DNA from: Thermoproteus sp. UBA157
Lineage (GTDB): Archaea; Thermoproteota; Thermoprotei; Thermoproteales; Thermoproteaceae
DNA length: 64,000 bases
Assembly (NCBI GenBank): GCA_002497345.1
Contig: DANS01000018.1
Span: 92,247-156,246, forward strand
Reading direction: 5' to 3'
This document shows positions 1 to 64,000 of the stretch, one piece after another (the first letter of the stretch is position 1; every line of letters begins with the position of its first letter). Made by a program: the position numbers and the translations under genes. The notes under the pieces were generated by a model, which saw only the letters and a program-made list of their open reading frames with translations, had not been told where the DNA came from and did not search any database.

Positions 1-2
1 CG

Positions 3-158
3 AAGGCGCCAGAGCCGGGCACGAAGCTCGGCGACGTAGAGCCCCTGTTTAAGAAAGTGGAAAAGAAGGAGCTGGACGCCATGTTGGAGGAGCTGAAGAG
101 GATGAGGGAGGAGCGCTGGAGCAAGAAATACCCGTGGGAGCAAGTGGTTTTGGACTAA
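3..158 (+). CDS. 3' end of a gene entering the window, probably methionyl-tRNA synthetase (partial)
   Basis: Own translation: KAPEPGTKLGDVEPLFKKVEKKELDAMLEELKRMREERWSKKYPWEQVVLD*. The EPLFKK segment resembles the end of the MetRS anticodon-binding domain. Confidence 0.55.
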   Translation, partial: KAPEPGTKLGDVEPLFKKVEKKELDAMLEELKRMREERWSKKYPWEQVVLD

Positions 159-1399
159 ACCATCTCGCCGTATAGATATATCGGGCTTGCCCCGGCAATT
201 CTCACGTTGAGGAATTCGCCCACAATGCCGCGGCCATCGCCCCTCTTGACCACCACTTGCCTATAATCGTTGGCCCTGCCCACCACCAGCCCGTGGTCCA
301 CCTCGTCTACTAGAACCACGTCGCTCCTCCCCACGCGCATGCCGTTTCTCAAATGCGCGATCCTCAGAGCTATTTCCGACACGATTTTACTCCTCCTCTT
401 CTTCTCGACGTCCGGCACCTGCTTGTCCATAACGGCGGCTTCCGTGAATGGCCTCGGGCTGAACCTGGCCACGTGTACCTTATCGAATTGCAGCTCCTCC
501 ACCAGCTTGACGGTCATCCAGAAATCCTCTTCGGTCTCGCCGGGAAAGCCCACTATCACGTCGGTTGCTACGAAAACGTCGTCGTTAAGCTCTCTTTTTA
601 TCTTGTGGATCAAGTCCCTATATTCGTCGACGGTGTATCTCCTGCCCATTCTGCGCAGGACCTCGTCGCTGCCTGATTGGACCGGCAGATGGAAGTATCG
701 ATAAACTCTGCGATCTCGTTTAACGATATCGAGGATGTGGTCCGCGAACCTCCCGAAAACCCAAGGCTCGGACATGCCGATTCTTATCCTGTATTCGCCC
801 TCGACCTCCCTCAGTATCCTCTCCAAGAGGTCTGGCAGATTCCAGCCGCCTTTCCACCTCGCATCGAAGCCGTAAGTTATTACGTCTTGTCCCGTCAAGT
901 AGATCTCCCTAGCTCCTTGGGCCACCGCCCTTTTGACGTGCTCGACCACTAAATCGGGCGGAGCGCTCCTCACATACCCAGCCCCTCCCCTCGTGTACTT
1001 GGTCACGCAGAACGTGCAGTTGCCGAGGCAGCCGACTTGAAGCGGCACCGTGTATATCAACGACCCGTTGTATTGCGGCAGGACGTTCATCGATCTTTCG
1101 CCGCCCCCCTCTACCTGCTCGGGATATATCAACTCGGCGGCTGGCGCTGCTCGCTTTATTGTGTAAGGCCTCGCCTTGGCGAGACACCCGGCCACGACGA
1201 GCTTTTTGCCGACGGCCGAAAGTTGTTCTATTCTCCTCAATTGGCGCACCTCTCCGTCCTCCCTTACGGCGCAAGTATACAGGAGGATCAGATCGGCATC
1301 TTGCGGACTATTCGCCCTAGCCCCTCCCAGTCTCTGGAGCAATAGGTCCGCATCAGCTTTAGCGAGCCAACAGCCGTATGTCTCCACGTAAATCCGCAC
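155..1399 (-). CDS. Radical SAM tRNA methylthiotransferase (MiaB/MtaB-like, archaeal e-MtaB type)
   Basis: N-terminal UPF0004 motifs ETYGC, TCAV and VAGC; CxxxCxxC (CLGNCTFC); HLPVQSGSD; TDVIVGFPGET; C-terminal TRAM-like region. Confidence 0.92.
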   Translation of the reverse strand: MRIYVETYGCWLAKADADLLLQRLGGARANSPQDADLILLYTCAVREDGEVRQLRRIEQLSAVGKKLVVAGCLAKARPYTIKRAAPAAELIYPEQVEGGGERSMNVLPQYNGSLIYTVPLQVGCLGNCTFCVTKYTRGGAGYVRSAPPDLVVEHVKRAVAQGAREIYLTGQDVITYGFDARWKGGWNLPDLLERILREVEGEYRIRIGMSEPWVFGRFADHILDIVKRDRRVYRYFHLPVQSGSDEVLRRMGRRYTVDEYRDLIHKIKRELNDDVFVATDVIVGFPGETEEDFWMTVKLVEELQFDKVHVARFSPRPFTEAAVMDKQVPDVEKKRRSKIVSEIALRIAHLRNGMRVGRSDVVLVDEVDHGLVVGRANDYRQVVVKRGDGRGIVGEFLNVRIAGASPIYLYGEMV

Positions 1400-1417
1400 G
1401 GGGGTCTCAAGAACTGT

Positions 1418-1717
1418 TTATTTATGCCTATCACAAGGCTCGTATTTGACGAATCTATAATACAGGGTATCTTGCTCGAAATCCCTCACCTCATCGAGTA
1501 TTAGTTTACACCCGCAGGACGGCTCAATATATATTCGTCTAATTCTGCTGCGTGCGTTCTCCCTCACTATACGCGTTTTTATCTCGCCGGAATCCATCGT
1601 GAACACCGTGAGGCGGCCCTTCGACGCGACTTGTCCCCACGAAGACAGCTTGGACACTATCTCGTCGCTTATCGGCGCCTCGAATACAAAGGTCTTGGTC
1701 CTAACTACGCGTTGCAT
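1418..1717 (-). CDS. Hypothetical protein, 99 aa
   Basis: ATG ORF co-directional with neighbours, with a TATA-like element about 25 nt upstream. No family recognised. Confidence 0.7.
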   Translation of the reverse strand: MQRVVRTKTFVFEAPISDEIVSKLSSWGQVASKGRLTVFTMDSGEIKTRIVRENARSRIRRIYIEPSCGCKLILDEVRDFEQDTLYYRFVKYEPCDRHK

Positions 1718-1745
1718 AATCCAATTGTGGCATGCAATTAAAGCT

Positions 1746-2171
1746 TTAATTCCTAGATGCCTTATAAATCATAATCAAAACCTCCATTGCTTTAGACACT
1801 AAATCGCCGGGCACCTCGCCTTGTAGCGCCTCTGCCGACGGATGTACATATGAGGCTATCTTCAAGTATGTTCGGAGTATCCTCCTCTTGTAAGGACCGG
1901 GCAACCCGCTCCTCTCCAACATCGACATGTTAAACGCAAGGCCTCTCTTGCTACGTTTCCTGAGCACATACATCCTGGCCTCCGGCTTAAAACGCCTCAT
2001 GTACAAGAGCTGTATGCCTATTTCCATCAACAGCTTTAAACAACAAGCCAACTCGAGGCCATCGGCCTTTCTACATCTGTCGAGAACCTTGAGGGCGAAC
2101 CTCTTAGCAGCCTTTTCGTAGTCGGAGCTCTCATCGACGCTCCTAACGGCCTCCTCGACCTCATCCCACAC
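1746..2171 (-). CDS. Hypothetical helical protein, possible HEPN-like domain
   Basis: Start trimmed to GTG at 2171 because the longer ORF overlaps folP head-on. YLKIASYVHPS resembles the S-x-x-v-H-P-S motif of some HEPN families. Confidence 0.55.
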   Translation of the reverse strand: MWDEVEEAVRSVDESSDYEKAAKRFALKVLDRCRKADGLELACCLKLLMEIGIQLLYMRRFKPEARMYVLRKRSKRGLAFNMSMLERSGLPGPYKRRILRTYLKIASYVHPSAEALQGEVPGDLVSKAMEVLIMIYKASRN

Positions 2172-2199
2172 GTTTTTATTTGGGCGGCAGATTATATCA

Positions 2200-3090
2200 A
2201 TGCCCCACGCCTTGCTGGGCAAGATATCCGTCGGATCGGGATATCCCGTGCGAGTAATGGGCGTTATAAACGCATCGCCCGAATCCTTCTTCGCGAAGTC
2301 GGTAGTAAAAAGCGCCGAAGAGGCGCTGGAGCTGGCGCAGAGCTGGCTCGGCTTTGTAGACGTTATAGACGTAGGCGGCATGTCCACAGCTCCCTATAAG
2401 GACGCTTGGGTCCCCCCAGACGAGGAAGCCGAGCGCGTGGTCCCCGTAGTAAGGGCTTTAGCCCAGAACTTGGATTTGCCCATAAGCGTGGATACCTTCA
2501 GGCCCAAGGTCGCAGAGGAGGCGCTGAGGGCTGGTGCCTCAATAATCAACGACGTGACGGGCCTCAAGCTCTATCCCGATTTGTGCAAGGTCGTGAAGGA
2601 TCACGACGCCTCGCTCGTTATAATGGCCAGGGAAAGGGAGCCGAGGCCTGGGGCCGATCCGGTCGACAGGCTCTTGTCCGCGCTGAGGGAGAGCCTAGAT
2701 ATTGCGATGACGTGCGGCCTTGAGCCAGAGAGGATAGTGGTGGATCCCGGCATAGGCTTCCCCGTCTTGCCCAAACGCGATGAGCCTTACGTAGTCACAG
2801 GCGAGTACAGACACGGCGATGAGAAGTGGCCTTGGTGGAAGTGGGATCTATATGTGATAAAGAACTTGGCGAAATTCGCCGAGTTGGGCAGACCGGTCTT
2901 GGTGGGGGTCTCGCGCAAGTCCTTCATAAGGCGGCTCCTCGGCGTTCAATCGCCGGACGGCGTATTGCCCGGCTCGCTTGCGGCCGAGACTCTGGCCGTG
3001 TTATACGGAGCCGACGTCGTGAGGACCCACAACCCTAAGGAGACTTGGCAAGCCGTGAGGATAGCGGAGGCTTTGAGAAGCCTTAAATAG
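2200..3090 (+). CDS. folP: Dihydropteroate synthase
   Basis: MGVINASPESF, DVGGMST, ISVDTF, INDVTG, VVDPGIGF, GVSRKSF and RTHN motifs. Confidence 0.93.
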   Translation: MPHALLGKISVGSGYPVRVMGVINASPESFFAKSVVKSAEEALELAQSWLGFVDVIDVGGMSTAPYKDAWVPPDEEAERVVPVVRALAQNLDLPISVDTFRPKVAEEALRAGASIINDVTGLKLYPDLCKVVKDHDASLVIMAREREPRPGADPVDRLLSALRESLDIAMTCGLEPERIVVDPGIGFPVLPKRDEPYVVTGEYRHGDEKWPWWKWDLYVIKNLAKFAELGRPVLVGVSRKSFIRRLLGVQSPDGVLPGSLAAETLAVLYGADVVRTHNPKETWQAVRIAEALRSLK

Positions 3091-3110
3091 GAGGATCAAT
3101 ATCGGATTGC

Positions 3111-3962
3111 ATGAGGATTGCGATATCGGAAACTAAGGGCCGCGTGGACGGCCCAGGCGAAGGCGAGGAGCTATCGATATATGAGGTAGAAGGGAGCAAA
3201 TACGTCCTCGTGGAGAAGCTAGAGAACCCGGCCAAATACGCGAGGATGGCGAAGGGCGCCGCGGCGCTTGCCGAGGCTCGCAGGAGGGGGGCCTCAGCGA
3301 TTATAGTAGCCGAGATAGGGCCGAGAGGATATGAAATAGCTAAACAGTGGGGGATGAAAGTGTATATCTACGAGGGCTATGCGGAGGAGGCCCTCGCTAG
3401 GCTCGTTGCGGGGGAGCTCAAGGAGGCCTCGGGGCCTACTCACGGAGAACACCACCATCACGAAGGCCGCGCCCTCGGCATCTCAGAAGACGAATACGCG
3501 CTTTTGTTGAAATATACGCCCAGAGGCGGCGTTGCCGCCGATTTGGGATGCGGCGCCGGCAGGCTGTGCGAGGCGCTCAAGGACATGGCATCGCTGGTCT
3601 ACTGCGTTGATATAGATAAAGATGCTCTTGAACACGTGAGGAGAATAGGCGCACCCAATTTGGTCGTGTTGAACGAGGACGTACTCCATACAACTATACC
3701 CGGGGAGGCGGTGGACGTCGCAATATTGGCAAATGTCTTTCACGACTTAGCGGATAAGCAAGCGGCCGTGAGGGAGATAGCGAGGATATTGAAACGCGGC
3801 GGCCACGTAATCGTGATAGAACACAAGCCCGGCTCCTTGTTCGGACCACCGAGCTTCATGAAGATAGGCCCCAGCGAGGTCAGGAAATACTTCAGGGACT
3901 TCAAGGAGGTCGAGTACGACGATTTAGGACATCACTACGCTATAGTGTTCGAGAAGCCCTAA
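3111..3962 (+). CDS. NifB/NifX-like domain fused to class I SAM-dependent methyltransferase
   Basis: N-terminal MRIAI...IIVAEIGPRG (NifX fold), His-rich linker HGEHHHHE, then motif I DLGCGAG, VDID, NVFHDL and ILKRGG. Confidence 0.8.
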   Translation: MRIAISETKGRVDGPGEGEELSIYEVEGSKYVLVEKLENPAKYARMAKGAAALAEARRRGASAIIVAEIGPRGYEIAKQWGMKVYIYEGYAEEALARLVAGELKEASGPTHGEHHHHEGRALGISEDEYALLLKYTPRGGVAADLGCGAGRLCEALKDMASLVYCVDIDKDALEHVRRIGAPNLVVLNEDVLHTTIPGEAVDVAILANVFHDLADKQAAVREIARILKRGGHVIVIEHKPGSLFGPPSFMKIGPSEVRKYFRDFKEVEYDDLGHHYAIVFEKP

Positions 3963-4561
3963 TAGCCCACGTCTGCAAGAAGGCTTCTCAGTATCTCGAC
4001 GAATTCCCCCGGCTTGTCCAAGTACGCTGGGTGCCCAGCGCCCGGCATAACTATTACGTGAGCCGACGGGAGCACCCTCTTCAGGAGCGGGGCGTATACG
4101 CTGGGAGGCGATATTTCGTCGTTCTCCCCCCATATGGCTGCGAGGCGTCCGCCGTATTTGGACAAAGCAGTTTGCAACTCCTTGTCGTCCAGGCCCACGG
4201 GGCCTACGAGCACGGCCAATTTAGTCCTATAGCCAAGCGCTACGTACCACATGAGCACCTCGCCCGACATGGAGGGCCCCACTATCGGCGGATCCTCCAA
4301 GGAGAGCGCGTCGAGCAGTTTCCTCAAGAACTTAGCGTATCCCTCGGCGTTGGATCTGAACTTAGAGCTCTTGGACCTTGCGCCGTAAGGCATATCGATT
4401 GCGTATACCCTATAGTCCCTGGCCAAGCCCTGGACGATCCCCGAGGCCATCCAGTTATCTGCGTTGAAGGAATATCCGTGCAAGAGCACCAACGGTTTGC
4501 CCGCGCCCTCCTCGACGTATCTTATCCTTACGCCTTCAAGCGTTATGGCCCTCTCCGGCAT
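3959..4561 (-). CDS. Alpha/beta fold hydrolase (ABHD14-like)
   Basis: LLHGYS, nucleophile GPSMSG, WGEND and AGHPAY motifs. Confidence 0.9.
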   Translation of the reverse strand: MPERAITLEGVRIRYVEEGAGKPLVLLHGYSFNADNWMASGIVQGLARDYRVYAIDMPYGARSKSSKFRSNAEGYAKFLRKLLDALSLEDPPIVGPSMSGEVLMWYVALGYRTKLAVLVGPVGLDDKELQTALSKYGGRLAAIWGENDEISPPSVYAPLLKRVLPSAHVIVMPGAGHPAYLDKPGEFVEILRSLLADVGY

Positions 4562-5096
4562 CGCCGCCTACCCTCACCCTCATCAAGGAGAAGTTATCGC
4601 TCTCCCTAATCACCGAGAGGCCTGTCCTGGAGGGGAAGAGCTCCAGCCAGAGGATCTTGTCCGGACGCGTTAAGTCCACCTTTCTATCTATGCCTCTCGC
4701 CACGTAGTTTATAATGGATAACCTATCGTACTTGACGCCCCTTTTCTTGAGCTCTATCTTGAACCTCTCGTTGGGCCCGATGTATTTAGCGGCCAGCTCC
4801 GAGGCGGCTCTCGCTATCTCGTCCAAGTCCGTCTTCACGACGGCCATTATAGGGGTGGCCCTCAAGACGAACCTCGGCACGTAGTAACCGGACGATACCA
4901 GATCGGTTAGCCCCCTCGTGAACTCGACCGGGTCGCCCTCCACCTCGGCCGTCAACAAGCCGTCGAAGCCGGTAAACCAAACCTCCTCGACTCTCCTAGC
5001 CAACATATCGCCAATTTTGTAGAGTTCCTCCATGCACAACCGCTCCTGCCTCCAGCCGGTTGCCACGACTAGGTTGAAAGACACTAGGAAATTCAC
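4536..5096 (-). CDS. Stand-alone THUMP domain RNA-binding protein
   Basis: RFKIELKKRG...KVDLTRPDKILWLE THUMP signature. Confidence 0.85.
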   Translation of the reverse strand: MNFLVSFNLVVATGWRQERLCMEELYKIGDMLARRVEEVWFTGFDGLLTAEVEGDPVEFTRGLTDLVSSGYYVPRFVLRATPIMAVVKTDLDEIARAASELAAKYIGPNERFKIELKKRGVKYDRLSIINYVARGIDRKVDLTRPDKILWLELFPSRTGLSVIRESDNFSLMRVRVGGDAGEGHNA

Positions 5097-5111
5097 ATAC
5101 GATAAATAAAT

Positions 5112-5591
5112 TCACCGGCCGCGTTTCCTCGCGAACTCCCCTGGCATCACCACGTCGTCGGGCGTCACCTCGATTAGCCCAAATCGCACGGCCCACGTGA
5201 TTATCCTTCTGCTCGGCACCTCGCCGCAATAGCCGAGGTTGCAGAGAAGCTCCATCACCTCGTCCAACGATAGCGAGGATTCGGTTCTCAACTTGTCCAA
5301 TATGTCCGAGAAGGGCCGTAACGTCGCGAGCCTCTCGGCCAATTCCCTCTTGACTTCATCTATATCGCTAGTAACCACTTTACGGCCCAGTTCCGTCAAC
5401 TCCACATCGCCCGAGACGACCTTGACAAGGCCTAGAGACTCGGCGGCGCTCACGGCTGTGCTGAGCTCGTCGAAGTCTATCTCGACCTCTTCATCTATCT
5501 TGTAAATGTCGGTCTTGCCTCCCAACGCGTTAATGACCTTGAGAAGGCCGAGCACTTGATCTATAGACGCTGGGTGGAACAGCCTACTCAT
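5112..5591 (-). CDS. Stand-alone AAA-associated winged-helix domain protein (NrtD C-terminal-like)
   Basis: GGKTDIYKI...AAESLGLV...DVELTELGR...IITWAVRFGLI resembles the C-terminal domain of nitrate/sulfonate ABC ATPases. Confidence 0.7.
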   Translation of the reverse strand: MSRLFHPASIDQVLGLLKVINALGGKTDIYKIDEEVEIDFDELSTAVSAAESLGLVKVVSGDVELTELGRKVVTSDIDEVKRELAERLATLRPFSDILDKLRTESSLSLDEVMELLCNLGYCGEVPSRRIITWAVRFGLIEVTPDDVVMPGEFARKRGR

Positions 5592-6303
5592 TTATCAAGA
5601 TATCAAGCGATTTCTTCTCTATAGGACTGAGACGGGACAACAACGCCCTACAGCCGGCGTCGTTGCGAGAACGGCAGATCTTGTACATGGACAACGCATT
5701 GGCGTCGTCGACTCCCTCTCGGCGGGCCAGCCTCTTCAAGGCCTCCGCCCTTTTCGCGACGCATTCCTCATCGGGCTCCTCCACGACCTCGTCGGAGTTC
5801 CCCCTTTTGAGCTGCAATCTTATGGTACACGTCTCGGCTACGTAGGAGATTTCGATCCTGTCAACGGACTCCACGACGCCGCGTTGCCTTTCTATTTGCG
5901 ATGCAAGAGCCAATAACCTCAAGGCGAGCCTAGTAGCGCTTTTATGAGGCCAAGCCAAGAGCCCCATGGCAATCCTCCTCAACTCCTTGATATCGCTATC
6001 GCTCAACTCCTCGGGCCGCTTGCTCAAGAGCTCCTCGGCCTTGTCTAGATCCTGTGGGGTTAATATCCTCGGCTGCACGGAGGATCGCAACGACGATACC
6101 TCTTCGGGGGAGATGACGCCTCTTGCGGCCAAGATTTCGGTGAGGCCCTCTATTATAGCGTAGTTACTTTCGCGCATCCACAACAAGTTGGCGAATATAG
6201 GGTATATCAAGGACTCGAGAGATTTGATACTCCTATAGAGATGCAGGGCGATCCACGCCTCTAGGACGCCCATGATGGCGAGTATCGGATAGATAAGATC
6301 CAC
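5584..6303 (-). CDS. Hypothetical protein with N-terminal transmembrane helix
   Basis: Start trimmed to GTG at 6303, just downstream of TTTATAATAA. Hydrophobic N-terminus LIYPILAIMGVLEAWIAL. Confidence 0.65.
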   Translation of the reverse strand: MDLIYPILAIMGVLEAWIALHLYRSIKSLESLIYPIFANLLWMRESNYAIIEGLTEILAARGVISPEEVSSLRSSVQPRILTPQDLDKAEELLSKRPEELSDSDIKELRRIAMGLLAWPHKSATRLALRLLALASQIERQRGVVESVDRIEISYVAETCTIRLQLKRGNSDEVVEEPDEECVAKRAEALKRLARREGVDDANALSMYKICRSRNDAGCRALLSRLSPIEKKSLDILINE

Positions 6304-6323
6304 GAGGACGCGAACAATGTTTA

Positions 6324-7007
6324 TTATAAATGTTCCCAGTCTTCGCAAAGGCCTATCTCGCCATCGAAAAGGACGAATCCGTCTTTGAATCTGAACTTAT
6401 ACACCTTAACCAAACCGCCGGATTTCACGAAGTCGGCGAAGGCCCTAGCGAAGCGAGGATCGGTGCGCCAGTTAGGCTTGAAACAAAACGCATCGGGCCT
6501 CATGACGAGCACCATGACCATAGCGTCGTGGCCTTCCTCGAGCAAAGCCCTCAGAATCTCCAAGTGCTCAGCCCCCCTCTTGGTAGGGGCGTCTGGAAAC
6601 AGAGCAACGCCGTCTACTACCAACGTGCAGCCCTTAACCTCCACGTAGGTGTCTCCTGCCAAGAAGTCGAGCCTATGTCCGCCCACGTTCACCTCCCTCT
6701 TCGCGTTGTTCAAGAAGAGCGCGGCTATATCGTTGTGGATTCTGCTATCTGCGACGACCCAAACTCCGTTCGGGGCCTCTATGGCGGTTATGGAGCAGTT
6801 GGTCTTGAGCCCTCTCGTGGGCCTCACGAGAGCTCTAGCGCCCCTTCTGACCAACTCAGGCAACCGCCCAGGATCGTGGAGATGACAAAGCTCGACCCTT
6901 CCTTCGTCCAAGACCCTAACGACGAAGCGATTGGGCCTATCCAGTATCTCCACGAGTCGCAGAGGTCCGGCGAACTCGTAAACAACGTCGCCAATTGAGG
7001 GGGCCAC
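6324..7007 (-). CDS. sfsA: SfsA family nuclease / sugar fermentation stimulation protein
   Basis: RPNRF, HLHDPGRL, YVEVKGCTL and FPDAPTKRGAEHL motifs. Start trimmed to GTG at 7007, downstream of the TATA at ~7022-7032. Confidence 0.9.
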   Translation of the reverse strand: MAPSIGDVVYEFAGPLRLVEILDRPNRFVVRVLDEGRVELCHLHDPGRLPELVRRGARALVRPTRGLKTNCSITAIEAPNGVWVVADSRIHNDIAALFLNNAKREVNVGGHRLDFLAGDTYVEVKGCTLVVDGVALFPDAPTKRGAEHLEILRALLEEGHDAMVMVLVMRPDAFCFKPNWRTDPRFARAFADFVKSGGLVKVYKFRFKDGFVLFDGEIGLCEDWEHL

Positions 7008-7049
7008 TGAGGGAGAAACCCTTATATATAATATCGTTTCCCCAGCCCT

Positions 7050-7427
7050 ATGCCTAACGTCGAGGTCAAGGAAGTGCCCGAAGTCAGGGGTTTCAGCGTT
7101 GTAAAAAGCGTGCCCAATAGAGCCGCCTTGGTCCAAGACCTCAAGCCCGGCGTTATACTGATCTTCCACGGCAAGGAGGGCTCCAATATGCTCGTCGAGG
7201 TGTTCACGCCGGATCCAAACGGCGATAAGGTCTTAGGAGCCGGCAAGATGGCCTCATATAAATTCTCGGGCTCCTCGGACAAGGTGGACAACGCATATGC
7301 CGCAATACTCCTCTGGGCCTTGAACAACGGCGCATCTCCCGGGTCGCCGACTAGGGAGGTGTATCTAAAAGTCGATAAAAACCAGAACCCGCCCGAGGTG
7401 GAGGTGGAGGTCCAAGTGCCTATTTGA
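7050..7427 (+). CDS. GyrI-like small-molecule-binding domain protein
   Basis: GSSDKVDNAYAAILLWA...PTREVYL...EVQVPI is typical of GyrI/effector-binding domains. Confidence 0.7.
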   Translation: MPNVEVKEVPEVRGFSVVKSVPNRAALVQDLKPGVILIFHGKEGSNMLVEVFTPDPNGDKVLGAGKMASYKFSGSSDKVDNAYAAILLWALNNGASPGSPTREVYLKVDKNQNPPEVEVEVQVPI

Positions 7428-8013
7428 GGGAAGCTCCTATTTCTTTCATCAATCTCACGAAGAAGTAGAGCCCTCTCCGCGCATCCTCGTCTAGCAAGAG
7501 CGCGTCTACGACCTCCAAGAAGCTCGCCCGTCTGCCTCTGCTCTCCCTCACGGCTATGTCCAACGCTTGGGCGATCCGCATGGAGGCCATTGCGTCGAGC
7601 ACTCTAGGGGCCTCGTTCATCATGTAGAACGCTCCTGCCGTGAGGTAGGACTTGGCGGCCTCTCCCACGACTTCAGGCTCCGCCAAGCTCTCGAGAAGGC
7701 CGAGGAGGCCCGACCTATCGAGCTTTTCCAGCAACGAGAGAAGCCTAGCCACGCTATCGGCGTTTTTTGCCAAGGCTTCGAGCATTCCGGAGATCTTGTT
7801 CAAGTTGAGGAGCAGCGCTAAGGTTCCCGTGTTCGCGAAGCTCCTGGCAACTTCGCCGATTACGTCGACATCTAGGAGGTCCCTTAAGGTGTCGAGTAGC
7901 CCAAGCTCATTCGCCTTGATTAATATATCGGCGAATTTGGCGAGCGCCTTGGCGGACTCCGGAGTCAACGCCTTGGCCAAGCTCTGGGCTATGGCGGCCT
8001 CGGCCTCAGACAT
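7420..8013 (-). CDS. DUF1641 family protein
   Basis: Helical repeats and C-terminal LLDEDARRGLYFFVRLMKEIG; overlaps the stop of the upstream sqr gene. Confidence 0.75.
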   Translation of the reverse strand: MSEAEAAIAQSLAKALTPESAKALAKFADILIKANELGLLDTLRDLLDVDVIGEVARSFANTGTLALLLNLNKISGMLEALAKNADSVARLLSLLEKLDRSGLLGLLESLAEPEVVGEAAKSYLTAGAFYMMNEAPRVLDAMASMRIAQALDIAVRESRGRRASFLEVVDALLLDEDARRGLYFFVRLMKEIGASLK

Positions 8014-9193
8014 AGATCCTCCTCAGCTTGGCGGGCTCAGTCGCCTCGAAGTAGGCGTCGAATATGGGATTCCACAGCTCGGGGTACTTTATCATGTCCC
8101 AATAGGCGGCCGCGAAAACCAGTTTCGCCATGTGTGAGAAGCGCGATGGCGGCAGCTTCACCACGGGGTTGTTGTAGTCGCTTATGACGAAGGTCCCCAA
8201 GCCGTAGCCCAAGTCGAACGGGCAGTTGGTGCGGCCGTTATTCCGCGCATCCTCGCCTTGTAGCCTCCTCGCCACGACGGTTGCTTGAAGGTGGGCCGTG
8301 ACGCCCGTCTTGGCGACCGGCACAGCCGAGGCATCCCCTATAACGAAGGCGTCGTCGTATCCCTTTATGTTGTTGGTGAACTTATCGGCTTGTATGAACC
8401 TATCTTGCGTCAACACGTCCTCAGGGGATATCTTGATATCGGTCCCCACGTGCGGCGGTATCACGACCAGCGCATCGTATTTCAACTCCTCACCCTCCAT
8501 AGATATAGCTACTTTTCTCTCCTCGTCTATTTTATCAAGCGTGAAGAAGGTGATGTACTCCACCCCGCGCTCCTCCAGAATGGGCTCGACCACTTCGTTC
8601 ATGGGCTCGGCTGGGTACGGCCTGGGGTAGGGCACGGCGAACACGACCCTCACCTTGTCTCTGAGGCCCCTCGATCTGAAGAACTCCTCGGCCAAGAACA
8701 CCCCCTCCAGCGGCGAGGGCGGACACCTGTAGGGATCCCCTCCTACCGCGATGGCGAAGGTCCCCTGCTTGAGCGAGTTTATCGTACTCCACACGCGCCG
8801 CGCGTTCTCCTCTGAGGAGTGGTAATCGCCATATTTCTCGACAATTTTCCTATGGCCCTCGATCATGTCGTAAGCTGGCCTCGAGCCCGTGGCGATAACT
8901 AGGTGGTCGTACTCCAGCACCTTGCCGTTTTCGAGAATCACCTTTCTATTACCCAAGTCGACCGAATGAGCGCCTGACTGTATGAACTTAACGCCCGGTT
9001 TTAAGAGCTCTCTGATCTCCCTCTTCATGGGCTTTCTCGAGCCCTTGAACGCGACGTAGAGAAGCCAAGGCCAATAGTAATGATAGGGACTTCTGTCGAC
9101 TACTGTTACGTCGAATTCGTCAAACGGCAGGTTGTTTGCCAATATAGCGCCTCCGGCTCCGCCGCCGATGATTACAACGCGCTTTTTGCTCAT
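8006..9193 (-). CDS. sqr: Sulfide:quinone oxidoreductase / FCSD-like flavoprotein
   Basis: GGGAGG FAD motif, RCPPSPLE catalytic Cys, IPPH, IGDA..PVAKTG and second Cys in TNCP. Confidence 0.85.
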   Translation of the reverse strand: MSKKRVVIIGGGAGGAILANNLPFDEFDVTVVDRSPYHYYWPWLLYVAFKGSRKPMKREIRELLKPGVKFIQSGAHSVDLGNRKVILENGKVLEYDHLVIATGSRPAYDMIEGHRKIVEKYGDYHSSEENARRVWSTINSLKQGTFAIAVGGDPYRCPPSPLEGVFLAEEFFRSRGLRDKVRVVFAVPYPRPYPAEPMNEVVEPILEERGVEYITFFTLDKIDEERKVAISMEGEELKYDALVVIPPHVGTDIKISPEDVLTQDRFIQADKFTNNIKGYDDAFVIGDASAVPVAKTGVTAHLQATVVARRLQGEDARNNGRTNCPFDLGYGLGTFVISDYNNPVVKLPPSRFSHMAKLVFAAAYWDMIKYPELWNPIFDAYFEATEPAKLRRIYV

Positions 9194-9429
9194 TTCTTAG
9201 CGGTGACTTTGATCACAGCTATGTATGTGCCGCCTTCCTCCTTGAACTCAACCAACTGATTGCCAGTGCGTTTGATCCAAGCCTCCACGTCGGGCTTGAA
9301 GCCCGGATCGGTGGCCAGGACCTCTATGATGTCGCCGTTTTTGGCGTTTCTATACGCCTTGACTAATTCAGTGATGGGCCCCGGGCAAGCCATCCCTCTG
9401 GCGTCCACTCTTATCTTGTTCTCGGTCAT
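9190..9429 (-). CDS. tusA: TusA/SirA family sulfurtransferase
   Basis: DARGMACPGP and ATDPG motifs; 79 aa. Confidence 0.92.
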   Translation of the reverse strand: MTENKIRVDARGMACPGPITELVKAYRNAKNGDIIEVLATDPGFKPDVEAWIKRTGNQLVEFKEEGGTYIAVIKVTAKK

Positions 9430-9460
9430 GGAGGTCGTTCTTCTATCTAAATATTTCCTT

Positions 9461-9482
9461 TATTACATGTTTTCATGTAATA
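9461..9482. promoter_or_regulatory. Perfect inverted repeat TATTACATG-TTTT-CATGTAATA, candidate operator between divergent tusA and dsrE promoters
   Basis: Read directly. Lies between two TATA-like elements (~9448-9455 and ~9487-9493). The same core recurs at 30715-30734. Confidence 0.7.
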
Positions 9483-9512
9483 GACCATATATAGATCTTT
9501 GTGCAAGCTGGC

Positions 9513-9920
9513 ATGCCGGAGAAAATATCGATGATAGTATTCTCGGGAACCGACGACAAGCTGATACCCGTTGGAGTTATATCGCAGGCGGCTGCCGCAC
9601 TGGGTTACGAGGTCCAAGTGTTCTTCACCGGCTGGGCCATGTTCAAGTTGCTGAAGGAGCCCATGCCCGAGGTGTGGCCCAAGGAGTTCGAGCAGATGGT
9701 GCCTAAACTGAAGGAGGGGATGGCCAAGATAAAGGCGCCGACTTGGAAGGATATGCTTAAACAAGCCAAACAGATGGGCGCGAAGGTGTATGTCTGCTCC
9801 ATGATGGCCGAGGCGGCTGGCCTCAAGAAGGAGCACTTCGATCCGTCGCTGGTGGACGACGTGGTGGGGGTTACCACTTTCCTTGAAAACGCCAAGGGAG
9901 GACAGGTGCTGTTTATCTAA
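9513..9920 (+). CDS. DsrE/DsrE2-like sulfur relay protein
   Basis: IVFSGTDDK, AAALGYEVQVFFTGWA, VYVCSMM and VVGVTTFL motifs. ATG start at 9513. Confidence 0.88.
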   Translation: MPEKISMIVFSGTDDKLIPVGVISQAAAALGYEVQVFFTGWAMFKLLKEPMPEVWPKEFEQMVPKLKEGMAKIKAPTWKDMLKQAKQMGAKVYVCSMMAEAAGLKKEHFDPSLVDDVVGVTTFLENAKGGQVLFI

Positions 9921-9927
9921 CCCTTTT

Positions 9928-10977
9928 TCACGGCCCGCCCACTATTCCGGCCACCTTTGGGTAAGGCCGGGCCTCCCAGACGGCCCTCAACCCGCATAGA
10001 TATCTGGTCAATCTCTCGACTCCAATACCAAACCCCGCCGTCTGTAGCGGATACAGCTCCTTAGCCATCTGGAGGAACCATTGGTATTTCGCGGGGTCCT
10101 CCCCGCCCTCCCTTATTCTCTCCACGAGTCTCTCCGGCTCGTATTCTCTCTCGGCGCCGCTTATGGCCTCCCCGAACCCTTCGGGGTAGAGCATGTCGAA
10201 ATCTCTGAGAATTCCGCGCCTCTCGGGATCCTCTCTGTCGTAGAAGCCCCGCGCCCCCCTCGGGTAGTCGTATACGAAAAACGGCGCGTCGTGATGCGCC
10301 GACATGAGCCTCTCGCACTCCCACAACAACTCCTCCTTGGGCGGGTTCCTGCACCCGAGCTTGTTGACGAACTCCACGGCCTCCTTGTGCGTGTACCGCT
10401 TGAAAGGCCTCTGGAACTCGCGTAGCCGTCTTCCTAGCTTATCCTCGAGCTCCCTTCCATGCACGTCCTTGATGTATTTCACCACATAGCTGACGAGCTC
10501 CTCGGCCAAGTCCATGGCGTCTAGGTACGAGGCCTTGTACATCTCCACGTCTACTTGGTAGAACTCGACCAAATGCCTGCCTGTGTATATGCTGTCGTTG
10601 GGCTCTAGCCTCACGTTCGGGCTCACGAAGTATATCTTCCCCAGCGAGGCCGCCATGTATTGCTTATAAAGTATTGCCGACGACATGACCTTATACTCAG
10701 CGCCGTAGAAGTCTATCGTTGCTTGTTTCGCGCCCCTGATGCCAGGATCGGTCACGGGCCCTACTATGGGGGAGAGGACCTCCACGAAGCCTTTAGAGTC
10801 CAGAAACTCCCTTATCGCCCTCAACGCCGACGCTTGAACTCTGAAAACCAACTTGTACTTGTCCGTGACGGCCCACCTCCAGGAATATTTCACCCACTCC
10901 TCCAGTTGTTTCTTGTACTGGGCTTTATCGGCGACCATTTTTTCGAATTCCAACACGGCGGGATGAAAGCCGGGCAT
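9928..10977 (-). CDS. asnA: Archaeal asparagine synthetase A (AspRS/AsnRS catalytic-core paralog)
   Basis: SPNVRLE, RHLVEFYQVDVE, SGAERE and AGFGIGVERL motifs, with no anticodon-binding domain. Confidence 0.9.
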   Translation of the reverse strand: MPGFHPAVLEFEKMVADKAQYKKQLEEWVKYSWRWAVTDKYKLVFRVQASALRAIREFLDSKGFVEVLSPIVGPVTDPGIRGAKQATIDFYGAEYKVMSSAILYKQYMAASLGKIYFVSPNVRLEPNDSIYTGRHLVEFYQVDVEMYKASYLDAMDLAEELVSYVVKYIKDVHGRELEDKLGRRLREFQRPFKRYTHKEAVEFVNKLGCRNPPKEELLWECERLMSAHHDAPFFVYDYPRGARGFYDREDPERRGILRDFDMLYPEGFGEAISGAEREYEPERLVERIREGGEDPAKYQWFLQMAKELYPLQTAGFGIGVERLTRYLCGLRAVWEARPYPKVAGIVGGP

Positions 10978-11249
10978 AGATAGGCTTGAGCCGAGAGGGT
11001 TTTAAAATATAGCGAAATAAATTACATATAGTACCGCTGACTTATAGAAAATTATACGTGTTATAGTCGGCGATTTGGGTATAGGTACTACGTTGAACCC
11101 GAAATGTGGGAAATATATACAATGTTTGGGAGCAACTCAGATATAGCGTGGATCCGTCAGCCCGCGAGCTGTGTATAAATTACGTGAATAAGCTTGTTTC
11201 CTTGTAAAATAGCCATGATATATATATAAAGCTTGGGAAGTACCGTGTC

Positions 11250-12602
11250 ATGTTGCCGGCCAGATTGGCCGTGCTCCTGAGAGGTTTATTCTTCGCCTTG
11301 ACGGGCTATAAGGAGTTCCTCTCGGAGTATCCTGTAGGTGAGATCTCGTTCAGAGCCCTAAGAGGAAAGGACGCCGTTTATCCCTTCGGGCTGATCTCGT
11401 CATATGGAACCGCCGTGTTGGGATCTGGAATATATGTCAAGGGTTGCCCCCGCTTTAAGACGCTTGATTCCGTAGTCCTAATGCCGCCGGCCTTCACGCC
11501 GAAGAGGTTGGCCAAAGCCGCCGAGCTTCTCAGGGAGCCGAGCTTCATGGACGTGAAAACCGAGACAATCATAGGCGGCTTCCCATCGGCGTTGCCGATC
11601 GTCGTGGGCTCCATGGGCTCGACGCACATAGCCAGCAAGACGGCGTTAGCTATATCGAGAGCCGCGGCGAAGTCGGGTGTAGTCTACGGCATTGGCGAAA
11701 ACGTGGCCACGGTGAGGGGCTACTCGCGAAGGCTCACTAAGGGACATCCATCGCTCAAGGAGAGGCTTTTGGCATATCTGAGCAACATGGACAAGAAAGG
11801 GGGCGTGATAATTCAACAAAGCATCGAGGACGCATACGACGAGTTGTGGAACAAGGTTTATAGCGATAGGGACATCGAGCCGTATATAGAGGAGGGCAAA
11901 ATAGGCTTCGAGATCAAGATAGGCCAAGGCGCTAAGCCGGGATTGGGCGGCGTGATAAAGATCCCTCGAGAACAAGTAGAAAGGCTTAGGGCTAAATACA
12001 AATTCGATGAGTCCGAGCTAAGTAAAAAATACGTGACTAGATACTCTGTCCCCGGCACGTTCACCGCGGAGATACTCGCGGGGACCATTAGATTCATGAA
12101 GACGGCGTATCCAAGGGCCAAGATCTGGATAAAGCTGGGCCCCTTTAGAGACGCCCTTGACGTGATCAGAATAGCCTCCGAAGAGGGGGCCGATGCCGTT
12201 GTCATAGACGGCAAAGAGGGCGGAACAGGCATGGCGCCGACGGCCGCCATGAAGGACCTCGGCTATCCCACTCTGGTCGGCCTCAAGGTCATCAGACAAG
12301 CGCGCGAAGAGGGCCACAAGATATCTTTACTAATAGCGGGGAGGCTATACGACGGAGGTCACGTGGTGAAGTCGCTATCTCTGGGGGCCACCGCTGCGTA
12401 TATGGCGCGCCCCTTCCTCATAGCAGCGTTGGCCCGCGGCGAGAAGGGGGTCGAGAATTATGTGGAGTCGCTCAAGGTCGAGATCCAGATGTTGGTGTCG
12501 GCGTTGGGGAAGTACGATGTGGCCGACGTCGGCCCTGAGGACGTGGCGGCGCTCGATAGAGACGTGGCCGAGATGTTGAAGATAGCGTATGTGTACAGCT
12601 AG
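11250..12602 (+). CDS. FMN-binding glutamate synthase family protein (GltB2-like, no Fe-S Cys motif)
   Basis: EIKIGQGAKPGLGG, IDGKEGGTG and LSLGA motifs. The C-terminal [3Fe-4S] Cys motif is absent. Confidence 0.88.
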   Translation: MLPARLAVLLRGLFFALTGYKEFLSEYPVGEISFRALRGKDAVYPFGLISSYGTAVLGSGIYVKGCPRFKTLDSVVLMPPAFTPKRLAKAAELLREPSFMDVKTETIIGGFPSALPIVVGSMGSTHIASKTALAISRAAAKSGVVYGIGENVATVRGYSRRLTKGHPSLKERLLAYLSNMDKKGGVIIQQSIEDAYDELWNKVYSDRDIEPYIEEGKIGFEIKIGQGAKPGLGGVIKIPREQVERLRAKYKFDESELSKKYVTRYSVPGTFTAEILAGTIRFMKTAYPRAKIWIKLGPFRDALDVIRIASEEGADAVVIDGKEGGTGMAPTAAMKDLGYPTLVGLKVIRQAREEGHKISLLIAGRLYDGGHVVKSLSLGATAAYMARPFLIAALARGEKGVENYVESLKVEIQMLVSALGKYDVADVGPEDVAALDRDVAEMLKIAYVYS

Positions 12603-12901
12603 CCGAGCTTCTCGAGGTTGTCTAAAACCTCGGCATATCCTCTGCGCCTCAGCTCGTCTAGATCTCTTTTCTCGTATTTGTGCACCACGTCGCCCTTCTT
12701 AGGGTCGAAATCCCACACTGCGACTATGACGTAATCCCCGGGCTTCAGCCAGAGCCTCTTGCGGTATCGTCCGGGTATTCTGGCCACTCTCATTTCGCCG
12801 TCTTGGCAGACCACCTTAACTCTGTTGTCGCCCAACAGCTCCACCACCTTCCCCAACATCTCGCCCTCGGCGGGCACTCTGAACTCGGACATCGCCAACA
12901 C
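12599..12901 (-). CDS. eif1a: Translation initiation factor aIF-1A
   Basis: LLGDNRV.V.C.DG, RIPGRYRKRLWLKPGDYV and KGDVVHKY motifs. Confidence 0.95.
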   Translation of the reverse strand: MLAMSEFRVPAEGEMLGKVVELLGDNRVKVVCQDGEMRVARIPGRYRKRLWLKPGDYVIVAVWDFDPKKGDVVHKYEKRDLDELRRRGYAEVLDNLEKLG

Positions 12902-12919
12902 TAACTCCTCCTTTAATAA

Positions 12920-13351
12920 CTATTGCCGTCCCAGACAAGCCCCTAGCGATTTCACGAAAGACAATAGATAGCCTATGCCTCTCTGGACATCTGGGTCTTG
13001 GAGGGCCTCCAATATCCCGTAGATGCCGGCCGGCTTTCCGGCATTTGCGCGCGAGGCAGCCTCCGCAACGCAGCCAGCGCCGTTGCTCCTAATTACGGCC
13101 TCTGCGGTAGACAGAACCTCGAGAAGTCTCCCGGCCCTCTCGGCGAAATCCCTGCTCGTTATCAAGTCGGCCATCAGAGCCTTTATGGCCGCAACTCCAG
13201 AAGTCAGTAGCTCCAGAACGCCCGAGTTTTTCAGCTCGGCCAGAAAGGCGACTAGATCGCGCAATGCGTCCGCGTTCTCTAAGATGAAAGCTATGGCCTC
13301 CTGCCTCTCGGGATCTGAGAGAGCCCTAAATATGCGCTCCTCGGCGCTCAT
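12920..13351 (-). CDS. DUF1641 family protein
   Basis: C-terminal GIYGILEALQDPDVQRGIGYLLSFVKSLG signature. Confidence 0.85.
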   Translation of the reverse strand: MSAEERIFRALSDPERQEAIAFILENADALRDLVAFLAELKNSGVLELLTSGVAAIKALMADLITSRDFAERAGRLLEVLSTAEAVIRSNGAGCVAEAASRANAGKPAGIYGILEALQDPDVQRGIGYLLSFVKSLGACLGRQ

Positions 13352-13415
13352 GAACTCAAGCCGGGGGCTCTATTTAAATAACACTTCGCGAACGGGCTTA
13401 ATTGCGATGGCACAA

Positions 13416-13742
13416 CTAACAGCTCAACGGCCGCGAAGTCCCAGCTATTTTGCAGAGACCGTCGGCAGGTCCAGACGGGAATAAACGGTAGAGATCCTCG
13501 AAGGTGATGCCTAAATCCCGCAACAGCCTCTTGATGTGGGGGCACTCGCCGTGGGCCTCCCAATACGATCTAACATAGCGGATTAAACGCCAGTGTTCTT
13601 CGGTCAGTGTAAGGCCTTCGACGTTTTCGGCGATCCAGATCGCGACGTCTTCGCTCCAAGTGCTCGGATCGGCGAGGAAGCAATCCTCGTCCAGCTCGAC
13701 CTCCCTATCGCCTACTACGTACTTGCCCGGGCACTTGATCAT
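13416..13742 (-). CDS. dsrC: DsrC/TusE family sulfur carrier protein
   Basis: LDEDCFL, LTEEHW, LYRLFPSGP, CKIAG and a terminal Cys. Start trimmed to ATG at 13742 (ATGA overlap with the upstream gene). Confidence 0.9.
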   Translation of the reverse strand: MIKCPGKYVVGDREVELDEDCFLADPSTWSEDVAIWIAENVEGLTLTEEHWRLIRYVRSYWEAHGECPHIKRLLRDLGITFEDLYRLFPSGPADGLCKIAGTSRPLSC

Positions 13743-14299
13743 ACGTACTCCCGCGTCGAGATGGCCTTCCCGCACTCTCTCAGGCACTCGTCCCCTATTA
13801 ACCCTACTAGGGCCTCGAACGCCCTTCTGAACAACTTGTTGAGCAAGCTCCTGTAGCCGTGAACTGTTAGATCGCCGGCTAAATACCTCGTATATAGCGA
13901 ATACGACATCATGACAACGTCGTTAATCGGCATGCCGGCTTTGTAGTTCCTCACGAGCAGCTCGGCGAGGGCCATGATCTCGTCGTCTGTGAAGTCCTTG
14001 AGGCCCCACCTATCCCTGAGCTTGTCCAGGACAAGACGCGCGTTGACGGCCCCTCGAGATAACAACAAAAGAATGCCCTTGGGCAAGACGTAGTACAACT
14101 TCCTTCCGTTGCCCGGCTCGCAGAAATAGGCGACGAGCTCCTCTTGTTCGAAACGCTCGACCTTCTTGTAGACGTAGGAAAAATGCATTCTATTCTCAAC
14201 GGCTATTCTATATGCCGTTGTCGGCTCGTTTAGGAGTATGCTGGCTAAGATCATCAGCTCCTTTTCGTCGAGCTGCACGTCCAACTTGGGCAAACTCAC
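13739..14299 (-). CDS. Winged-helix DNA-binding protein, putative transcriptional regulator
   Basis: TAYRIA...FSYVYKKVERF...GRKLYYVLPKG wHTH pattern. Confidence 0.7.
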   Translation of the reverse strand: MSLPKLDVQLDEKELMILASILLNEPTTAYRIAVENRMHFSYVYKKVERFEQEELVAYFCEPGNGRKLYYVLPKGILLLLSRGAVNARLVLDKLRDRWGLKDFTDDEIMALAELLVRNYKAGMPINDVVMMSYSLYTRYLAGDLTVHGYRSLLNKLFRRAFEALVGLIGDECLRECGKAISTREYV

Positions 14300-14748
14300 G
14301 AGCTCTCGATGAATTCCCTAAGGACAGCCGCAGCGGACGTATAGGCGCCGACGTCCATATCGACAATCCAAGAACAACAGAGCCTTATGCCGGACCACTC
14401 GGTCATATACACCGCGTCCTCGTAGATGCCCAGAACTACGTATTTCCTCGCGTCCTCGTAGAGCTCCACGTAGGGGGGTTTTAAGGTCCTCAGAGGCCTC
14501 TGCTCCACGATTCTGGGGTAGGCTAATGTCTTAATCGCTTCTGACACGGCCCCGATCTCCCGGCACTTGTAGCCGTTCTCGGCCTTGAGTACCGCCTTGA
14601 GTCCGCTTAAGTATAGGTCATCGGATAGTTGTAGGTCGAGCGTAGCCGGATCGCACGGAGCGCCCTCCACCTCGACGGCCTCTCTGAGTTTTTCCAAAAC
14701 TCGCCGCAACGGGATAAACACGAAGGCGTCCCGGCCTGGATTAAGCAC
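14296..14748 (-). CDS. Hypothetical protein, 150 aa
   Basis: ORF overlaps both neighbours by a few bases. No family recognised. Confidence 0.65.
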   Translation of the reverse strand: MLNPGRDAFVFIPLRRVLEKLREAVEVEGAPCDPATLDLQLSDDLYLSGLKAVLKAENGYKCREIGAVSEAIKTLAYPRIVEQRPLRTLKPPYVELYEDARKYVVLGIYEDAVYMTEWSGIRLCCSWIVDMDVGAYTSAAAVLREFIESS

Positions 14749-17167
14749 TCCTCCCCCTCCTCCTCAGGTATATGACAATGCCGGCGATTACTATTAGCGC
14801 CGCTGCTGCGAGGGGGCCTACCTCCAATAAATTCAGCGAGGACCTCACGGCGATTGGTATCTGCACAGTCTCGATCACGGGCGTCAAGGCGCCCGTCTCG
14901 TTCCACTCTAGCACGAGCGTGGCGTAGTAGATCCCGTCAGGCACGTTGCTTGAGACGTCTATGAGATACGTCGTGGTGACGTTTTGGCCGGGGTATATAT
15001 CGCCCAAGAACCTCATGCTCGACTGGAGCAAGTTGGCGGTCGGGGTGGCCGAGCTAGGTGTATGTATCTGGAAGACTTGATTCGGCGTCCACTGAAGGGT
15101 CACCATCTTGGCGGGCACGGGCCCAGCGTTCTCGATAGTGATGGTCACGACGGCCGTCGAGCCGGGATGGGCGTTGGAGACGCTGTATGCGACCTTGAGA
15201 TCGGCCTTAGGCAACACCGTAATCGACGAGGTGGCCGACGCGGATCCGCCGAGCCAAGAGACCTTTATGGCGAAGTTCTGCGCTCCTGGAGCAAGCGCGC
15301 TGGCGTTGATGAGGAAGGGCACCTGCACCGGTTGCCCCGGCGGCAATACGCCGATATTTATCGTCGAGTTGCCGACCACGGGCACTCCTGATATGGACAC
15401 GACCACGTCGCGGGCTGGGACAAGCCCCGTGTTGAGGATGTAGGCCACGGCCTTGATGAACGGCAATAATCCGCCCGCGATTATCGTCGGAGGCTCTACG
15501 GCTATGTTCTGGACTACCACCGAAGCGGGCTCGACGTGTATATACACAACTCTGGTGGTCCCGCCGACGGATACATATACGGGATAATCGCCCGGCTGGA
15601 CGTCGTCTGGCACCTTGATCACGGACATCAAGGTGATCGGGTTGCCAGAGGGCAACAGCGGCAAGTAGTAGGACGAACCCTCGAGCACTTGGAAGGGCGC
15701 GCTCACGTTGACGTTCACGCCCCTCAGCTGGGCATCACTCGATAGGACTATGTTCAACGTGACGATGCTGCCAGGATAGGCGACGGGCGGGTTGGCCGTC
15801 ACGGCCACTCCCAAGTCGCTCTGCTTGACGTCCAGATAGTAGGTGAAGTTGTAGCCGCCCGCGTTTATGACCAAGGGGTATCTGCCCGGCGATATGTCGC
15901 TCGGCACTTGCACCAACGTCGTCAACGTCACGGGAGAGCCCGGGGCTAAGCCGGGGAGGCTAAACGAGGAGCCCTCGAGTACTGCTAAGTCGTTGGAGCT
16001 AACGGCCACTTTGAGGGGTCCCATGGGCTGGTTCGTGGATAGGGCAATGGTGAGCTGGACGATCGAACCGGGGTAGGCCCACGGCGGGTTCTGCGCTACG
16101 TTTATGGCCAAGCTAGGAGCTGGGATATACAAGCTGGCGTTTTCCACCGTGCATATCCCCGAGAAGTAGCATATCTCAAACGACGCGGTGATCGCGCCGT
16201 ATTTATTGATAATAACCTCAAGCGGTATCTGTATCGAGCTCAAGACCGGCAACTTTATCGGCCTAGATATGAACGCCACGTCGCTTGTGTTGAGGGGTAC
16301 GATGGTGACGTTGGTCGGCTGCGCCAGCCCGCCGGCCGATACGGCGAGGAGCATAGTGCTGGGCTGTCCGGGCACCACGGGCCCTTGAGGTATCAAGCCT
16401 ACGTTGAAGCCGATCGGCGTAGTCACCAACGCTGTGAAGTTCTTCGAGAAGGATACTGTATAGTTGTCGGCTGTGTCCAAATATGTAACGTTGACATAAG
16501 CTGTGTAGCTGCCGGGCGCGAGGCCGCTTTTGACCTGCGCCGGTATGAAACACGTGGAGTTGGAGCTCGGCGGAATGTAGGTCCGACAAGTCAAGGAGGC
16601 GTTGGAGAACTGCGCGAACGGCCCGCCCGTCAACGTAACAGTAGCCTTAATGAGATCGGCCGTCGGGTTCACGAGCAACACAGGCACTTGCAACACCTCG
16701 CCCGGCACTAGAGGCCCCCTCACTATAGGATAGGCCAATGCGCCGTAATCTATCGGATACACCACTACGTTGTACGTGGCGCTCTCGAATTGGTAGTTGT
16801 TCGCCGGGTTCACCAAACTGACGGTCACCCCGTAGTCGCCTGGGGCTAGGCCGAACGGCACTTTGACCACGGCGGTTAACGTAACAGGGGATCCGGGGAC
16901 CAAGCCGGCCAGCTTGTACAAACCGCCGGTCAGCACCGCCAAGCTGGACGAGGATATCTGGACGTTAACAGGGCCCACGGGCGAGGTCGTCGTGAGCACC
17001 ACGCTTAGTTGTACCACGCCGCCCGGGCGGACCACCGGCGGATTTTGCAAAACGGTGATTCCTATATACGGGGATTGGGGTTGTTGCAGCGTCTGCGGCA
17101 CTACGACTTGCGGGTAGGCCAACGCCGCTAACGCAGTTATTAACAATAACGTTTCTACTGTCCTCAT
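14741..17167 (-). CDS. Secreted, C-terminally anchored surface protein with Ig-like repeats (COG1361 / S-layer-domain-like)
   Basis: N-terminal signal peptide; repeated NPPxxxPGxxVxL...PVTL..V.VP...PGxY units; C-terminal TM helix plus basic tail (YLRRRGRSA). Confidence 0.8.
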   Translation of the reverse strand: MRTVETLLLITALAALAYPQVVVPQTLQQPQSPYIGITVLQNPPVVRPGGVVQLSVVLTTTSPVGPVNVQISSSSLAVLTGGLYKLAGLVPGSPVTLTAVVKVPFGLAPGDYGVTVSLVNPANNYQFESATYNVVVYPIDYGALAYPIVRGPLVPGEVLQVPVLLVNPTADLIKATVTLTGGPFAQFSNASLTCRTYIPPSSNSTCFIPAQVKSGLAPGSYTAYVNVTYLDTADNYTVSFSKNFTALVTTPIGFNVGLIPQGPVVPGQPSTMLLAVSAGGLAQPTNVTIVPLNTSDVAFISRPIKLPVLSSIQIPLEVIINKYGAITASFEICYFSGICTVENASLYIPAPSLAINVAQNPPWAYPGSIVQLTIALSTNQPMGPLKVAVSSNDLAVLEGSSFSLPGLAPGSPVTLTTLVQVPSDISPGRYPLVINAGGYNFTYYLDVKQSDLGVAVTANPPVAYPGSIVTLNIVLSSDAQLRGVNVNVSAPFQVLEGSSYYLPLLPSGNPITLMSVIKVPDDVQPGDYPVYVSVGGTTRVVYIHVEPASVVVQNIAVEPPTIIAGGLLPFIKAVAYILNTGLVPARDVVVSISGVPVVGNSTINIGVLPPGQPVQVPFLINASALAPGAQNFAIKVSWLGGSASATSSITVLPKADLKVAYSVSNAHPGSTAVVTITIENAGPVPAKMVTLQWTPNQVFQIHTPSSATPTANLLQSSMRFLGDIYPGQNVTTTYLIDVSSNVPDGIYYATLVLEWNETGALTPVIETVQIPIAVRSSLNLLEVGPLAAAALIVIAGIVIYLRRRGRSA

Positions 17168-17198
17168 GCAAGTTTAGATATATCGAAATATATAAGCT

Positions 17199-17666
17199 TT
17201 ACTGAAGCCTTTTGGAGATCTTGTTCGAGAACTCCTCGAGAACGCGGCGTAGTTCCCTCAGCTTCTCCATATCCGCGCTCTCTATTTCGTCGAATATCTC
17301 CGAGAGGAACCTCACCTCCTCGATAATCGAGGAGAGGATGTCCTCCCCCTCCTCTTCGCCGTGTTGGAGATAAGATATAAGCTGGGCGAACGCTTGATCT
17401 TTGAAATAACTATTGAGGAGCTTGCGCCCCTCCTCGGTTATTTTGTATATCCTCTTTAGCTTCTTACCGACATAATGCTCCTCCGAGGTTATATACCCCT
17501 CCTCCTCGAGGAACTTAAGGAGGGGATATATGGTCCCCGGCGATGGCTTTATCTTGCCCTTGAAGAATCCCTCTATCGTTTTGATCATCTCGTAACCGCT
17601 CATGGGTCCCGACGAGAGGAGGTACAACACTATCGCCTTGTAGTACCCGCGCCATTTAACGCTCAT
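17199..17666 (-). CDS. PadR family transcriptional regulator
   Basis: PMSGYEM, PSPGTIYPLL and KRIYKITEEG motifs. Confidence 0.92.
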   Translation of the reverse strand: MSVKWRGYYKAIVLYLLSSGPMSGYEMIKTIEGFFKGKIKPSPGTIYPLLKFLEEEGYITSEEHYVGKKLKRIYKITEEGRKLLNSYFKDQAFAQLISYLQHGEEEGEDILSSIIEEVRFLSEIFDEIESADMEKLRELRRVLEEFSNKISKRLQ

Positions 17667-17764
17667 CGGTTTACAAAGTTTAATGAAATAAAAATCTAGC
17701 CCCCAGCGGGTCGGCTAACATATATATGATGGGAATGTTTTTATATAGACTACATTGAGACGTC

Positions 17765-19426
17765 ATGTGTGGGATCTTGGGGCTTTACTCCTTCGGCGAA
17801 GAGGTACCGGTGGAGGCGGTCATAAGGGGGCTAGAGGCGATGAGGGAGCGGGGGACTCCCCACGGAGCCGGCCTGGCGCTATATAGGCCGTCAAATAGGC
17901 CGAGGATAAAGGCCTTTTCTCGCGAACCTGTGGGCAATAAATATATAAAGTTACATAGCGATTTATATGATATAGAACTCGAAGAACCAGTAGATATAAA
18001 TGGTTATATATATCTAAATAGTAGATGGATCGATGTATATAAAATAGTAGGCTGGCCTGCCGACATAATCAAGACGTACGGCATCAACGGATTGTCCAGC
18101 AAAGTCTGGATAGGACATACGCGGTACCCCACAAACAGCCCAGGAAGGTTGCCCTACTACTCGCACCCGTTCACGGCGGGCGACGTAGCGATAGTCCACA
18201 ACGGCGATTTGAGCAGCTATGGGGCCAACGTCAACTTCATAAAATACAGAGCCCGCGTGAAGTTTACGGGCAACGACAGCGAGGCCATAGCCTATCTCCT
18301 CTTGTCGCTCGTGGGCGAACTAGGCGTCGAGGAGGCGGTGAACGAGCTCATGTACGGACGACGATACCGGTGGGCGCGCCTTGATGGGCCGTATGCAGTC
18401 GCCTTCATAATAGGAGGTCCTAGGCCTGTGTTCGGCGCCTTCGTCGATCCGCAACACTTCCGCCCGCTATATGTGGGCATGACGGACTCCTTGCTCGTAG
18501 TCGCCTCGGAGGCGGCCGCTATAAAGGCTGTGGAGCCTAATGCCGTGGTGTGGGCCATGCGAGGCGGCGAGTATATCATAGCCGAGGGGGACGAGATACG
18601 CGGCAATTACAGGAGGAGGTACGTCTATCCAGACCTTCCCCAGCCGCCTCAAGGCGCAATAGACGCCAGCCGATACGACGCGGTGTCGTTGGCGCCGGTT
18701 GTTAGGACCGAGCTGGCAAAACGCGGCGAGGTCGAGGTAGTGAACGTCAACGGGCATAGGTATCTCGGCAACGGCATATCTTCTGGAGTTCTCAAGGTCT
18801 GGGGCATCGTGGGGAACGCCTCGGCCAACGTGATGTCCGGCGGGACCTTCCTAGTATACGGCGATGTGCAGGACGACTTCGGCGACGCCATGAACGGAGG
18901 CCTAGCGGCTATTTACGGCAACGCGGGCGACGCGTTGGGCCAAGCCAAGAGAGGCGGCGAGATCTACGTCTACGGAGACGTCGGCACTAGGGCCGCCATA
19001 CAACACAGAGGCGGCGTCATGGTAGTGGGAGGCTCGGCGGGTAAATACCTAGGCGAATACATGGGCGGCGGCATCGTCGTGGTGCTCCGTGCCACAAACG
19101 ACGAGGAAGTCGGCGATATGATAGCCAGAGGGATGGTCGGAGGCGAGATATACATAAGGGGCGAGGTCCCCAGGGAGTACATAAGCCACGTGAACAGAAG
19201 AGCTCTGGAGAGGTACGCCAAGTCGCTCCTCATGGACGGGCTCATCGACGGAGAGAAATACGCGAGGCTCCTCGAGGAAGACAGTCAGTTGATCGTGGAG
19301 CAGAGGGAACTAACAGAGGAGGAAATACTTAAGTTAAATCAATATATAAATAAATTCAATAAATTATTCAATTTAAATATCAATATAGAAAGGGATATTT
19401 TCACAATAATAAGGCCTAAAGCTTGA
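17765..19426 (+). CDS. Glutamate synthase subunit: amidotransferase (GltB1) fused to GXGXG beta-helix (GltB3)
   Basis: MCGI N-terminal nucleophile, GHTRYPTNS, HPF, VHNGD and NDSE motifs; C-terminal GEYMGGG / GMVGG repeats. Confidence 0.9.
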   Translation: MCGILGLYSFGEEVPVEAVIRGLEAMRERGTPHGAGLALYRPSNRPRIKAFSREPVGNKYIKLHSDLYDIELEEPVDINGYIYLNSRWIDVYKIVGWPADIIKTYGINGLSSKVWIGHTRYPTNSPGRLPYYSHPFTAGDVAIVHNGDLSSYGANVNFIKYRARVKFTGNDSEAIAYLLLSLVGELGVEEAVNELMYGRRYRWARLDGPYAVAFIIGGPRPVFGAFVDPQHFRPLYVGMTDSLLVVASEAAAIKAVEPNAVVWAMRGGEYIIAEGDEIRGNYRRRYVYPDLPQPPQGAIDASRYDAVSLAPVVRTELAKRGEVEVVNVNGHRYLGNGISSGVLKVWGIVGNASANVMSGGTFLVYGDVQDDFGDAMNGGLAAIYGNAGDALGQAKRGGEIYVYGDVGTRAAIQHRGGVMVVGGSAGKYLGEYMGGGIVVVLRATNDEEVGDMIARGMVGGEIYIRGEVPREYISHVNRRALERYAKSLLMDGLIDGEKYARLLEEDSQLIVEQRELTEEEILKLNQYINKFNKLFNLNINIERDIFTIIRPKA

Positions 19427-20864
19427 ACCTCACCGAGGCCCTATCAATCGCCTCAAATATAGTCGGGTGGGCATGGGCGAGCAGCGCCAAGTCCTTCACT
19501 TTGGCGTTCACGGCCACGGCCAACGCTATTTCGTTGATCACCAGCGAGGCCGCCTCGCCGACTATTTCGCCTCCGATTATCCTTTGGCTCTCCCTCTCGA
19601 TTATTAGCTTGACGTATCCCTCCCTCGCTCTGTGTATCTGGGCGTAGGCGTCGTCCTCAAGAGGATACCTCACAGTAACATACGGGATGCCCTTGGCCTT
19701 AGCCCCTTCCTCGTTTATGCCGACCATGGCAGCCTCGGGCTCGCCGAACAATGTCACCGGTATTGTGTTGAAGTTGACCTCGTAGATGGGATGCCCGTGG
19801 AGTATGTTCCAAGCGGCTACCGTGGATTCCTTGACCGCTGCGTGGAACAACATATATTGGCCAATGACGTCGCCGGCGGCATAGACGTTGGGCTTTCTAG
19901 TCCTCATCGTAGAATCGGTGACGACTCTTCCCCTCTCGACTATGCCGAGCACGTCTAGGCCCTCGACGAGGGGCTTCCTGCCGACTGCCATTATGACCTC
20001 CTCGCCCTTGACGTATCCCCTCTTGTCCTGCGATTCGTATTCGACCACCTTCTCGTCTCCATCCCTCCTTATCGCGACCACCTTGGAGCTAGTCAGAACC
20101 TTGACGCCAAGCTTCTTCAAGCTTTCCATTATGTGGAGCACCACTTCCTCGCTCCACCCGCTGAGGATGCGGGGCAGCATCTCCACGATAGTGACGTCGA
20201 CGCCCATGCGCGCCAGCATGAAGGCCACCTCGACGCCTATATAGCCGCCTCCTACTATCACGACCGATTTCGGCAATTTTCTGTACTTGGTCTTATAGCC
20301 GAAGAGCTCCGTGCTACCGATGGCCAACTCGGCGCCGGGTATCGGCAGCTTTATCGGGACCGATCCCGTGGCGATGTGTAGCCATTTGGTCTCCACCTCC
20401 TTGCGCCATCCATCGCCCTCGATCCTCACCCTATGTTCGTCGATTACGTTGGCCACGCCCTTGACGAGCTCCAGGGTGGGGTGCTCCTTGACCTCCCTTA
20501 TGTGTTGGTAGTAGCGCAGTTCTTGTACCCAGTCCTTGTGGTCGATCAAGTTCTCCCAAGCGAGCTTTACCTTCTCTACGTCGTTGTTGCCCACCGAGGT
20601 TAATATATCCTTAAGGACGTGGAGCAGATGAATGCCTGTTCTGACGGCCTTGCTCGGTATGCAGCCCTCGTAGAGGCACGAGCCGCCCAAGTTTCCCTTA
20701 TCGTCCACCATCAATACGTTGAGGCCTCCCTTGGCAAGCTCAAAAGCTCCGTGATATCCTCCGCCGCCAGCGCCTATGATGACCACGTCGTATCTGTCGC
20801 GCAGCGGCTTCTTCAAGAAGTCTGGATCTGTGGGCGGAAGCACCGGGTACTTCCCGAGCTCCAT
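19416..20864 (-). CDS. Dihydrolipoamide dehydrogenase-like pyridine nucleotide-disulfide oxidoreductase
   Basis: GAGGGG, redox motif GGSCLYEGCIPSK, GGGYIGVE and HAHPTIFE. Confidence 0.9.
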   Translation of the reverse strand: MELGKYPVLPPTDPDFLKKPLRDRYDVVIIGAGGGGYHGAFELAKGGLNVLMVDDKGNLGGSCLYEGCIPSKAVRTGIHLLHVLKDILTSVGNNDVEKVKLAWENLIDHKDWVQELRYYQHIREVKEHPTLELVKGVANVIDEHRVRIEGDGWRKEVETKWLHIATGSVPIKLPIPGAELAIGSTELFGYKTKYRKLPKSVVIVGGGYIGVEVAFMLARMGVDVTIVEMLPRILSGWSEEVVLHIMESLKKLGVKVLTSSKVVAIRRDGDEKVVEYESQDKRGYVKGEEVIMAVGRKPLVEGLDVLGIVERGRVVTDSTMRTRKPNVYAAGDVIGQYMLFHAAVKESTVAAWNILHGHPIYEVNFNTIPVTLFGEPEAAMVGINEEGAKAKGIPYVTVRYPLEDDAYAQIHRAREGYVKLIIERESQRIIGGEIVGEAASLVINEIALAVAVNAKVKDLALLAHAHPTIFEAIDRASVRFKL

Positions 20865-20984
20865 TACTCATTATAATATTACATTATAAAAATTTAGATG
20901 GCGTGACGGAAAAGGATCTCGGCTGATTGGGATATAGCCGCTTGTCCGATACAAGGCTTATATACTACATGAAATTTCTATATA

Positions 20985-23039
20985 GTGCGCCAACTGAATA
21001 TATATCTCCGTCCAGCAGTACATAGAGTACCGGAGTTCTGGAGCCACGACAGAATAGATTACGTACGTCGCTCCGCTCTGGAAGGCCTCCCCCCATATGC
21101 CTTGGAGGAAAACCCAAGCAAGATAGGACGACTTCTCGACAGGCTGGCCTTCAAGGATCTGCGCCCCCGCGAGGTGAACGAGCTCCTGAAGCGCGCCGAG
21201 AGTTTAGACGTAGATGTAGGCATAGACTTCTTTGGCACGAGGCTCACGGCTCCTATATACCTTGGAGATATGTCGTTCGGTGCGCTCAGCGGGAACCCTA
21301 ATATAGCGATAGCCAAGGCCGCCACCGAGGAGGGAGTGGTGGCCGGCATAGGCGAGGGGGGACTCCACCCCGAGGTGGCCAAGTATAAGAACATAGTAGT
21401 GCAGTGGGCCTCCGCGCGCTTCGGCATGGACATGGCTTTGCTCAAAGCGGGCTTGGCCGTCAATATAAAAATAGGCCAAGGCGCTAAGCCGGGCATAGGG
21501 GGCCATCTCCCGGGGAAGAAGGTGACCAAGATAATCGCTGAGCTCAGGAAGATCCCCGAGGGCAGCGAAGCGCTATCGCCGGCGCCGCATCACGACATAT
21601 ACTCCATAGAGGATTTGGCCCAGCGGGTGAAGGCCTTGAGGGATCTCACCGGCAAACCCGTCCTCGTGAAGGTGGCCGCCGTAAACAAAATAATGTACGT
21701 GGCGGTGGGCGTGGCCAGATCCACCGCAGAGGGCATAATAATAGACGGCGCCGGCGCCGGGACGGGCGCCACCCCGGTGTCCGTGCGCAACCACTTGGGC
21801 ATACCCATAGATTACGCCATACCCGTAGTGGATAAATGGCTGAGGGAGAACGGAGTCAGGGAAAACTTTCTAGTGATCGGCGGAGGCATGCTATACAGTG
21901 CTTCCGATTTGGCGAAGTTGATAGCGCTAGGCGCTGACATGGCCAACATAGGCACAGCCGCCTTGTTGTCCTTCGGGTGCATAATGTGCCATTCGTGCCA
22001 CACGGGAGGATGCCCGACCTCTCTAACCAATATGATCGGCGCAAGGCCCGATCTAGATATCAAGTGGGCCTCCGCCATGTTGAGGAGGTATCTGCGCGCG
22101 CTGAGGCTCGGCCTGAAGGCCATTCTCTACGCGCTCGGCATGGATAACCTCAAGGAGCTGGCGGGCCGGAGGGATCTCTTAGGGCTCTACTACGCCGATG
22201 AGAGCGTGGCCGCCACCATAGGGGTGGACCTCCTGGCGAAGGGGGAGATAGCGTTTTACCAAGATTATGTGCCGATATTGCCTCGGGAGTTATACGAGGA
22301 GGGGAAGGTCCCCATAACAGGCATGGGCGGCGTGGTGCCCGGCTACACCTATCCTGCCAGAAGGCCGCTCGATTTGTTGAGAATAGAAGCTGCGCAAGTG
22401 ACCCACCCGTCGGTGGATCCATACAGAGAAGAGGTCGACGTGAGGGTCTATGTGAACGGCTTCGAGTACGACACGCCCGTGGTGGTGCCCGGCTTGGAGC
22501 GCGCGGCGGTGATGGCCGGGTACGCGCTCGGGGCGCTCGTCGACGGCGACGGTTGCCCGGAGCCCCAATACTGCCTATCCTCTATGCCTCACATCAGGCT
22601 GCCGCCTCTGAAATATATCGAGCCGAGGGAGGGCGTAGTTGTAATAGACGAAAGGCTCGGAGGCGATGTCTGGCTGGAGGAGGCCGTGGCCTTGCTGGAC
22701 GAGAGGGCTAGGCAGGCCGGAATAAGGGAGAAAATGACAATCATAGCCGCGGGCCGCCTCTTCAGCGGAGCCGACGTTTACAAGCTGGCCGCTCTGGGCG
22801 CCGATCTCGTGGAGCCGCGGGAGGCGTTCGAGCTTCTGTCGAGCAAACAAGCGCCCAGCTACGCCGTTAAGAGGCGCTGGTACGAGAACCTCATATCGGG
22901 CCTCACCAAGGAGCTCAAGTTAGCCATGGGCGCTGGAGGAATTACGAATTACTTCCACATGATAGGAAATAGGGATCTACTTAGATCTCTAGATGGGAGA
23001 ATCGCAGAGAAACTCAATGTGGCGTTGGCTGGAAACTAG
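20985..23039 (+). CDS. Glutamate synthase FMN/Fe-S subunit (GltB2) with a second, degenerate FMN-barrel copy
   Basis: MSFGALS, GEGG, IKIGQGAKPGIGGHLPG, SPAPHHDIYSIEDL and CIMCHSCHTGGCP motifs. The C-terminal third repeats barrel motifs (AAGRLFSGADVYKLAALGAD). Confidence 0.92.
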   Translation: MRQLNIYLRPAVHRVPEFWSHDRIDYVRRSALEGLPPYALEENPSKIGRLLDRLAFKDLRPREVNELLKRAESLDVDVGIDFFGTRLTAPIYLGDMSFGALSGNPNIAIAKAATEEGVVAGIGEGGLHPEVAKYKNIVVQWASARFGMDMALLKAGLAVNIKIGQGAKPGIGGHLPGKKVTKIIAELRKIPEGSEALSPAPHHDIYSIEDLAQRVKALRDLTGKPVLVKVAAVNKIMYVAVGVARSTAEGIIIDGAGAGTGATPVSVRNHLGIPIDYAIPVVDKWLRENGVRENFLVIGGGMLYSASDLAKLIALGADMANIGTAALLSFGCIMCHSCHTGGCPTSLTNMIGARPDLDIKWASAMLRRYLRALRLGLKAILYALGMDNLKELAGRRDLLGLYYADESVAATIGVDLLAKGEIAFYQDYVPILPRELYEEGKVPITGMGGVVPGYTYPARRPLDLLRIEAAQVTHPSVDPYREEVDVRVYVNGFEYDTPVVVPGLERAAVMAGYALGALVDGDGCPEPQYCLSSMPHIRLPPLKYIEPREGVVVIDERLGGDVWLEEAVALLDERARQAGIREKMTIIAAGRLFSGADVYKLAALGADLVEPREAFELLSSKQAPSYAVKRRWYENLISGLTKELKLAMGAGGITNYFHMIGNRDLLRSLDGRIAEKLNVALAGN

Positions 23040-23166
23040 CCTTACGCGGGCTTATTGGTAAAATTTTCCCTAATTCCCCGGGACTCAGTATAATAAAAAC
23101 TATATAGCCTACGAAATGGATGGATACCTACGAGAAAACTTTATATACATCCCGAGTGTGGGGGGT

Positions 23167-24468
23167 ATGCCGGACGGGTTAAGCGCCTGGAGAATGCTTA
23201 AAGGCGCCGGCGTGAAGTACGTTAAGTTCGTCATAGTAGACATATATGGTAGGCCCAAGTTGGAGATACTCCCCATAGACGCGGCCCGCGACGCGTTCAT
23301 AGATGGCATCGCGTACGATGGATCCTCGATACCGGCCTATACAACCGTCAACAAAAGCGATTTTGTGGCGGAGGTAGATACTAATGCAATATACATAGAA
23401 ACTTGGAATGATGGAAAGAGCGCACTCGCCTTCACCAGTACTCTGGACGGAGATAAGCCGCACCCGATGGACCCGCGCAACGCGCTGAAGCAGACCGTCG
23501 AGTATGCAAGATCTAAAGGCTACGACGTCAAGATGGGGGCCGAGGTCGAGTTCTTCATAGTCAGAGGCAACCCGCCATCGCTTGTGGACAACGGAGTCTA
23601 CTTCGAGGGATACCCGCTTAAGGAGACTTCACCCGTCGTGGAGGAGATAGTCGAACACTTCTACCTATCGGGCATAGGCTTCACCAAGACGCACCACGAG
23701 GTGGCGCCGAGCCAGTTCGAAGTCAATATACCCGCGGGAGATCCCATCCAGGCGGCGGATCAGATCGTCGTGTTTAAGATATTGGCCAAATCGGTGGCGC
23801 AGAAACACGGTCTCACGGCCACGTTCATGCCGAAGCCCTTCTGGGGCATGAACGGCTCGGGGATGCACATACACGTGAGCTTCTGGCGCGACGGCGTAAA
23901 CCTCTTCTCGTCATATAAGGAGCCGACGCCGGAGCTCAAATCGGCAATAGCCGGCGTGTTGGAGAACGCGCTCGCAAACAGCGTGTTCGTAGCGCCTACC
24001 GTCAACAGCTACAAACGCTTGGTGCCACACTACGAGGCGCCCACGCGCGTCGTCTGGGGCCTAGGCAACCGCTCCGCCATGGTCAGAGTGCCGTATTACG
24101 GCAAGAAGATAAACAGATTCGAGTACCGCCACCCGGACCCCTCCGCCAATCCGTATTTGGGCTTCTCGGCGATAATATTGGCGGCGCTTGACGGCATGGA
24201 GAGGAAGCTGGAGCCGCCGAGCCCCGTGGAGGTGGTGGCCTACGAGCTCGAGGGCGTTAAGGAGACGCCTAGGCATCTCGGCGAAGCCGTCAAGTTAGCA
24301 TCCGGGGGAGTCGCCGCTAGGGCTCTGCCGCAACAGCTGGTCAAGGCGTATTTGGAGCTCAAGGAGAAGGAGTGGGCCGACTACTTGGCCGGCGTCGGCG
24401 AAGGCTGGGAGAAGACTTGGAACGTGATAACGCGTTGGGAATACGACAAGTACCTCGACGTAGCCTAA
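23167..24468 (+). CDS. glnA: Glutamine synthetase type I
   Basis: YDGSSI, GAEVEFF, HHEVAPSQFE, FMPKPFWGMNGSGMH, NSYKRLVP and EYRHPDPSANPY motifs. ATG at 23167 follows GGGGGT. Confidence 0.95.
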   Translation: MPDGLSAWRMLKGAGVKYVKFVIVDIYGRPKLEILPIDAARDAFIDGIAYDGSSIPAYTTVNKSDFVAEVDTNAIYIETWNDGKSALAFTSTLDGDKPHPMDPRNALKQTVEYARSKGYDVKMGAEVEFFIVRGNPPSLVDNGVYFEGYPLKETSPVVEEIVEHFYLSGIGFTKTHHEVAPSQFEVNIPAGDPIQAADQIVVFKILAKSVAQKHGLTATFMPKPFWGMNGSGMHIHVSFWRDGVNLFSSYKEPTPELKSAIAGVLENALANSVFVAPTVNSYKRLVPHYEAPTRVVWGLGNRSAMVRVPYYGKKINRFEYRHPDPSANPYLGFSAIILAALDGMERKLEPPSPVEVVAYELEGVKETPRHLGEAVKLASGGVAARALPQQLVKAYLELKEKEWADYLAGVGEGWEKTWNVITRWEYDKYLDVA

Positions 24469-25166
24469 TGTGCCGAATCCTCCTATTTTTCGGAAACCCC
24501 TCCCCAACTCTTTTGAAGTCCTTCATCGAGATATCTAGGAAGGACAGAACGCTCGGCCTTTCGCACGGATCGGGCTGGGGCGTGTTATATGCCCGAAAGG
24601 ACGAATACGGACTATACAAATCCACGCGGCCTATATGGGAATCATATATAGATCCTCCTATTGGCTATGAACTATATTTACTACACTCGCGCCTCGCATC
24701 TGTAGGAGGCGTGTCGCTCGCCAACACGCACCCCATAGTCTACGGCGATTTCGCCATCGCCCACAACGGGACTTTCCGAAAGGAGGAGTTGGCTGAGGAG
24801 CTCAAGAGGAGGGGGCTCGACGTCAAGACCGGCGGGACCACCGACAGCGAGTTGTTCTTGAAGGCTTTCGTGGATCTCGGAGGAGATGTAAATGCCCTAG
24901 TCGATTTGTCCAAGATAGCGATCCGCTATATAGATATCGAGGAGCCCGTCATGAACATAGCAATAGCGGATTTAAAAAACGCTGAGGCCTATTTCGTGAC
25001 GTATAGGCTCGTGGAGGAGCCGCATTACGTCCCCGTCTACCGCGTAGGCGAGATGACGGTCGTATCGTCGGAGCCCCTCGACGACGCGTCGTGGACGCCC
25101 TTGCCTAACGGATCCATTTCGAGAGTCTCAAGCGGCGTTGTGAGCGTCATGAAATTTATTACGTAG
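24468..25166 (+). CDS. Class II glutamine amidotransferase (YafJ/EgtC-like)
   Basis: MCRI start overlapping the glnA stop (TAATG); HGSGWG, HSRLAS, NTHP, AHNG and TDSE motifs. Confidence 0.9.
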   Translation: MCRILLFFGNPSPTLLKSFIEISRKDRTLGLSHGSGWGVLYARKDEYGLYKSTRPIWESYIDPPIGYELYLLHSRLASVGGVSLANTHPIVYGDFAIAHNGTFRKEELAEELKRRGLDVKTGGTTDSELFLKAFVDLGGDVNALVDLSKIAIRYIDIEEPVMNIAIADLKNAEAYFVTYRLVEEPHYVPVYRVGEMTVVSSEPLDDASWTPLPNGSISRVSSGVVSVMKFIT

Positions 25167-25183
25167 AGAACATAGATCGTAAG

Positions 25184-26038
25184 ATGAACGAATACGTGGC
25201 CAAGGCCTTGGCCATAGATTGCGACAGCGTTTCGCGGTACCTCGTCGAGAGGTTGCGCGAATACATAGAGGAGAGCGGGCTCAAGGGCGGCGTGCTGGGT
25301 CTTAGCGGCGGTGTAGACTCGTCGGTCGTGGCGGTCCTTCTAGCCAAGGCCACCGAGAACTTCTTCCTGCTCCTCATGCCGTCGTCGTCTACGCCGCCCA
25401 GAGATATGGAAGACGCCATGAAGATCGTGAAGATGCTCAACGCCGAGGGGAAATACGCCGTGATATACATAGACGATTACGTAAAGGCTTTGGCCGACGC
25501 GGCTAAGGTCGAGGACAAAAAAATCGTGGGCAATATCAAGGCCCGGATCAGGATGACCCTTCTGTATGCCTATGCTCAGAAGCTCGGCTACCTCGTAGTG
25601 GGCACGGGCGATAAGAGCGAATTGATGCTGGGGTACTTCACCAAATACGGCGACGGCGGTGTTGACGTGCTCCCCATAGGCGATCTCTACAAGACGCAAG
25701 TGAGGCAGTTGGGCAAATGCTTGGGCGTCCCCGAGGAGATAGTGTCGAAGCCTCCCTCGCCGGCCCTCTGGGAGGGGCAGACCGCCGAGGGGGAGCTAGG
25801 CGTCGACTACGAGACCATAGATTCCATCCTCTACTTGCGCTACGAGGAGATGAGGACGCGCGAGGAGATCGCGTCCATGTTGGGGATAGACATGTCGGTG
25901 GTGGACAAGATAGACTCCTTGGTCAGAAGAAGCCAACACAAGAGGCTCCCGCCCGAGATATTCAGACTTAGCGGCAGGGCGATCGGGTCCGACTGGAGAT
26001 ACCCAAGGCGGTACTGGAACGTGAGGCCGTGGGCATGA
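25184..26038 (+). CDS. nadE: NAD+ synthetase (synthetase subunit)
   Basis: GLSGGVDS, NIKARIRM, GYFTKYGDG, PIGDLYKT, KPPSPAL and HKR motifs. Confidence 0.95.
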   Translation: MNEYVAKALAIDCDSVSRYLVERLREYIEESGLKGGVLGLSGGVDSSVVAVLLAKATENFFLLLMPSSSTPPRDMEDAMKIVKMLNAEGKYAVIYIDDYVKALADAAKVEDKKIVGNIKARIRMTLLYAYAQKLGYLVVGTGDKSELMLGYFTKYGDGGVDVLPIGDLYKTQVRQLGKCLGVPEEIVSKPPSPALWEGQTAEGELGVDYETIDSILYLRYEEMRTREEIASMLGIDMSVVDKIDSLVRRSQHKRLPPEIFRLSGRAIGSDWRYPRRYWNVRPWA

Positions 26039-26844
26039 AGATAGAGCTGGCCCAAATAAGGCCCATCTTGGGGGACGTGGAGCGCAACTTCCTCAAACAC
26101 AAAGAGATTGTGGAGACCAGCGACAGCGATTGCGTCGTGTTCCCGGAGCTATCGCTGACGGGGTACGTGCTGAAGGATCTCACATTTGAGCTCTTCAGAT
26201 ACAGCGAGATGGCAGTGGAGAGGCTCATCGACGTTGCCGGGAACAAGTGCGTGGTCGCCGGCACGATAAAGGAGGTGAGACCCGGCATCTTGAGGAATTC
26301 GGCGGCCGTCATAGTAGGCGGGAGGATCGACTACGTGTACAAGTTCTACTTACCCACGTACGGCCTATTTGAGGAGAGGCGCTACTTCCAGCGCGGGGAT
26401 CCCGCGAGGGACTTGAAGATCTTCCGGCATGCAGGGGTCAACTTCGGCGTGATGATATGCGAGGACGCCTGGCACCCCGAGCCGGCTGAGGCCTTGGCGT
26501 TGATGGGCGCGGACCTTATACTAGTCCCCGCCGCATCGCCCATGCGTAGGCTGAGCAAATCCCTGGCTATCCAAGACAGCTGGGAGGCCCTCTTGAAGGC
26601 GCACGCCCTCATGAACTCGGTGTGGATGGTCTTCGTCAACACGGTGGGCGCTCAAGAGGAGGAGTTCTTCTGGGGCGGCTCCATGGTCGTGTCGCCGCTG
26701 GGCGAGGTCAAACTGAGGCTTAAGACCTTCGAGGAGGATAGAGCGACATACGACATCGACTTCGAGGAGCTGAGGAGGGCCCGATTCTTCAGCAGCTTTA
26801 GGGACCACATATCCTCGTTCCACAGAGTGTTGGCGAGGCTCTGA
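26035..26844 (+). CDS. Nitrilase-superfamily protein, probable glutaminase subunit of NAD synthetase
   Basis: FPEL, K.YLPTYGLFEERRYF and ICEDAW triad motifs; ATGA overlap with nadE. Confidence 0.88.
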   Translation: MKIELAQIRPILGDVERNFLKHKEIVETSDSDCVVFPELSLTGYVLKDLTFELFRYSEMAVERLIDVAGNKCVVAGTIKEVRPGILRNSAAVIVGGRIDYVYKFYLPTYGLFEERRYFQRGDPARDLKIFRHAGVNFGVMICEDAWHPEPAEALALMGADLILVPAASPMRRLSKSLAIQDSWEALLKAHALMNSVWMVFVNTVGAQEEEFFWGGSMVVSPLGEVKLRLKTFEEDRATYDIDFEELRRARFFSSFRDHISSFHRVLARL

Positions 26845-26867
26845 TTTTTATATAGGCTATATCGAGT

Positions 26868-28028
26868 ATGGCCCGCCTGGCCCGCTATTACCGCGAATAC
26901 GGGATAAGGATAGTGAAGGGCAGTATGCAGTATCTCTGGGATGATCAAGGCAGACAATATATCGATTGCAACACGAACCACGGAGTGGCGTTTCTGGGCC
27001 ACACTAACCCCTACATAGTCGAGGCTGTTAGAAGGCAACTGGAGGAGGTGTGGGCGGTCCCCCTTAATTTCGCCACGCCGGCCAGGGAGAGGTTCGTGGA
27101 GGCCTTCTCAAAACTGCTCCCGGCTAAGTTCGGCGTTATCTTCTTGCAGAACACGGGCACCGAGGCGGTGGAGACCGCCATAAAAATAGCCAAGAAGATC
27201 ACAAGGAGGCCCACCATAGTGGCCTTCACCAATAGCTTCCACGGGAGGACCATGGGCTCCCTCTCAGTCACGTGGAACGAAGCATACCGCAAGGCGTTCG
27301 AGCCGCTGTATCCCCACGCGAGGTTCGGCAAGTTCAACGTGGCCTCCGAGGTCGAGAAAGTAATAGGCGAGGATACGTGTTGCGCAATCGTGGAGCCAAT
27401 ACAGGGAGAAGGCGGCGTTAACCCAGCCACGCCGGAGTTCCTCAAGGCGCTTCGCGAAGAGACGACGAGGAAGGGGGCCCTCTTGATATTCGACGAGGTG
27501 CAGACGGGCTTCGGCAGAACGGGCGCGATCTGGGCGTTCCAGAAATACGGCGTTGAGCCCGACCTCTTCACGGCGGGCAAGGCGCTAGGCGGCGGCCTCC
27601 CCATAGGCGTGGTTGTGGCCAAGGAGGAATACGGCGATGTCTTCGAGCCGGGAGAGCACGGCTCGACGTTCGCAGGAAACGCAGTAGTGATGGCGGCGGC
27701 CGCCGCGGCGTCTGAGCTGTTATTGAAGGACGACGTGCCTGCGAGGGCCGAGTCCATGGGCAAGGAGCTCGCCAAAGCCCTCTCCGAGCACGGCTCCAGG
27801 ATAGGCCTTAGGGTGAAGGGCATGGGGCTTATGCAAGGGCTGGAGTTGAGAGTTAAGGCGGATCAGTTCATACAGCCGCTCGCCTCCATGGGCGTCTTGG
27901 CGTTGACAGCCGGCATGAACGTCTTGAGGTTCCTACCCCCCTATATGATAACCAGGGAGGACGTGGAGCGCATCGGCCGAGCCGTGTCCGCGGTGTTGAG
28001 GAGCGCTGATATAGGACGGGGCGCGTGA
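26868..28028 (+). CDS. lysJ: Class III aminotransferase, [LysW]-aminoadipate semialdehyde / glutamate semialdehyde transaminase
   Basis: GTEAVETAIK, FHGRTMG, EPIQGEGG, DEVQTGFGRTG and HGSTFAGN motifs. Confidence 0.88.
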   Translation: MARLARYYREYGIRIVKGSMQYLWDDQGRQYIDCNTNHGVAFLGHTNPYIVEAVRRQLEEVWAVPLNFATPARERFVEAFSKLLPAKFGVIFLQNTGTEAVETAIKIAKKITRRPTIVAFTNSFHGRTMGSLSVTWNEAYRKAFEPLYPHARFGKFNVASEVEKVIGEDTCCAIVEPIQGEGGVNPATPEFLKALREETTRKGALLIFDEVQTGFGRTGAIWAFQKYGVEPDLFTAGKALGGGLPIGVVVAKEEYGDVFEPGEHGSTFAGNAVVMAAAAAASELLLKDDVPARAESMGKELAKALSEHGSRIGLRVKGMGLMQGLELRVKADQFIQPLASMGVLALTAGMNVLRFLPPYMITREDVERIGRAVSAVLRSADIGRGA

Positions 28029-28032
28029 GGAC

Positions 28033-29007
28033 ATGAAGGTGGTAGTTGTCGGTTGCCGGGGGTGGGGACAAGTACATCTACGCGCCTTGAGCCAGCTAGG
28101 CTTAGATCTAGAAATAGTGGAGAGGAACAAGGAAGCGGCGAGGACTTGCATTGAGAAATATGGCGTTAAGAAAGTCCACGAGGATTACTCCTCGGCGCTC
28201 TCCTCGGACGCCGACATAGTCGATCTCGTCGTGCCCCACCACCTTCACAAGGATATGACGCTGGCAGCTCTCAAGGCTGGTAAACACGTGTTGGTCGAGA
28301 AGCCGATCGCGAGGAACGAAAAGGAGGCGCTGGACATGATAAACGCGGCCAAGGCGGCTCGCAAGAAACTGATGGTGACGGATCAGTTTCACTTTGACCC
28401 TGCGGTCAAGGCTGTGATGGGGTTGATTAGGGAGGGTCGGCTGGGCAGAGTCCACACGATCATAGTGAGATCTCAAGTATTGGGAAGGCCTAGAGATTGG
28501 CGCACTAGGCTCGAGGAGATGGGCGGAGGCGCCCTCATCGACGGAGGAGTCCACTTCGTTAACACTCTGCTGAACTTCGGAGGCGAATACGTGGAGGTCA
28601 AGGCATATGCATATAGGGCGTTCGTGCAAATGGAGGGAGACGACACATCGATGGCCTTGTTCAAGTTCAAGTCGGGGGCCTACGGCCTCTTCTTCTACAG
28701 TTGGGCATATCCCAACCCGCCCCTCCTCCCCTCCTACGAGGTCGTGGGCGATGCCGGCGTCGTGGTGGAGGATCTTGAGACCAAGAGGAAGACGTGGGCT
28801 CCGCCTAGATATAGGGTCTACGGCGACCCCGTGCTGAACGGCCAGAAGTTGGATATACCCGACGTCGACGTCTTCGCTGAGATGTTCAAAGGGTTTATCG
28901 AGGCCGTAGAGGAGGACCTCGAGGTGCCTTATCCGCCTGAGCTAGCCCTGAGGGATCTAAAGGGCGTTTTAGATATATACAGAGCCGCCGGAGTCCCGTG
29001 GGTTTAA
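28033..29007 (+). CDS. Gfo/Idh/MocA family oxidoreductase
   Basis: GKHVLVEKP and GGGALIDGGVH motifs. Confidence 0.92.
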   Translation: MKVVVVGCRGWGQVHLRALSQLGLDLEIVERNKEAARTCIEKYGVKKVHEDYSSALSSDADIVDLVVPHHLHKDMTLAALKAGKHVLVEKPIARNEKEALDMINAAKAARKKLMVTDQFHFDPAVKAVMGLIREGRLGRVHTIIVRSQVLGRPRDWRTRLEEMGGGALIDGGVHFVNTLLNFGGEYVEVKAYAYRAFVQMEGDDTSMALFKFKSGAYGLFFYSWAYPNPPLLPSYEVVGDAGVVVEDLETKRKTWAPPRYRVYGDPVLNGQKLDIPDVDVFAEMFKGFIEAVEEDLEVPYPPELALRDLKGVLDIYRAAGVPWV

Positions 29008-29220
29008 ACCATCAATAGCCGCGAAGCCTAGAGGCGAGAACGGATGCCTATTCCCCTAAAGGCCGCCGGCTATGGTAAGCGCCGACGCGTTCGCCACAAA
29101 GGATCCCAAGACCGCGCCTAACAAGATGCTCCTTCAGCGATCCGTGCAAGTTCTCGGGTATCTGGCTTTAAAACTTAAAGGCGTGCCGTGGCTTAGAGAA
29201 AGGCTAAATTCACATCCACC

Positions 29221-30642
29221 TTGGTTCGCGTGGTTGTTATAATCAGATACGCCGAGCTGGCGATAAAAAGAGGGAAGACGAGGAGGGAGATGGAGGCATT
29301 ATTGATCGCATCGGTGAGAGAGGCCGCCGCTAACTGCGGGGGGCTCAAGTTCAGAGTAGAGCCGGGCCGCATCTTCGTGTATTCCAACAACGATAGGTGT
29401 ATCGCCGAAGCCGCCACCCGGGTATTCGGCGTGAGGTCAGCGAGCCCTGCGGTCGAGGATACCTTCAATTCTCTGGAGGACCTCGCAGCCAGAGTCGCCG
29501 AACATTGGAGGGACCTCGTCGGCGGGAGGACCTTCGCCGTGAGGGCTCACAGAGTCGGCGCTCACAGCTTCACGTCGAGAGATGTAGCAGCTAAGCTCGG
29601 CGAGTTGCTGGTGAAGGCGGGCGGGAGGGTTGACCTCGAGAACCCTCAAGTCGAGATCTTCGTCGAAGTAAGGGGTGATAAGGTCTACTCCTACACGGAG
29701 ATCTACGAGGGACCCGGCGGACTTCCCCTGGGCTCCGAGGGGAAGGTCCTAGCCCTCGTATCAGGCGGCATAGACTCCCCCGTGGCAGCTTGGTACATGA
29801 TGCGCAGAGGCGCCTATGTCGATGTGCTGTACTGTAATTTGGGAGGCGTCTTGACGGAAGCAGCTGCCTTGAGGGTCGTGGACAAGTTACTGGAATGGGC
29901 TCACGGCTACGACGCCAAGGTGCTCGTGGCCGACTGCGCCCCCATAGCCGACGCGATACGCCGAGGCGTGGACCACCACCTCTGGTCGATCGCCTTCAAG
30001 CGCGCGTTGTATAAGCTGGCCGAGAGGGCCGCCAAGCTCGTGAGGGCAGAGGCCATCGCGACAGGCGAGTCCTTGGGCCAAGTCTCCTCGCAGACGCTCC
30101 AAGCGCTGGCTGCAGTCGAAAGGGGAATCGACTTGCCGGTGTTTAGGCCGTTGATAGGGCTGGACAAGGAAGACATAGTGCGTATAGCTCAGAAGATAGG
30201 GACATACGATCTCTCCGTGATGGTTCCCGAGTACTGCGGGATATTCTCTAAGGAGCCGAGAAGGTGGGCCTCCAAGGCGGAAATAGAAATGATAGACTTA
30301 TACGTACACGACGCCGTTGAAGAAGCCCTAGCCACTATTAAAATTATCAAGAAGAGCGAGCTAAAATCGGCCATAGCCTCGATATCGTCCGCCGCGAGCG
30401 ATCTGGTGATAGATAAAGTGCCCGAGGGCGCGATACTCGTGGATTTGAGGGACCAGAAGTCCTACGCCAAGTGGCATCTACCCGGCGCAATAAGAGTCGA
30501 GCTGGATAAGGTATTCGATTTCGTTGAGAAACACGGCAAGGACAAGGTCTACGTCTTCTACTGCCACGAAGGGGCTTTGAGCGCAGACGTGGCAGAACGT
30601 CTTAGGAGATCTGGCTACAAGTCATATAGTCTAAAATTATAA
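29221..30642 (+). CDS. thiI: tRNA sulfurtransferase ThiI with C-terminal rhodanese domain
   Basis: IRYAELAIK, THUMP region, GPGGLP, SGGIDS, TGESLGQVSSQT and RPLIG motifs; rhodanese region HLPGA...FYCHEG. Confidence 0.93.
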   Translation: MVRVVVIIRYAELAIKRGKTRREMEALLIASVREAAANCGGLKFRVEPGRIFVYSNNDRCIAEAATRVFGVRSASPAVEDTFNSLEDLAARVAEHWRDLVGGRTFAVRAHRVGAHSFTSRDVAAKLGELLVKAGGRVDLENPQVEIFVEVRGDKVYSYTEIYEGPGGLPLGSEGKVLALVSGGIDSPVAAWYMMRRGAYVDVLYCNLGGVLTEAAALRVVDKLLEWAHGYDAKVLVADCAPIADAIRRGVDHHLWSIAFKRALYKLAERAAKLVRAEAIATGESLGQVSSQTLQALAAVERGIDLPVFRPLIGLDKEDIVRIAQKIGTYDLSVMVPEYCGIFSKEPRRWASKAEIEMIDLYVHDAVEEALATIKIIKKSELKSAIASISSAASDLVIDKVPEGAILVDLRDQKSYAKWHLPGAIRVELDKVFDFVEKHGKDKVYVFYCHEGALSADVAERLRRSGYKSYSLKL

Positions 30643-30714
30643 TGATAGATTATTTATTAATGTAATATTAAAATAATTACGTATAAGCTACACATACCTA
30701 GCTAGTTATATATA

Positions 30715-30734
30715 ATTACATGAGGAAATGTAAT
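30715..30734. promoter_or_regulatory. Inverted repeat ATTACAT-N6-ATGTAAT upstream of the DUF981 gene, candidate operator
   Basis: Read directly (attacat gaggaa atgtaat). Same half-sites and spacing as 9462-9481. Confidence 0.65.
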
Positions 30735-30766
30735 AAGGCTTTTTAGGTTAAAACATACGCACGCAT

Positions 30767-31396
30767 ATGCCGCTGTTCCAGGATCCGTTAGATCTGTGGC
30801 TCGACGTATTGGGCACAACTCTGCTCGCAACCGCATATTGGCTGTGCCTCAACTTTGCCTCAAAGGCGCCTATAGGCGCAAAGCAAGCCTTCAATAAATC
30901 CTTCGGCTATTTCTACATAGCCTTGGGCATCTACGCGTTGGCATCGGGCTTGTGGGCCACGGCCACGTGGCCGTTCCCGAGCTCCTACAACTTGGTATTC
31001 TCGGACTCGTGGCCTCTTTTCGGCATCTCCTTGTTGATTCTAGGTTTGGCCAACATCAAGGCCGAGGTTGCTGGAGAGGAGGGCGTACATTATGTGCGGG
31101 GCGCCCTTGCGGGCGTGGCGGCCTTGTCCCTAGTGCCGTTTGTATACGCGTTCGACATCTGGAGCTACGGACTAACGAACGAGCCGGCATTAGCCGGCTT
31201 GTTGTTCTTTGCGATAGGCCTAGCCGGCTTGTTGAGCCCGTTGTTGACCCACAAGAAGGCGGCCAAGGGCATAGCGTACTTGCTAATGTTGTTGCTGGTC
31301 GTAGCCGGCTTGATCTCGCTACTGATAGGCGTCGAGGCCATCTTCGCGCACACGAAGGCTTGGTGGAGCTGGACGCCTTGGTACGGAGCACACTAA
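30767..31396 (+). CDS. DUF981 family multi-pass membrane protein
   Basis: About six hydrophobic segments; TWPFPSSYNLVF and YGLTNEP motifs. Confidence 0.8.
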   Translation: MPLFQDPLDLWLDVLGTTLLATAYWLCLNFASKAPIGAKQAFNKSFGYFYIALGIYALASGLWATATWPFPSSYNLVFSDSWPLFGISLLILGLANIKAEVAGEEGVHYVRGALAGVAALSLVPFVYAFDIWSYGLTNEPALAGLLFFAIGLAGLLSPLLTHKKAAKGIAYLLMLLLVVAGLISLLIGVEAIFAHTKAWWSWTPWYGAH

Positions 31397-31427
31397 CGGG
31401 CTAGGTTTTTCGCTAATACCGAAGTCG

Positions 31428-32660
31428 TTATTCTACATCGAGCACGTCCAGCTCCACCACCTCCAGCGAGGTCCCCAACGTCTCGGCAATGCTCGGTTGC
31501 GTGCGCCCGCCATCTCCGTTGATGAACTCCTTCACATATAGGCCTCCTTGACATCTGATGAAAAGCTCCAGGACCCGCTCGGAGACCAAGCGCGCCTCAA
31601 CGTTGTAGACCATCCTCCTCCTCTTTGCTCTGGGGTTTAGCCTCTTTATCCTCCTTGGTGTTCTCTGCACGACAACAGCGCCTTCGAGCGCTTTGAGCTT
31701 GGCCAAGTCGTCGCCCGACAAAGGCCTATCGGATAACGCCAGTGCTCTGTAGAGCTTTATGCTGGTTTTAGCCTTGGCCTTCAGCTCCCTTACGTCGTTC
31801 CTCGTGCCGTAGCTGAGCCGCGATACGATAACCCCATCGACGGCTAGTCCAGAGAGATCTCCCTTGTACTTATCGGGCTCCTTTATCTCGATCACCATGG
31901 GCCTCCCGTTGCCCAACATCCTAACGTCGACGTCCTCCCGCCCTGCGGCGTGGAACACGAGCGATCTGCCGCCGAATCTGGCCCTTATAGGATCCAAGAG
32001 CTCCTCCACAACTCTGGCGGCTCCGGGCACCAGCCTCCCCTGCGATACGACGCGGCTGAGCTTCAGATAACGGCCTATCAGGAGGAGAGGATTGCGGGAG
32101 ACCTTGACCGATCCGTCGGCCAAGTTAACCGTCGCCACCACGTCGGGCCTCTCCTTGTTGACGGGCTTCTTGAGAGCCTCGCCGACAAGCCTACCTATTC
32201 TCCTATTGATTTCGTGCTTGATGGACTCGCCTGTTTGAATGCCGAATTTGGCCATCACCTCCCTCTCCCTCTCGAGGACGTCCTTTGGTATCACCGAGCC
32301 CACTTGGAACGTGTTGAAGTCTATGGGCTGGAGGGCCTTGACGACGCCCTCGGCGTACTTCTCCACGTCTTTCAACAAGCCTCTGCACACGTAACAAGGC
32401 GCTTCCTCGACCTTGATCCCGTTCGCCGCGAGGAACCTCCGAGTCGGCGCGTGCACTCTGGCCAAGGCCTTGAGGTCCTCTGATACGTCAACGCCGTTTC
32501 TGTAGTCGTAGACCAGCCTCATGTGGAGCAGGGTCTTAATGGCGTACCCCCTCTCGGCGTTTTCTATGCCGTATCCCATCGAGGCGAAGAGCCTGCCCAA
32601 GCAAAAGTCGCAGAGCGGATAAGCGCGTAGTATCTCCCTAGCCTTCTCGACTGGGTCCAC
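31428..32660 (-). CDS. pus10: tRNA pseudouridine(54/55) synthase Pus10
   Basis: LCDFCLGR, GRYLKLSR, FHAAGREDVDVRMLGNGRP and GGLYVKEFINGDGGRT motifs. Confidence 0.95.
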   Translation of the reverse strand: MDPVEKAREILRAYPLCDFCLGRLFASMGYGIENAERGYAIKTLLHMRLVYDYRNGVDVSEDLKALARVHAPTRRFLAANGIKVEEAPCYVCRGLLKDVEKYAEGVVKALQPIDFNTFQVGSVIPKDVLEREREVMAKFGIQTGESIKHEINRRIGRLVGEALKKPVNKERPDVVATVNLADGSVKVSRNPLLLIGRYLKLSRVVSQGRLVPGAARVVEELLDPIRARFGGRSLVFHAAGREDVDVRMLGNGRPMVIEIKEPDKYKGDLSGLAVDGVIVSRLSYGTRNDVRELKAKAKTSIKLYRALALSDRPLSGDDLAKLKALEGAVVVQRTPRRIKRLNPRAKRRRMVYNVEARLVSERVLELFIRCQGGLYVKEFINGDGGRTQPSIAETLGTSLEVVELDVLDVE

Positions 32661-32679
32661 GTCGCGGCCATCGCAGAGC

Positions 32680-33159
32680 TTATAAAGCTCTCCGCCGTCG
32701 TAGCTCGCGATCGGCCTCTATGTTGATCACGGCGAATTGGTGGTGGGGCTCCATGTCGTTTAGGCCAGCGCCGCAGTCCGCCTCGAGCCTCGTCGGCTCT
32801 AAATAGGCGATGTATGTGAAGTCCTCCGGGGGTTTACAAACTCCACGACCGCCGTCTATCAAAGGCCTCCTCGCGAGCTCCTCCAGCTTCACCCCCCTAA
32901 TCAGCTTAACTCCGGGATGGCGGGCCCCCCTTAAGCCCTTCCTCAACAACCCAGTAGACGACTCCTCGTCGGGAAACAGAGCCTTGATGGCGCTTCCCAG
33001 CACCCTTAAGGCCAAGCCCATATCGACGAAATAGGCCACGAATTCGGCGTCTTTCCTTATGCCGTTGGAGATCAGCAGAGCTGCCACGAGGGCCTTGCCG
33101 TGGACGTAGGGCCTTTCCTCGAACGCCCTAGATGAGGTTACCAGCAAGAAACGCCTCAT
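32680..33159 (-). CDS. TrmY-like SPOUT methyltransferase (tRNA m1-pseudouridine54)
   Basis: MRRF...ALLISNGIRKD...PDEES...PGV pattern; lies between srp54 and pus10; short and divergent. Confidence 0.7.
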   Translation of the reverse strand: MRRFLLVTSSRAFEERPYVHGKALVAALLISNGIRKDAEFVAYFVDMGLALRVLGSAIKALFPDEESSTGLLRKGLRGARHPGVKLIRGVKLEELARRPLIDGGRGVCKPPEDFTYIAYLEPTRLEADCGAGLNDMEPHHQFAVINIEADRELRRRRAL

Positions 33160-34469
33160 TGAATGCGCATGTTCCGTGCCCCGAGCCTGTACTGGCGCCT
33201 CAACATCTTCGTCATCTTCCTCATGGACTCGTACACCCTCAACATGTCCTTGACGTCTTTAGGGGTTACGCCGGCGCCCAAGGCTATGCGCCTGATCCTA
33301 GAGGCGTTGAGTATGCTGGGATCTTTCAGCTCCTCCACGGTCATGGAGCTGAGGATGGCGCGCCACTTCTTTAAGTTCTTCTGCGATAGCTCTATCTGTT
33401 CCTCGTTTATTTTGGAGGCGAGCGTGCCGGGGAGCAGCTCGAGCACCTTGCTGAGAGGCCCCAGCTTCAGCAACGCGTCTATTTGTTTCTTGAAAGTCAA
33501 CAAGTCCATGCGGCCGCTCTCCATCTCCTCCAAGACCTCCTCCTCCTCGAGGACGGCCTTGATGCGCTCCACCAAGGCCTCCAGATCGCCCATGCCTAAC
33601 ACCCTCGCCGCGAACTTCCTGGGGCTGAACGGCTCGATCTCGTCGATCCCCTCGCCGACGCCGATGAACTTCACCCTAGCCCCCGTCTTGGCTATTGCGG
33701 CGAGCGCCCCTCCGCCTCTAGCGGTGCTGTCCATCTTCGTTATCGCGACGCTGTGTATGGGCACATATTTCATGAACGCCTCAGCTTGGGCTGCGGCTTG
33801 GCGGCCCACAGTTGCGTCGACGACGAGCACGACCTCGTCGGGCTTCACGGCCTCGTAGATAGCCTTGACCTCTCGCAACAACGCCTCCTCGTTTCTGTGG
33901 CGGCCCGCCGTGTCTATTATTATCAAGTCGGCGCCCTTCAGCCGCTCCAAGCCCCGTCTGGCTATCTCCACGGCGTCTTTCCCCTCCCTTTCGCCGTAGA
34001 ACTGGGCCCCGATTTTTTCCGAAAGTTGCTTGAGCTGGTCGTAAGCCGCCGGCCTGATTGTGTCGGTCTCGATAAGACCCACCCTAGTTCCGCGTTTCAT
34101 GTAGAAGAGGGCTATCTTGGCGGCCGTCGTCGTCTTGCCGCTGCCCTCAACGCCGAGCAACATCACTACGTAAGGCCTTTTGGGAAGCCGCAAGTCCGGC
34201 TCGGCCTCGCCTCCCAACAGCTTCACAAGCTCTTGATATATCACATAAACGAGGAAGTCCTTAAGGGGTATCCCCGGCGGGGGCCTCTCCTCCCTTATTC
34301 TCTTAATCGCCGATTCGCTGAACGATTTGACGAGATCTAGGGGCACATCGGCCTTCAGCAACGACCTCTGGAGCTCGCGCGAGATCTCCGAAAGCGTCTG
34401 CTCGTCGATGTAGTCGACGCCTTTTATCTTCTCCACGATTTTCGAAAACACCTCGACTAACGGACGCAC
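33156..34469 (-). CDS. srp54: Signal recognition particle protein SRP54
   Basis: GVEGSGKTT, DTAGR, TKMD..ARGGGAL, LGMGD and M-domain SRIRRIA.GAG. Start trimmed to GTG at 34469. Confidence 0.96.
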   Translation of the reverse strand: MRPLVEVFSKIVEKIKGVDYIDEQTLSEISRELQRSLLKADVPLDLVKSFSESAIKRIREERPPPGIPLKDFLVYVIYQELVKLLGGEAEPDLRLPKRPYVVMLLGVEGSGKTTTAAKIALFYMKRGTRVGLIETDTIRPAAYDQLKQLSEKIGAQFYGEREGKDAVEIARRGLERLKGADLIIIDTAGRHRNEEALLREVKAIYEAVKPDEVVLVVDATVGRQAAAQAEAFMKYVPIHSVAITKMDSTARGGGALAAIAKTGARVKFIGVGEGIDEIEPFSPRKFAARVLGMGDLEALVERIKAVLEEEEVLEEMESGRMDLLTFKKQIDALLKLGPLSKVLELLPGTLASKINEEQIELSQKNLKKWRAILSSMTVEELKDPSILNASRIRRIALGAGVTPKDVKDMLRVYESMRKMTKMLRRQYRLGARNMRIQ

Positions 34470-34495
34470 GAAGTTGTCGATCCTTATTATAAAAG

Positions 34496-35251
34496 CTATT
34501 TCCCGAGCAGAATCAAGGTTGCCTGCGCCAAGAATAACGCCAAGAGGATGGAGGTCAAGGCCTTCATGAAATCCCATATCTTGACGATTCTCACCCTCCG
34601 CGAGGCGGCCGTGCCAAGTAGAGTGCTGTACACCAATAACGTAAACGACATGGGCACCTTAAACGCCGTGCCAACAATTGCTAATAAAGATGCCGATGCG
34701 CTGGCCGACACCGCGCCGCTGAACGAGAAGGCGTATAGCCTTATTATCCATCTGGAGAAGCCCAGCCCCAGGTAGTTGCCCAGAACTATAGGCACTATTA
34801 CGTATACATCCTTGGCGATCACCGCGATGTTGTTTACGCCGAACATGAACGTGTTAGCGATCAACATAACATACCCCGTTACGATAGATGGCTTCATGGC
34901 CCTTCCCGCCAAATAGCCGAGCCCGAAGGCCAAGACGGGAGTTCCGAACCACAAGGCGATCGATTCAACGGTTAAGCCCTTCAGCGTATATAGGAAGATG
35001 GAAATCGGCAAGGATATCTTAATCGAGGTGAAGGCGGCGTAGAAGACCAGAGCTGCTAAGTACTCGGACTGGCCGAATTTCAACGGAGACATGGGCGATA
35101 GGAGGGTCCCTGCTATTTCCGAAATGGTTGCGATTATCAACGTCCTTCTAGGCGTCATGCCTCCCCACGCCAGGGGTCCCAGGACCACCAAGGCGTTGTT
35201 GTACACGAGCGCGAAGACCAAGGCCAGCGCCAGTAACTCGTCTATGTACAT
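34496..35251 (-). CDS. Membrane protein, divergent PiT/PHO4 phosphate transporter-like
   Basis: Hydrophobic; duplicated xNN signature (VYNNA, GVNNIA) and LPIS / VPMS repeats. Confidence 0.6.
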   Translation of the reverse strand: MYIDELLALALVFALVYNNALVVLGPLAWGGMTPRRTLIIATISEIAGTLLSPMSPLKFGQSEYLAALVFYAAFTSIKISLPISIFLYTLKGLTVESIALWFGTPVLAFGLGYLAGRAMKPSIVTGYVMLIANTFMFGVNNIAVIAKDVYVIVPIVLGNYLGLGFSRWIIRLYAFSFSGAVSASASASLLAIVGTAFKVPMSFTLLVYSTLLGTAASRRVRIVKIWDFMKALTSILLALFLAQATLILLGK

Positions 35252-35295
35252 AAGATATCGCCTTGCGATAAATTTTATATAAGTTCATCTAGCCC

Positions 35296-35964
35296 ATGAT
35301 GCCTAAGACCAAGGAGGAATTGGCGAGGCTAATCGACCACACCATACTGAACCCGGCAGCTACGCCCAAAGACGTGGAGCGCTATTGCAGAGAGGTGTTG
35401 GAGTACGGCTTCTGGGGGGTGATGGTGAATCCGTTCTACGTGTCGTACGCTAAGGCGATAGTGGGGAATAGAGCTAAGGTCATGTCCGTTGTGGGATTTC
35501 CCTTCGGCGCCACTAAGCCCTCCCTGAAGGCGCAAGAGGCCGAAGCGGCGTTGAACGACGGAGCCGACGAGATAGACATGGTCATGAACGTGGGGGCCTT
35601 CAAGGCGGGGCTATACGAAATAGTCGCCAGGGAGATCAAGGCCGTGGCGTCGGTGGTCCACGACTACGGGGGCATCCTCAAGGTGATAATAGAAACCGGC
35701 TATTTAACGCCCGATGAGATAGCGAAGGCATCTCTCCTAGCTGTCGAGTCCGGCGCTGACTTCGTGAAGACGAGCACGGGCTACGGCCCCCGCGGCGCCA
35801 CGGTGGAGGATGTAGCTATAATCAGGAAGGCGGTGGGCGATAGAGCCGGCGTTAAGGCCGCCGGCGGCATAAGAACCGCGGAGCAAGCCATCGCGATGAT
35901 AAAAGCGGGCGCAAATAGAATAGGGTCAAGCCACGGCGTTGATATAATCAACACGTTCAAGTAG
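35296..35964 (+). CDS. deoC: Deoxyribose-phosphate aldolase
   Basis: IDHTIL, VGFPFG, GADEIDMV, FVKTSTG and VKAAGGIR motifs. Confidence 0.96.
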   Translation: MMPKTKEELARLIDHTILNPAATPKDVERYCREVLEYGFWGVMVNPFYVSYAKAIVGNRAKVMSVVGFPFGATKPSLKAQEAEAALNDGADEIDMVMNVGAFKAGLYEIVAREIKAVASVVHDYGGILKVIIETGYLTPDEIAKASLLAVESGADFVKTSTGYGPRGATVEDVAIIRKAVGDRAGVKAAGGIRTAEQAIAMIKAGANRIGSSHGVDIINTFK

Positions 35965-36901
35965 GTATAGTTGAAACATATGACGGCATATCTTCGCGAT
36001 ATGTTATTGCTTTCAACGCCTTGGCCTCGGCCAAGTTCTCCTCCTTTCTTTTCAACGCGCCGGGATCTTTGACAAGCTCTTGGCCAATCTGAGTGGGCCT
36101 TCCTTGAGTCATGTTAACATATGTAAAATAGCCGCTCGCGACTTCTCTTTTGCCCCTAAGCCCCTTGGCCGTAATTCTGAACGCCACCTCGAGGCTTGTG
36201 CGGCCCACGTAGTCCACGCCTCCTCGTATCTCCACTATATCGCTCACGTATATAGGCCTTCTGAAATTGATGGAGTTCAAGCTCGCGGTGACGTAGATGC
36301 CCGGCTTGTAGTTGAACGCAATTATCGCTCCGATTTGGTCCAAATGGTAGAGCAATCTACCGCCGTACATCAAATCGCCGTATATGGCGTCTTCGGGCAT
36401 GACTTGAATATAGCTCACTAACGGGAGATCCTCGGCGAGCGGCTCACGCCTCAGCTCGGGCTCCACTTGCTCGCGCCATTTGGAGAAGTGCGCGAGTAGC
36501 CGCCTCTCCCAATCGCTATGCGCCTCGAGCCCTCTGTTGACGGGCACGGGCCTATCGTCGGGCCCTATCTTCACGAAGATCATGCGAGCTATCGTCGCCA
36601 ACGAGAAGCCCTCCTGCCTCTTAACATAGGCCTCAACCAAAGTAGTCATGCTGGATTTTCTGACGTGTACTACCCAAGCCCTCAGCTTGACTATATCGCC
36701 CATGTGCACCGGAGTCACGAAATGCATACGATCGAGATAGCCGAGCACTACGTTGGATTCGGAGAAGTTCATGGCGGCGATTGTGCCCGCGTCGACGAGC
36801 CATTGTAGCATGTAGCCGCCGTATAAATTGCCCAACGGGTTGATGTAGTGGGGGGCGACCAACCTCACCACTTCCACCCTCGTGTCGGATATGGCTGTCA
36901 T
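35957..36901 (-). CDS. Double-hotdog acyl-CoA thioesterase
   Basis: Two hotdog repeats (NPLGNLYGG...D; YGDLMYGG...D) and GRTSLEV. Confidence 0.88.
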   Translation of the reverse strand: MTAISDTRVEVVRLVAPHYINPLGNLYGGYMLQWLVDAGTIAAMNFSESNVVLGYLDRMHFVTPVHMGDIVKLRAWVVHVRKSSMTTLVEAYVKRQEGFSLATIARMIFVKIGPDDRPVPVNRGLEAHSDWERRLLAHFSKWREQVEPELRREPLAEDLPLVSYIQVMPEDAIYGDLMYGGRLLYHLDQIGAIIAFNYKPGIYVTASLNSINFRRPIYVSDIVEIRGGVDYVGRTSLEVAFRITAKGLRGKREVASGYFTYVNMTQGRPTQIGQELVKDPGALKRKEENLAEAKALKAITYREDMPSYVSTIPT

Positions 36902-37983
36902 AGGAATCCAGCGCCGGGCTCCAGCACCGTGCCGGCCTCGACGCGTGCGCCTCTGCCTATTAAAGCCCCCAGCTTGTACAACTCGCGGCTCTTGACCTCT
37001 ATCGGCTTGAGCCTAGCCCTCCCCCCTCTCAGGACCGACTTGGTGAGCACGCCGGGCTCGACGACGGCCCCCTCTCCAATTACGCTGTATGAGATAAAGG
37101 AGCCCCTCCCCACGGTCGAGCGCGGGCCCACCAAGCTATGGGTTATCTCCGCACTGCTGCCAACCACGGCCCCCTCCTCTATGTCGGAGAAGTTCCTGAT
37201 TAATGTATGCGCCCCGATAAAGGCGTCCTTCCCGATATACGCAGGCCCCTTTATCACGGCGTAGTGGTCCACCACGGCCCCCTCCTCTATGTGGACGGGC
37301 CCCTCTATCACCGCCGTCGGGCTTATCTTGGCCTTGGCGGATATGTAGGTGGCATCGGGCATCACGAGCTCCAAGGCCTCCACGAGATCCAAAGGCTCCT
37401 CGACTTTGAACCACTTGCCTCCCCACACGACCACGCCTATTTTGAACCTAGCTGCGAGGGAGGCAAACGCGGAGCTCAACGACGAGCCCTCTAAGAGCTT
37501 CGCGGCTTGAGCCGGCACCAACATCGCTCCGCCATATGCCAGTTGGCTCTCCTCGCTTACTCCCGCCAGATAGCCTCCCGATATGCTTACGAAGATGCCT
37601 TCCTTCGTCCTTGTCGGGACGGCCAAGACGGCCCCGTCGGCGCCTGCGGATGCCGCGGTCTCCACAAGGGCTCTGATCGCGTCGCTCTCGGTTATAACGG
37701 TCCCGTCTGCTATCAAGAGCCTATCCGCTGTTGTGGACAAGGAGCTCGCCGCGGTTATGGCATCAGATATCGTGTCTCCCGCGACCTCGAGCGCGCTGTA
37801 TTTTTCCTCAACGCCGTCTTTGACGGCGATGTAGGCCTTGCCGAATATACGGAACACTAGATCGGCCATATGTCGATATAGGGGCTTGCCGCCGAGCTTG
37901 ACCAAGGCCTTGTACCCGCCGGTCAGGGGCTTGAAAGATTCGCTATATTCGTTGGCGATTACTATCGGCAGAATCATGCTCAC
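36898..37983 (-). CDS. GlmU-like sugar-phosphate nucleotidyltransferase with hexapeptide repeats (divergent N-terminus)
   Basis: FKPLT..YKALV.LGGKP nucleotidyltransferase start lacking the canonical AGG.GTR; left-handed beta-helix; KLGALIG; coupled to glmS. Confidence 0.8.
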   Translation of the reverse strand: MSMILPIVIANEYSESFKPLTGGYKALVKLGGKPLYRHMADLVFRIFGKAYIAVKDGVEEKYSALEVAGDTISDAITAASSLSTTADRLLIADGTVITESDAIRALVETAASAGADGAVLAVPTRTKEGIFVSISGGYLAGVSEESQLAYGGAMLVPAQAAKLLEGSSLSSAFASLAARFKIGVVVWGGKWFKVEEPLDLVEALELVMPDATYISAKAKISPTAVIEGPVHIEEGAVVDHYAVIKGPAYIGKDAFIGAHTLIRNFSDIEEGAVVGSSAEITHSLVGPRSTVGRGSFISYSVIGEGAVVEPGVLTKSVLRGGRARLKPIEVKSRELYKLGALIGRGARVEAGTVLEPGAGFL

Positions 37984-39785
37984 TCCACCGTCACGGTTTT
38001 GGCCAAGTTGCGCGGCTTGTCGGGATCTCTGCCCAGCGCAACTGCCGTGTAGTAGGCCAGGAGCTGGAGCGGCACGACGAACGCGGCGGAGTTCAGCAAC
38101 GGATCTAGGTGGGGCACCTCGAAGACGTATTTCAGCTTCTTGCCGACGTCGTCCCCGCGAGGCACTACGCCTATAGTCAAGGCCTCCCTCGCTTGCATCT
38201 CGGCGACGTTGTTGAGGAGCTTCTCCTTGAGGGACGGGTCGGAGAACACGAAGATCACCGGGAACTTGCTCTCGACCAGAGCTATTGGGCCGTGCTTCGA
38301 CTCCCCAGCCGGGTAGGCCTCAGCGTGTACATACGCTATTTCCTTCATTTTCAACGCGCCCTCGAGGGCCACCGGCATGCCCAAGCCCCTGCTGAGGTAG
38401 TAGGCGCTTGCGCTGGCCTTCAGCCTCTCGGCGAGGGCCTTCGCCGAACCCTCGTTCAACTCTATAGCCTTCCTGACCACCTCGGGCAGCCTCTTCAAGC
38501 CTTGCATGCGCGGCTCCACGTCGGCCCCCACGATCCTCCCCACCTGGGCGTGTAACGCCGCGAGCAAGGCCACCTGCGTAGTGAAGGTCTTCGTGGCCGC
38601 CACGCCTATCTCGGGGCCCGCCCTGGTGTACAACACCGCATCGCTCTCTCTGGCCAACGTGCTCGCGACCACGTTGGTCACCGCCACGACCTTGACCCCC
38701 CTCTCTCTCATGGCCCTAACTGCTCTAATCGTGTCTATGGTCTCGCCTGATTGGGAGACCGCCACGGCGACGTCGTCGACGTCGAAGAGCCCCTCGTAGG
38801 TGGAGTACTCGGAGGAGATTATGGGAATAGCGGCTATTCTGTATTCGATAAGACCTAGCTGAAACGTCAATCCTGCATAATACGATGTGCCGGCCCCGAC
38901 TACGTAAACCCTCTTGGCGTTTAGCAACATCTCCGCTACTTCGGAGAGGCGCCTCGGCTCGAGACCCGCTATTGTCGAGGCGAGAGCCTCGGGCTGTTCG
39001 TGTATCTCCTTGAGCATGAAGTGCTGGTACCCGCCCCTGAGCGCTTGGTCTGCGCTCCAAGGTATTAGCTGGACTCTATCGCTTATATCGACGGCTACTC
39101 CGTCGTGCTCGACGACTATGGAGCTGGGAGTTATGTAGCCGTATTCCCCGTCCCTCAACGGAATTACCCTATTGGTGTGTTCCAACACCGTGGGTATATC
39201 GCTGGCGACTAGATTGAAGCCATCGCCTACGCCGATTATCAGAGGGGATAAGTTCCTCGCGAAGAACACCTTGTTGGGCTCTCTGGAGTCCACAACAGCC
39301 AACGCGTATGCGCCGCGTATTCTCGACAAAGCCCTCTTGAAGGCCTCCCAAGGCGTCAAGCCGCTCCTCTCGTACTCCTCCATAAGATGCGCGAACACCT
39401 CGGTGTCTGTCTCGCTCTTGAAGACGTGGCCCTTGGCGATCAACTCCGACTTCAATTCCTCATAGTTCTCGATTATGCCGTTGTGCACAACGGCGATAGT
39501 GCCGGAGCAATCGCTGTGGGGATGTGCGTTGATTTGGTTGGGCTTGCCGTGGGTGGCCCACCGGGTATGGGCCACGCCGGTTGCGCCCCTTATTTGGTCG
39601 AAGCCGTAACGGCTCGAGACCTCGGCGACTTTCCCGGCATCCTTCCTAATCAAGATACCTTGCGGCGTCACGATGGCGATACCCGCCGAATCGTACCCCC
39701 TATATTCCAGCCGCTCGAGGGCTCTGCGGAGGAGTGCGCCGATGGTCGTCTCGGAGCTCAGGGTTATGCCGAATATGCCGCACAC
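37980..39785 (-). CDS. glmS: Glutamine-fructose-6-phosphate transaminase
   Basis: MCGIFG, LEYRGYDSAG, HTRWATHG, SQSGET, KHGP and PRNLAKTVTVE motifs. Confidence 0.97.
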   Translation of the reverse strand: MCGIFGITLSSETTIGALLRRALERLEYRGYDSAGIAIVTPQGILIRKDAGKVAEVSSRYGFDQIRGATGVAHTRWATHGKPNQINAHPHSDCSGTIAVVHNGIIENYEELKSELIAKGHVFKSETDTEVFAHLMEEYERSGLTPWEAFKRALSRIRGAYALAVVDSREPNKVFFARNLSPLIIGVGDGFNLVASDIPTVLEHTNRVIPLRDGEYGYITPSSIVVEHDGVAVDISDRVQLIPWSADQALRGGYQHFMLKEIHEQPEALASTIAGLEPRRLSEVAEMLLNAKRVYVVGAGTSYYAGLTFQLGLIEYRIAAIPIISSEYSTYEGLFDVDDVAVAVSQSGETIDTIRAVRAMRERGVKVVAVTNVVASTLARESDAVLYTRAGPEIGVAATKTFTTQVALLAALHAQVGRIVGADVEPRMQGLKRLPEVVRKAIELNEGSAKALAERLKASASAYYLSRGLGMPVALEGALKMKEIAYVHAEAYPAGESKHGPIALVESKFPVIFVFSDPSLKEKLLNNVAEMQAREALTIGVVPRGDDVGKKLKYVFEVPHLDPLLNSAAFVVPLQLLAYYTAVALGRDPDKPRNLAKTVTVE

Positions 39786-39973
39786 GGATAGAAGGCTGAG
39801 TATATATTAATTAGTGCCCATGAAGTTCCGAGCTACCGACGGCTTCCAGAGCTGGGTTCCAATCGCCGGCTTCTCCGCGGCTTCTGGCCTACAAAGGCGG
39901 ATGGCCGCGCGGAACGTAGATCTAAACCGATGGCGGAGAGGCAAAATTATAAAGCCGGCGCCGCCCCTAGGGC

Positions 39974-40384
39974 GTGGAGCTCGAGGAGGCAGCCGCCCTA
40001 CTGGAGTCGAAGTTGAATAGTCCCACCTTCGTCAAGGCCGTGGGGAGGAGCGTGGCCGAGGCCATAAGGGAGCTCCTCGACGCATATAGATGCAACCTGC
40101 TCGTAAGCCCCGGTGAAATACTCAAGTTGTTGAACGACTATTACATCTTCGAGTCGCGGATAAGGAGGCTGATAGAGATCTACGAGGAGCTGTCGGGCGG
40201 CGCCCTTTCGGCCTTAGCTAGGCTCGCGCTAGGGGACGACGCCTCCTTGCCCGACGTCGACTACAAGTTGTTGTTGCGCGAGCTGGAGGCCTATAGAGCC
40301 GAGCTCTTCAAGCTCGCCGAGATGGTGAAAAAGGCCGAGAAGAGGTGCCGTGCCGCTTACTCCTCGACCAACTCCAAGGCGTAA
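39974..40384 (+). CDS. Hypothetical helical protein
   Basis: GTG start about 25 nt after TTATAAA; host-like codon usage. Confidence 0.65.
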   Translation: MELEEAAALLESKLNSPTFVKAVGRSVAEAIRELLDAYRCNLLVSPGEILKLLNDYYIFESRIRRLIEIYEELSGGALSALARLALGDDASLPDVDYKLLLRELEAYRAELFKLAEMVKKAEKRCRAAYSSTNSKA

Positions 40385-40581
40385 ACGCCTGGTTTATTGA
40401 TGCCTAACCTCTTCGCTAAACACGACTTCTCGGGGTCGATAACCGCCAACATGCCGCGCCAGTTGTTGACGAACTCGGTGGATCCGCAGTTGGGGCATTG
40501 GGTAGCGCCCTCGGGCACTATCAGCTTGCAGTTCTTACACGCCTTATAGCCGGCCAAAGTCCTCCTGGTTGCGCGGCTCAT
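40357..40581 (-). CDS. spt4: Transcription elongation factor Spt4 (RpoE'')
   Basis: ACKNCK...CPNCGS...WRG...IDPEKS..AK.LGI.KPG.YAL; ATGA overlap with rpoE'. Confidence 0.95.
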   Translation of the reverse strand: MSRATRRTLAGYKACKNCKLIVPEGATQCPNCGSTEFVNNWRGMLAVIDPEKSCLAKRLGINKPGVYALELVEE

Positions 40582-41147
40582 GCCTTCTTGGCCTTCTTCT
40601 CCTTTAGCCACTCCAGTTTACCCAAGCCGGGACCGCGCATAGTCATCGTGATCCTCATAGCTAAGTCTATGCCTTCCTTCTGTGCCACGTACGATACGCC
40701 AGTTATGCGCGCCCTCACCATGTCGCCTACGCCTATCTTCCTCCTGCTCCTCTCGCCGATGAAGCTCTTGGTGCTCGCGTCGAAGAGAATGTTGGGCTCT
40801 TCCATCAAGTGGATCTTGTTTATGAAGCCTAGCACGGGCCCTATCCTTACCATGACGCCCACCTCGCGCGCCGTCTCGACGATTCCGTGCACCACCTCCC
40901 CGTCTAGCGGGGTGAACGCTAGTAGGTCGAACACGGCTTTATGATAGGTGGAGCCATCGCCGAAAAGTATAATGCCCTCTCTCGATACCTTGGCGTTTAG
41001 CACAGCCACCACGTATCCCAAGTCTCTGAAGACTCTGCCCTCGTATCGGGCCCTCAACTGGGCCAAGGCCACATCCTCCAGCGGTTTGCCGAACTCCGAG
41101 GGGTGGATCCTCACGTAGTCCTCGGCCTCGATAAGGCGGAAAGGCAT
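40578..41147 (-). CDS. rpo7: RNA polymerase subunit E' (Rpo7)
   Basis: VRIHPSEFG, GDGSTY, S1 domain, GDMVRARI and TMRGPGLGKLEW motifs. Confidence 0.95.
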   Translation of the reverse strand: MPFRLIEAEDYVRIHPSEFGKPLEDVALAQLRARYEGRVFRDLGYVVAVLNAKVSREGIILFGDGSTYHKAVFDLLAFTPLDGEVVHGIVETAREVGVMVRIGPVLGFINKIHLMEEPNILFDASTKSFIGERSRRKIGVGDMVRARITGVSYVAQKEGIDLAMRITMTMRGPGLGKLEWLKEKKAKKA

Positions 41148-41183
41148 GCCAAACCCTATTTCGCATCTATAAAAATAAAACGC

Positions 41184-41525
41184 CTAAAGCGGCGCGAGCT
41201 CCCTGTCGTGGAACAACAACACCGCAAGCCCTCTTCTCCTCGCCTCGGCGATTACCTCCGAATCGCCGGTTAGCACCGCGCATTTATAACGTTCTGCGAC
41301 CTCCAAGACGGACCTATCTGCTGGTTTCGTCCCGCCGGCGACAAACGGCGCCAAGACGCGTACCAGCTTAAGGGCGACTCTCGCCTTTCTCTTCCGGCTC
41401 GACAGCGTTTGTAGCTCGTCGAGCACCGGATACGTCACGAAGATCGTATGCTCGGCGAGGACGGAGGGGTCCAATAACCTCTCCACGAGATATATGAGGG
41501 ACGATGTATCGACGACGATCCTCAA
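41184..41525 (-). CDS. PIN domain protein (Fcf1/Utp24-like)
   Basis: VVDTS, VLDEL, AD and LTGD motifs; conserved position upstream of rpoE'. Confidence 0.85.
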   Translation of the reverse strand: MRIVVDTSSLIYLVERLLDPSVLAEHTIFVTYPVLDELQTLSSRKRKARVALKLVRVLAPFVAGGTKPADRSVLEVAERYKCAVLTGDSEVIAEARRRGLAVLLFHDRELAPL

Positions 41526-42568
41526 AGCTCCACGACGGTTAGGCCCAGCCTTTCTGACGCTTTTTTAAACGCCTCGGACTTGCTCGCCATTATGAGCTGC
41601 AACCTCTTCAACTTGGCCACATCTAGGTATATCGACAATAGCTCCTCGGCGTAATCCTCAGGCACGGCGAGATCTACGTCGTCTATCGCCACAACGCTGT
41701 TCTCGTTGGAGAGAACAAGTTGCACTAAAATGGGCAGCACCGCCTTCGTGAAATTGCCCACGTTGTAGGCGTTGGTCCAAACGCCTCCTGACTTCACATA
41801 CATGGCGATTCTCCCCGTGGAGACGAGGCCCACCCTCACGTCCTCTATGCGGGCCGCTTTGAGGAGCTTGTACAAGTATTCGCGAAGAGGCTCAAACTGA
41901 GGTTGGGATAATATGCGCGATATTTGATGAGCCGTATATTGCCCCTCGGGCCCCACGCTTGTCGCTGGTAACAGATCTACGTGCGTCTCGTAGGTGTACT
42001 TCCATGCGGCGAGCCTCCTCCCGCTGACGAAGTAGAAGGAGTCCTTCAACCCTATTCTCAGCTCCATCAAGATTCTTTCGGCCCTTTTGAACCTCTCGTC
42101 GTCTACAGGAGAGCAAGCTATCAATACGTCCTCGTTCAACACGGCGTATGGCGCCGTGCATAGCTCGACTTTTATATCTGGGTATACGACAACGCCTCTT
42201 TGTCCGCTCTTAGCTATCTTCAACAAAGGCTCGAAATCCTCGTATATTATCTGCTCGACGTATCCGCCCTTGGTGGCGTAGGTGTAGCTGTACCCGTACA
42301 CTCTATCCTCCAACAACCAATGGGTCTCTACCGTGAAGGGGATCGAGGTATCGCCGCCTCGATGCACGTCCTCGGCCTCGTGCACTATCAAGAGAGGGCC
42401 CTCGAACAAGATCCACTGCTCGCCCCTGCTCTGCATCAACATAGAAAGCGCCTCTAGATAGGAGGTTTTCCCAGAGTTGGGAGGACCGTGCACTAAGGCG
42501 GATCCCCTTAAGTCGATACAGCCGTCGAGCGATCTGAACTTGCGAGCGCAGAGCCTCCTCAGCTCCAT
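41522..42568 (-). CDS. ABC/RecF-type (AAA_15/21-like) ATPase, degenerate C-terminal motifs
   Basis: KFRS and Walker A GPPNSGKT; Walker B reads AIDDVD and the H-loop reads ASKS. Confidence 0.75.
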   Translation of the reverse strand: MELRRLCARKFRSLDGCIDLRGSALVHGPPNSGKTSYLEALSMLMQSRGEQWILFEGPLLIVHEAEDVHRGGDTSIPFTVETHWLLEDRVYGYSYTYATKGGYVEQIIYEDFEPLLKIAKSGQRGVVVYPDIKVELCTAPYAVLNEDVLIACSPVDDERFKRAERILMELRIGLKDSFYFVSGRRLAAWKYTYETHVDLLPATSVGPEGQYTAHQISRILSQPQFEPLREYLYKLLKAARIEDVRVGLVSTGRIAMYVKSGGVWTNAYNVGNFTKAVLPILVQLVLSNENSVVAIDDVDLAVPEDYAEELLSIYLDVAKLKRLQLIMASKSEAFKKASERLGLTVVEL

Positions 42569-43035
42569 AACCTCGCCAGCTCATCCCTATATCTCTTCAA
42601 CATCAATTCCAGGGTTTCAGCGGGCGTGTTCGGGTCTATCTCCTTACAGGTAGGTATTATGTGGATGTGCAAGTGGGACTCCACGCCGGCGCCCGCGGCC
42701 CTTCCGATGTTGGCCCCCATCAGCACTTCGCCGCATCCGACAACCTTAACTACGGCCTTCCTCACGGCGTATGCCTCCTTGAGCAACCCCGCGAGCTCCT
42801 CGTCACTTAGTTGTTCCAGGTCAGCGACGTGCCTATACGGGGCGACCATCACGTGTCCCCACATGTAGGGATATCTATTCAAGACGCCGAAGGAGTACTT
42901 CCCTCTGTAGAAGACCAGGTGGTCCTGATCTAGCTCCGGCCTTTTGGCGTACTCGCAGAAGAAGCAGTCCTTGCTCCCTCCCTCTAAGATGTATTTGTAC
43001 CTCCACGGCGTTAGGACTATGCGGAATCCGCCCAC
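42559..43035 (-). CDS. HIT family hydrolase
   Basis: CFFC, NRYPY..GHVMV and GRAAGAG..HLHIHIIP motifs. Confidence 0.93.
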   Translation of the reverse strand: MGGFRIVLTPWRYKYILEGGSKDCFFCEYAKRPELDQDHLVFYRGKYSFGVLNRYPYMWGHVMVAPYRHVADLEQLSDEELAGLLKEAYAVRKAVVKVVGCGEVLMGANIGRAAGAGVESHLHIHIIPTCKEIDPNTPAETLELMLKRYRDELARLWS

Positions 43036-43056
43036 CCAGCCGCTCTACTGACTCCC

Positions 43057-43278
43057 TTAAATAGCCTGCGCCTCTTGGCCGTCGGCTGCGCGTTTAACTA
43101 AGATGAATTTATCCAAAAGGACATCGTAGATCACGAAAAAATTACTTGATAACATGTGGACTAGCTGGATCTTTTCGTCGAAGCTCAGAGTCAGTCCGTA
43201 TTGTTTCAATACGTCATCTAGATCGGCTGAATCTATCGCCTTTGACGATATCAGCTTAGCGATGGCCCTCAAGTCCAT
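43057..43278 (-). CDS. Hypothetical protein, 73 aa
   Basis: ATG ORF heading the HIT-ATPase-PIN-rpoE run. Confidence 0.6.
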   Translation of the reverse strand: MDLRAIAKLISSKAIDSADLDDVLKQYGLTLSFDEKIQLVHMLSSNFFVIYDVLLDKFILVKRAADGQEAQAI

Positions 43279-43346
43279 AGTATCGCATAGAGCCGACGTA
43301 TTTTTAGCCCACGGTTAGGGTTTTAAGCGAACGAAGCGTCCTTGAT

Positions 43347-44039
43347 GTGATCACGTTGCCGACGCCAATAGTCTTGGCCATAGGCCGTAGGGAGGGGAAA
43401 CTATCGGCGTACGACATAGAGGGCGGCAGATATTACGATTTGCCGGTAGATCTGAGCGGAATCGGCGTAGCCGAGTTGAAGGCGAGCAACGATGAGGTAA
43501 GATCCCACGTGGTCGTGGCCTCCTATTCTACATCTCTCGTAAAGGCGATAGCGGTAGACGGCAATGCCGAGTTGTTGGACTCAAACGGCATAAGGGAGTT
43601 GAGCAGAGGTAAGGTCACGCTTCGGGCAGTGATGAACAAGGAGTTCGGGCGTTGGGACGACGTTTGGAACAAGCCGATTTTAATCAGAGGAGGCACGGGC
43701 GCGTTGGCCTTAGGGATCTCCAGAGCGGGGAGCTTGCTCCACTTAAACGCGGCGCGTACCGACGAGAGCCATATAAGAGCTGTCGTGGACGCGCTTAACG
43801 CATTGAGGAATTTCGGGGAAGTGTCCTCGACGTGTTCGTGTAGATTGGGCTTGTTTCCGGTCGAGGTCGTTGCAAGGCGTAGCACGGAATACATATTGGC
43901 AAAGATATATATGAATATACAAATTAAAAGAAGCAGTACAGTTATAGTAATTAGAGGATCTGGTGGGAATATACTGAAAAGATATATAGGACCGCTTGAG
44001 AGGCTCAACTTTTATATTGACGAAGCTCAGCGCGAATGA
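43347..44039 (+). CDS. Hypothetical protein, 230 aa
   Basis: GTG start after TTTTAAG; ATGA overlap with the downstream nucleotidyltransferase. Confidence 0.7.
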   Translation: MITLPTPIVLAIGRREGKLSAYDIEGGRYYDLPVDLSGIGVAELKASNDEVRSHVVVASYSTSLVKAIAVDGNAELLDSNGIRELSRGKVTLRAVMNKEFGRWDDVWNKPILIRGGTGALALGISRAGSLLHLNAARTDESHIRAVVDALNALRNFGEVSSTCSCRLGLFPVEVVARRSTEYILAKIYMNIQIKRSSTVIVIRGSGGNILKRYIGPLERLNFYIDEAQRE

Positions 44040-45112
44040 TGGATCGCGTTTTGGTCCTCGCCGGCGGCTTCGCGACGAGGCTAAGGCCGCTCAGCTACAC
44101 GAGGCCAAAGCCCCTCTTCCCGATACTGGACAAGCCCGTGATCGATTGGATAATCGAAGGCGTGAAGGATATAGCCCCCACGATAATCTCGGCGCGATAT
44201 CTCGCCCAAATGATCAGAGAACACGTGGCTAGGAAGTGGAACGACTTGGCTACAGTGATCGAGGAGACGAAGCCGTTGGGCGACGGCGGCGCGGTCGCAT
44301 ACGTGGCGGACGTATTGGGCCTAAGCGGGCCGATTTTAGTGGTAAACGGCGATGTGTTCACCGACATAGACTACTCTGCAATAGTGGACTTCCACAAGAA
44401 GCGCGGCGGCGTCGCGACCATAGCGTTTGTGGAGGTGTCGCCCGAGAACGTGAGCAAATACGGAATAGCGATAGTCGACGAATCCATGAGGCTGAGGAGA
44501 TTCGTGGAGAAGCCCAAAGAGCCGCCCCAAGGTAGCAGATTGGCAAACGCCGGAGTTTACGTGCTGGAGCCCGAGGCCATACGCGCTATACCCAGACGCA
44601 GAGGGGAGGTGAAAATAGCCAAGGACCTCATACCGGCATTATTGGAGAAATATGATATATATGTCTATAAACACGAGGGCATTTGGCACGACATCGGGAC
44701 GCCGGCCGACTACCTCGAGGCGAATTTCGCAGCGCTTAGGAAGTGGGGCAAGGCTGTTGAGATAGATGGAGCGGAGATAATACCGCCAGTCTACATAGCC
44801 GATAACGTGGAGATAGGCGAGGGCGCCTCGGTGGGTCCCTACGCGGTTCTGGGCTCCGGCGTCAAGATAGGGAAGCACTCCAGGATAAAGAACAGCGTAT
44901 TGATGAGATCGGTCACCGTGGAGCCGGGCTCCTATATTTCGGGCAGCGTGGTGGGCGAGGAGAGCTACATAGGGAGGTGGACGCGCATAGTGGACGCCGT
45001 AATCGCAGATGGCGTATACGTCAAGGACGAGGTCAAGGTAGGACGAAACGCGGCGATAGGCCCTAACAGAGAGGTCGTCGAGGACGTAGAAGACGGCGTG
45101 ACTTTGCCATAA
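44036..45112 (+). CDS. NDP-sugar pyrophosphorylase (mannose-1-phosphate guanylyltransferase-like)
   Basis: LAGGFATRLRPLS..RPKP, NGDV, FVEKP, WHDIGTP motifs and hexapeptide C-terminus. Confidence 0.92.
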   Translation: MMDRVLVLAGGFATRLRPLSYTRPKPLFPILDKPVIDWIIEGVKDIAPTIISARYLAQMIREHVARKWNDLATVIEETKPLGDGGAVAYVADVLGLSGPILVVNGDVFTDIDYSAIVDFHKKRGGVATIAFVEVSPENVSKYGIAIVDESMRLRRFVEKPKEPPQGSRLANAGVYVLEPEAIRAIPRRRGEVKIAKDLIPALLEKYDIYVYKHEGIWHDIGTPADYLEANFAALRKWGKAVEIDGAEIIPPVYIADNVEIGEGASVGPYAVLGSGVKIGKHSRIKNSVLMRSVTVEPGSYISGSVVGEESYIGRWTRIVDAVIADGVYVKDEVKVGRNAAIGPNREVVEDVEDGVTLP

Positions 45113-45131
45113 TCAGCGCTTTTAACCGCGT

Positions 45132-45560
45132 TCACCTATCCGCCAGCCTGGTCTCATCATCGAGCTTGCTCAAAATGGCGCGTAGGGTCTTCTCGACGTC
45201 GACTCTGGTCCTTATCTTCTTCCTAAAGGCGTCGCCAGCATCGACAATTATTTTATTTCCTTCTATGTATATCCTTGCAGTAGTCGTCGGCGATATGTAA
45301 GGCCTATAGACTATACGTCGCTCCTCCAGCTGGATCTGGCCTGTGAAGGAGTAGTACCTGGACTTGGTCGCCCTGCCTATTAACGACATGAGTCTGGCCA
45401 AGATCCTCCCCGCTCTTACTACGTCTTCGTTGATAACCCGCTCCTCCAGCCCCTTTCCTACCAAGGCCGAGTAGGAGCTCTTCGTCTCGTGGTGGTATTG
45501 CAACAGAAAAGCAGCGCTCTTGCCTATAATCGATATGGATTTGACGAAGGGGCTCACCAC
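45132..45560 (-). CDS. Hypothetical basic protein, ~142 aa
   Basis: Start trimmed to GTG at 45560, since the longer ORF overlaps the zinc-finger gene. Confidence 0.65.
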   Translation of the reverse strand: MVSPFVKSISIIGKSAAFLLQYHHETKSSYSALVGKGLEERVINEDVVRAGRILARLMSLIGRATKSRYYSFTGQIQLEERRIVYRPYISPTTTARIYIEGNKIIVDAGDAFRKKIRTRVDVEKTLRAILSKLDDETRLADR

Positions 45561-45579
45561 TATGGAGAGAAGGGGCCCC

Positions 45580-45774
45580 CTATAGCCTCTCGAGCGGGTC
45601 GACGCCATCAGGGCATTTGTACTGTAGCTTCCTTGCGCAGACGTCGCAGAACAAATGCCCGGTCTTTTTGCAGAGGTATCTGTCCTCATAAAGATAAAGC
45701 CTTCTGCCGCATCTGCTACAGCGCCCTATCATCAAGGTCTTGACTGGGTACACCACGAACGGCCCCTCCGGCAA
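45580..45774 (-). CDS. Small RING-like zinc finger protein
   Basis: CSRC-x12-C-x4-H-x2-C-x2-C-x7-CP; fits the gap between co-directional neighbours. Confidence 0.7.
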   Translation of the reverse strand: MPEGPFVVYPVKTLMIGRCSRCGRRLYLYEDRYLCKKTGHLFCDVCARKLQYKCPDGVDPLERL

Positions 45775-45780
45775 CCCTAT

Positions 45781-46173
45781 TTAAACATTGACCAGCCTGT
45801 ATCCCTCCTTGAATATTCTGAGACGTACGCCATCGCCTCCGACTTCTAGTCTGGCCTTGCCGGTGCCGAGTAGATAGGCTAGGAGTTTGTTGTGGTCGAC
45901 GCCGGCCTCCTTGCACCTTCCTATAAACTTAGCTATTTCCTCCCCATCCTCTAGCTCTATCTCCGAAATAACGGCGGTGTCGAGCCTCAGAATGCCTTTA
46001 ACCAAAGCCTCTAGCTCCTCGTATATCGCCGTCAGCCTCCCCAAGATGTTCACAACCACTCCCAGCTGCTCCATGATGCGCATCGCGGCATCTTTCAATT
46101 CCTCATCGTCGTAGCGGCTCGAGACTCTGTCCAGGTCCCTTACAGCTTTCGCTAAGTCCCTGACGACGTCCAT
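45781..46173 (-). CDS. Hypothetical protein (helical N-terminus, possible C-terminal winged helix)
   Basis: ATG ORF overlapping the peptidase stop; amphipathic helices followed by LAYLLGTGKARLE. Confidence 0.7.
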   Translation of the reverse strand: MDVVRDLAKAVRDLDRVSSRYDDEELKDAAMRIMEQLGVVVNILGRLTAIYEELEALVKGILRLDTAVISEIELEDGEEIAKFIGRCKEAGVDHNKLLAYLLGTGKARLEVGGDGVRLRIFKEGYRLVNV

Positions 46174-47090
46174 ATCCTCAACACCCTGTCCAACGTATTA
46201 GGGTGGGTTTTAACTAAGAACTTGAGTCTAGAATAGGCCGGGTATAATACCTCTTCGACGACTTCGTTCCAGCCGACTTTCAATAGGCCCGTGGCCAACG
46301 ATTTCGATTTCGCGTATTTGTCGGCTTCATATTCATATAGCCTGATAAGCGATGTGTACATCAACGATGCTCCCATTAGATGTACTCCGAGTAAATATAA
46401 TGATATATTAGAATATATATAATGAATTAAATAAGATCTCAATATAAATTCACTTGTCAGAAAGATCAAAATTTTATACATATGATGAAACTTCAGATGC
46501 CCTTCTTCGTGTTTGAGGGCCGCCTCGAGCTCCTCCGGAGTTAACTTAGCGAGGAGGCCGGTGGTCACCACGACCAAGTTTCCGAACGGCGATTCGAAGG
46601 ACAGAGCGTTCGCCACGCGATCTTTGACGACGCATAAGCCCCTTGCGGGGACGTGGTATAGCTCGTACTCTCCGAGCATGGACGGATCCTCCAAAACCTT
46701 TTTCTTATTTTCTCTTAAAAATTCTATATCATTATATTTTGTTTTTATTATAGTTATAAAATCGATTTTTATACATTTTCTTTTAATAAAAAAATATATT
46801 AGAATATAACTCCCGACTATAGCTGACAAACCTGCCGCTATCTGTAATATCAACGTATGCGCGAGGAGGGCCGCGGGCACGCTCAGAACGAAGGGGAGGA
46901 GCATTAACGCGTTGCTTATTCTGATCTCGGGCGGCTCCACCAGTTTGCCGGAGCTCCATGCGCCTATTATCGCCACGTTATAGTCGCTATTAGCGATGAG
47001 CTCTCTAAGCCGCAATAAGTAGGAAGCTCTATCCTTCAAGCTCTTCAGCCTCCTTGGATCCAAGAGATCGAGGGACGCCCCTACCTCCAC
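46152..47090 (-). CDS. M48/HtpX-like membrane zinc metalloprotease
   Basis: ANALS, VVTTGLL.KL..EELEAAL.HEEGH, EYEAD and THPNTLDRV motifs; TM segments. Confidence 0.88.
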   Translation of the reverse strand: MEVGASLDLLDPRRLKSLKDRASYLLRLRELIANSDYNVAIIGAWSSGKLVEPPEIRISNALMLLPFVLSVPAALLAHTLILQIAAGLSAIVGSYILIYFFIKRKCIKIDFITIIKTKYNDIEFLRENKKKVLEDPSMLGEYELYHVPARGLCVVKDRVANALSFESPFGNLVVVTTGLLAKLTPEELEAALKHEEGHLKFHHMYKILIFLTSEFILRSYLIHYIYSNISLYLLGVHLMGASLMYTSLIRLYEYEADKYAKSKSLATGLLKVGWNEVVEEVLYPAYSRLKFLVKTHPNTLDRVLRIWTSSGT

Positions 47091-47121
47091 GAAAAGAGGA
47101 CCAATGCGTAATAAATCCGCT

Positions 47122-47484
47122 TTATTGAATCTTCTCCGACTCCAAGATCTCCAAGATCTTATCTGTCTCGTACTTCTCGAGCAGATCCCAGAGCTTGCCG
47201 GAGCGGTAGAGGCCGTAGACTTTGCCTCTGGCGCTTCGTTTTATCACAGCTATGTAACCTCTATGCACCAATTCGTCGAGGAAACCCCGAATAACAACCG
47301 TCTTAGCGCGAAGGTCCTTTCTGCCGTAGATGCTGAGATCTTGCGCTATTTTCGATGGCCTAAATGTTATCAAATTCCCCTTAGCATTTCTCGCTTGATC
47401 TTGCAAAAATTGGATCGTAATTCTTTTAATAAAATATGAATCGAACTTCTCCGAATATTTGTAAATCGTACGAAAGCCTTCCAT
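47122..47484 (-). CDS. Winged-helix DNA-binding protein
   Basis: TFRPSKIAQDL...FLDELVHRGYI.VIKRSARGKVY wHTH pattern; basic. Confidence 0.7.
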   Translation of the reverse strand: MEGFRTIYKYSEKFDSYFIKRITIQFLQDQARNAKGNLITFRPSKIAQDLSIYGRKDLRAKTVVIRGFLDELVHRGYIAVIKRSARGKVYGLYRSGKLWDLLEKYETDKILEILESEKIQ

Positions 47485-47503
47485 ATAGGATAAGACAGGC
47501 CCA

Positions 47504-47722
47504 TTATTTATATATTTCTTTTCTATTCTTCCTACATATATTTTCTATATATATAATCTTTTCTTGTAAAATATATAGAATTTTTTCAATATAAGTTAGC
47601 TTATAATTAAGATATTTTAAATAGATAGAACAAGGCTCTAGTTCATCTATCTCTACGCCAATGAGCTTCAGCGCGGATACTACTTTTTTCAATGTTTCTT
47701 CGAAATCTTTGCTCTGCGCCAT
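47504..47722 (-). CDS. Hypothetical protein, 72 aa, with AT-rich coiled-coil-like C-terminal half
   Basis: ATG 1 nt after the ATPase stop; the frame stays open through very AT-rich DNA. Confidence 0.55.
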   Translation of the reverse strand: MAQSKDFEETLKKVVSALKLIGVEIDELEPCSIYLKYLNYKLTYIEKILYILQEKIIYIENICRKNRKEIYK

Positions 47723-47723
47723 A

Positions 47724-48623
47724 TTATAGAAACTTATATATTTTTATAATTTTATCATTAATAATAATTGATTTATATTTTACTTCTAAATTGAATGATA
47801 TATGAGGTTTAACTATAATAATATTAGTATGTGAGAGGATGTCGTTGGGCGGCAGAACGTTCGTGACGAGCACGCATCGTATTCCGTATTTTGCCATTTC
47901 GGTAATTATATGTTTTATTACACTTAGATTCAATAAATTTTGTGCTTCATCTATTATCATTAGAAGTTTTATATCTTTTGTAATTTCTTTTTTTCTAAAT
48001 AAATTATATATATATGTTAAAATCATAGATGAAACAAGTATTTTCTCTTCTACTAATGAAAGATTCGATAAATCTATCGTCAAATCCCTTTTGGACCCGA
48101 TCAGTACCTCCAGAGGTATATCGCCCTCGCTTAGGGCATCGGCTATGTATTCAAGCCTGCGCAATATCGCCGCCTTCATTTCGGTCTCGCTTCTGGTCGT
48201 CGTCAAGTACGCGTCGATGCCTCTTATTAAATCCTCTAGGCGCTCTATTTTTTGATCTTTGAGCGATCTATACATAAAATAAATAGATGGTTCATTTAAA
48301 TTAAGAGATAAACCTATTAATTCTACCAAAATTTTTTTATTTATATTTGAAATATCAACCTTTATCCTAGAAGCCGGCACCTTGAGGCCTATCTCGTACT
48401 CGCCGTTCCAATCCAGGACCAGCACCTTCTTCCTGCTTCTCTTGGCTATTTTTCGCGCCAATGTGGTTTTGCCGGATCTCGTGGGGCCCAATATAGTTAT
48501 ATGTTTGTCCAGAGGTACGCCGGACAGCCCGTTGGAGCCTATGCCCACGAACACCTCGTCGTCCTTGTATACATACGCGAAAACTGTGAGCGAGAGGAGC
48601 GCCAGCAATATTAAGTCGATCAT
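47724..48623 (-). CDS. Short HerA/VirB4/FtsK-like ATPase with N-terminal membrane anchor
   Basis: MIDLILLALLSLTVFAYVY TM helix; HITILGPTRSGKTT, LDWNGEY, IIDEAQ and EMAKYGI motifs. ATG at 48623 overlaps the helicase stop. Confidence 0.85.
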   Translation of the reverse strand: MIDLILLALLSLTVFAYVYKDDEVFVGIGSNGLSGVPLDKHITILGPTRSGKTTLARKIAKRSRKKVLVLDWNGEYEIGLKVPASRIKVDISNINKKILVELIGLSLNLNEPSIYFMYRSLKDQKIERLEDLIRGIDAYLTTTRSETEMKAAILRRLEYIADALSEGDIPLEVLIGSKRDLTIDLSNLSLVEEKILVSSMILTYIYNLFRKKEITKDIKLLMIIDEAQNLLNLSVIKHIITEMAKYGIRCVLVTNVLPPNDILSHTNIIIVKPHISFNLEVKYKSIIINDKIIKIYKFL

Positions 48624-49852
48624 CTCCGAGGCGTTTCCCTCAACACGGCCAACTTGTTGAACCACATAGGCATAGCCCACTTGTATTTCCAGAATCTATC
48701 GTCGATAGCGGCTATGTATTTCTCCCTCTTGTCCAAATCGCGCATAGCTCTGCCCATGGCCTGCACGGCGTTGCTCACCGCCGCGAATAGAAAGACGTAT
48801 TTAAAGCCGTTGAAGCCGAACTGTTGCAGCAATCGGGCCTTGGCCGCCAACCACCTATCCTTGATGTCGGGCAGAGGGAATCCGACCAACACGGCGGCAT
48901 CTACGTCTAAGTTAAGTCCCTCAGCCAAGGCGCTACCGAAATAGGTCAACGCGACGTGAGGGATATCTCCCAACGGCTTGTCGGATATCGGTATGTCTTT
49001 TAGTTTTAATTTATAGTATTCATATATCTCTTTATTTGGAAAGAAAACAATAATTTTATTATAATTATGAAAAATATTCATAATTATATCTTTTATATGT
49101 TCATATATATACTTTTTCTTCCTATTGACATAGCGTATTTTGATAGGATATATATCTATTATTAAATTATCAAAAAATGTATTATCTTTATTTACATATT
49201 TTAAGCTTAAAAAATTAGTGAATATATCGGAGAACGGCTTGGTTATCGAGGCACTGGCCATCAGCACGTCCTTATCGCTCAACAGTTTGCCCACTATAGG
49301 CATTAACAGACAGCGCCGCGTTTCCTTATCGCATATGGAGCCGGACGGAGGCTCGTCTTCGACTTGCAGATCGTGTAGCAGCAAGTTATGTGCCTCGTCT
49401 ATGATGACGAGCTCAGAATCGTGAATTACATCCAATATCGACGACAAGTACTCCTGGCTTTCTAGATAGGACAGAGGGAGCACGGCGACTCGGCTCTGCC
49501 GGCCTACGGCTTGTAGGTATTCATAGGGGCAGACGCCGGCCTCATATATGTCTTCGATTTTGACGAACTTCTTGTCCAAATACTTATACCTAGCCTTACA
49601 CACGCCTCTCTCGCGCAACTCCATGCACTCGGCCGAGGTCCTCGCGCCGAATTTACACAGAGCAGATCTGCCGAACATCAAAGCGGCGGTGCCGCCGTAT
49701 GAGACGACGTAAGTGTAGACCTGAAAGGCCTCCATGTGCGAGCGCACGAAGAACGAGACCCTCCCCCCCAGCTCCACCGCGATTTTGGCGAGCCTCTTGC
49801 TTTTGCCGTAGCCGGGCGGCGCTTGGAGCAGTACTCTCACACGGTATTGCAC
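48620..49852 (-). CDS. XPD/Rad3/DinG-family helicase, compact variant
   Basis: APPGYGKS; four Fe-S-type Cys (LC...EC...VC...VCPY); IIDEAHNL; SAS; AEGLN; VGFPLP; QAMGRAMR; IDDRF. Confidence 0.85.
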   Translation of the reverse strand: MQYRVRVLLQAPPGYGKSKRLAKIAVELGGRVSFFVRSHMEAFQVYTYVVSYGGTAALMFGRSALCKFGARTSAECMELRERGVCKARYKYLDKKFVKIEDIYEAGVCPYEYLQAVGRQSRVAVLPLSYLESQEYLSSILDVIHDSELVIIDEAHNLLLHDLQVEDEPPSGSICDKETRRCLLMPIVGKLLSDKDVLMASASITKPFSDIFTNFLSLKYVNKDNTFFDNLIIDIYPIKIRYVNRKKKYIYEHIKDIIMNIFHNYNKIIVFFPNKEIYEYYKLKLKDIPISDKPLGDIPHVALTYFGSALAEGLNLDVDAAVLVGFPLPDIKDRWLAAKARLLQQFGFNGFKYVFLFAAVSNAVQAMGRAMRDLDKREKYIAAIDDRFWKYKWAMPMWFNKLAVLRETPRR

Positions 49853-49865
49853 CTCTTAAAAGCTG

Positions 49866-50216
49866 CTAAGCTCTCTCAACCTCGTCCAACAACCGCCTTA
49901 TAACTCCGCCGAGTTTGCTCTCGGCTATTTCCTCGAGCTCCAAACAATTTCTGAGTATATTGGAGAAGAACGCCTTGGCTACTTCGCGATCCCTCTCCTT
50001 GAGCTGATGGAACTTCTCCACGAATTCGCCGGTCAAGACCTGCTCTGCCTTGTTGAGGTCCTCAGCCATCACGTGCTCCAAATCCCTCAACTCCTCCACG
50101 ACGTCGTCTAGGAAGTTCACGAACTCGGCCGGCTTGTTGGACAAATCCACGTTCACGTAAGCTCTGTTGACGCAATATCTCACAAACCTATATCGCAACG
50201 TCTTGAGGGGATCCAT
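49866..50216 (-). CDS. Hypothetical helical protein, 116 aa
   Basis: Start overlaps the rpl31e stop by 1 nt. Confidence 0.7.
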   Translation of the reverse strand: MDPLKTLRYRFVRYCVNRAYVNVDLSNKPAEFVNFLDDVVEELRDLEHVMAEDLNKAEQVLTGEFVEKFHQLKERDREVAKAFFSNILRNCLELEEIAESKLGGVIRRLLDEVERA

Positions 50217-50491
50217 TACTGTTTAAGCTTTACAAAAACAGTGCCGTCTTGTCTCTTCTCGACCACCACGTCGATGTACCGCGGCGGCTTCTCGATGCTT
50301 CTGGACCACACGGCCATGTTTACGGCGGGATCTATCTTGACCTTCTTCAAATCGGTTTTCATATGTCTCGACACAAATTCTCTGATCAAGTTTATAGCTC
50401 TTTTAGCCCTTCTAGTGCGGGCCGCCCAATACGCCCTCTTTAGGCTTATTCTGTATTCCCTCGTGGCGACGACCTTGGCCTCCTCCGACAT
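50216..50491 (-). CDS. rpl31e: 50S ribosomal protein L31e
   Basis: [18 protein letters not shown] and [13 protein letters not shown] motifs. Confidence 0.96.
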
Positions 50492-50514
50492 GGCCGTTGG
50501 TCGGAAGGGCCTAT

Positions 50515-50670
50515 TTAAGCCTTGAGCTTGACCCTCCTCCAGTAGCGCCTAGCGGGCGATCTCGTCACTCTGTTCTTGGTCTTGAGCCTCACCCACACGG
50601 GGGGGTCTCTGTTGGAGTTCAACGCAGCGGCCAGCCTAAGCTTCCTGCCTAAAGCCTTATTCCTCGCCAT
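50515..50670 (-). CDS. rpl39e: 50S ribosomal protein L39e (missing from the supplied ORF track, 51 aa)
   Basis: Own translation: [51 protein letters not shown]; canonical position before rpl31e. Confidence 0.96.
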
Positions 50671-50708
50671 GTCGTGCGGAGGCGCGGCGCCTTTTAAACT
50701 TTGTCCTC

Positions 50709-51041
50709 CTAGAAGCGGAATCTATATTCCTTTCTGCTCTTCTCGTATATTTGTGCCAGGATCTGTTTTAGGTCCTCATCGGAGATGGGCAACTTTATTC
50801 GCCCGCTGGCAGCGAGCGCCAAGAGTTGTTGCTCCAGCGCCTCGACGAGCTCGGGCCTCACTATTCGCAAGTTGTCCAGCCTAGCCAGCGCCTCGGGAGT
50901 TAATATGCGCTTAAGCGCCAGCCTCCTTTGGGCGGCCAACTCCTGAGCTCTGCGGCGCTCCTCGGCCTCGCGTTGAAGCTCCCTAAGCTTTTTCTCGCGT
51001 AGCCTCTCTAGCTCCTCGTCGTTGCCCTCCTCGGCAGCCAT
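50709..51041 (-). CDS. PDCD5/TFAR19 family DNA-binding protein
   Basis: [19 protein letters not shown]...[10 protein letters not shown]; follows rps19e. Confidence 0.92.
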
Positions 51042-51523
51042 TACTCCTTGGGCGGCGCTATGTATTTAGCGAGCTCCGGCCTGGCCTTGGCCAAATCCCT
51101 AGCTATCTTGGTCGCTATTTTATCGACCAGTGATCTGCCCTCGGGCGTCAAGACTCTGCCCCTCTTAGTCTTGGCGACTAGGCCAGCTTGCTCCAGTTGG
51201 TGAAAGATCTTCCTAAGAATGGCCCCGCCCGCCTTTCGGGTCCTCTCGCTCCTCATCCCTTGTCCTATCTTGGCCCTGTATCCATAATACGTACGAAGCC
51301 GCGAAAGGCCAACGGGGCCGTCCAGGTAGAGCCTCCTCAGAACGGAAGCGGCCCTTATGTACCACCAGTCCTCGTCCATGGGCGGTCTGTCCTTGTTGGC
51401 GCCGGTCTTAACATATATAGCCCATACAGGCGGCCTGACTTGGGCGGTATTGGCCTTGAGGTAGCTGGCTAACTCCTTTATCAGCAGATCCGCGGGGACG
51501 TCCTTGACCGAGACCACGTCCAT
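51041..51523 (-). CDS. rps19e: 30S ribosomal protein S19e
   Basis: [25 protein letters not shown] and QLEQAGLV motifs. Confidence 0.96.
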
Positions 51524-51594
51524 GCCCTTAAGCCCCCCATTAAAAGCTTTCCGCCCACGAAAAGGCTTTTATAGCGAGTTCCCGTAGCAGGGCC

Positions 51595-51924
51595 ATGCGG
51601 TTCTGCCCGCGAGATGGCTCCTTGCTCGTGCCGGTCAAGAGGGGAGGACAAACCGTGCTCAGATGTCCCAAATGCGGCTATGAGGAGCCCATAAACGAGG
51701 CCGCGAAGAACGCCTATAAGTCCAAGTCCGTGGTCGAGAAGAAAAACGAGATATTGGTGGCGGACGCCATCGTTGAGACGTTGCCCAAGGCTAAGGTCAT
51801 GTGTCCCAAGTGCGGCAACGACGAGGCGTATGTGTGGATGCAGCAGACCAGGGCCGCCGATGAGCCCCCCACTCGGTTCTATCGCTGTACTAGGTGCGGG
51901 TACACTTGGAGGGAGTACGCTTGA
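51595..51924 (+). CDS. tfs: Transcription factor S
   Basis: Two zinc ribbons; QTRAADEPPTRFYRC acidic hairpin. Confidence 0.95.
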   Translation: MRFCPRDGSLLVPVKRGGQTVLRCPKCGYEEPINEAAKNAYKSKSVVEKKNEILVADAIVETLPKAKVMCPKCGNDEAYVWMQQTRAADEPPTRFYRCTRCGYTWREYA

Positions 51925-51970
51925 TCGTATTACGATCGAAAGCTTATATTTGAAGGCGCTTGGTGAGGGT

Positions 51971-52723
51971 ATGGCCAAATACGTAGTGACCTATACAGAT
52001 GCAAAGGAGTGGTCCTACATCCTCGACTCGATAGCGGTCTTGGTCGAGGAGGCCGGTTTCGTCCTCAGACAAGACGGACTCGCGCTGAGATCCTTAGACC
52101 CATCGAGGACGGCCATGGTGGACCTCTTCATACCTAAGGAGGCCTTCGAGGAATACCCTGAGCTGGAATCGGAGATCAAGATGGGCATAAACTTCAAGGA
52201 CTTCAAGAAGTTGCTGAGACGTCTCAAAAAGGGCGATAAGATATCGTTGGAGATAGAGGAGTCGAAGCTGAGGGTGAAGCTCATCGGGAAATCGACGCGC
52301 TCGATCACTTTGCCCCTCTTGGAGACGGCGGTGGAGGACCTCCCCACTCCGAAGGTGGTCTACACGGCGACCGTCAAGACGGCCAGCGACGTGTTGAGCC
52401 AAGCGCTCAAAGACGCCGATGCAGTAGCCGACTCGGTCAAGTTCGACGTAGATGAGGAGGCCTTGTACATAAGGGCGTCCAGCGATAAGGGCGAGCTCGA
52501 GGTGAAATTGGACAAAGGCGGAGAGCTCGTCTACGAGTTCGACGTAAAGGAGCCCGCAAGTGCCACGTTCTCCTTGGAGTATCTGGTGGATATATCCGGT
52601 AAGGCCTCGAAGGTCAGCGATATAGTGACCATAGAGCTGGCGACGGCGAAGCCCATATCGCTCACCTTCGACATACCTGCCGGAGGAAAACTGACATATT
52701 TTGTGGCGCCGCACGTCGAATAA
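51971..52723 (+). CDS. pcn: DNA polymerase sliding clamp PCNA
   Basis: SLDPSRTAMVDL, FSLEYL and YFVAP motifs. ATG at 51971 follows the Shine-Dalgarno-like GGTGAGG. Confidence 0.95.
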   Translation: MAKYVVTYTDAKEWSYILDSIAVLVEEAGFVLRQDGLALRSLDPSRTAMVDLFIPKEAFEEYPELESEIKMGINFKDFKKLLRRLKKGDKISLEIEESKLRVKLIGKSTRSITLPLLETAVEDLPTPKVVYTATVKTASDVLSQALKDADAVADSVKFDVDEEALYIRASSDKGELEVKLDKGGELVYEFDVKEPASATFSLEYLVDISGKASKVSDIVTIELATAKPISLTFDIPAGGKLTYFVAPHVE

Positions 52724-52815
52724 CCTCGCAGAACAAGAACGGCGTCTTGCGCCTCGTTTCTCAAAGATATCGTTAAACGCGCTCCAGCTTCTTAAATCCC
52801 CGAGGCGGTAATGCG

Positions 52816-53748
52816 GTGGCCTCGAGGCTCATAGAGGCGTTGTTCAGGAATTATTACAGGAGGGCGCAGCCGGACATCCCGGAGATAGAGAAGAGGGAGA
52901 TCGGGCTCTTAACGCTTGACGGGGTAATGGTCAGACACAAGTCGTTCAAATCGCTCGACGATCTGAAGTCGCTCCTCGTCGATAAGCCCCCGCTGGGTCT
53001 TTACTATTCCGTAGCGCTCTACGAGAGGCCTGACGAGAGGGACATGGAGGCTAAAGGGTGGCAAGGAGCCGATCTCGTTTTCGACATAGACGGAGACCAC
53101 TTGGATACGCCGAATTGCAGGGGCATGGAGTTGTTGAACTTGAAATGTCTTGAAGATGCCAAGGAGGAGGCCTTGAAGTTGTTGGAGGCGTTGAGGAACG
53201 AGCTAGGCCTAGAGGGGGTGCCGGTATACTCCGGCCATAGGGGGTTCCACGTACACGTGCGCTCCGACGAGGTGAGGAAGCTGGGCGCGGCCGAGCGCAG
53301 GAGGCTTGTGGACTTCCTGGTGGCCAGGAACTTGGATTTGACGAAATTCGAAGTTCGTTTGGGCAGGAAATTAATTAAGCTCTATCTCGAGGAGCCTCTG
53401 GGGAGTCTCGCTAGAATAATGCGCGGGCTAGACGACGGGAGCTACGCCGTTAAGATAGACGAGGTCGTCACCGCGGATATCCACAGGCTCATCAGAGCGC
53501 CGGGATCCCTCAACAACAAGAGCGGGTTAATAGCGCTTCCGTTATCCCACTCCGATTTGGACAAAAGCGCTGAGGACATACTGGAGAGGGCAATTGCGTT
53601 TAAGAAGGGCCAAGCCCTCGTCGAGCTCGAGGAGCCCGTCGAGGAGGTCTTGGGCGTGAAGATAGGAAGAAAGGAGGCCGTGTTGCCGCTCTATATAGCT
53701 ATATATCTACAACTTCAAGGCAAGGCCCACATACGGGAAGAGAAATAA
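52816..53748 (+). CDS. priS: DNA primase small subunit
   Basis: KREIG, YYSVALY, LVFDIDGD, YSGHRGFHV and IDEVVT.DIHRLIR.PGSL motifs. Confidence 0.95.
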   Translation: MASRLIEALFRNYYRRAQPDIPEIEKREIGLLTLDGVMVRHKSFKSLDDLKSLLVDKPPLGLYYSVALYERPDERDMEAKGWQGADLVFDIDGDHLDTPNCRGMELLNLKCLEDAKEEALKLLEALRNELGLEGVPVYSGHRGFHVHVRSDEVRKLGAAERRRLVDFLVARNLDLTKFEVRLGRKLIKLYLEEPLGSLARIMRGLDDGSYAVKIDEVVTADIHRLIRAPGSLNNKSGLIALPLSHSDLDKSAEDILERAIAFKKGQALVELEEPVEEVLGVKIGRKEAVLPLYIAIYLQLQGKAHIREEK

Positions 53749-53768
53749 AGCGGAGAACCCTAGAACTC

Positions 53769-54242
53769 ATGTTGAGTAAGATCTACGCTTGGCTTTCGGC
53801 GGAGATGGGCTCCAAACTGTTGGCGAAGCCGCCAGCCACGTCGTATGCCGAAATAGCGAGCGAGTTGAGCGAAGAGCTGAGGAGGGCCGCCTTGCCTCCT
53901 GCCCTCGAGGAGGGCGTACGGATCCAGCTCGCTAGGGCCCTCGCCTCGATAATCGAGATCAGGACGAGGAAAATCGTCGCGGAGATATATCAAGGCAGAG
54001 AGCCCCGCGATCTAACCGCCGAGGAGGAGAGGCTTTTGGGCGCCTTGAGGAGAGTGCTCGAGCCCACGAGGACGTCGGGCAGATACGAGATAGTGGTCTT
54101 CTTGGACTGGCTCCCGGTCATATCCACGTCCGATTTCAAACAAATAGGGCCGTTCAACAAAGGCGATTTGGCCAAAATACCCGTGGAGGACGCCAGGGAG
54201 CTGGAGGCCAGGGGCAAAGTGAGGAGATTCAAGCTTCTTTGA
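53769..54242 (+). CDS. GINS complex subunit (Gins15/Gins51 type)
   Basis: IRTRKI and C-terminal B domain IGPFNKGDLAKIP..DA..L..RG; follows priS. Confidence 0.8.
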   Translation: MLSKIYAWLSAEMGSKLLAKPPATSYAEIASELSEELRRAALPPALEEGVRIQLARALASIIEIRTRKIVAEIYQGREPRDLTAEEERLLGALRRVLEPTRTSGRYEIVVFLDWLPVISTSDFKQIGPFNKGDLAKIPVEDARELEARGKVRRFKLL

Positions 54243-54245
54243 CCT

Positions 54246-54449
54246 CTAATCCAGAACCCTTATAATGTTTCCGAGTATCTGGGCGCCTCCTCCCGTGGGT
54301 TGTGCCAGTACTCTGCCGCAAACTAAACACCTAACCACCATAGCGGCGTGGCTGAATATCACTTGTTCGTTGCCGCAGTCGGGGCATCTAACCCTGAGGA
54401 ACTTGGTCCGCGGCTGAGGTATTAGAACTCTGGAGAACCTCGGCGGCAT
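54246..54449 (-). CDS. rps27e: 30S ribosomal protein S27e
   Basis: [19 protein letters not shown]...CLVCG...PTGG. Confidence 0.96.
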
Positions 54450-54450
54450 A

Positions 54451-54726
54451 TTAGACCAACTCTATTCTCTTCATCCTCCCCAAGCTTTTGTGCAGCTTAT
54501 ACCCGCACTTCGTACACGTCAACACCAGCGCTATTTTCTTGTTGACCTTGGCGAACCTCTTCTGCTTGGGCTTAGGCGAGGAGCCATAGCCCTTGAGCTT
54601 TCTATTGTACCTTCTCTGTCCTTCGGCGAGCTCCCGCCTTTTCCCCTGATGATATATCGACACCGTGTGCTCCGTATACGCGTTGCACCTAGGGCAATAC
54701 GCGTTGACCCTCTTGGGAAAACGCAT
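54451..54726 (-). CDS. rpl44e: 50S ribosomal protein L44e
   Basis: YCPRC..YTEH, GQRRY.RK..GYG and CTKCG motifs. Confidence 0.96.
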
Positions 54727-54764
54727 AGCCCGCCCTACTGGTGGTCTTAAAAAACATTGCTCCC

Positions 54765-56630
54765 CTACTCACAAGGACGTAGGCGCACCAAGCTCGTGTT
54801 TATTCTAGGAGTGCCTCCATAAGGATTCGGCGTGCCGTCCGCCACGGCATTCACGGGCCGGCCCTCGAGATCCTTCGGTATTCCTCTTATTAGTATCACG
54901 CCGCGCGGTACTAGGGGATTCGGCGCAACCCTCACCTTGATCGACGCACTCCCGGCCTCTAGACACGCGATATCCCCAGCGAAGTCCGTCGGGTTGACCT
55001 CAGCTATCGGCTGAGGAGGTCCGTACTCGTCGAAGAACTGAGTATTGGTGTGCATAGGCTCAGACGTGAACGTCAATACATAGCCCTCTATTCTTTCGTA
55101 GTGGGGCAGAGGGCTGAGGCCCCTCCGCTCTGCCGTAGTGCTGTAGAACTCAAGCTTGCCCGTGGGGGTATTGAAGCGGAGCGGATCGCCGCGCCTCAAC
55201 GCTACGACGCCCCTGGCGAGCAGCTCCGACAGCTCGACCCCGGCCGGCCTCAATGCGATCTCCGCAGCTCTCCAGGGGTCCTCCTCGATCAACGGATGTC
55301 CGGAGAGCCCCACGGCCCTTCCGAGCTCCCTGGCGACCCAATGCTCCGGCTTGGCCTCACCTATCGGCTGGACGGCCGCTTTGTTGTAGACGAGCAGGTT
55401 GTGCCAATAGCTGTAGACGATGTCGTCTTTCTCGAGATACGTGGGCGCCGGGAGCAGAAGGTCGGCGCACTCGGCCGTCTCGTTGAGGACTATGTCGTGT
55501 ACGGCCAAGAACAAATCGCCGCGTCGCGCCGCTTCGCAGATCTTGTCCCCCTGCGGCAAGGTCATGACGGGGTTGGAGTTCCAGACGTACATCGCCTCGA
55601 ATTCGTGAATCCTGGCGCCCACTAGGCCCATGGGCACGACCGCCGAGGGCTTCCCCGCGTGGAGGCCTCTCAAGTAGTCGAAGTCGATGCCCCACGCGCC
55701 CGAGTTGGAGTAGAAGAAGCCGAGAGGATCTCCGAGCAACGCGTGTATTAGAGATATCGCCCTGACCGCGTCCCCTCCGTTTAGCGTCCTGCCCAGGGAG
55801 AACCCTATCACGGTCTTGGCGCCTGAGGCGTAGAGCTCGACCAGCTGGAACAAGACCTCCCGGCTGACGCCAGTCTCCCTCTCGACGTAATCGGGCGTGA
55901 ACCTCTCGACATACGCTGCGAATTTATCGAAGCCGTAGGTCCGCTCCTCCACGAAGCGTTTGTCGTAGAGGTCTCGGGAAATCAACTCCCTGGCCACGCC
56001 GAGCGCGAGCACCACGTCCGAGCCCGGCCTCACTATCACGGGCAGATCGACTGCCTTTATGGTCTCCGTGGGCGCCACGTCGACGGCGGCCGTCTTCGCC
56101 TTAGCCCTCTTGACCAACGCCCAGCCGTGTGTGAAGCTGACGACCGCGTTGAGGCCCCAGAACACCACGGCTCTCGCGCCCGCAAGCTCCTCGGGCAACA
56201 TGCCCCACGACCTCCCCCAGTGTAGCTTAAGCGCTGCGTGACCCTCGGCGCTACAAATGGAATAGTCCGTGGAGACGGCGCCCAATGCGTTGAAGGGGCG
56301 GGCCGGGTAGTACCACGTCAGAAGCCCTTGATTTCCGTCGTATTCCACGTGTATGACCCTCCGCGGATCGGCGCGTTTGAGTCTCTCGGCTAACTCCGAT
56401 ATGGCTCTATCCCAGCTTATCTCGACTAGGCCTCCCTCCTTCCTGAGCATGGGCCTCTTTATTCTCCTCGCCGAGTAGAGGCGCTTCACGTCGGCTCTGC
56501 CTCTGGGACACGTGAAGCCCAACGTGGGGAAGACGTCGGCTGGCCTCAGATCTATGAGCTTACCGCTTGACGCGATGGGCTTGAACAAACACGTGTCATA
56601 GCAGTCTCTGGTGCAAGCGATGTAGCCCAC
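54765..56630 (-). CDS. Molybdopterin oxidoreductase family protein
   Basis: CTRDCYDTC...CPRG Fe-S motif, [21 protein letters not shown] and TPTGKLEF. Confidence 0.9.
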
Positions 56631-56665
56631 GCGTGCTCGTTACCTTTATTTAATGCGTAAATATC

Positions 56666-57061
56666 GTGGCCAGGTTGGCCTACTACGAGGGCGCAGTAAG
56701 GGCGCTTGCGTTGATGTCGGGACTGCCCCATCTGGCGAGGATTCCCATATACGTCGTGGCGTCGAGCTCGCGGTCGAGGGCCTACGCCAGAATATGGGGC
56801 CTCTCGGCGCCTTTGCAAGAAGCGCTCGGGGTGGGGCCCGTATATGTCATAGAGCTCCTCAAGCCGTTTTGGCAATTGGGTTGTAGGGAGAAGGCAGAGG
56901 TGCTAGCCCATGAGCTTGCCCACATACCGCGCACGGCCAGCGGCGCTCTGAGGCCCCACAACGCCTTCTTCAAAAAAGATTACGTAATTATTTCCAGAAA
57001 CGCGGAGTCCATCTGCGATTTGATCATGGAGGCGGACCAAAGGGAAAAGCCCTTTCCCTGA
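56666..57061 (+). CDS. Putative metallopeptidase (HExxH)
   Basis: AYARIWG, YVIEL and AHELAHIP...GALRPH motifs. Confidence 0.8.
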   Translation: MARLAYYEGAVRALALMSGLPHLARIPIYVVASSSRSRAYARIWGLSAPLQEALGVGPVYVIELLKPFWQLGCREKAEVLAHELAHIPRTASGALRPHNAFFKKDYVIISRNAESICDLIMEADQREKPFP

Positions 57062-58019
57062 GAATGGCCGCGGCCACATATACGCCGCCTCCGATAAGCA
57101 GAAGGGCCGAGGCCGCCACCAGCGGCGGGTAATTTGTGAGCCTAAGAGCGCTGGCGGTAATGGGCAACAGAGGCAACAAGTTGGGCCACCGGGGCACTTG
57201 CCTTAGAAAAACCGAGGGGACGAACCACGGGATACAGAGGCTGAACATTATCACCGATATGCCCATGTAGAGGAAGTGATCGGCCGATAGCCCCAGGAAG
57301 CCCAAGGGCGCTAGGAGGGGGAGCGATCTGCCTACCGCCGTGCCCCAAGCGTAGGGCTCCTTGGCCAGATAAAAGCCCCTCGTCAACGCGATAAACGAGG
57401 TGAATATCAGCGCGGTCGAGATGGGGGCGGGCAGAGGCGAGCACACCAGGACGAGATAGGCGGCGACGAAGGCAGCCGTCGGAGCTATGCCTATTCTGAG
57501 CCTCCTCTTTGCCGAGTCGACGCGCATCATCAAGCTCATGGCCGAGGCGGCCGGAAAGGCCATGACGATGCGCCACGGAGATGCGGCAAGGGCCAGCGCC
57601 GCGAGGCCCGCCGCCGTTATTAGATTGGGCGGGGCGTTCCTCCCCTTGAAGCCGGGGATATATAGGGCTATGTAGAGGGCAGAGAAGGGGGCCCAAGCGA
57701 GGGGCGCGCGCAGGAGCCAGCCAGCTGCGCCTAGGGCGAAGAGCGCCAGGAGTATATAGCTGAGAGGCCTCCTGGGCATTGCGTTGGTGAAGGCCGGATG
57801 CTGTAGATACATCACCGATAGGTAAAACGATAAAAGCCCCAGCGTCATCAAATCGCCGTGGAGGGATGTCGAGAAGTGCGGCGCGGCGAGCCCCGCCATG
57901 AAGAACGCGAACGAAAGCGCGAGGGCTATCTGCGAGACCCTTATTAAGTCCAAGTTAGCGAGGTAGTACTCCCTTTGGGGCCCCTTGCCTATTCTGTACC
58001 ACAACAACTCATTCTGCAT
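57024..58019 (-). CDS. Multi-pass membrane protein, NnrS-like
   Basis: About ten or more hydrophobic segments with intramembrane His (HGDLMTLG, DHFLYMG). Confidence 0.6.
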   Translation of the reverse strand: MQNELLWYRIGKGPQREYYLANLDLIRVSQIALALSFAFFMAGLAAPHFSTSLHGDLMTLGLLSFYLSVMYLQHPAFTNAMPRRPLSYILLALFALGAAGWLLRAPLAWAPFSALYIALYIPGFKGRNAPPNLITAAGLAALALAASPWRIVMAFPAASAMSLMMRVDSAKRRLRIGIAPTAAFVAAYLVLVCSPLPAPISTALIFTSFIALTRGFYLAKEPYAWGTAVGRSLPLLAPLGFLGLSADHFLYMGISVIMFSLCIPWFVPSVFLRQVPRWPNLLPLLPITASALRLTNYPPLVAASALLLIGGGVYVAAAILRERAFPFGPPP

Positions 58020-58071
58020 CCGATTAAAATAATTCGACGAGAGGCTTTTTAAGCCCCGCGTCGGAGCTATA

Positions 58072-58278
58072 GTGTACTACATCGCAGATGCTAAATTGAG
58101 GATCGCCGCCGAGAAATACGGCGTGGAGAGGACTATGGCGTGTAGGACGCTATATCAGCTGGTGAAGCTCTACAAAGTGGGCCTCGTCACGGAGGCCGTG
58201 GGGAGCAAGGCCGAGTCCCTGTTATCTGAAATGTGCCCGAAAGAGCTAGTGGACGTGGTCGCCCAGACCACCGATTAG
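58072..58278 (+). CDS. Hypothetical protein, 68 aa
   Basis: GTG about 25 nt after TTTTAAG; fills the gap and ends tail-to-tail with the acyl-CoA dehydrogenase. Confidence 0.6.
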   Translation: MYYIADAKLRIAAEKYGVERTMACRTLYQLVKLYKVGLVTEAVGSKAESLLSEMCPKELVDVVAQTTD

Positions 58279-59420
58279 CCGAACCTCTTCTCCAAGAGCT
58301 TGAACAACACGTACTTCATCACCTCGTTAGTCCCCTCGCCGATTTCTAATATCTTGGCGTCGCGGTAGAACATCTCCGCCTTGCTCTCCTTGCTGTAGCC
58401 GAAGCCGCCCTCCATCTGCACCGCGCGCCTCGTCACGTCGACGGCCAACCGCGCCGTTTGGAGCTTGGCCACGTGCGACATCAGCAAGAAGTCGGGGGAT
58501 CCCGTATCATATAGATATGCGGCGTAATAGGCCAGCGCCCTGGCCGTCTCTATCGCGGCGAGCATCTCGGCGAGCTCGAATTGGGCGTTCTGCATCTCCA
58601 TCAGCTTTTTGCCGAAGAGCTCCCTGTTTTTGGCCCAGCTCAAGGCCTCCTCGAAAGCCCCCCTCGCAATGCCGAGCGCCACCCCCGATATGGCCACCCT
58701 CCCCACGTCGAGCGTGTGCATGATTATTTTCCACCCTCCGTTGACCTCGCCCACAACGTCGTCGTCGCTTGCGCGGCAGTCGTTGAATTTAAGCTCAGCC
58801 GTGCCCGTGCCCCTGACGCCCATGACCTCTATGGGGGCGGCCTCTACGCACTCGCTCCTCGGCAAGAGGAACACGGTTATGGCCTTGTGGCGGGCCTCCC
58901 GCGGCCCGGTCCTGGCCGCGAGCAAGTAGTAGTCGGCGTAGAGGCCGTTGGTTATCCACATCTTGTGGCCGTTTATTACCCACTCACCCCCCTTCTTCTC
59001 GGCCCTCGTCTGTATCGCGGCGGCGTCTGAGCCGCAACAGGGCTCAGAGAGGGCGAAGGCGCCTATCTTCTCGCCGGCGGCGACCTTGGGCAAGACGTCC
59101 TCCTTATGCCTCTTCGACGCGAAGTTGTTCACGGCGTCGGCGAAAAGGATGCCGTAGGCCTCAACCAACAAGCTGAACCCGCCGCTGATCCTGCCGAGCT
59201 CTTCGAGGACGACGACGGCCGACCTCAGATCGCCTCCTCCGCCTCCGTACTCCGCCGGTACCGTGGGAGTGAGGATCCCGAGCTTCCCCGCCTCCCTTAT
59301 GGTCTCGCGGGGGTAGTAATTCTCCCTGTCCATCTTGCGCGCTATCGGCTCGACGTATTTCTCCGCGAATTCCCTCGCAGTTTTTCTCACGAGCTCGTGT
59401 TCTTGAGTCAAAAGGCTCAT
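58275..59420 (-). CDS. Acyl-CoA dehydrogenase
   Basis: ALSEPCCGSD, GHKMWITNG, R.LFGK, GGFGY and YRDAKILEIGEGTNE motifs. Confidence 0.95.
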   Translation of the reverse strand: MSLLTQEHELVRKTAREFAEKYVEPIARKMDRENYYPRETIREAGKLGILTPTVPAEYGGGGGDLRSAVVVLEELGRISGGFSLLVEAYGILFADAVNNFASKRHKEDVLPKVAAGEKIGAFALSEPCCGSDAAAIQTRAEKKGGEWVINGHKMWITNGLYADYYLLAARTGPREARHKAITVFLLPRSECVEAAPIEVMGVRGTGTAELKFNDCRASDDDVVGEVNGGWKIIMHTLDVGRVAISGVALGIARGAFEEALSWAKNRELFGKKLMEMQNAQFELAEMLAAIETARALAYYAAYLYDTGSPDFLLMSHVAKLQTARLAVDVTRRAVQMEGGFGYSKESKAEMFYRDAKILEIGEGTNEVMKYVLFKLLEKRFG

Positions 59421-59848
59421 GCCTCCTCGAAGTACTCGATGTCCGTCACCAGCCCCCTCCTCTCGTCGCGCCACTTGGGCCTTACCCTCATCCCTATCCT
59501 CGGCTTATCTGCCTTCACGTAGTGGATGAGCCCGCCCTCCACTCCGGGGAACTTTATGAAGGCGAGCACCCTCTTCTCCTTCAACGGTTCGCCGTTGAAA
59601 TCCCTCTCTATGACCGTGTAGCTCTCCACGACGCCGACTGGCGCTATCTCCCTCAGCTCCTTCACCTCCTCAAAGTCGTAGGGGCAGTACATCTTCGGCG
59701 GCAGGAAGAGCCGGCCGCACTTGGGGCAGTAGGCCGCCATCAGCTTCCCGGCCTTGAGGGCCTCCAGCCACTTGGTCCCCACGGGGCCCGCCGTGTACAC
59801 ATACGCCTCTATCTCCATCACCTCTGGGAAGTACTTGACGCGCCTCAT
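59417..59848 (-). CDS. DUF35 zinc-ribbon/OB-fold protein
   Basis: CPKCG..FLPP..YCP, G.VESYT and IGMRV motifs. Confidence 0.9.
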   Translation of the reverse strand: MRRVKYFPEVMEIEAYVYTAGPVGTKWLEALKAGKLMAAYCPKCGRLFLPPKMYCPYDFEEVKELREIAPVGVVESYTVIERDFNGEPLKEKRVLAFIKFPGVEGGLIHYVKADKPRIGMRVRPKWRDERRGLVTDIEYFEEA

Positions 59849-60384
59849 GGCCTCACAACCTCGAAGCACTCTATGTCCGTTATCGACCCAGTTCTCTGCT
59901 CAGGCGGCTTCCACCTGGCCTTCACCTTGGCCCCGAATATCCTCATGGACTTGACGTCCTCCTCGGCGGCGCCGCATATGTAGTGCATGAGGCCCGGGAA
60001 GAAGTGGTCGTCGAACTGGCGGCCCGGCACGTCCAGCTTTATGACGCCGACCGCCACGGGCCTCTCGAGCCTCGCCCTAGTGGCCGATATGTAGCTCATC
60101 ACGGCCGTCACCACAACCCCCTCATCCCTTACCTCCAGCCACCCGTCGACCTCCCTAAAGCAATAGGAGCAATACATACGCGGCGGCACGAAGACCCTCC
60201 CGCACTTGCTGCAGTAAGTGCCCAGTATCTTTCCCTCCTTCAGCCCCGCCAAGAAGCGGCCCAGCGCCTCCCCCGTCGTGTAATTATAACGCGCCTTGCC
60301 CACCACGGGGAACTCGAACACCGGGAAGTCGGCGCGCTCGTACTTGGTGCCTCTCGGGTTTAGGGGTTTAGTGACGCCGCTCAT
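59845..60384 (-). CDS. DUF35 zinc-ribbon/OB-fold protein
   Basis: CSKCG.VFVPPR.YC..C and RTGSITDI motifs; ATGA overlaps at both ends. Confidence 0.9.
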   Translation of the reverse strand: MSGVTKPLNPRGTKYERADFPVFEFPVVGKARYNYTTGEALGRFLAGLKEGKILGTYCSKCGRVFVPPRMYCSYCFREVDGWLEVRDEGVVVTAVMSYISATRARLERPVAVGVIKLDVPGRQFDDHFFPGLMHYICGAAEEDVKSMRIFGAKVKARWKPPEQRTGSITDIECFEVVRP

Positions 60385-61568
60385 ATCCCCATTACAATGA
60401 CCGTTCCTGCTTGCATGAGGTCCCCCCACGCTTGCGCTAATCCCGTGTACACCGGCTTCTTCACTTGCCTAGCCCCCGCCTCGCCTCTCAGCTGCCAGAA
60501 TATCTCGGCTACCTTCATCAGCCCCGCCGCGGCGATGGGGTTGCCGACGCCGAGAAGGCCGCCGGAGGGGTTGATGGGGAGGTCGCCGTCTCTCTGCGTC
60601 ACGCCCTCTCTGGTCAACACGGGCGCTTCGCACTTCCTCGCAAGACCCAGCCCCTCCATGTGGTGTAGCTCCTTGTAGTCGAAGGGGTCGTAGGGCTCCG
60701 CTACATCTATCTGCTTCCGCGGGTTGTCTATGCCCGCCATGCGGTACGCCATCTCCGCCGCGCGCCGCACGTATTCCGGAAAGGCCAAGTCGCGGTTGGT
60801 CCAGTGCGTTGTGTCTAAGGTCCAGCCGATGCCCTTGATCCACACGGGGGTGTCCGTTATCCTCCTCGCCTCCTCCTCGCTTGCGAGCACCACCGCCGCT
60901 GCCCCGTCGCTGGTGGGGGATATGTCGTAGAGCTGGACCGGCCACACCAGAACCTCGCTCTTTAACACGTCGTCCACGGTTATGTTGGGCATGCAGAGCT
61001 GGGCCGAGGGGTGGCCGCATGCGTTGCGCTTGTTCTTGACCGAGACGAGGGCGATGTCCTCCTTCTTCACGTTGCACTTGTACATGTAGCGGTGCATCTC
61101 CATTGCGAATATCCATATGAGGTTAGGGTTCAAGGGCTTCTCGACTATGGGGTCCCAGATGTAGCGGAAGACGTATTGCGGATGCGGCTTTGCGGCATGG
61201 CTCATCTTCTCCTCGGCCACCGCGAGAACCCTCTTGCACAGTCCAGAGGCCACGTGCCACCAAGCGGCTATGGGCACGAAGACGCCCGTGGCTCCTCCTA
61301 CGAACACCCTCACGGTCGGCTTGTGGATGCCGCCAGCGCCCTCCGCCAAGTACTCGCCCTTCATGTGGACCCCGTCGAACGTGTCCGGGGCGCTGCCTAT
61401 CACGACGCAGTCGATGTCCTTAAGCGTGAGGCCCGCCTCGTCCAGGGCTTGCCTCGCGGCCAGCCAAGCGAGCTCCTGCGGCGTTTCCTGCAGCCTGCTT
61501 CTGAACAAGGTCAGCCCGGCTCCGACGACCGCGACGCGGTGCTTGAAATTGAGGTTGCGGCTTGTCAT
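60381..61568 (-). CDS. Thiolase-superfamily (SCP2/Ltp2-like) protein
   Basis: VSVKNKRNA, SPTSDGAAAVV, AEPYDPF and INPSGGLLGVGNP motifs. Confidence 0.88.
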   Translation of the reverse strand: MTSRNLNFKHRVAVVGAGLTLFRSRLQETPQELAWLAARQALDEAGLTLKDIDCVVIGSAPDTFDGVHMKGEYLAEGAGGIHKPTVRVFVGGATGVFVPIAAWWHVASGLCKRVLAVAEEKMSHAAKPHPQYVFRYIWDPIVEKPLNPNLIWIFAMEMHRYMYKCNVKKEDIALVSVKNKRNACGHPSAQLCMPNITVDDVLKSEVLVWPVQLYDISPTSDGAAAVVLASEEEARRITDTPVWIKGIGWTLDTTHWTNRDLAFPEYVRRAAEMAYRMAGIDNPRKQIDVAEPYDPFDYKELHHMEGLGLARKCEAPVLTREGVTQRDGDLPINPSGGLLGVGNPIAAAGLMKVAEIFWQLRGEAGARQVKKPVYTGLAQAWGDLMQAGTVIVMGI

Positions 61569-62707
61569 GTCCTCAACACGACCACGACGCTTGTAGTGGT
61601 CGGCACACCCCTCCAGCTGTGGATCACGGCCACCTCGCGCCTATCTACTTGGGCCTTTATATCGCCCCTCATGACGGCCACGGCGTAGCTCAAACGCGCC
61701 AGCCCGTGGACCTCGAAGGGGACCCCCTCCGCGAGGGCCCCTCCGCTTAAGTTAACGGGGAGCCTCCCTCCCGGGCAGAAGGCGCCATCGGCCATTAGGT
61801 CCTTGGCGGCGCCCACGGGGGCCAGCCTAAGGGCTTCTACGTGTTGAAGCTCCTTGAAGCTGTAGCGGTTGTCCACCTCGGCGAACCCAACCTCCTTGGC
61901 GGGATCCGTTATCTTGGCTTGCGCATATGCGCCGTCGGCCGCCTCCCTGGCGTGGACCGGGAACGACCAATCGTGGAGCTCCAGGGACGAGATCTCAGTG
62001 GACCACCAAGCCCCGTCGACCCACACGGGCGCGTCGGTGTAGTCGCGTATTACCCTATCTGAGGCCAGAACGACGACGACAGCCGCATCCACGAACTTGG
62101 CGATATCCGCGTCGCGCAAAGGATCGGCCACCACCGGGGACGAGGACCTAGACCTCCCCGGCGACGCGTAGACGGCCCTGGGGTTCTTGGCGCCTGCCCT
62201 ATGGGCCTTCTCCACGACGGCCTCGAGGTGCTCCTCGGTCACGCCGTATTTGTGCATGTAGGCCCTCGCCTCCAGCGCGGCCAGCGCGTGGGCGTTCCCG
62301 ATGTCCAGGGGCCTGATCGAGATGGGATCGGTGGCGAAGAGCATCACGTCGTTGAGGGTGATTATATCGCTGGGCTTCGCGTGGGATTCCACCACCACTA
62401 CGTCGAAGAGGCCCGACTTGATCATCATGTAGGCCTGGCCGACGCATTGAAGCCCATCGCCCGCTACCGTGTAGACCGACTTCATCGCGCCGCCGACGGG
62501 ATCCGGGGCGAACTCGTCCGAGATGGCTATGCCCTCCCAGAAGTCCTCTTGGCACGACACGAAGGCGTCGACGTCTTTACGCGGGTCGAGCCCGCCGGCG
62601 TCCTCGTAAGCCCTCTGAGCGGCCTTGAACATCATCTCGCGGAAGGAGTAGTCGACAACCTCGGGCTGGAACCCGAACCAGCCCACGCCTGCTATTCCTA
62701 CCCTCAT
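61565..62707 (-). CDS. Thiolase-superfamily protein (divergent paralog)
   Basis: ARAYMHKYG, DAAVVVVLAS, FAEVD and PVNLSGGALAEG.P motifs. Confidence 0.85.
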   Translation of the reverse strand: MRVGIAGVGWFGFQPEVVDYSFREMMFKAAQRAYEDAGGLDPRKDVDAFVSCQEDFWEGIAISDEFAPDPVGGAMKSVYTVAGDGLQCVGQAYMMIKSGLFDVVVVESHAKPSDIITLNDVMLFATDPISIRPLDIGNAHALAALEARAYMHKYGVTEEHLEAVVEKAHRAGAKNPRAVYASPGRSRSSSPVVADPLRDADIAKFVDAAVVVVLASDRVIRDYTDAPVWVDGAWWSTEISSLELHDWSFPVHAREAADGAYAQAKITDPAKEVGFAEVDNRYSFKELQHVEALRLAPVGAAKDLMADGAFCPGGRLPVNLSGGALAEGVPFEVHGLARLSYAVAVMRGDIKAQVDRREVAVIHSWRGVPTTTSVVVVLRT

Positions 62708-62867
62708 TAGATATAAAGAAAATAGGTTTTTTTAACAATTGAGTGCGTTAATAAGTGGTTACACATATTCTCCATTTCAGCACGATATTGATGGAGTACA
62801 TCCACTGAGGCGGAGCGTCGGGCTACGTACGATGCGGATTCCAGCTGGTCGTAGTTCGGCGTGTGAC

Positions 62868-63740
62868 TTATAGCGTCTCCAACGTCCTCAAGATCCTATC
62901 CACCACCTCGGCCACAGAGCTGTATTTGCCTCTCACCAACGCATAATGGTGGCTCGTCCAATATTCGCCGACGGCGCTGATTACTTGCGGCAGGGTCTCG
63001 GCGAACTGCGCCTTTAGGCTTCTGTCGAAATATCAGACGGCCGTCTCCTTTGGCGCAGCCCATATGGCTCTGAGGTCCAAGACGGCCTTCAGAACGTCGT
63101 GATCGATCTTCCTCCGCCTCACGGGCTCGACGATCTTATGCTTCGCCTTTTCGGCCAGCTGCCACGCCAAGGCGGAGATCCTAAAGCCGCCGTATTCCTC
63201 CACCGGCGGCTTGAGTTCTATCGAAACGCCGACCCTCAAGTAATCCACCCTCGGCGTATCTACGCCCAGGGTTTCGACGGATGCCCGTTTGATCTCCGCG
63301 ATGACGTCGTAGCTGACATCTACGCCCAGACGCCTTAGGTAGCTCCACAGAGGAGCGCCCGACCGCCTAGTCAACACCGGCACTCTCAACGGCAACAAAT
63401 AGGGGAGGACGTCCTTCTCGACGTCATGTTCGAAGAGCCCGAAGTAGACGTAGTATCTTGACGGCCTTCGCGTAGCCCGCCTCAAGCAAGCCGGCGTTTA
63501 TCCCGGCGATTTGTCTCAACACAGATAGCTTATCCGTCGGCTCTGGCGGCGAGGTATCTACGTCGAATGTGAACCTAGGGGGCCGGCATCTCCATACGTC
63601 AAGATATCAGCATAACACTGCTCCACCGTGCAGACGTAGCCTCCGTAGCTCGGCGAATATTCCACCTCGCGTTTATCGATATCCTCGACGTAGACGTCGG
63701 CCGCGAGCTTCCCCCTTAACCTAACGTCGGCTACGATCAT
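62868..63740 (-). pseudogene. Fragmented AbiEi/AbiEii-like (type IV toxin-antitoxin) remnant
   Basis: Successive frames give TVEQCYADIL (AbiEi C-terminal-like), PRFTFDVD (nucleotidyltransferase RxSxDxD-like) and QLAEK...KAVLDL. An in-frame TGA at 63033-63035 is followed by 54 more sense codons. Confidence 0.55.
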
Positions 63741-63854
63741 CGTTTTATCGATTCCCGCCGCTTTCTTAAGCTACGGTATCACATAATAAAAAGCGACGGC
63801 CATGGACATGTTATTGCCTCTATTTTATAGTTGAGGCCAAGCCCTGCTGCTCGA

Positions 63855-63998
63855 TCACAGAGCTCTTTTTATCTCCTCTATGGCCTCCGGATTTTCGAGC
63901 GCCGATAAGTCGCCCGGGTTGCGTCCCAAATACACTGCCCTTATCACTCTCCTCATAATTTTGGCGTTGCGGGTCTTCGGCAACATCTTGACGAATTT
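63855..63998 (-). CDS. 3' end of an AMP-forming acyl/acetyl-CoA synthetase (partial)
   Basis: Own translation: [47 protein letters not shown]. Confidence 0.88.
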
Positions 63999-64000
63999 TA

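What the first reader, a model, noticed from the sequence alone, without database searches (positions are those of the whole stretch)
45132..49852. Uncharacterised 8-gene helicase / membrane ATPase / protease / RING-like module attached to the rps19e-rpl31e operon
Seen: a tight minus-strand run (overlaps or gaps of at most 31 nt) encoding an XPD-like Fe-S helicase, a TM-anchored HerA/VirB4-like ATPase (ATGA-coupled), a 72-aa protein, a wHTH protein, an M48 membrane protease, a 130-aa unknown, a RING-like zinc finger and a 142-aa basic unknown. It follows rpl31e and a 116-aa unknown. Established: in many archaea rpl39e-rpl31e is followed by aIF6/rplX/prefoldin/ftsY, which are absent here; membrane-anchored HerA/VirB4 ATPases act in crenarchaeal DNA import (Ced/Ted systems); Thermoproteales lack FtsZ and Cdv division systems. 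Inference: a membrane-associated DNA-handling machine (import, segregation or damage response) under proteolytic control. I cannot assign it to a named system.
Basis: partly seen in the sequence, partly recalled or inferred. Interest (0 to 1): 0.75.

Follow-up and report, generated by a model that had tools for sequence, protein, structure and literature searches.

The report
Remnant of an archaeal DNA-uptake operon
The eight genes are real but are not one machine: the part that is kept and lost together is a shrunken DNA helicase plus a membrane-anchored DNA-pump-like ATPase, which in a distant relative sit in one operon with a pilus motor and pilin, so they are likely the scattered inner half of an overlooked DNA-uptake system in hot-spring archaea.

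Summary
All eight ORFs and their tight spacing are as reported, but they are three units. (1) A second XPD helicase (no Arch domain, no Q motif) and a CedD-related membrane ATPase: both found in 47 of 62 Thermoproteales genomes, neither in 15, adjacent in 41 of 47; u72 is probably the ATPase's split-off tail. (2) A more persistent u116/wHTH/M48/u130 backbone that stays when the pair is deleted. (3) The zinc finger and 142-aa gene, a separate pair, inverted or elsewhere outside this genus; the rpl31e link is also genus-specific. The ATPase is not TedB, TedD, CedB or HerA and does not track Ted. In one distant genome, RpoG, TFIIB, a type IV pilus motor, a pilin, this ATPase and XPD form one co-oriented run; this genome holds the motor half elsewhere, probably the pilin-less 'subclade 4D' system. 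Best reading (0.5): a dispersed pilus-linked DNA-import machine, the helicase acting like ComFA. Against: worn catalytic motifs, no channel identified, no experiment. This scan reached similar readings before on other genomes (e1-3124970, e1-9918298, e1-724322).

The parts
48620..49852 (-). XPD2: 410-aa second XPD/Rad3 paralogue; four invariant Fe-S cysteines (C66, C76, C85, C108), Walker A, DEAH and motif VI intact; Arch domain and Q motif absent. Core of the finding.
   Evidence: canonical 585-aa XPD lies elsewhere in this genome
47724..48623 (-). 299-aa FtsK/HerA-family ATPase, one N-terminal hydrophobic anchor, CedD-related lineage; Walker A/B intact, ExRKxG motif changed to EMAKYG and the strand-5 Q to N. 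Core of the finding.
47504..47722 (-). u72: coiled-coil protein, probably the split-off C-terminal tail of the ATPase (longer orthologues carry such a tail and have no u72 hit beside them)
   Evidence: hhalign prob. 70, E 4e-5, 26 columns only
47122..47484 (-). 120-aa basic, putative winged-helix DNA-binding protein; 61 of 62 genomes of the order, including those without the helicase/ATPase pair
47505..47521 (-). BRE/TATA-like site overlapping the u72 stop codon, about 25 nt before the wHTH ATG; likely internal promoter
   Evidence: sequence; a TATA-like word at this place in 21 of 21 upstream regions of the two genera, judged by eye
46152..47090 (-). M48/HtpX-like membrane zinc protease (HEEGH 194-198, E253, H296 invariant); stays beside wHTH when the pair is lost
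45781..46173 (-). u130: unknown; a weakly similar gene follows M48 in other families
   Evidence: hhalign prob. 30, E 5.5e-4; a smaller comparison found nothing
45580..45774 (-). Six-cysteine zinc-binding protein; separate two-gene unit with u142, not part of the core
45132..45560 (-). u142: basic unknown protein; travels with the zinc finger, not with the core
46363..49247 (.). Eight AT-rich patches (97-272 nt, 21-31% GC with flanks; 200-nt minimum 15% against a genome mean of 59%) inside XPD2, ATPase, u72, wHTH and M48, affecting all three codon positions

Best explanation
The conserved functional unit is the XPD2 helicase plus the membrane-anchored CedD-related ATPase (with u72 as its likely split-off tail), and it is likely the cytoplasmic half of a dispersed, type IV pilus-linked DNA-import machine. 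Shown: the two genes are present or missing together and are usually neighbours; their homologues are neighbours in several other classes; in distant genomes the ATPase follows a pilin at the end of a pilus-motor operon, once followed by XPD; the same pilin family occurs in lineages with the pair. Inferred mechanism: a pilus (motor at G000 C38:23563-24591, pilin elsewhere) would bring DNA to the membrane, the anchored ATPase would couple it to a still unidentified channel, and the Arch-less XPD2 would pull or hold the incoming single strand 5'-3' without unwinding, as ComFA does in bacterial competence, for repair by recombination. The flanking u116, wHTH, M48 and u130 are an older-looking neighbour block; ZnF/u142 and the ribosomal genes are genus-level neighbours.
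For: Co-presence: both in 47, neither in 15 of 62 genomes; adjacent in 41 of the 47, apart in 5, undecidable in 1. Clean joint deletion leaving u116 next to wHTH in G009, G027, G028. Of 80 loci from named genomes, 30 of 38 close homologues have an XPD within 350 nt, against 1 of 42 more distant CedD-type ones, and that one is a truncated member of the focal clade; order is reversed outside Thermoproteales. ATPase tree: focal clade (100/100) inside a 44-row clade (95/95) with these XPD-adjacent ATPases, inside a weaker CedD-containing group (80/87); CedD is needed for DNA import (PMC11823120; bioRxiv 2024.09.27.615246). The adjacent XPDs all fall outside the canonical XPD clade (17 rows, SH-aLRT 99). 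G320 (L209): RpoG-TFIIB-113 aa-T2SSE motor-T2SSF-membrane-pilin-ATPase-XPD, co-oriented; motor-two membrane genes-pilin-ATPase also in L136, motor and pilin before it in L318, pilin directly before it in L343. Pilin homologue (hhalign 95, E 2e-8) 2-4 kb beyond the cluster in 14 of the 19 loci L101-L119; found in 3 of 3 tested genomes with the pair, 0 of 2 without. This genome has RpoG-TFIIB-like-T2SSE ATPase-membrane gene at C38:23013-25461, matching the pilin-less subclade 4D operon of unknown function (PMC4858521 section 14). Arch deletion in CasDinG removes unwinding but keeps ATPase activity (PMC10450177 section 31); ComFA translocates 5'-3' without unwinding (bioRxiv 2021.10.29.466550 abstract).
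Against: Both enzymes look worn in this order: Q motif missing in 12 of 12 XPD2, DEAH-to-motif-III spacing 42-45 aa here against 133-171 in canonical XPD; the ExRKxG arginine is A or G in 20 of 20 rows (its role as arginine finger is recalled, and the invariant K245 might stand in). Arch deletion also weakened ssDNA binding in CasDinG. The 4D motor lacks its C-terminal domain in these genera and its describers favour a non-pilus role. No CedA/ComEC-like channel was identified or searched for. The pilin was not found in this 73.5% complete genome. The ATPase is separated from XPD2 in 5 genomes, and Thermofilum-type homologues have no XPD beside them. Most XPD-adjacent homologues examined have no pilus operon within 5 kb. 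BLAST does not separate the C38 motor (104 bits) from another pilus ATPase (117 bits) as orthologue of the G320 motor; the link rests on gene context. The pilin test covers 5 genomes. Kin are not independent: about four losses, not 15.
Confidence: 0.5

Rival explanations
1. The pair is a repurposed remnant: it descends from the pilus-linked operon but no longer imports DNA, and works as a membrane-tethered DNA-binding or repair/transcription-coupled factor (with the lineage-specific TFIIB and RpoG of the 4D operon).
For: Parallel loss of Arch, Q motif and the arginine motif; truncated 4D motor with TFIIB and RpoG neighbours, read as transcription-related in PMC4858521; strong conservation despite this (32 and 38 invariant columns over 38 rows); retained in closed genomes without Ted hits.
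Against: The pilin is kept with the pair in the 5 genomes tested and lies near the cluster in one family; Walker motifs and Fe-S cysteines are invariant.
Confidence: 0.25
2. u116-XPD2-ATPase-u72-wHTH-M48-u130 is one regulated system: the M48 protease controls the wHTH regulator (as BlaR1 does BlaI; analogy recalled), which controls the helicase/ATPase pair.
For: Order u116-XPD2-ATPase-wHTH-M48 kept in 17 of the 19 loci L101-L119 as far as they reach, across three genera, and in the two nearer genera; an inverted repeat lies before the wHTH promoter in three genera.
Against: wHTH and u116 occur in 61 of 62 genomes, also where the pair is missing; none of the non-Thermoproteales ATPase-XPD loci shows these neighbours; wHTH has its own TATA-like site; the inverted repeat gave no regulon; no BlaI-family hit.
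Confidence: 0.13
3. The ATPase is a detached subunit of the Ted (T4SS-like) DNA-exchange system.
Against: TedB and TedC queries find nothing in closed genomes G001, G002, G005, G006, G008, G025, G026 that carry both genes, and do find hits in G009, which has cleanly lost the pair; published TedB/TedD are other genes in the Ted locus; TedB and the 300-aa Ted-locus ATPase branch far away. Single-protein queries miss distant Ted homologues, so this holds for the two nearer genera only.
Confidence: 0.07
4. No functional link: the genes are neighbours only because gene order is slow to change in core-gene regions.
For: In this genus the whole flanking 14-16 kb (PCNA to Spt4) is co-linear too. This explains ZnF/u142 and the ribosomal link.
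Against: Cannot explain joint loss, or adjacency with reversed order and different flanks in other classes.
Confidence: 0.05

Closest known systems
CedD of the Sulfolobales Ced DNA-import system (NCBIfam NF053655; PMC11823120; bioRxiv 2024.09.27.615246)
   Same: Membrane-anchored FtsK/HerA ATPase; best NCBIfam hit; the focal profile's best matches in the 4 Sulfolobaceae-type genomes fetched are CedD (3 scanned, all above cut-off); same large tree group.
   Different: 67 bits against 600; lacks the ~200-aa N-terminal domain; separate starred clade; arginine motif altered; paired with an XPD, which 0 of the long CedD-type loci are.
XPD/Rad3/DinG Fe-S helicases (e.g. PDB 3crv, 4a15)
   Same: Fold (Foldseek E 5e-17, TM 0.71 to 3crv), four Fe-S cysteines, helicase motifs.
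   Different: Second paralogue beside an intact XPD; no Arch domain, no Q motif, shortened second motor domain; a review of bacterial DinG-like proteins calls the Arch domain universal (PMC11981726 passages).
Archaeal type IV pilus subclade 4D (arCOG05558/05559; PMC4858521)
   Same: This genome's RpoG-TFIIB-like-ATPase-membrane operon fits its description; G320 joins such a run to pilin, ATPase and XPD.
   Different: Described as two components with no pilin and unknown function; the paper's main text has no mention of XPD or helicase. arCOG membership itself was not tested.
ComFA of Firmicutes competence (bioRxiv 2021.10.29.466550)
   Same: SF2 ATPase that moves 5'-3' on ssDNA without unwinding, working with a pilus-type uptake system: the proposed working model.
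   Different: Different SF2 family; analogy only; no ComEC/ComFC partner identified.
Ted system of Thermoproteales (PMC9905601)
   Same: Chromosomal DNA-exchange role proposed; contains HerA/VirB4-like ATPases.
   Different: Different genes, patchy and often multi-copy, not co-distributed with this pair.

Membership tests
XPD/Rad3/DinG helicase | SF2 motor motifs I, II, VI | tested here: met
   P13-K17, D152-H155, Q364-R371 invariant in 38 rows
XPD/Rad3/DinG helicase | Four-cysteine Fe-S domain in motor domain 1 | tested here: met
   C66, C76, C85, C108 invariant; cluster binding itself not measured
XPD/Rad3/DinG helicase | Arch domain between motifs II and III | tested here: not met
   42-aa spacing against 133-171 in canonical XPD; model shows only short strands there
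XPD/Rad3/DinG helicase | Q motif before Walker A | tested here: not met
   absent in 12 of 12 XPD2, present in 43 of the 45 other rows, the two exceptions being rows without a matched Walker A
XPD/Rad3/DinG helicase | 5'-3' unwinding activity | not testable with these tools
   needs purified protein
CedD | Score above NF053655 cut-off | tested here: not met
   67 bits against 600; bona fide CedD 704-763
CedD | N-terminal membrane anchor | tested here: met
   one hydrophobic segment at the N-terminus by a simple hydropathy scan
CedD | VirB4-like N-terminal domain before the ATPase | tested here: not met
   Walker A at residue 46-52 here, at about 215-255 in long CedD-type proteins
CedD | Clusters with Sulfolobales CedD in a tree | tested here: inconclusive
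   separate clade (95/95) within a CedD-containing group of weak support (80/87); vertical orthology is possible
CedD | Required for DNA import; damage-induced | not testable with these tools
   needs genetics and RNA data
Ted system | Is TedB or TedD / lies in the tedC-tedA locus | tested here: not met
Ted system | Co-distributed with TedB and TedC | tested here: not met
   seven closed genomes with the pair and no TedB/TedC hit; G009 the reverse; valid for the two nearer genera
HerA (HerA-NurA end resection) | Orthologue beside mre11/rad50, N-terminal HAS domain | tested here: not met
   a 607-aa HerA-like gene before Mre11- and Rad50-like ORFs (read by motif) is at C31:65287; focal ATPase branches apart
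Type IV pilus-linked DNA uptake | Pilus motor and platform proteins encoded | tested here: inconclusive
   T2SSE ATPase and a membrane gene at C38:23013-24591; orthology to the G320 motor rests on context; the membrane gene shows no TadC similarity
Type IV pilus-linked DNA uptake | Class III pilin | tested here: inconclusive
   found in 3 of 3 closed relatives with the pair, weak Flp1_like hit; not found in this incomplete genome
Type IV pilus-linked DNA uptake | Membrane DNA channel (ComEC/CedA type) | not tested
   no search made
M48/HtpX protease | HExxH plus downstream Glu, membrane segments | tested here: met
   PF01435 55 bits against 20; H194, E195, H198, E253 invariant
RING finger | Eight conserved Zn ligands | tested here: not met
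   six invariant Cys, His40 variable; below Pfam cut-offs

The most novel reading that the evidence does not exclude
Thermoproteales carry a second, competence-like DNA-uptake machine, independent of Ted, built from a type IV pilus (the orphan subclade 4D motor and a stand-alone pilin), a CedD-related coupling ATPase and a naturally Arch-less XPD acting as an archaeal ComFA, under its own TFIIB; the ancestral operon survives whole in G320, and in Thermoproteus its two halves share a signature of intragenic AT-rich patches.
Probability: 0.3. Interest if true: 0.85.

Novelty: new variant of a known kind. Interest (0 to 1): 0.6.

Why it matters
If right, it gives a function to a pilus system described as pilin-less and unexplained, names the closest CedD relative in an order reported to lack CedD (bioRxiv 2024.09.27.615246, passages), and makes archaeal DNA uptake testable with three or four knockouts. 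Even if not, XPD2 is a natural Arch-less, Q-motif-less Fe-S helicase, a ready test of what those parts do.

Tried and rejected
Complex prediction of XPD2 with the ATPase: no answer (score 0.00); not used either way. RNA runs: no RNA holder listed, so co-transcription is untested. u116 fold search: best Z 8.8, rmsd 3.1, 106 aligned, among unrelated helical bundles; no assignment. wHTH: no Pfam or PDB-sequence family; Atlas search with homologue P0027 gave unnamed archaeal clusters. u142: no PDB-sequence hit; the Atlas did not hold it. Replication-origin idea for the AT patches: cdc6 is 1.2 Mb from the cluster in G026 and 44 long A/T runs are spread round that chromosome, 3 of them here; the primary origin paper is not held; set aside, not excluded. 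Inverted-repeat regulon: 0-2 sites per genome, near control (one fixed spacer only). Sigma-70 promoter scan not meaningful for archaea. wHTH as known chromatin protein: not among listed P. calidifontis chromosome proteins by size or name in the passages seen. Iyer 2004 not held, so the arginine-finger assignment is recalled. Literature searches for this pairing; the single hits were seen as listings only; none of the texts read describes the XPD-ATPase pair. Supplements of PMC4858521 and of the bioRxiv papers were not seen and may list these genes. G014 and G057 count among the 15 'neither' genomes but are probably assembly gaps. Trees used LG+G4 without the mixture model, and no AU test was run.
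Full report
Observation. The window is from a Thermoproteus-like archaeon (a homologue of the wHTH at 92% identity is named Thermoproteus sp.; genome G000, 73.5% complete). Pfam and NCBIfam confirm an XPD-type helicase, a HerA/TrwB-type ATPase whose best NCBIfam hit is CedD far below cut-off, and an M48 protease; the other five have no family above cut-off.

The eight genes are not one unit. In 7 of the 8 other genomes of this genus the order is identical, but so is the flanking block from PCNA to the PIN/RpoE/Spt4 genes, so this says nothing specific; G019 breaks after wHTH. rpl31e precedes u116 in 9 of 9 genomes of the genus, in 0 of 15 sister-genus loci and in 0 of 19 loci of other families. 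ZnF and u142 are inverted against the rest in 17 of 18 sister-genus genomes (the other has them on another contig), and in closed genomes G049, G052 and G053 they form their own pair more than 0.8 Mb away. What is conserved across the order is u116-XPD2-ATPase-wHTH-M48-(u130). A TATA-like site overlapping the u72 stop codon sits about 25 nt before the wHTH start in 21 of 21 regions inspected by eye, so the run is probably more than one transcript; no RNA run was listed to test this.

Within that backbone the helicase and ATPase form a removable cassette. Counting strong orthologue hits, both are found in 47 of 62 genomes of the order and neither in 15; no genome has one alone. Two of the 15 (G014, G057) are likely assembly gaps. 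In G009, G027 and G028 u116 sits directly before wHTH, a clean joint deletion; in g6 wHTH and M48 stay together and in g8 wHTH stands alone. u116 and wHTH are each found in 61 of 62 genomes. The pair is adjacent in 41 of 47, apart in G002, G005, G006, G007 and G055, undecidable in G012. These are about four independent losses, not fifteen.

The pairing is older than the order. A profile search of 401 genomes of the phylum and a scan of named genomes found homologues in Culexarchaeia, Methanomethylicia, Nezhaarchaeales and Thermofilaceae. Of 80 loci, 30 of 38 with E below 1e-80 have an XPD within 350 nt (downstream outside Thermoproteales, often overlapping), against 1 of 42 weaker, mostly long CedD-type hits. 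The profile was built from such sequences, so I also used trees. A 74-row tree puts the focal clade (100/100) in a 44-row clade (95/95) with the XPD-adjacent ATPases, Thermofilum-type proteins and a few long pilus-linked ones; Sulfolobales CedD lies outside it within a weakly supported larger group (80/87); CedB, TedB and HerA are further off (quick tree of 88 rows). A 57-row tree puts every ATPase-adjacent XPD outside the canonical XPD clade, and this genome has its canonical 585-aa XPD elsewhere.

Anatomy. XPD2 keeps four Fe-S cysteines and the motor motifs and folds like XPD (pLDDT 87.7; Foldseek TM 0.71 to 3crv). It lacks the Q motif (12 of 12 orthologues), and the Arch region shrinks from 133-171 aa in canonical XPD to 91-123 in other families and 42-45 in this genus and its sister (rows where the motif was matched). 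In CasDinG, Arch deletion stops unwinding, weakens ssDNA binding and keeps ATPase activity (PMC10450177, section 31 read). The ATPase keeps Walker A and B but has A or G where outside homologues have the R of ExRKxG (20 of 20 rows; compare); that this R is the arginine finger is recalled. Longer orthologues end in a coiled coil that resembles u72 (weak), which suggests fission.

Not Ted. Published TedB and TedD are other genes in the tedC locus (PMC11823120 supplement rows; PMC9905601 passages). TedB and TedC from G003 hit 21 and 12 of 62 genomes; seven closed genomes with both focal genes have neither, and G009 has Ted hits without the pair. These single queries miss distant homologues, so the test holds for the two nearer genera.

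The pilus link. In G320 one co-oriented run reads RpoG-like, TFIIB, 113 aa, T2SSE motor, T2SSF, membrane protein, pilin-like, this ATPase, XPD (the RpoG and T2SSF hits are below cut-off). L136 has motor, two membrane genes, pilin and a long homologue; L318 and L343 have the pilin directly before it. A homologous pilin lies a few genes beyond the cluster in 14 of loci L101-L119 and was found in 3 of 3 tested genomes with the pair and 0 of 2 without; it was not found in G000. G000 has an RpoG-like, TFIIB-like, T2SSE ATPase, membrane-gene operon at C38:23013-25461, with close homologues named from Thermoproteus and Pyrobaculum. This fits subclade 4D of PMC4858521 (section 14 read): no pilin, truncated motor, function unknown. 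Orthology of the C38 motor to the G320 motor rests on context, not BLAST.

AT patches. The stretch from M48 to XPD2 is the largest low-GC cluster of the assembly (20 of 132 windows under 33% GC), lowers GC at all three codon positions (0.28/0.20/0.21 against 0.53/0.38/0.69) and recurs in all 8 other genomes of the genus, while the sister genus shows at most a dip over u72. Of 1477 ORFs, 25 have 90 nt or more in such patches; XPD2, the ATPase, u72, M48 and all four genes of the C38 operon are among the top 22. Patches also occur in PolB and other core genes and round the G026 chromosome, so the shared signature is suggestive only.

Verdict. The real finding is a two-gene core that most likely belongs to a dispersed pilus-linked DNA-import system (0.5), working like CedD plus ComFA (bioRxiv 2021.10.29.466550, abstract and outline seen) without being a member of Ced or Ted as defined; a repurposed remnant is the main rival (0.25). 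I found no description of the pair in the texts read (searches). The scan has noted the same system on other genomes. New variant of a known kind; interest 0.6.

Noticed in passing
window 46363-49247; G000 C38:23.3-28.3 kb, C38:34.3-38.7 kb, C4:16.4-17.1 kb: Sharp 90-285 nt AT-rich patches inside conserved coding genes (94 in the assembly, 48 on two contigs), strong enough to shift amino acids towards I/K/N/Y/F; conserved in position across this genus at the focal locus. Cause unexplained.
   Followed up: partly
G000 C38:23013-25461 (L263:13014-15462, minus strand): RpoG-like, 164-aa TFIIB-like, 343-aa T2SSE ATPase and 186-aa membrane gene; fits the orphan subclade 4D pilus operon. The short TFIIB resembles the damage-induced TFB3 in size and layout (recalled, not tested).
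   Followed up: partly
L209:1111-10587 (G320): Co-oriented run RpoG-TFIIB-113 aa-pilus motor-two membrane genes-pilin-ATPase-XPD-kinase-like: candidate intact ancestral operon.
   Followed up: partly
upstream of wHTH in L141-L146 and L107-L119: Inverted repeat of about 28 nt (8-10 nt arms) just before the TATA box in genera g6, g8 and, more loosely, g9; candidate operator. Genome scan gave no regulon.
   Followed up: partly
L141-L143 (g6): wHTH and M48 are divergently arranged with about 130 nt between them, the layout of a regulator and its target.
   Followed up: no
G004, G011, G013, G021: TedB-like genes in 2-5 copies and missing from several closed relatives, a pattern more like integrated elements than a core system.
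   Followed up: no
window 48620-49852, residues C174 and C181: Two further cysteines, invariant in the 14 rows from the two nearer genera, flank the hairpin left where the Arch domain was; possible stabilising disulfide.
   Followed up: no
G045, G046, G047 (g8): Where XPD2 is missing, u116 lies 3-4 kb upstream of an XPD-family gene on the same strand.
   Followed up: no
L199:4643-6440 (G142): The genome's only DEAD_2 hit, right after the ATPase homologue, is split into two ORFs.
   Followed up: no
upstream of u116 in L103, L104, L106, L116, L117: Conserved TGATGA...CTGA boxes typical of a C/D box sRNA (pattern recalled) just before u116 in genus g7.
   Followed up: no
window 41522-42568 and 43347-44039: A conserved 348-aa ATPase-like ORF and a 230-aa ORF without family hits above cut-off (the latter scanned) stay linked to this block in both nearer genera.
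   Followed up: no
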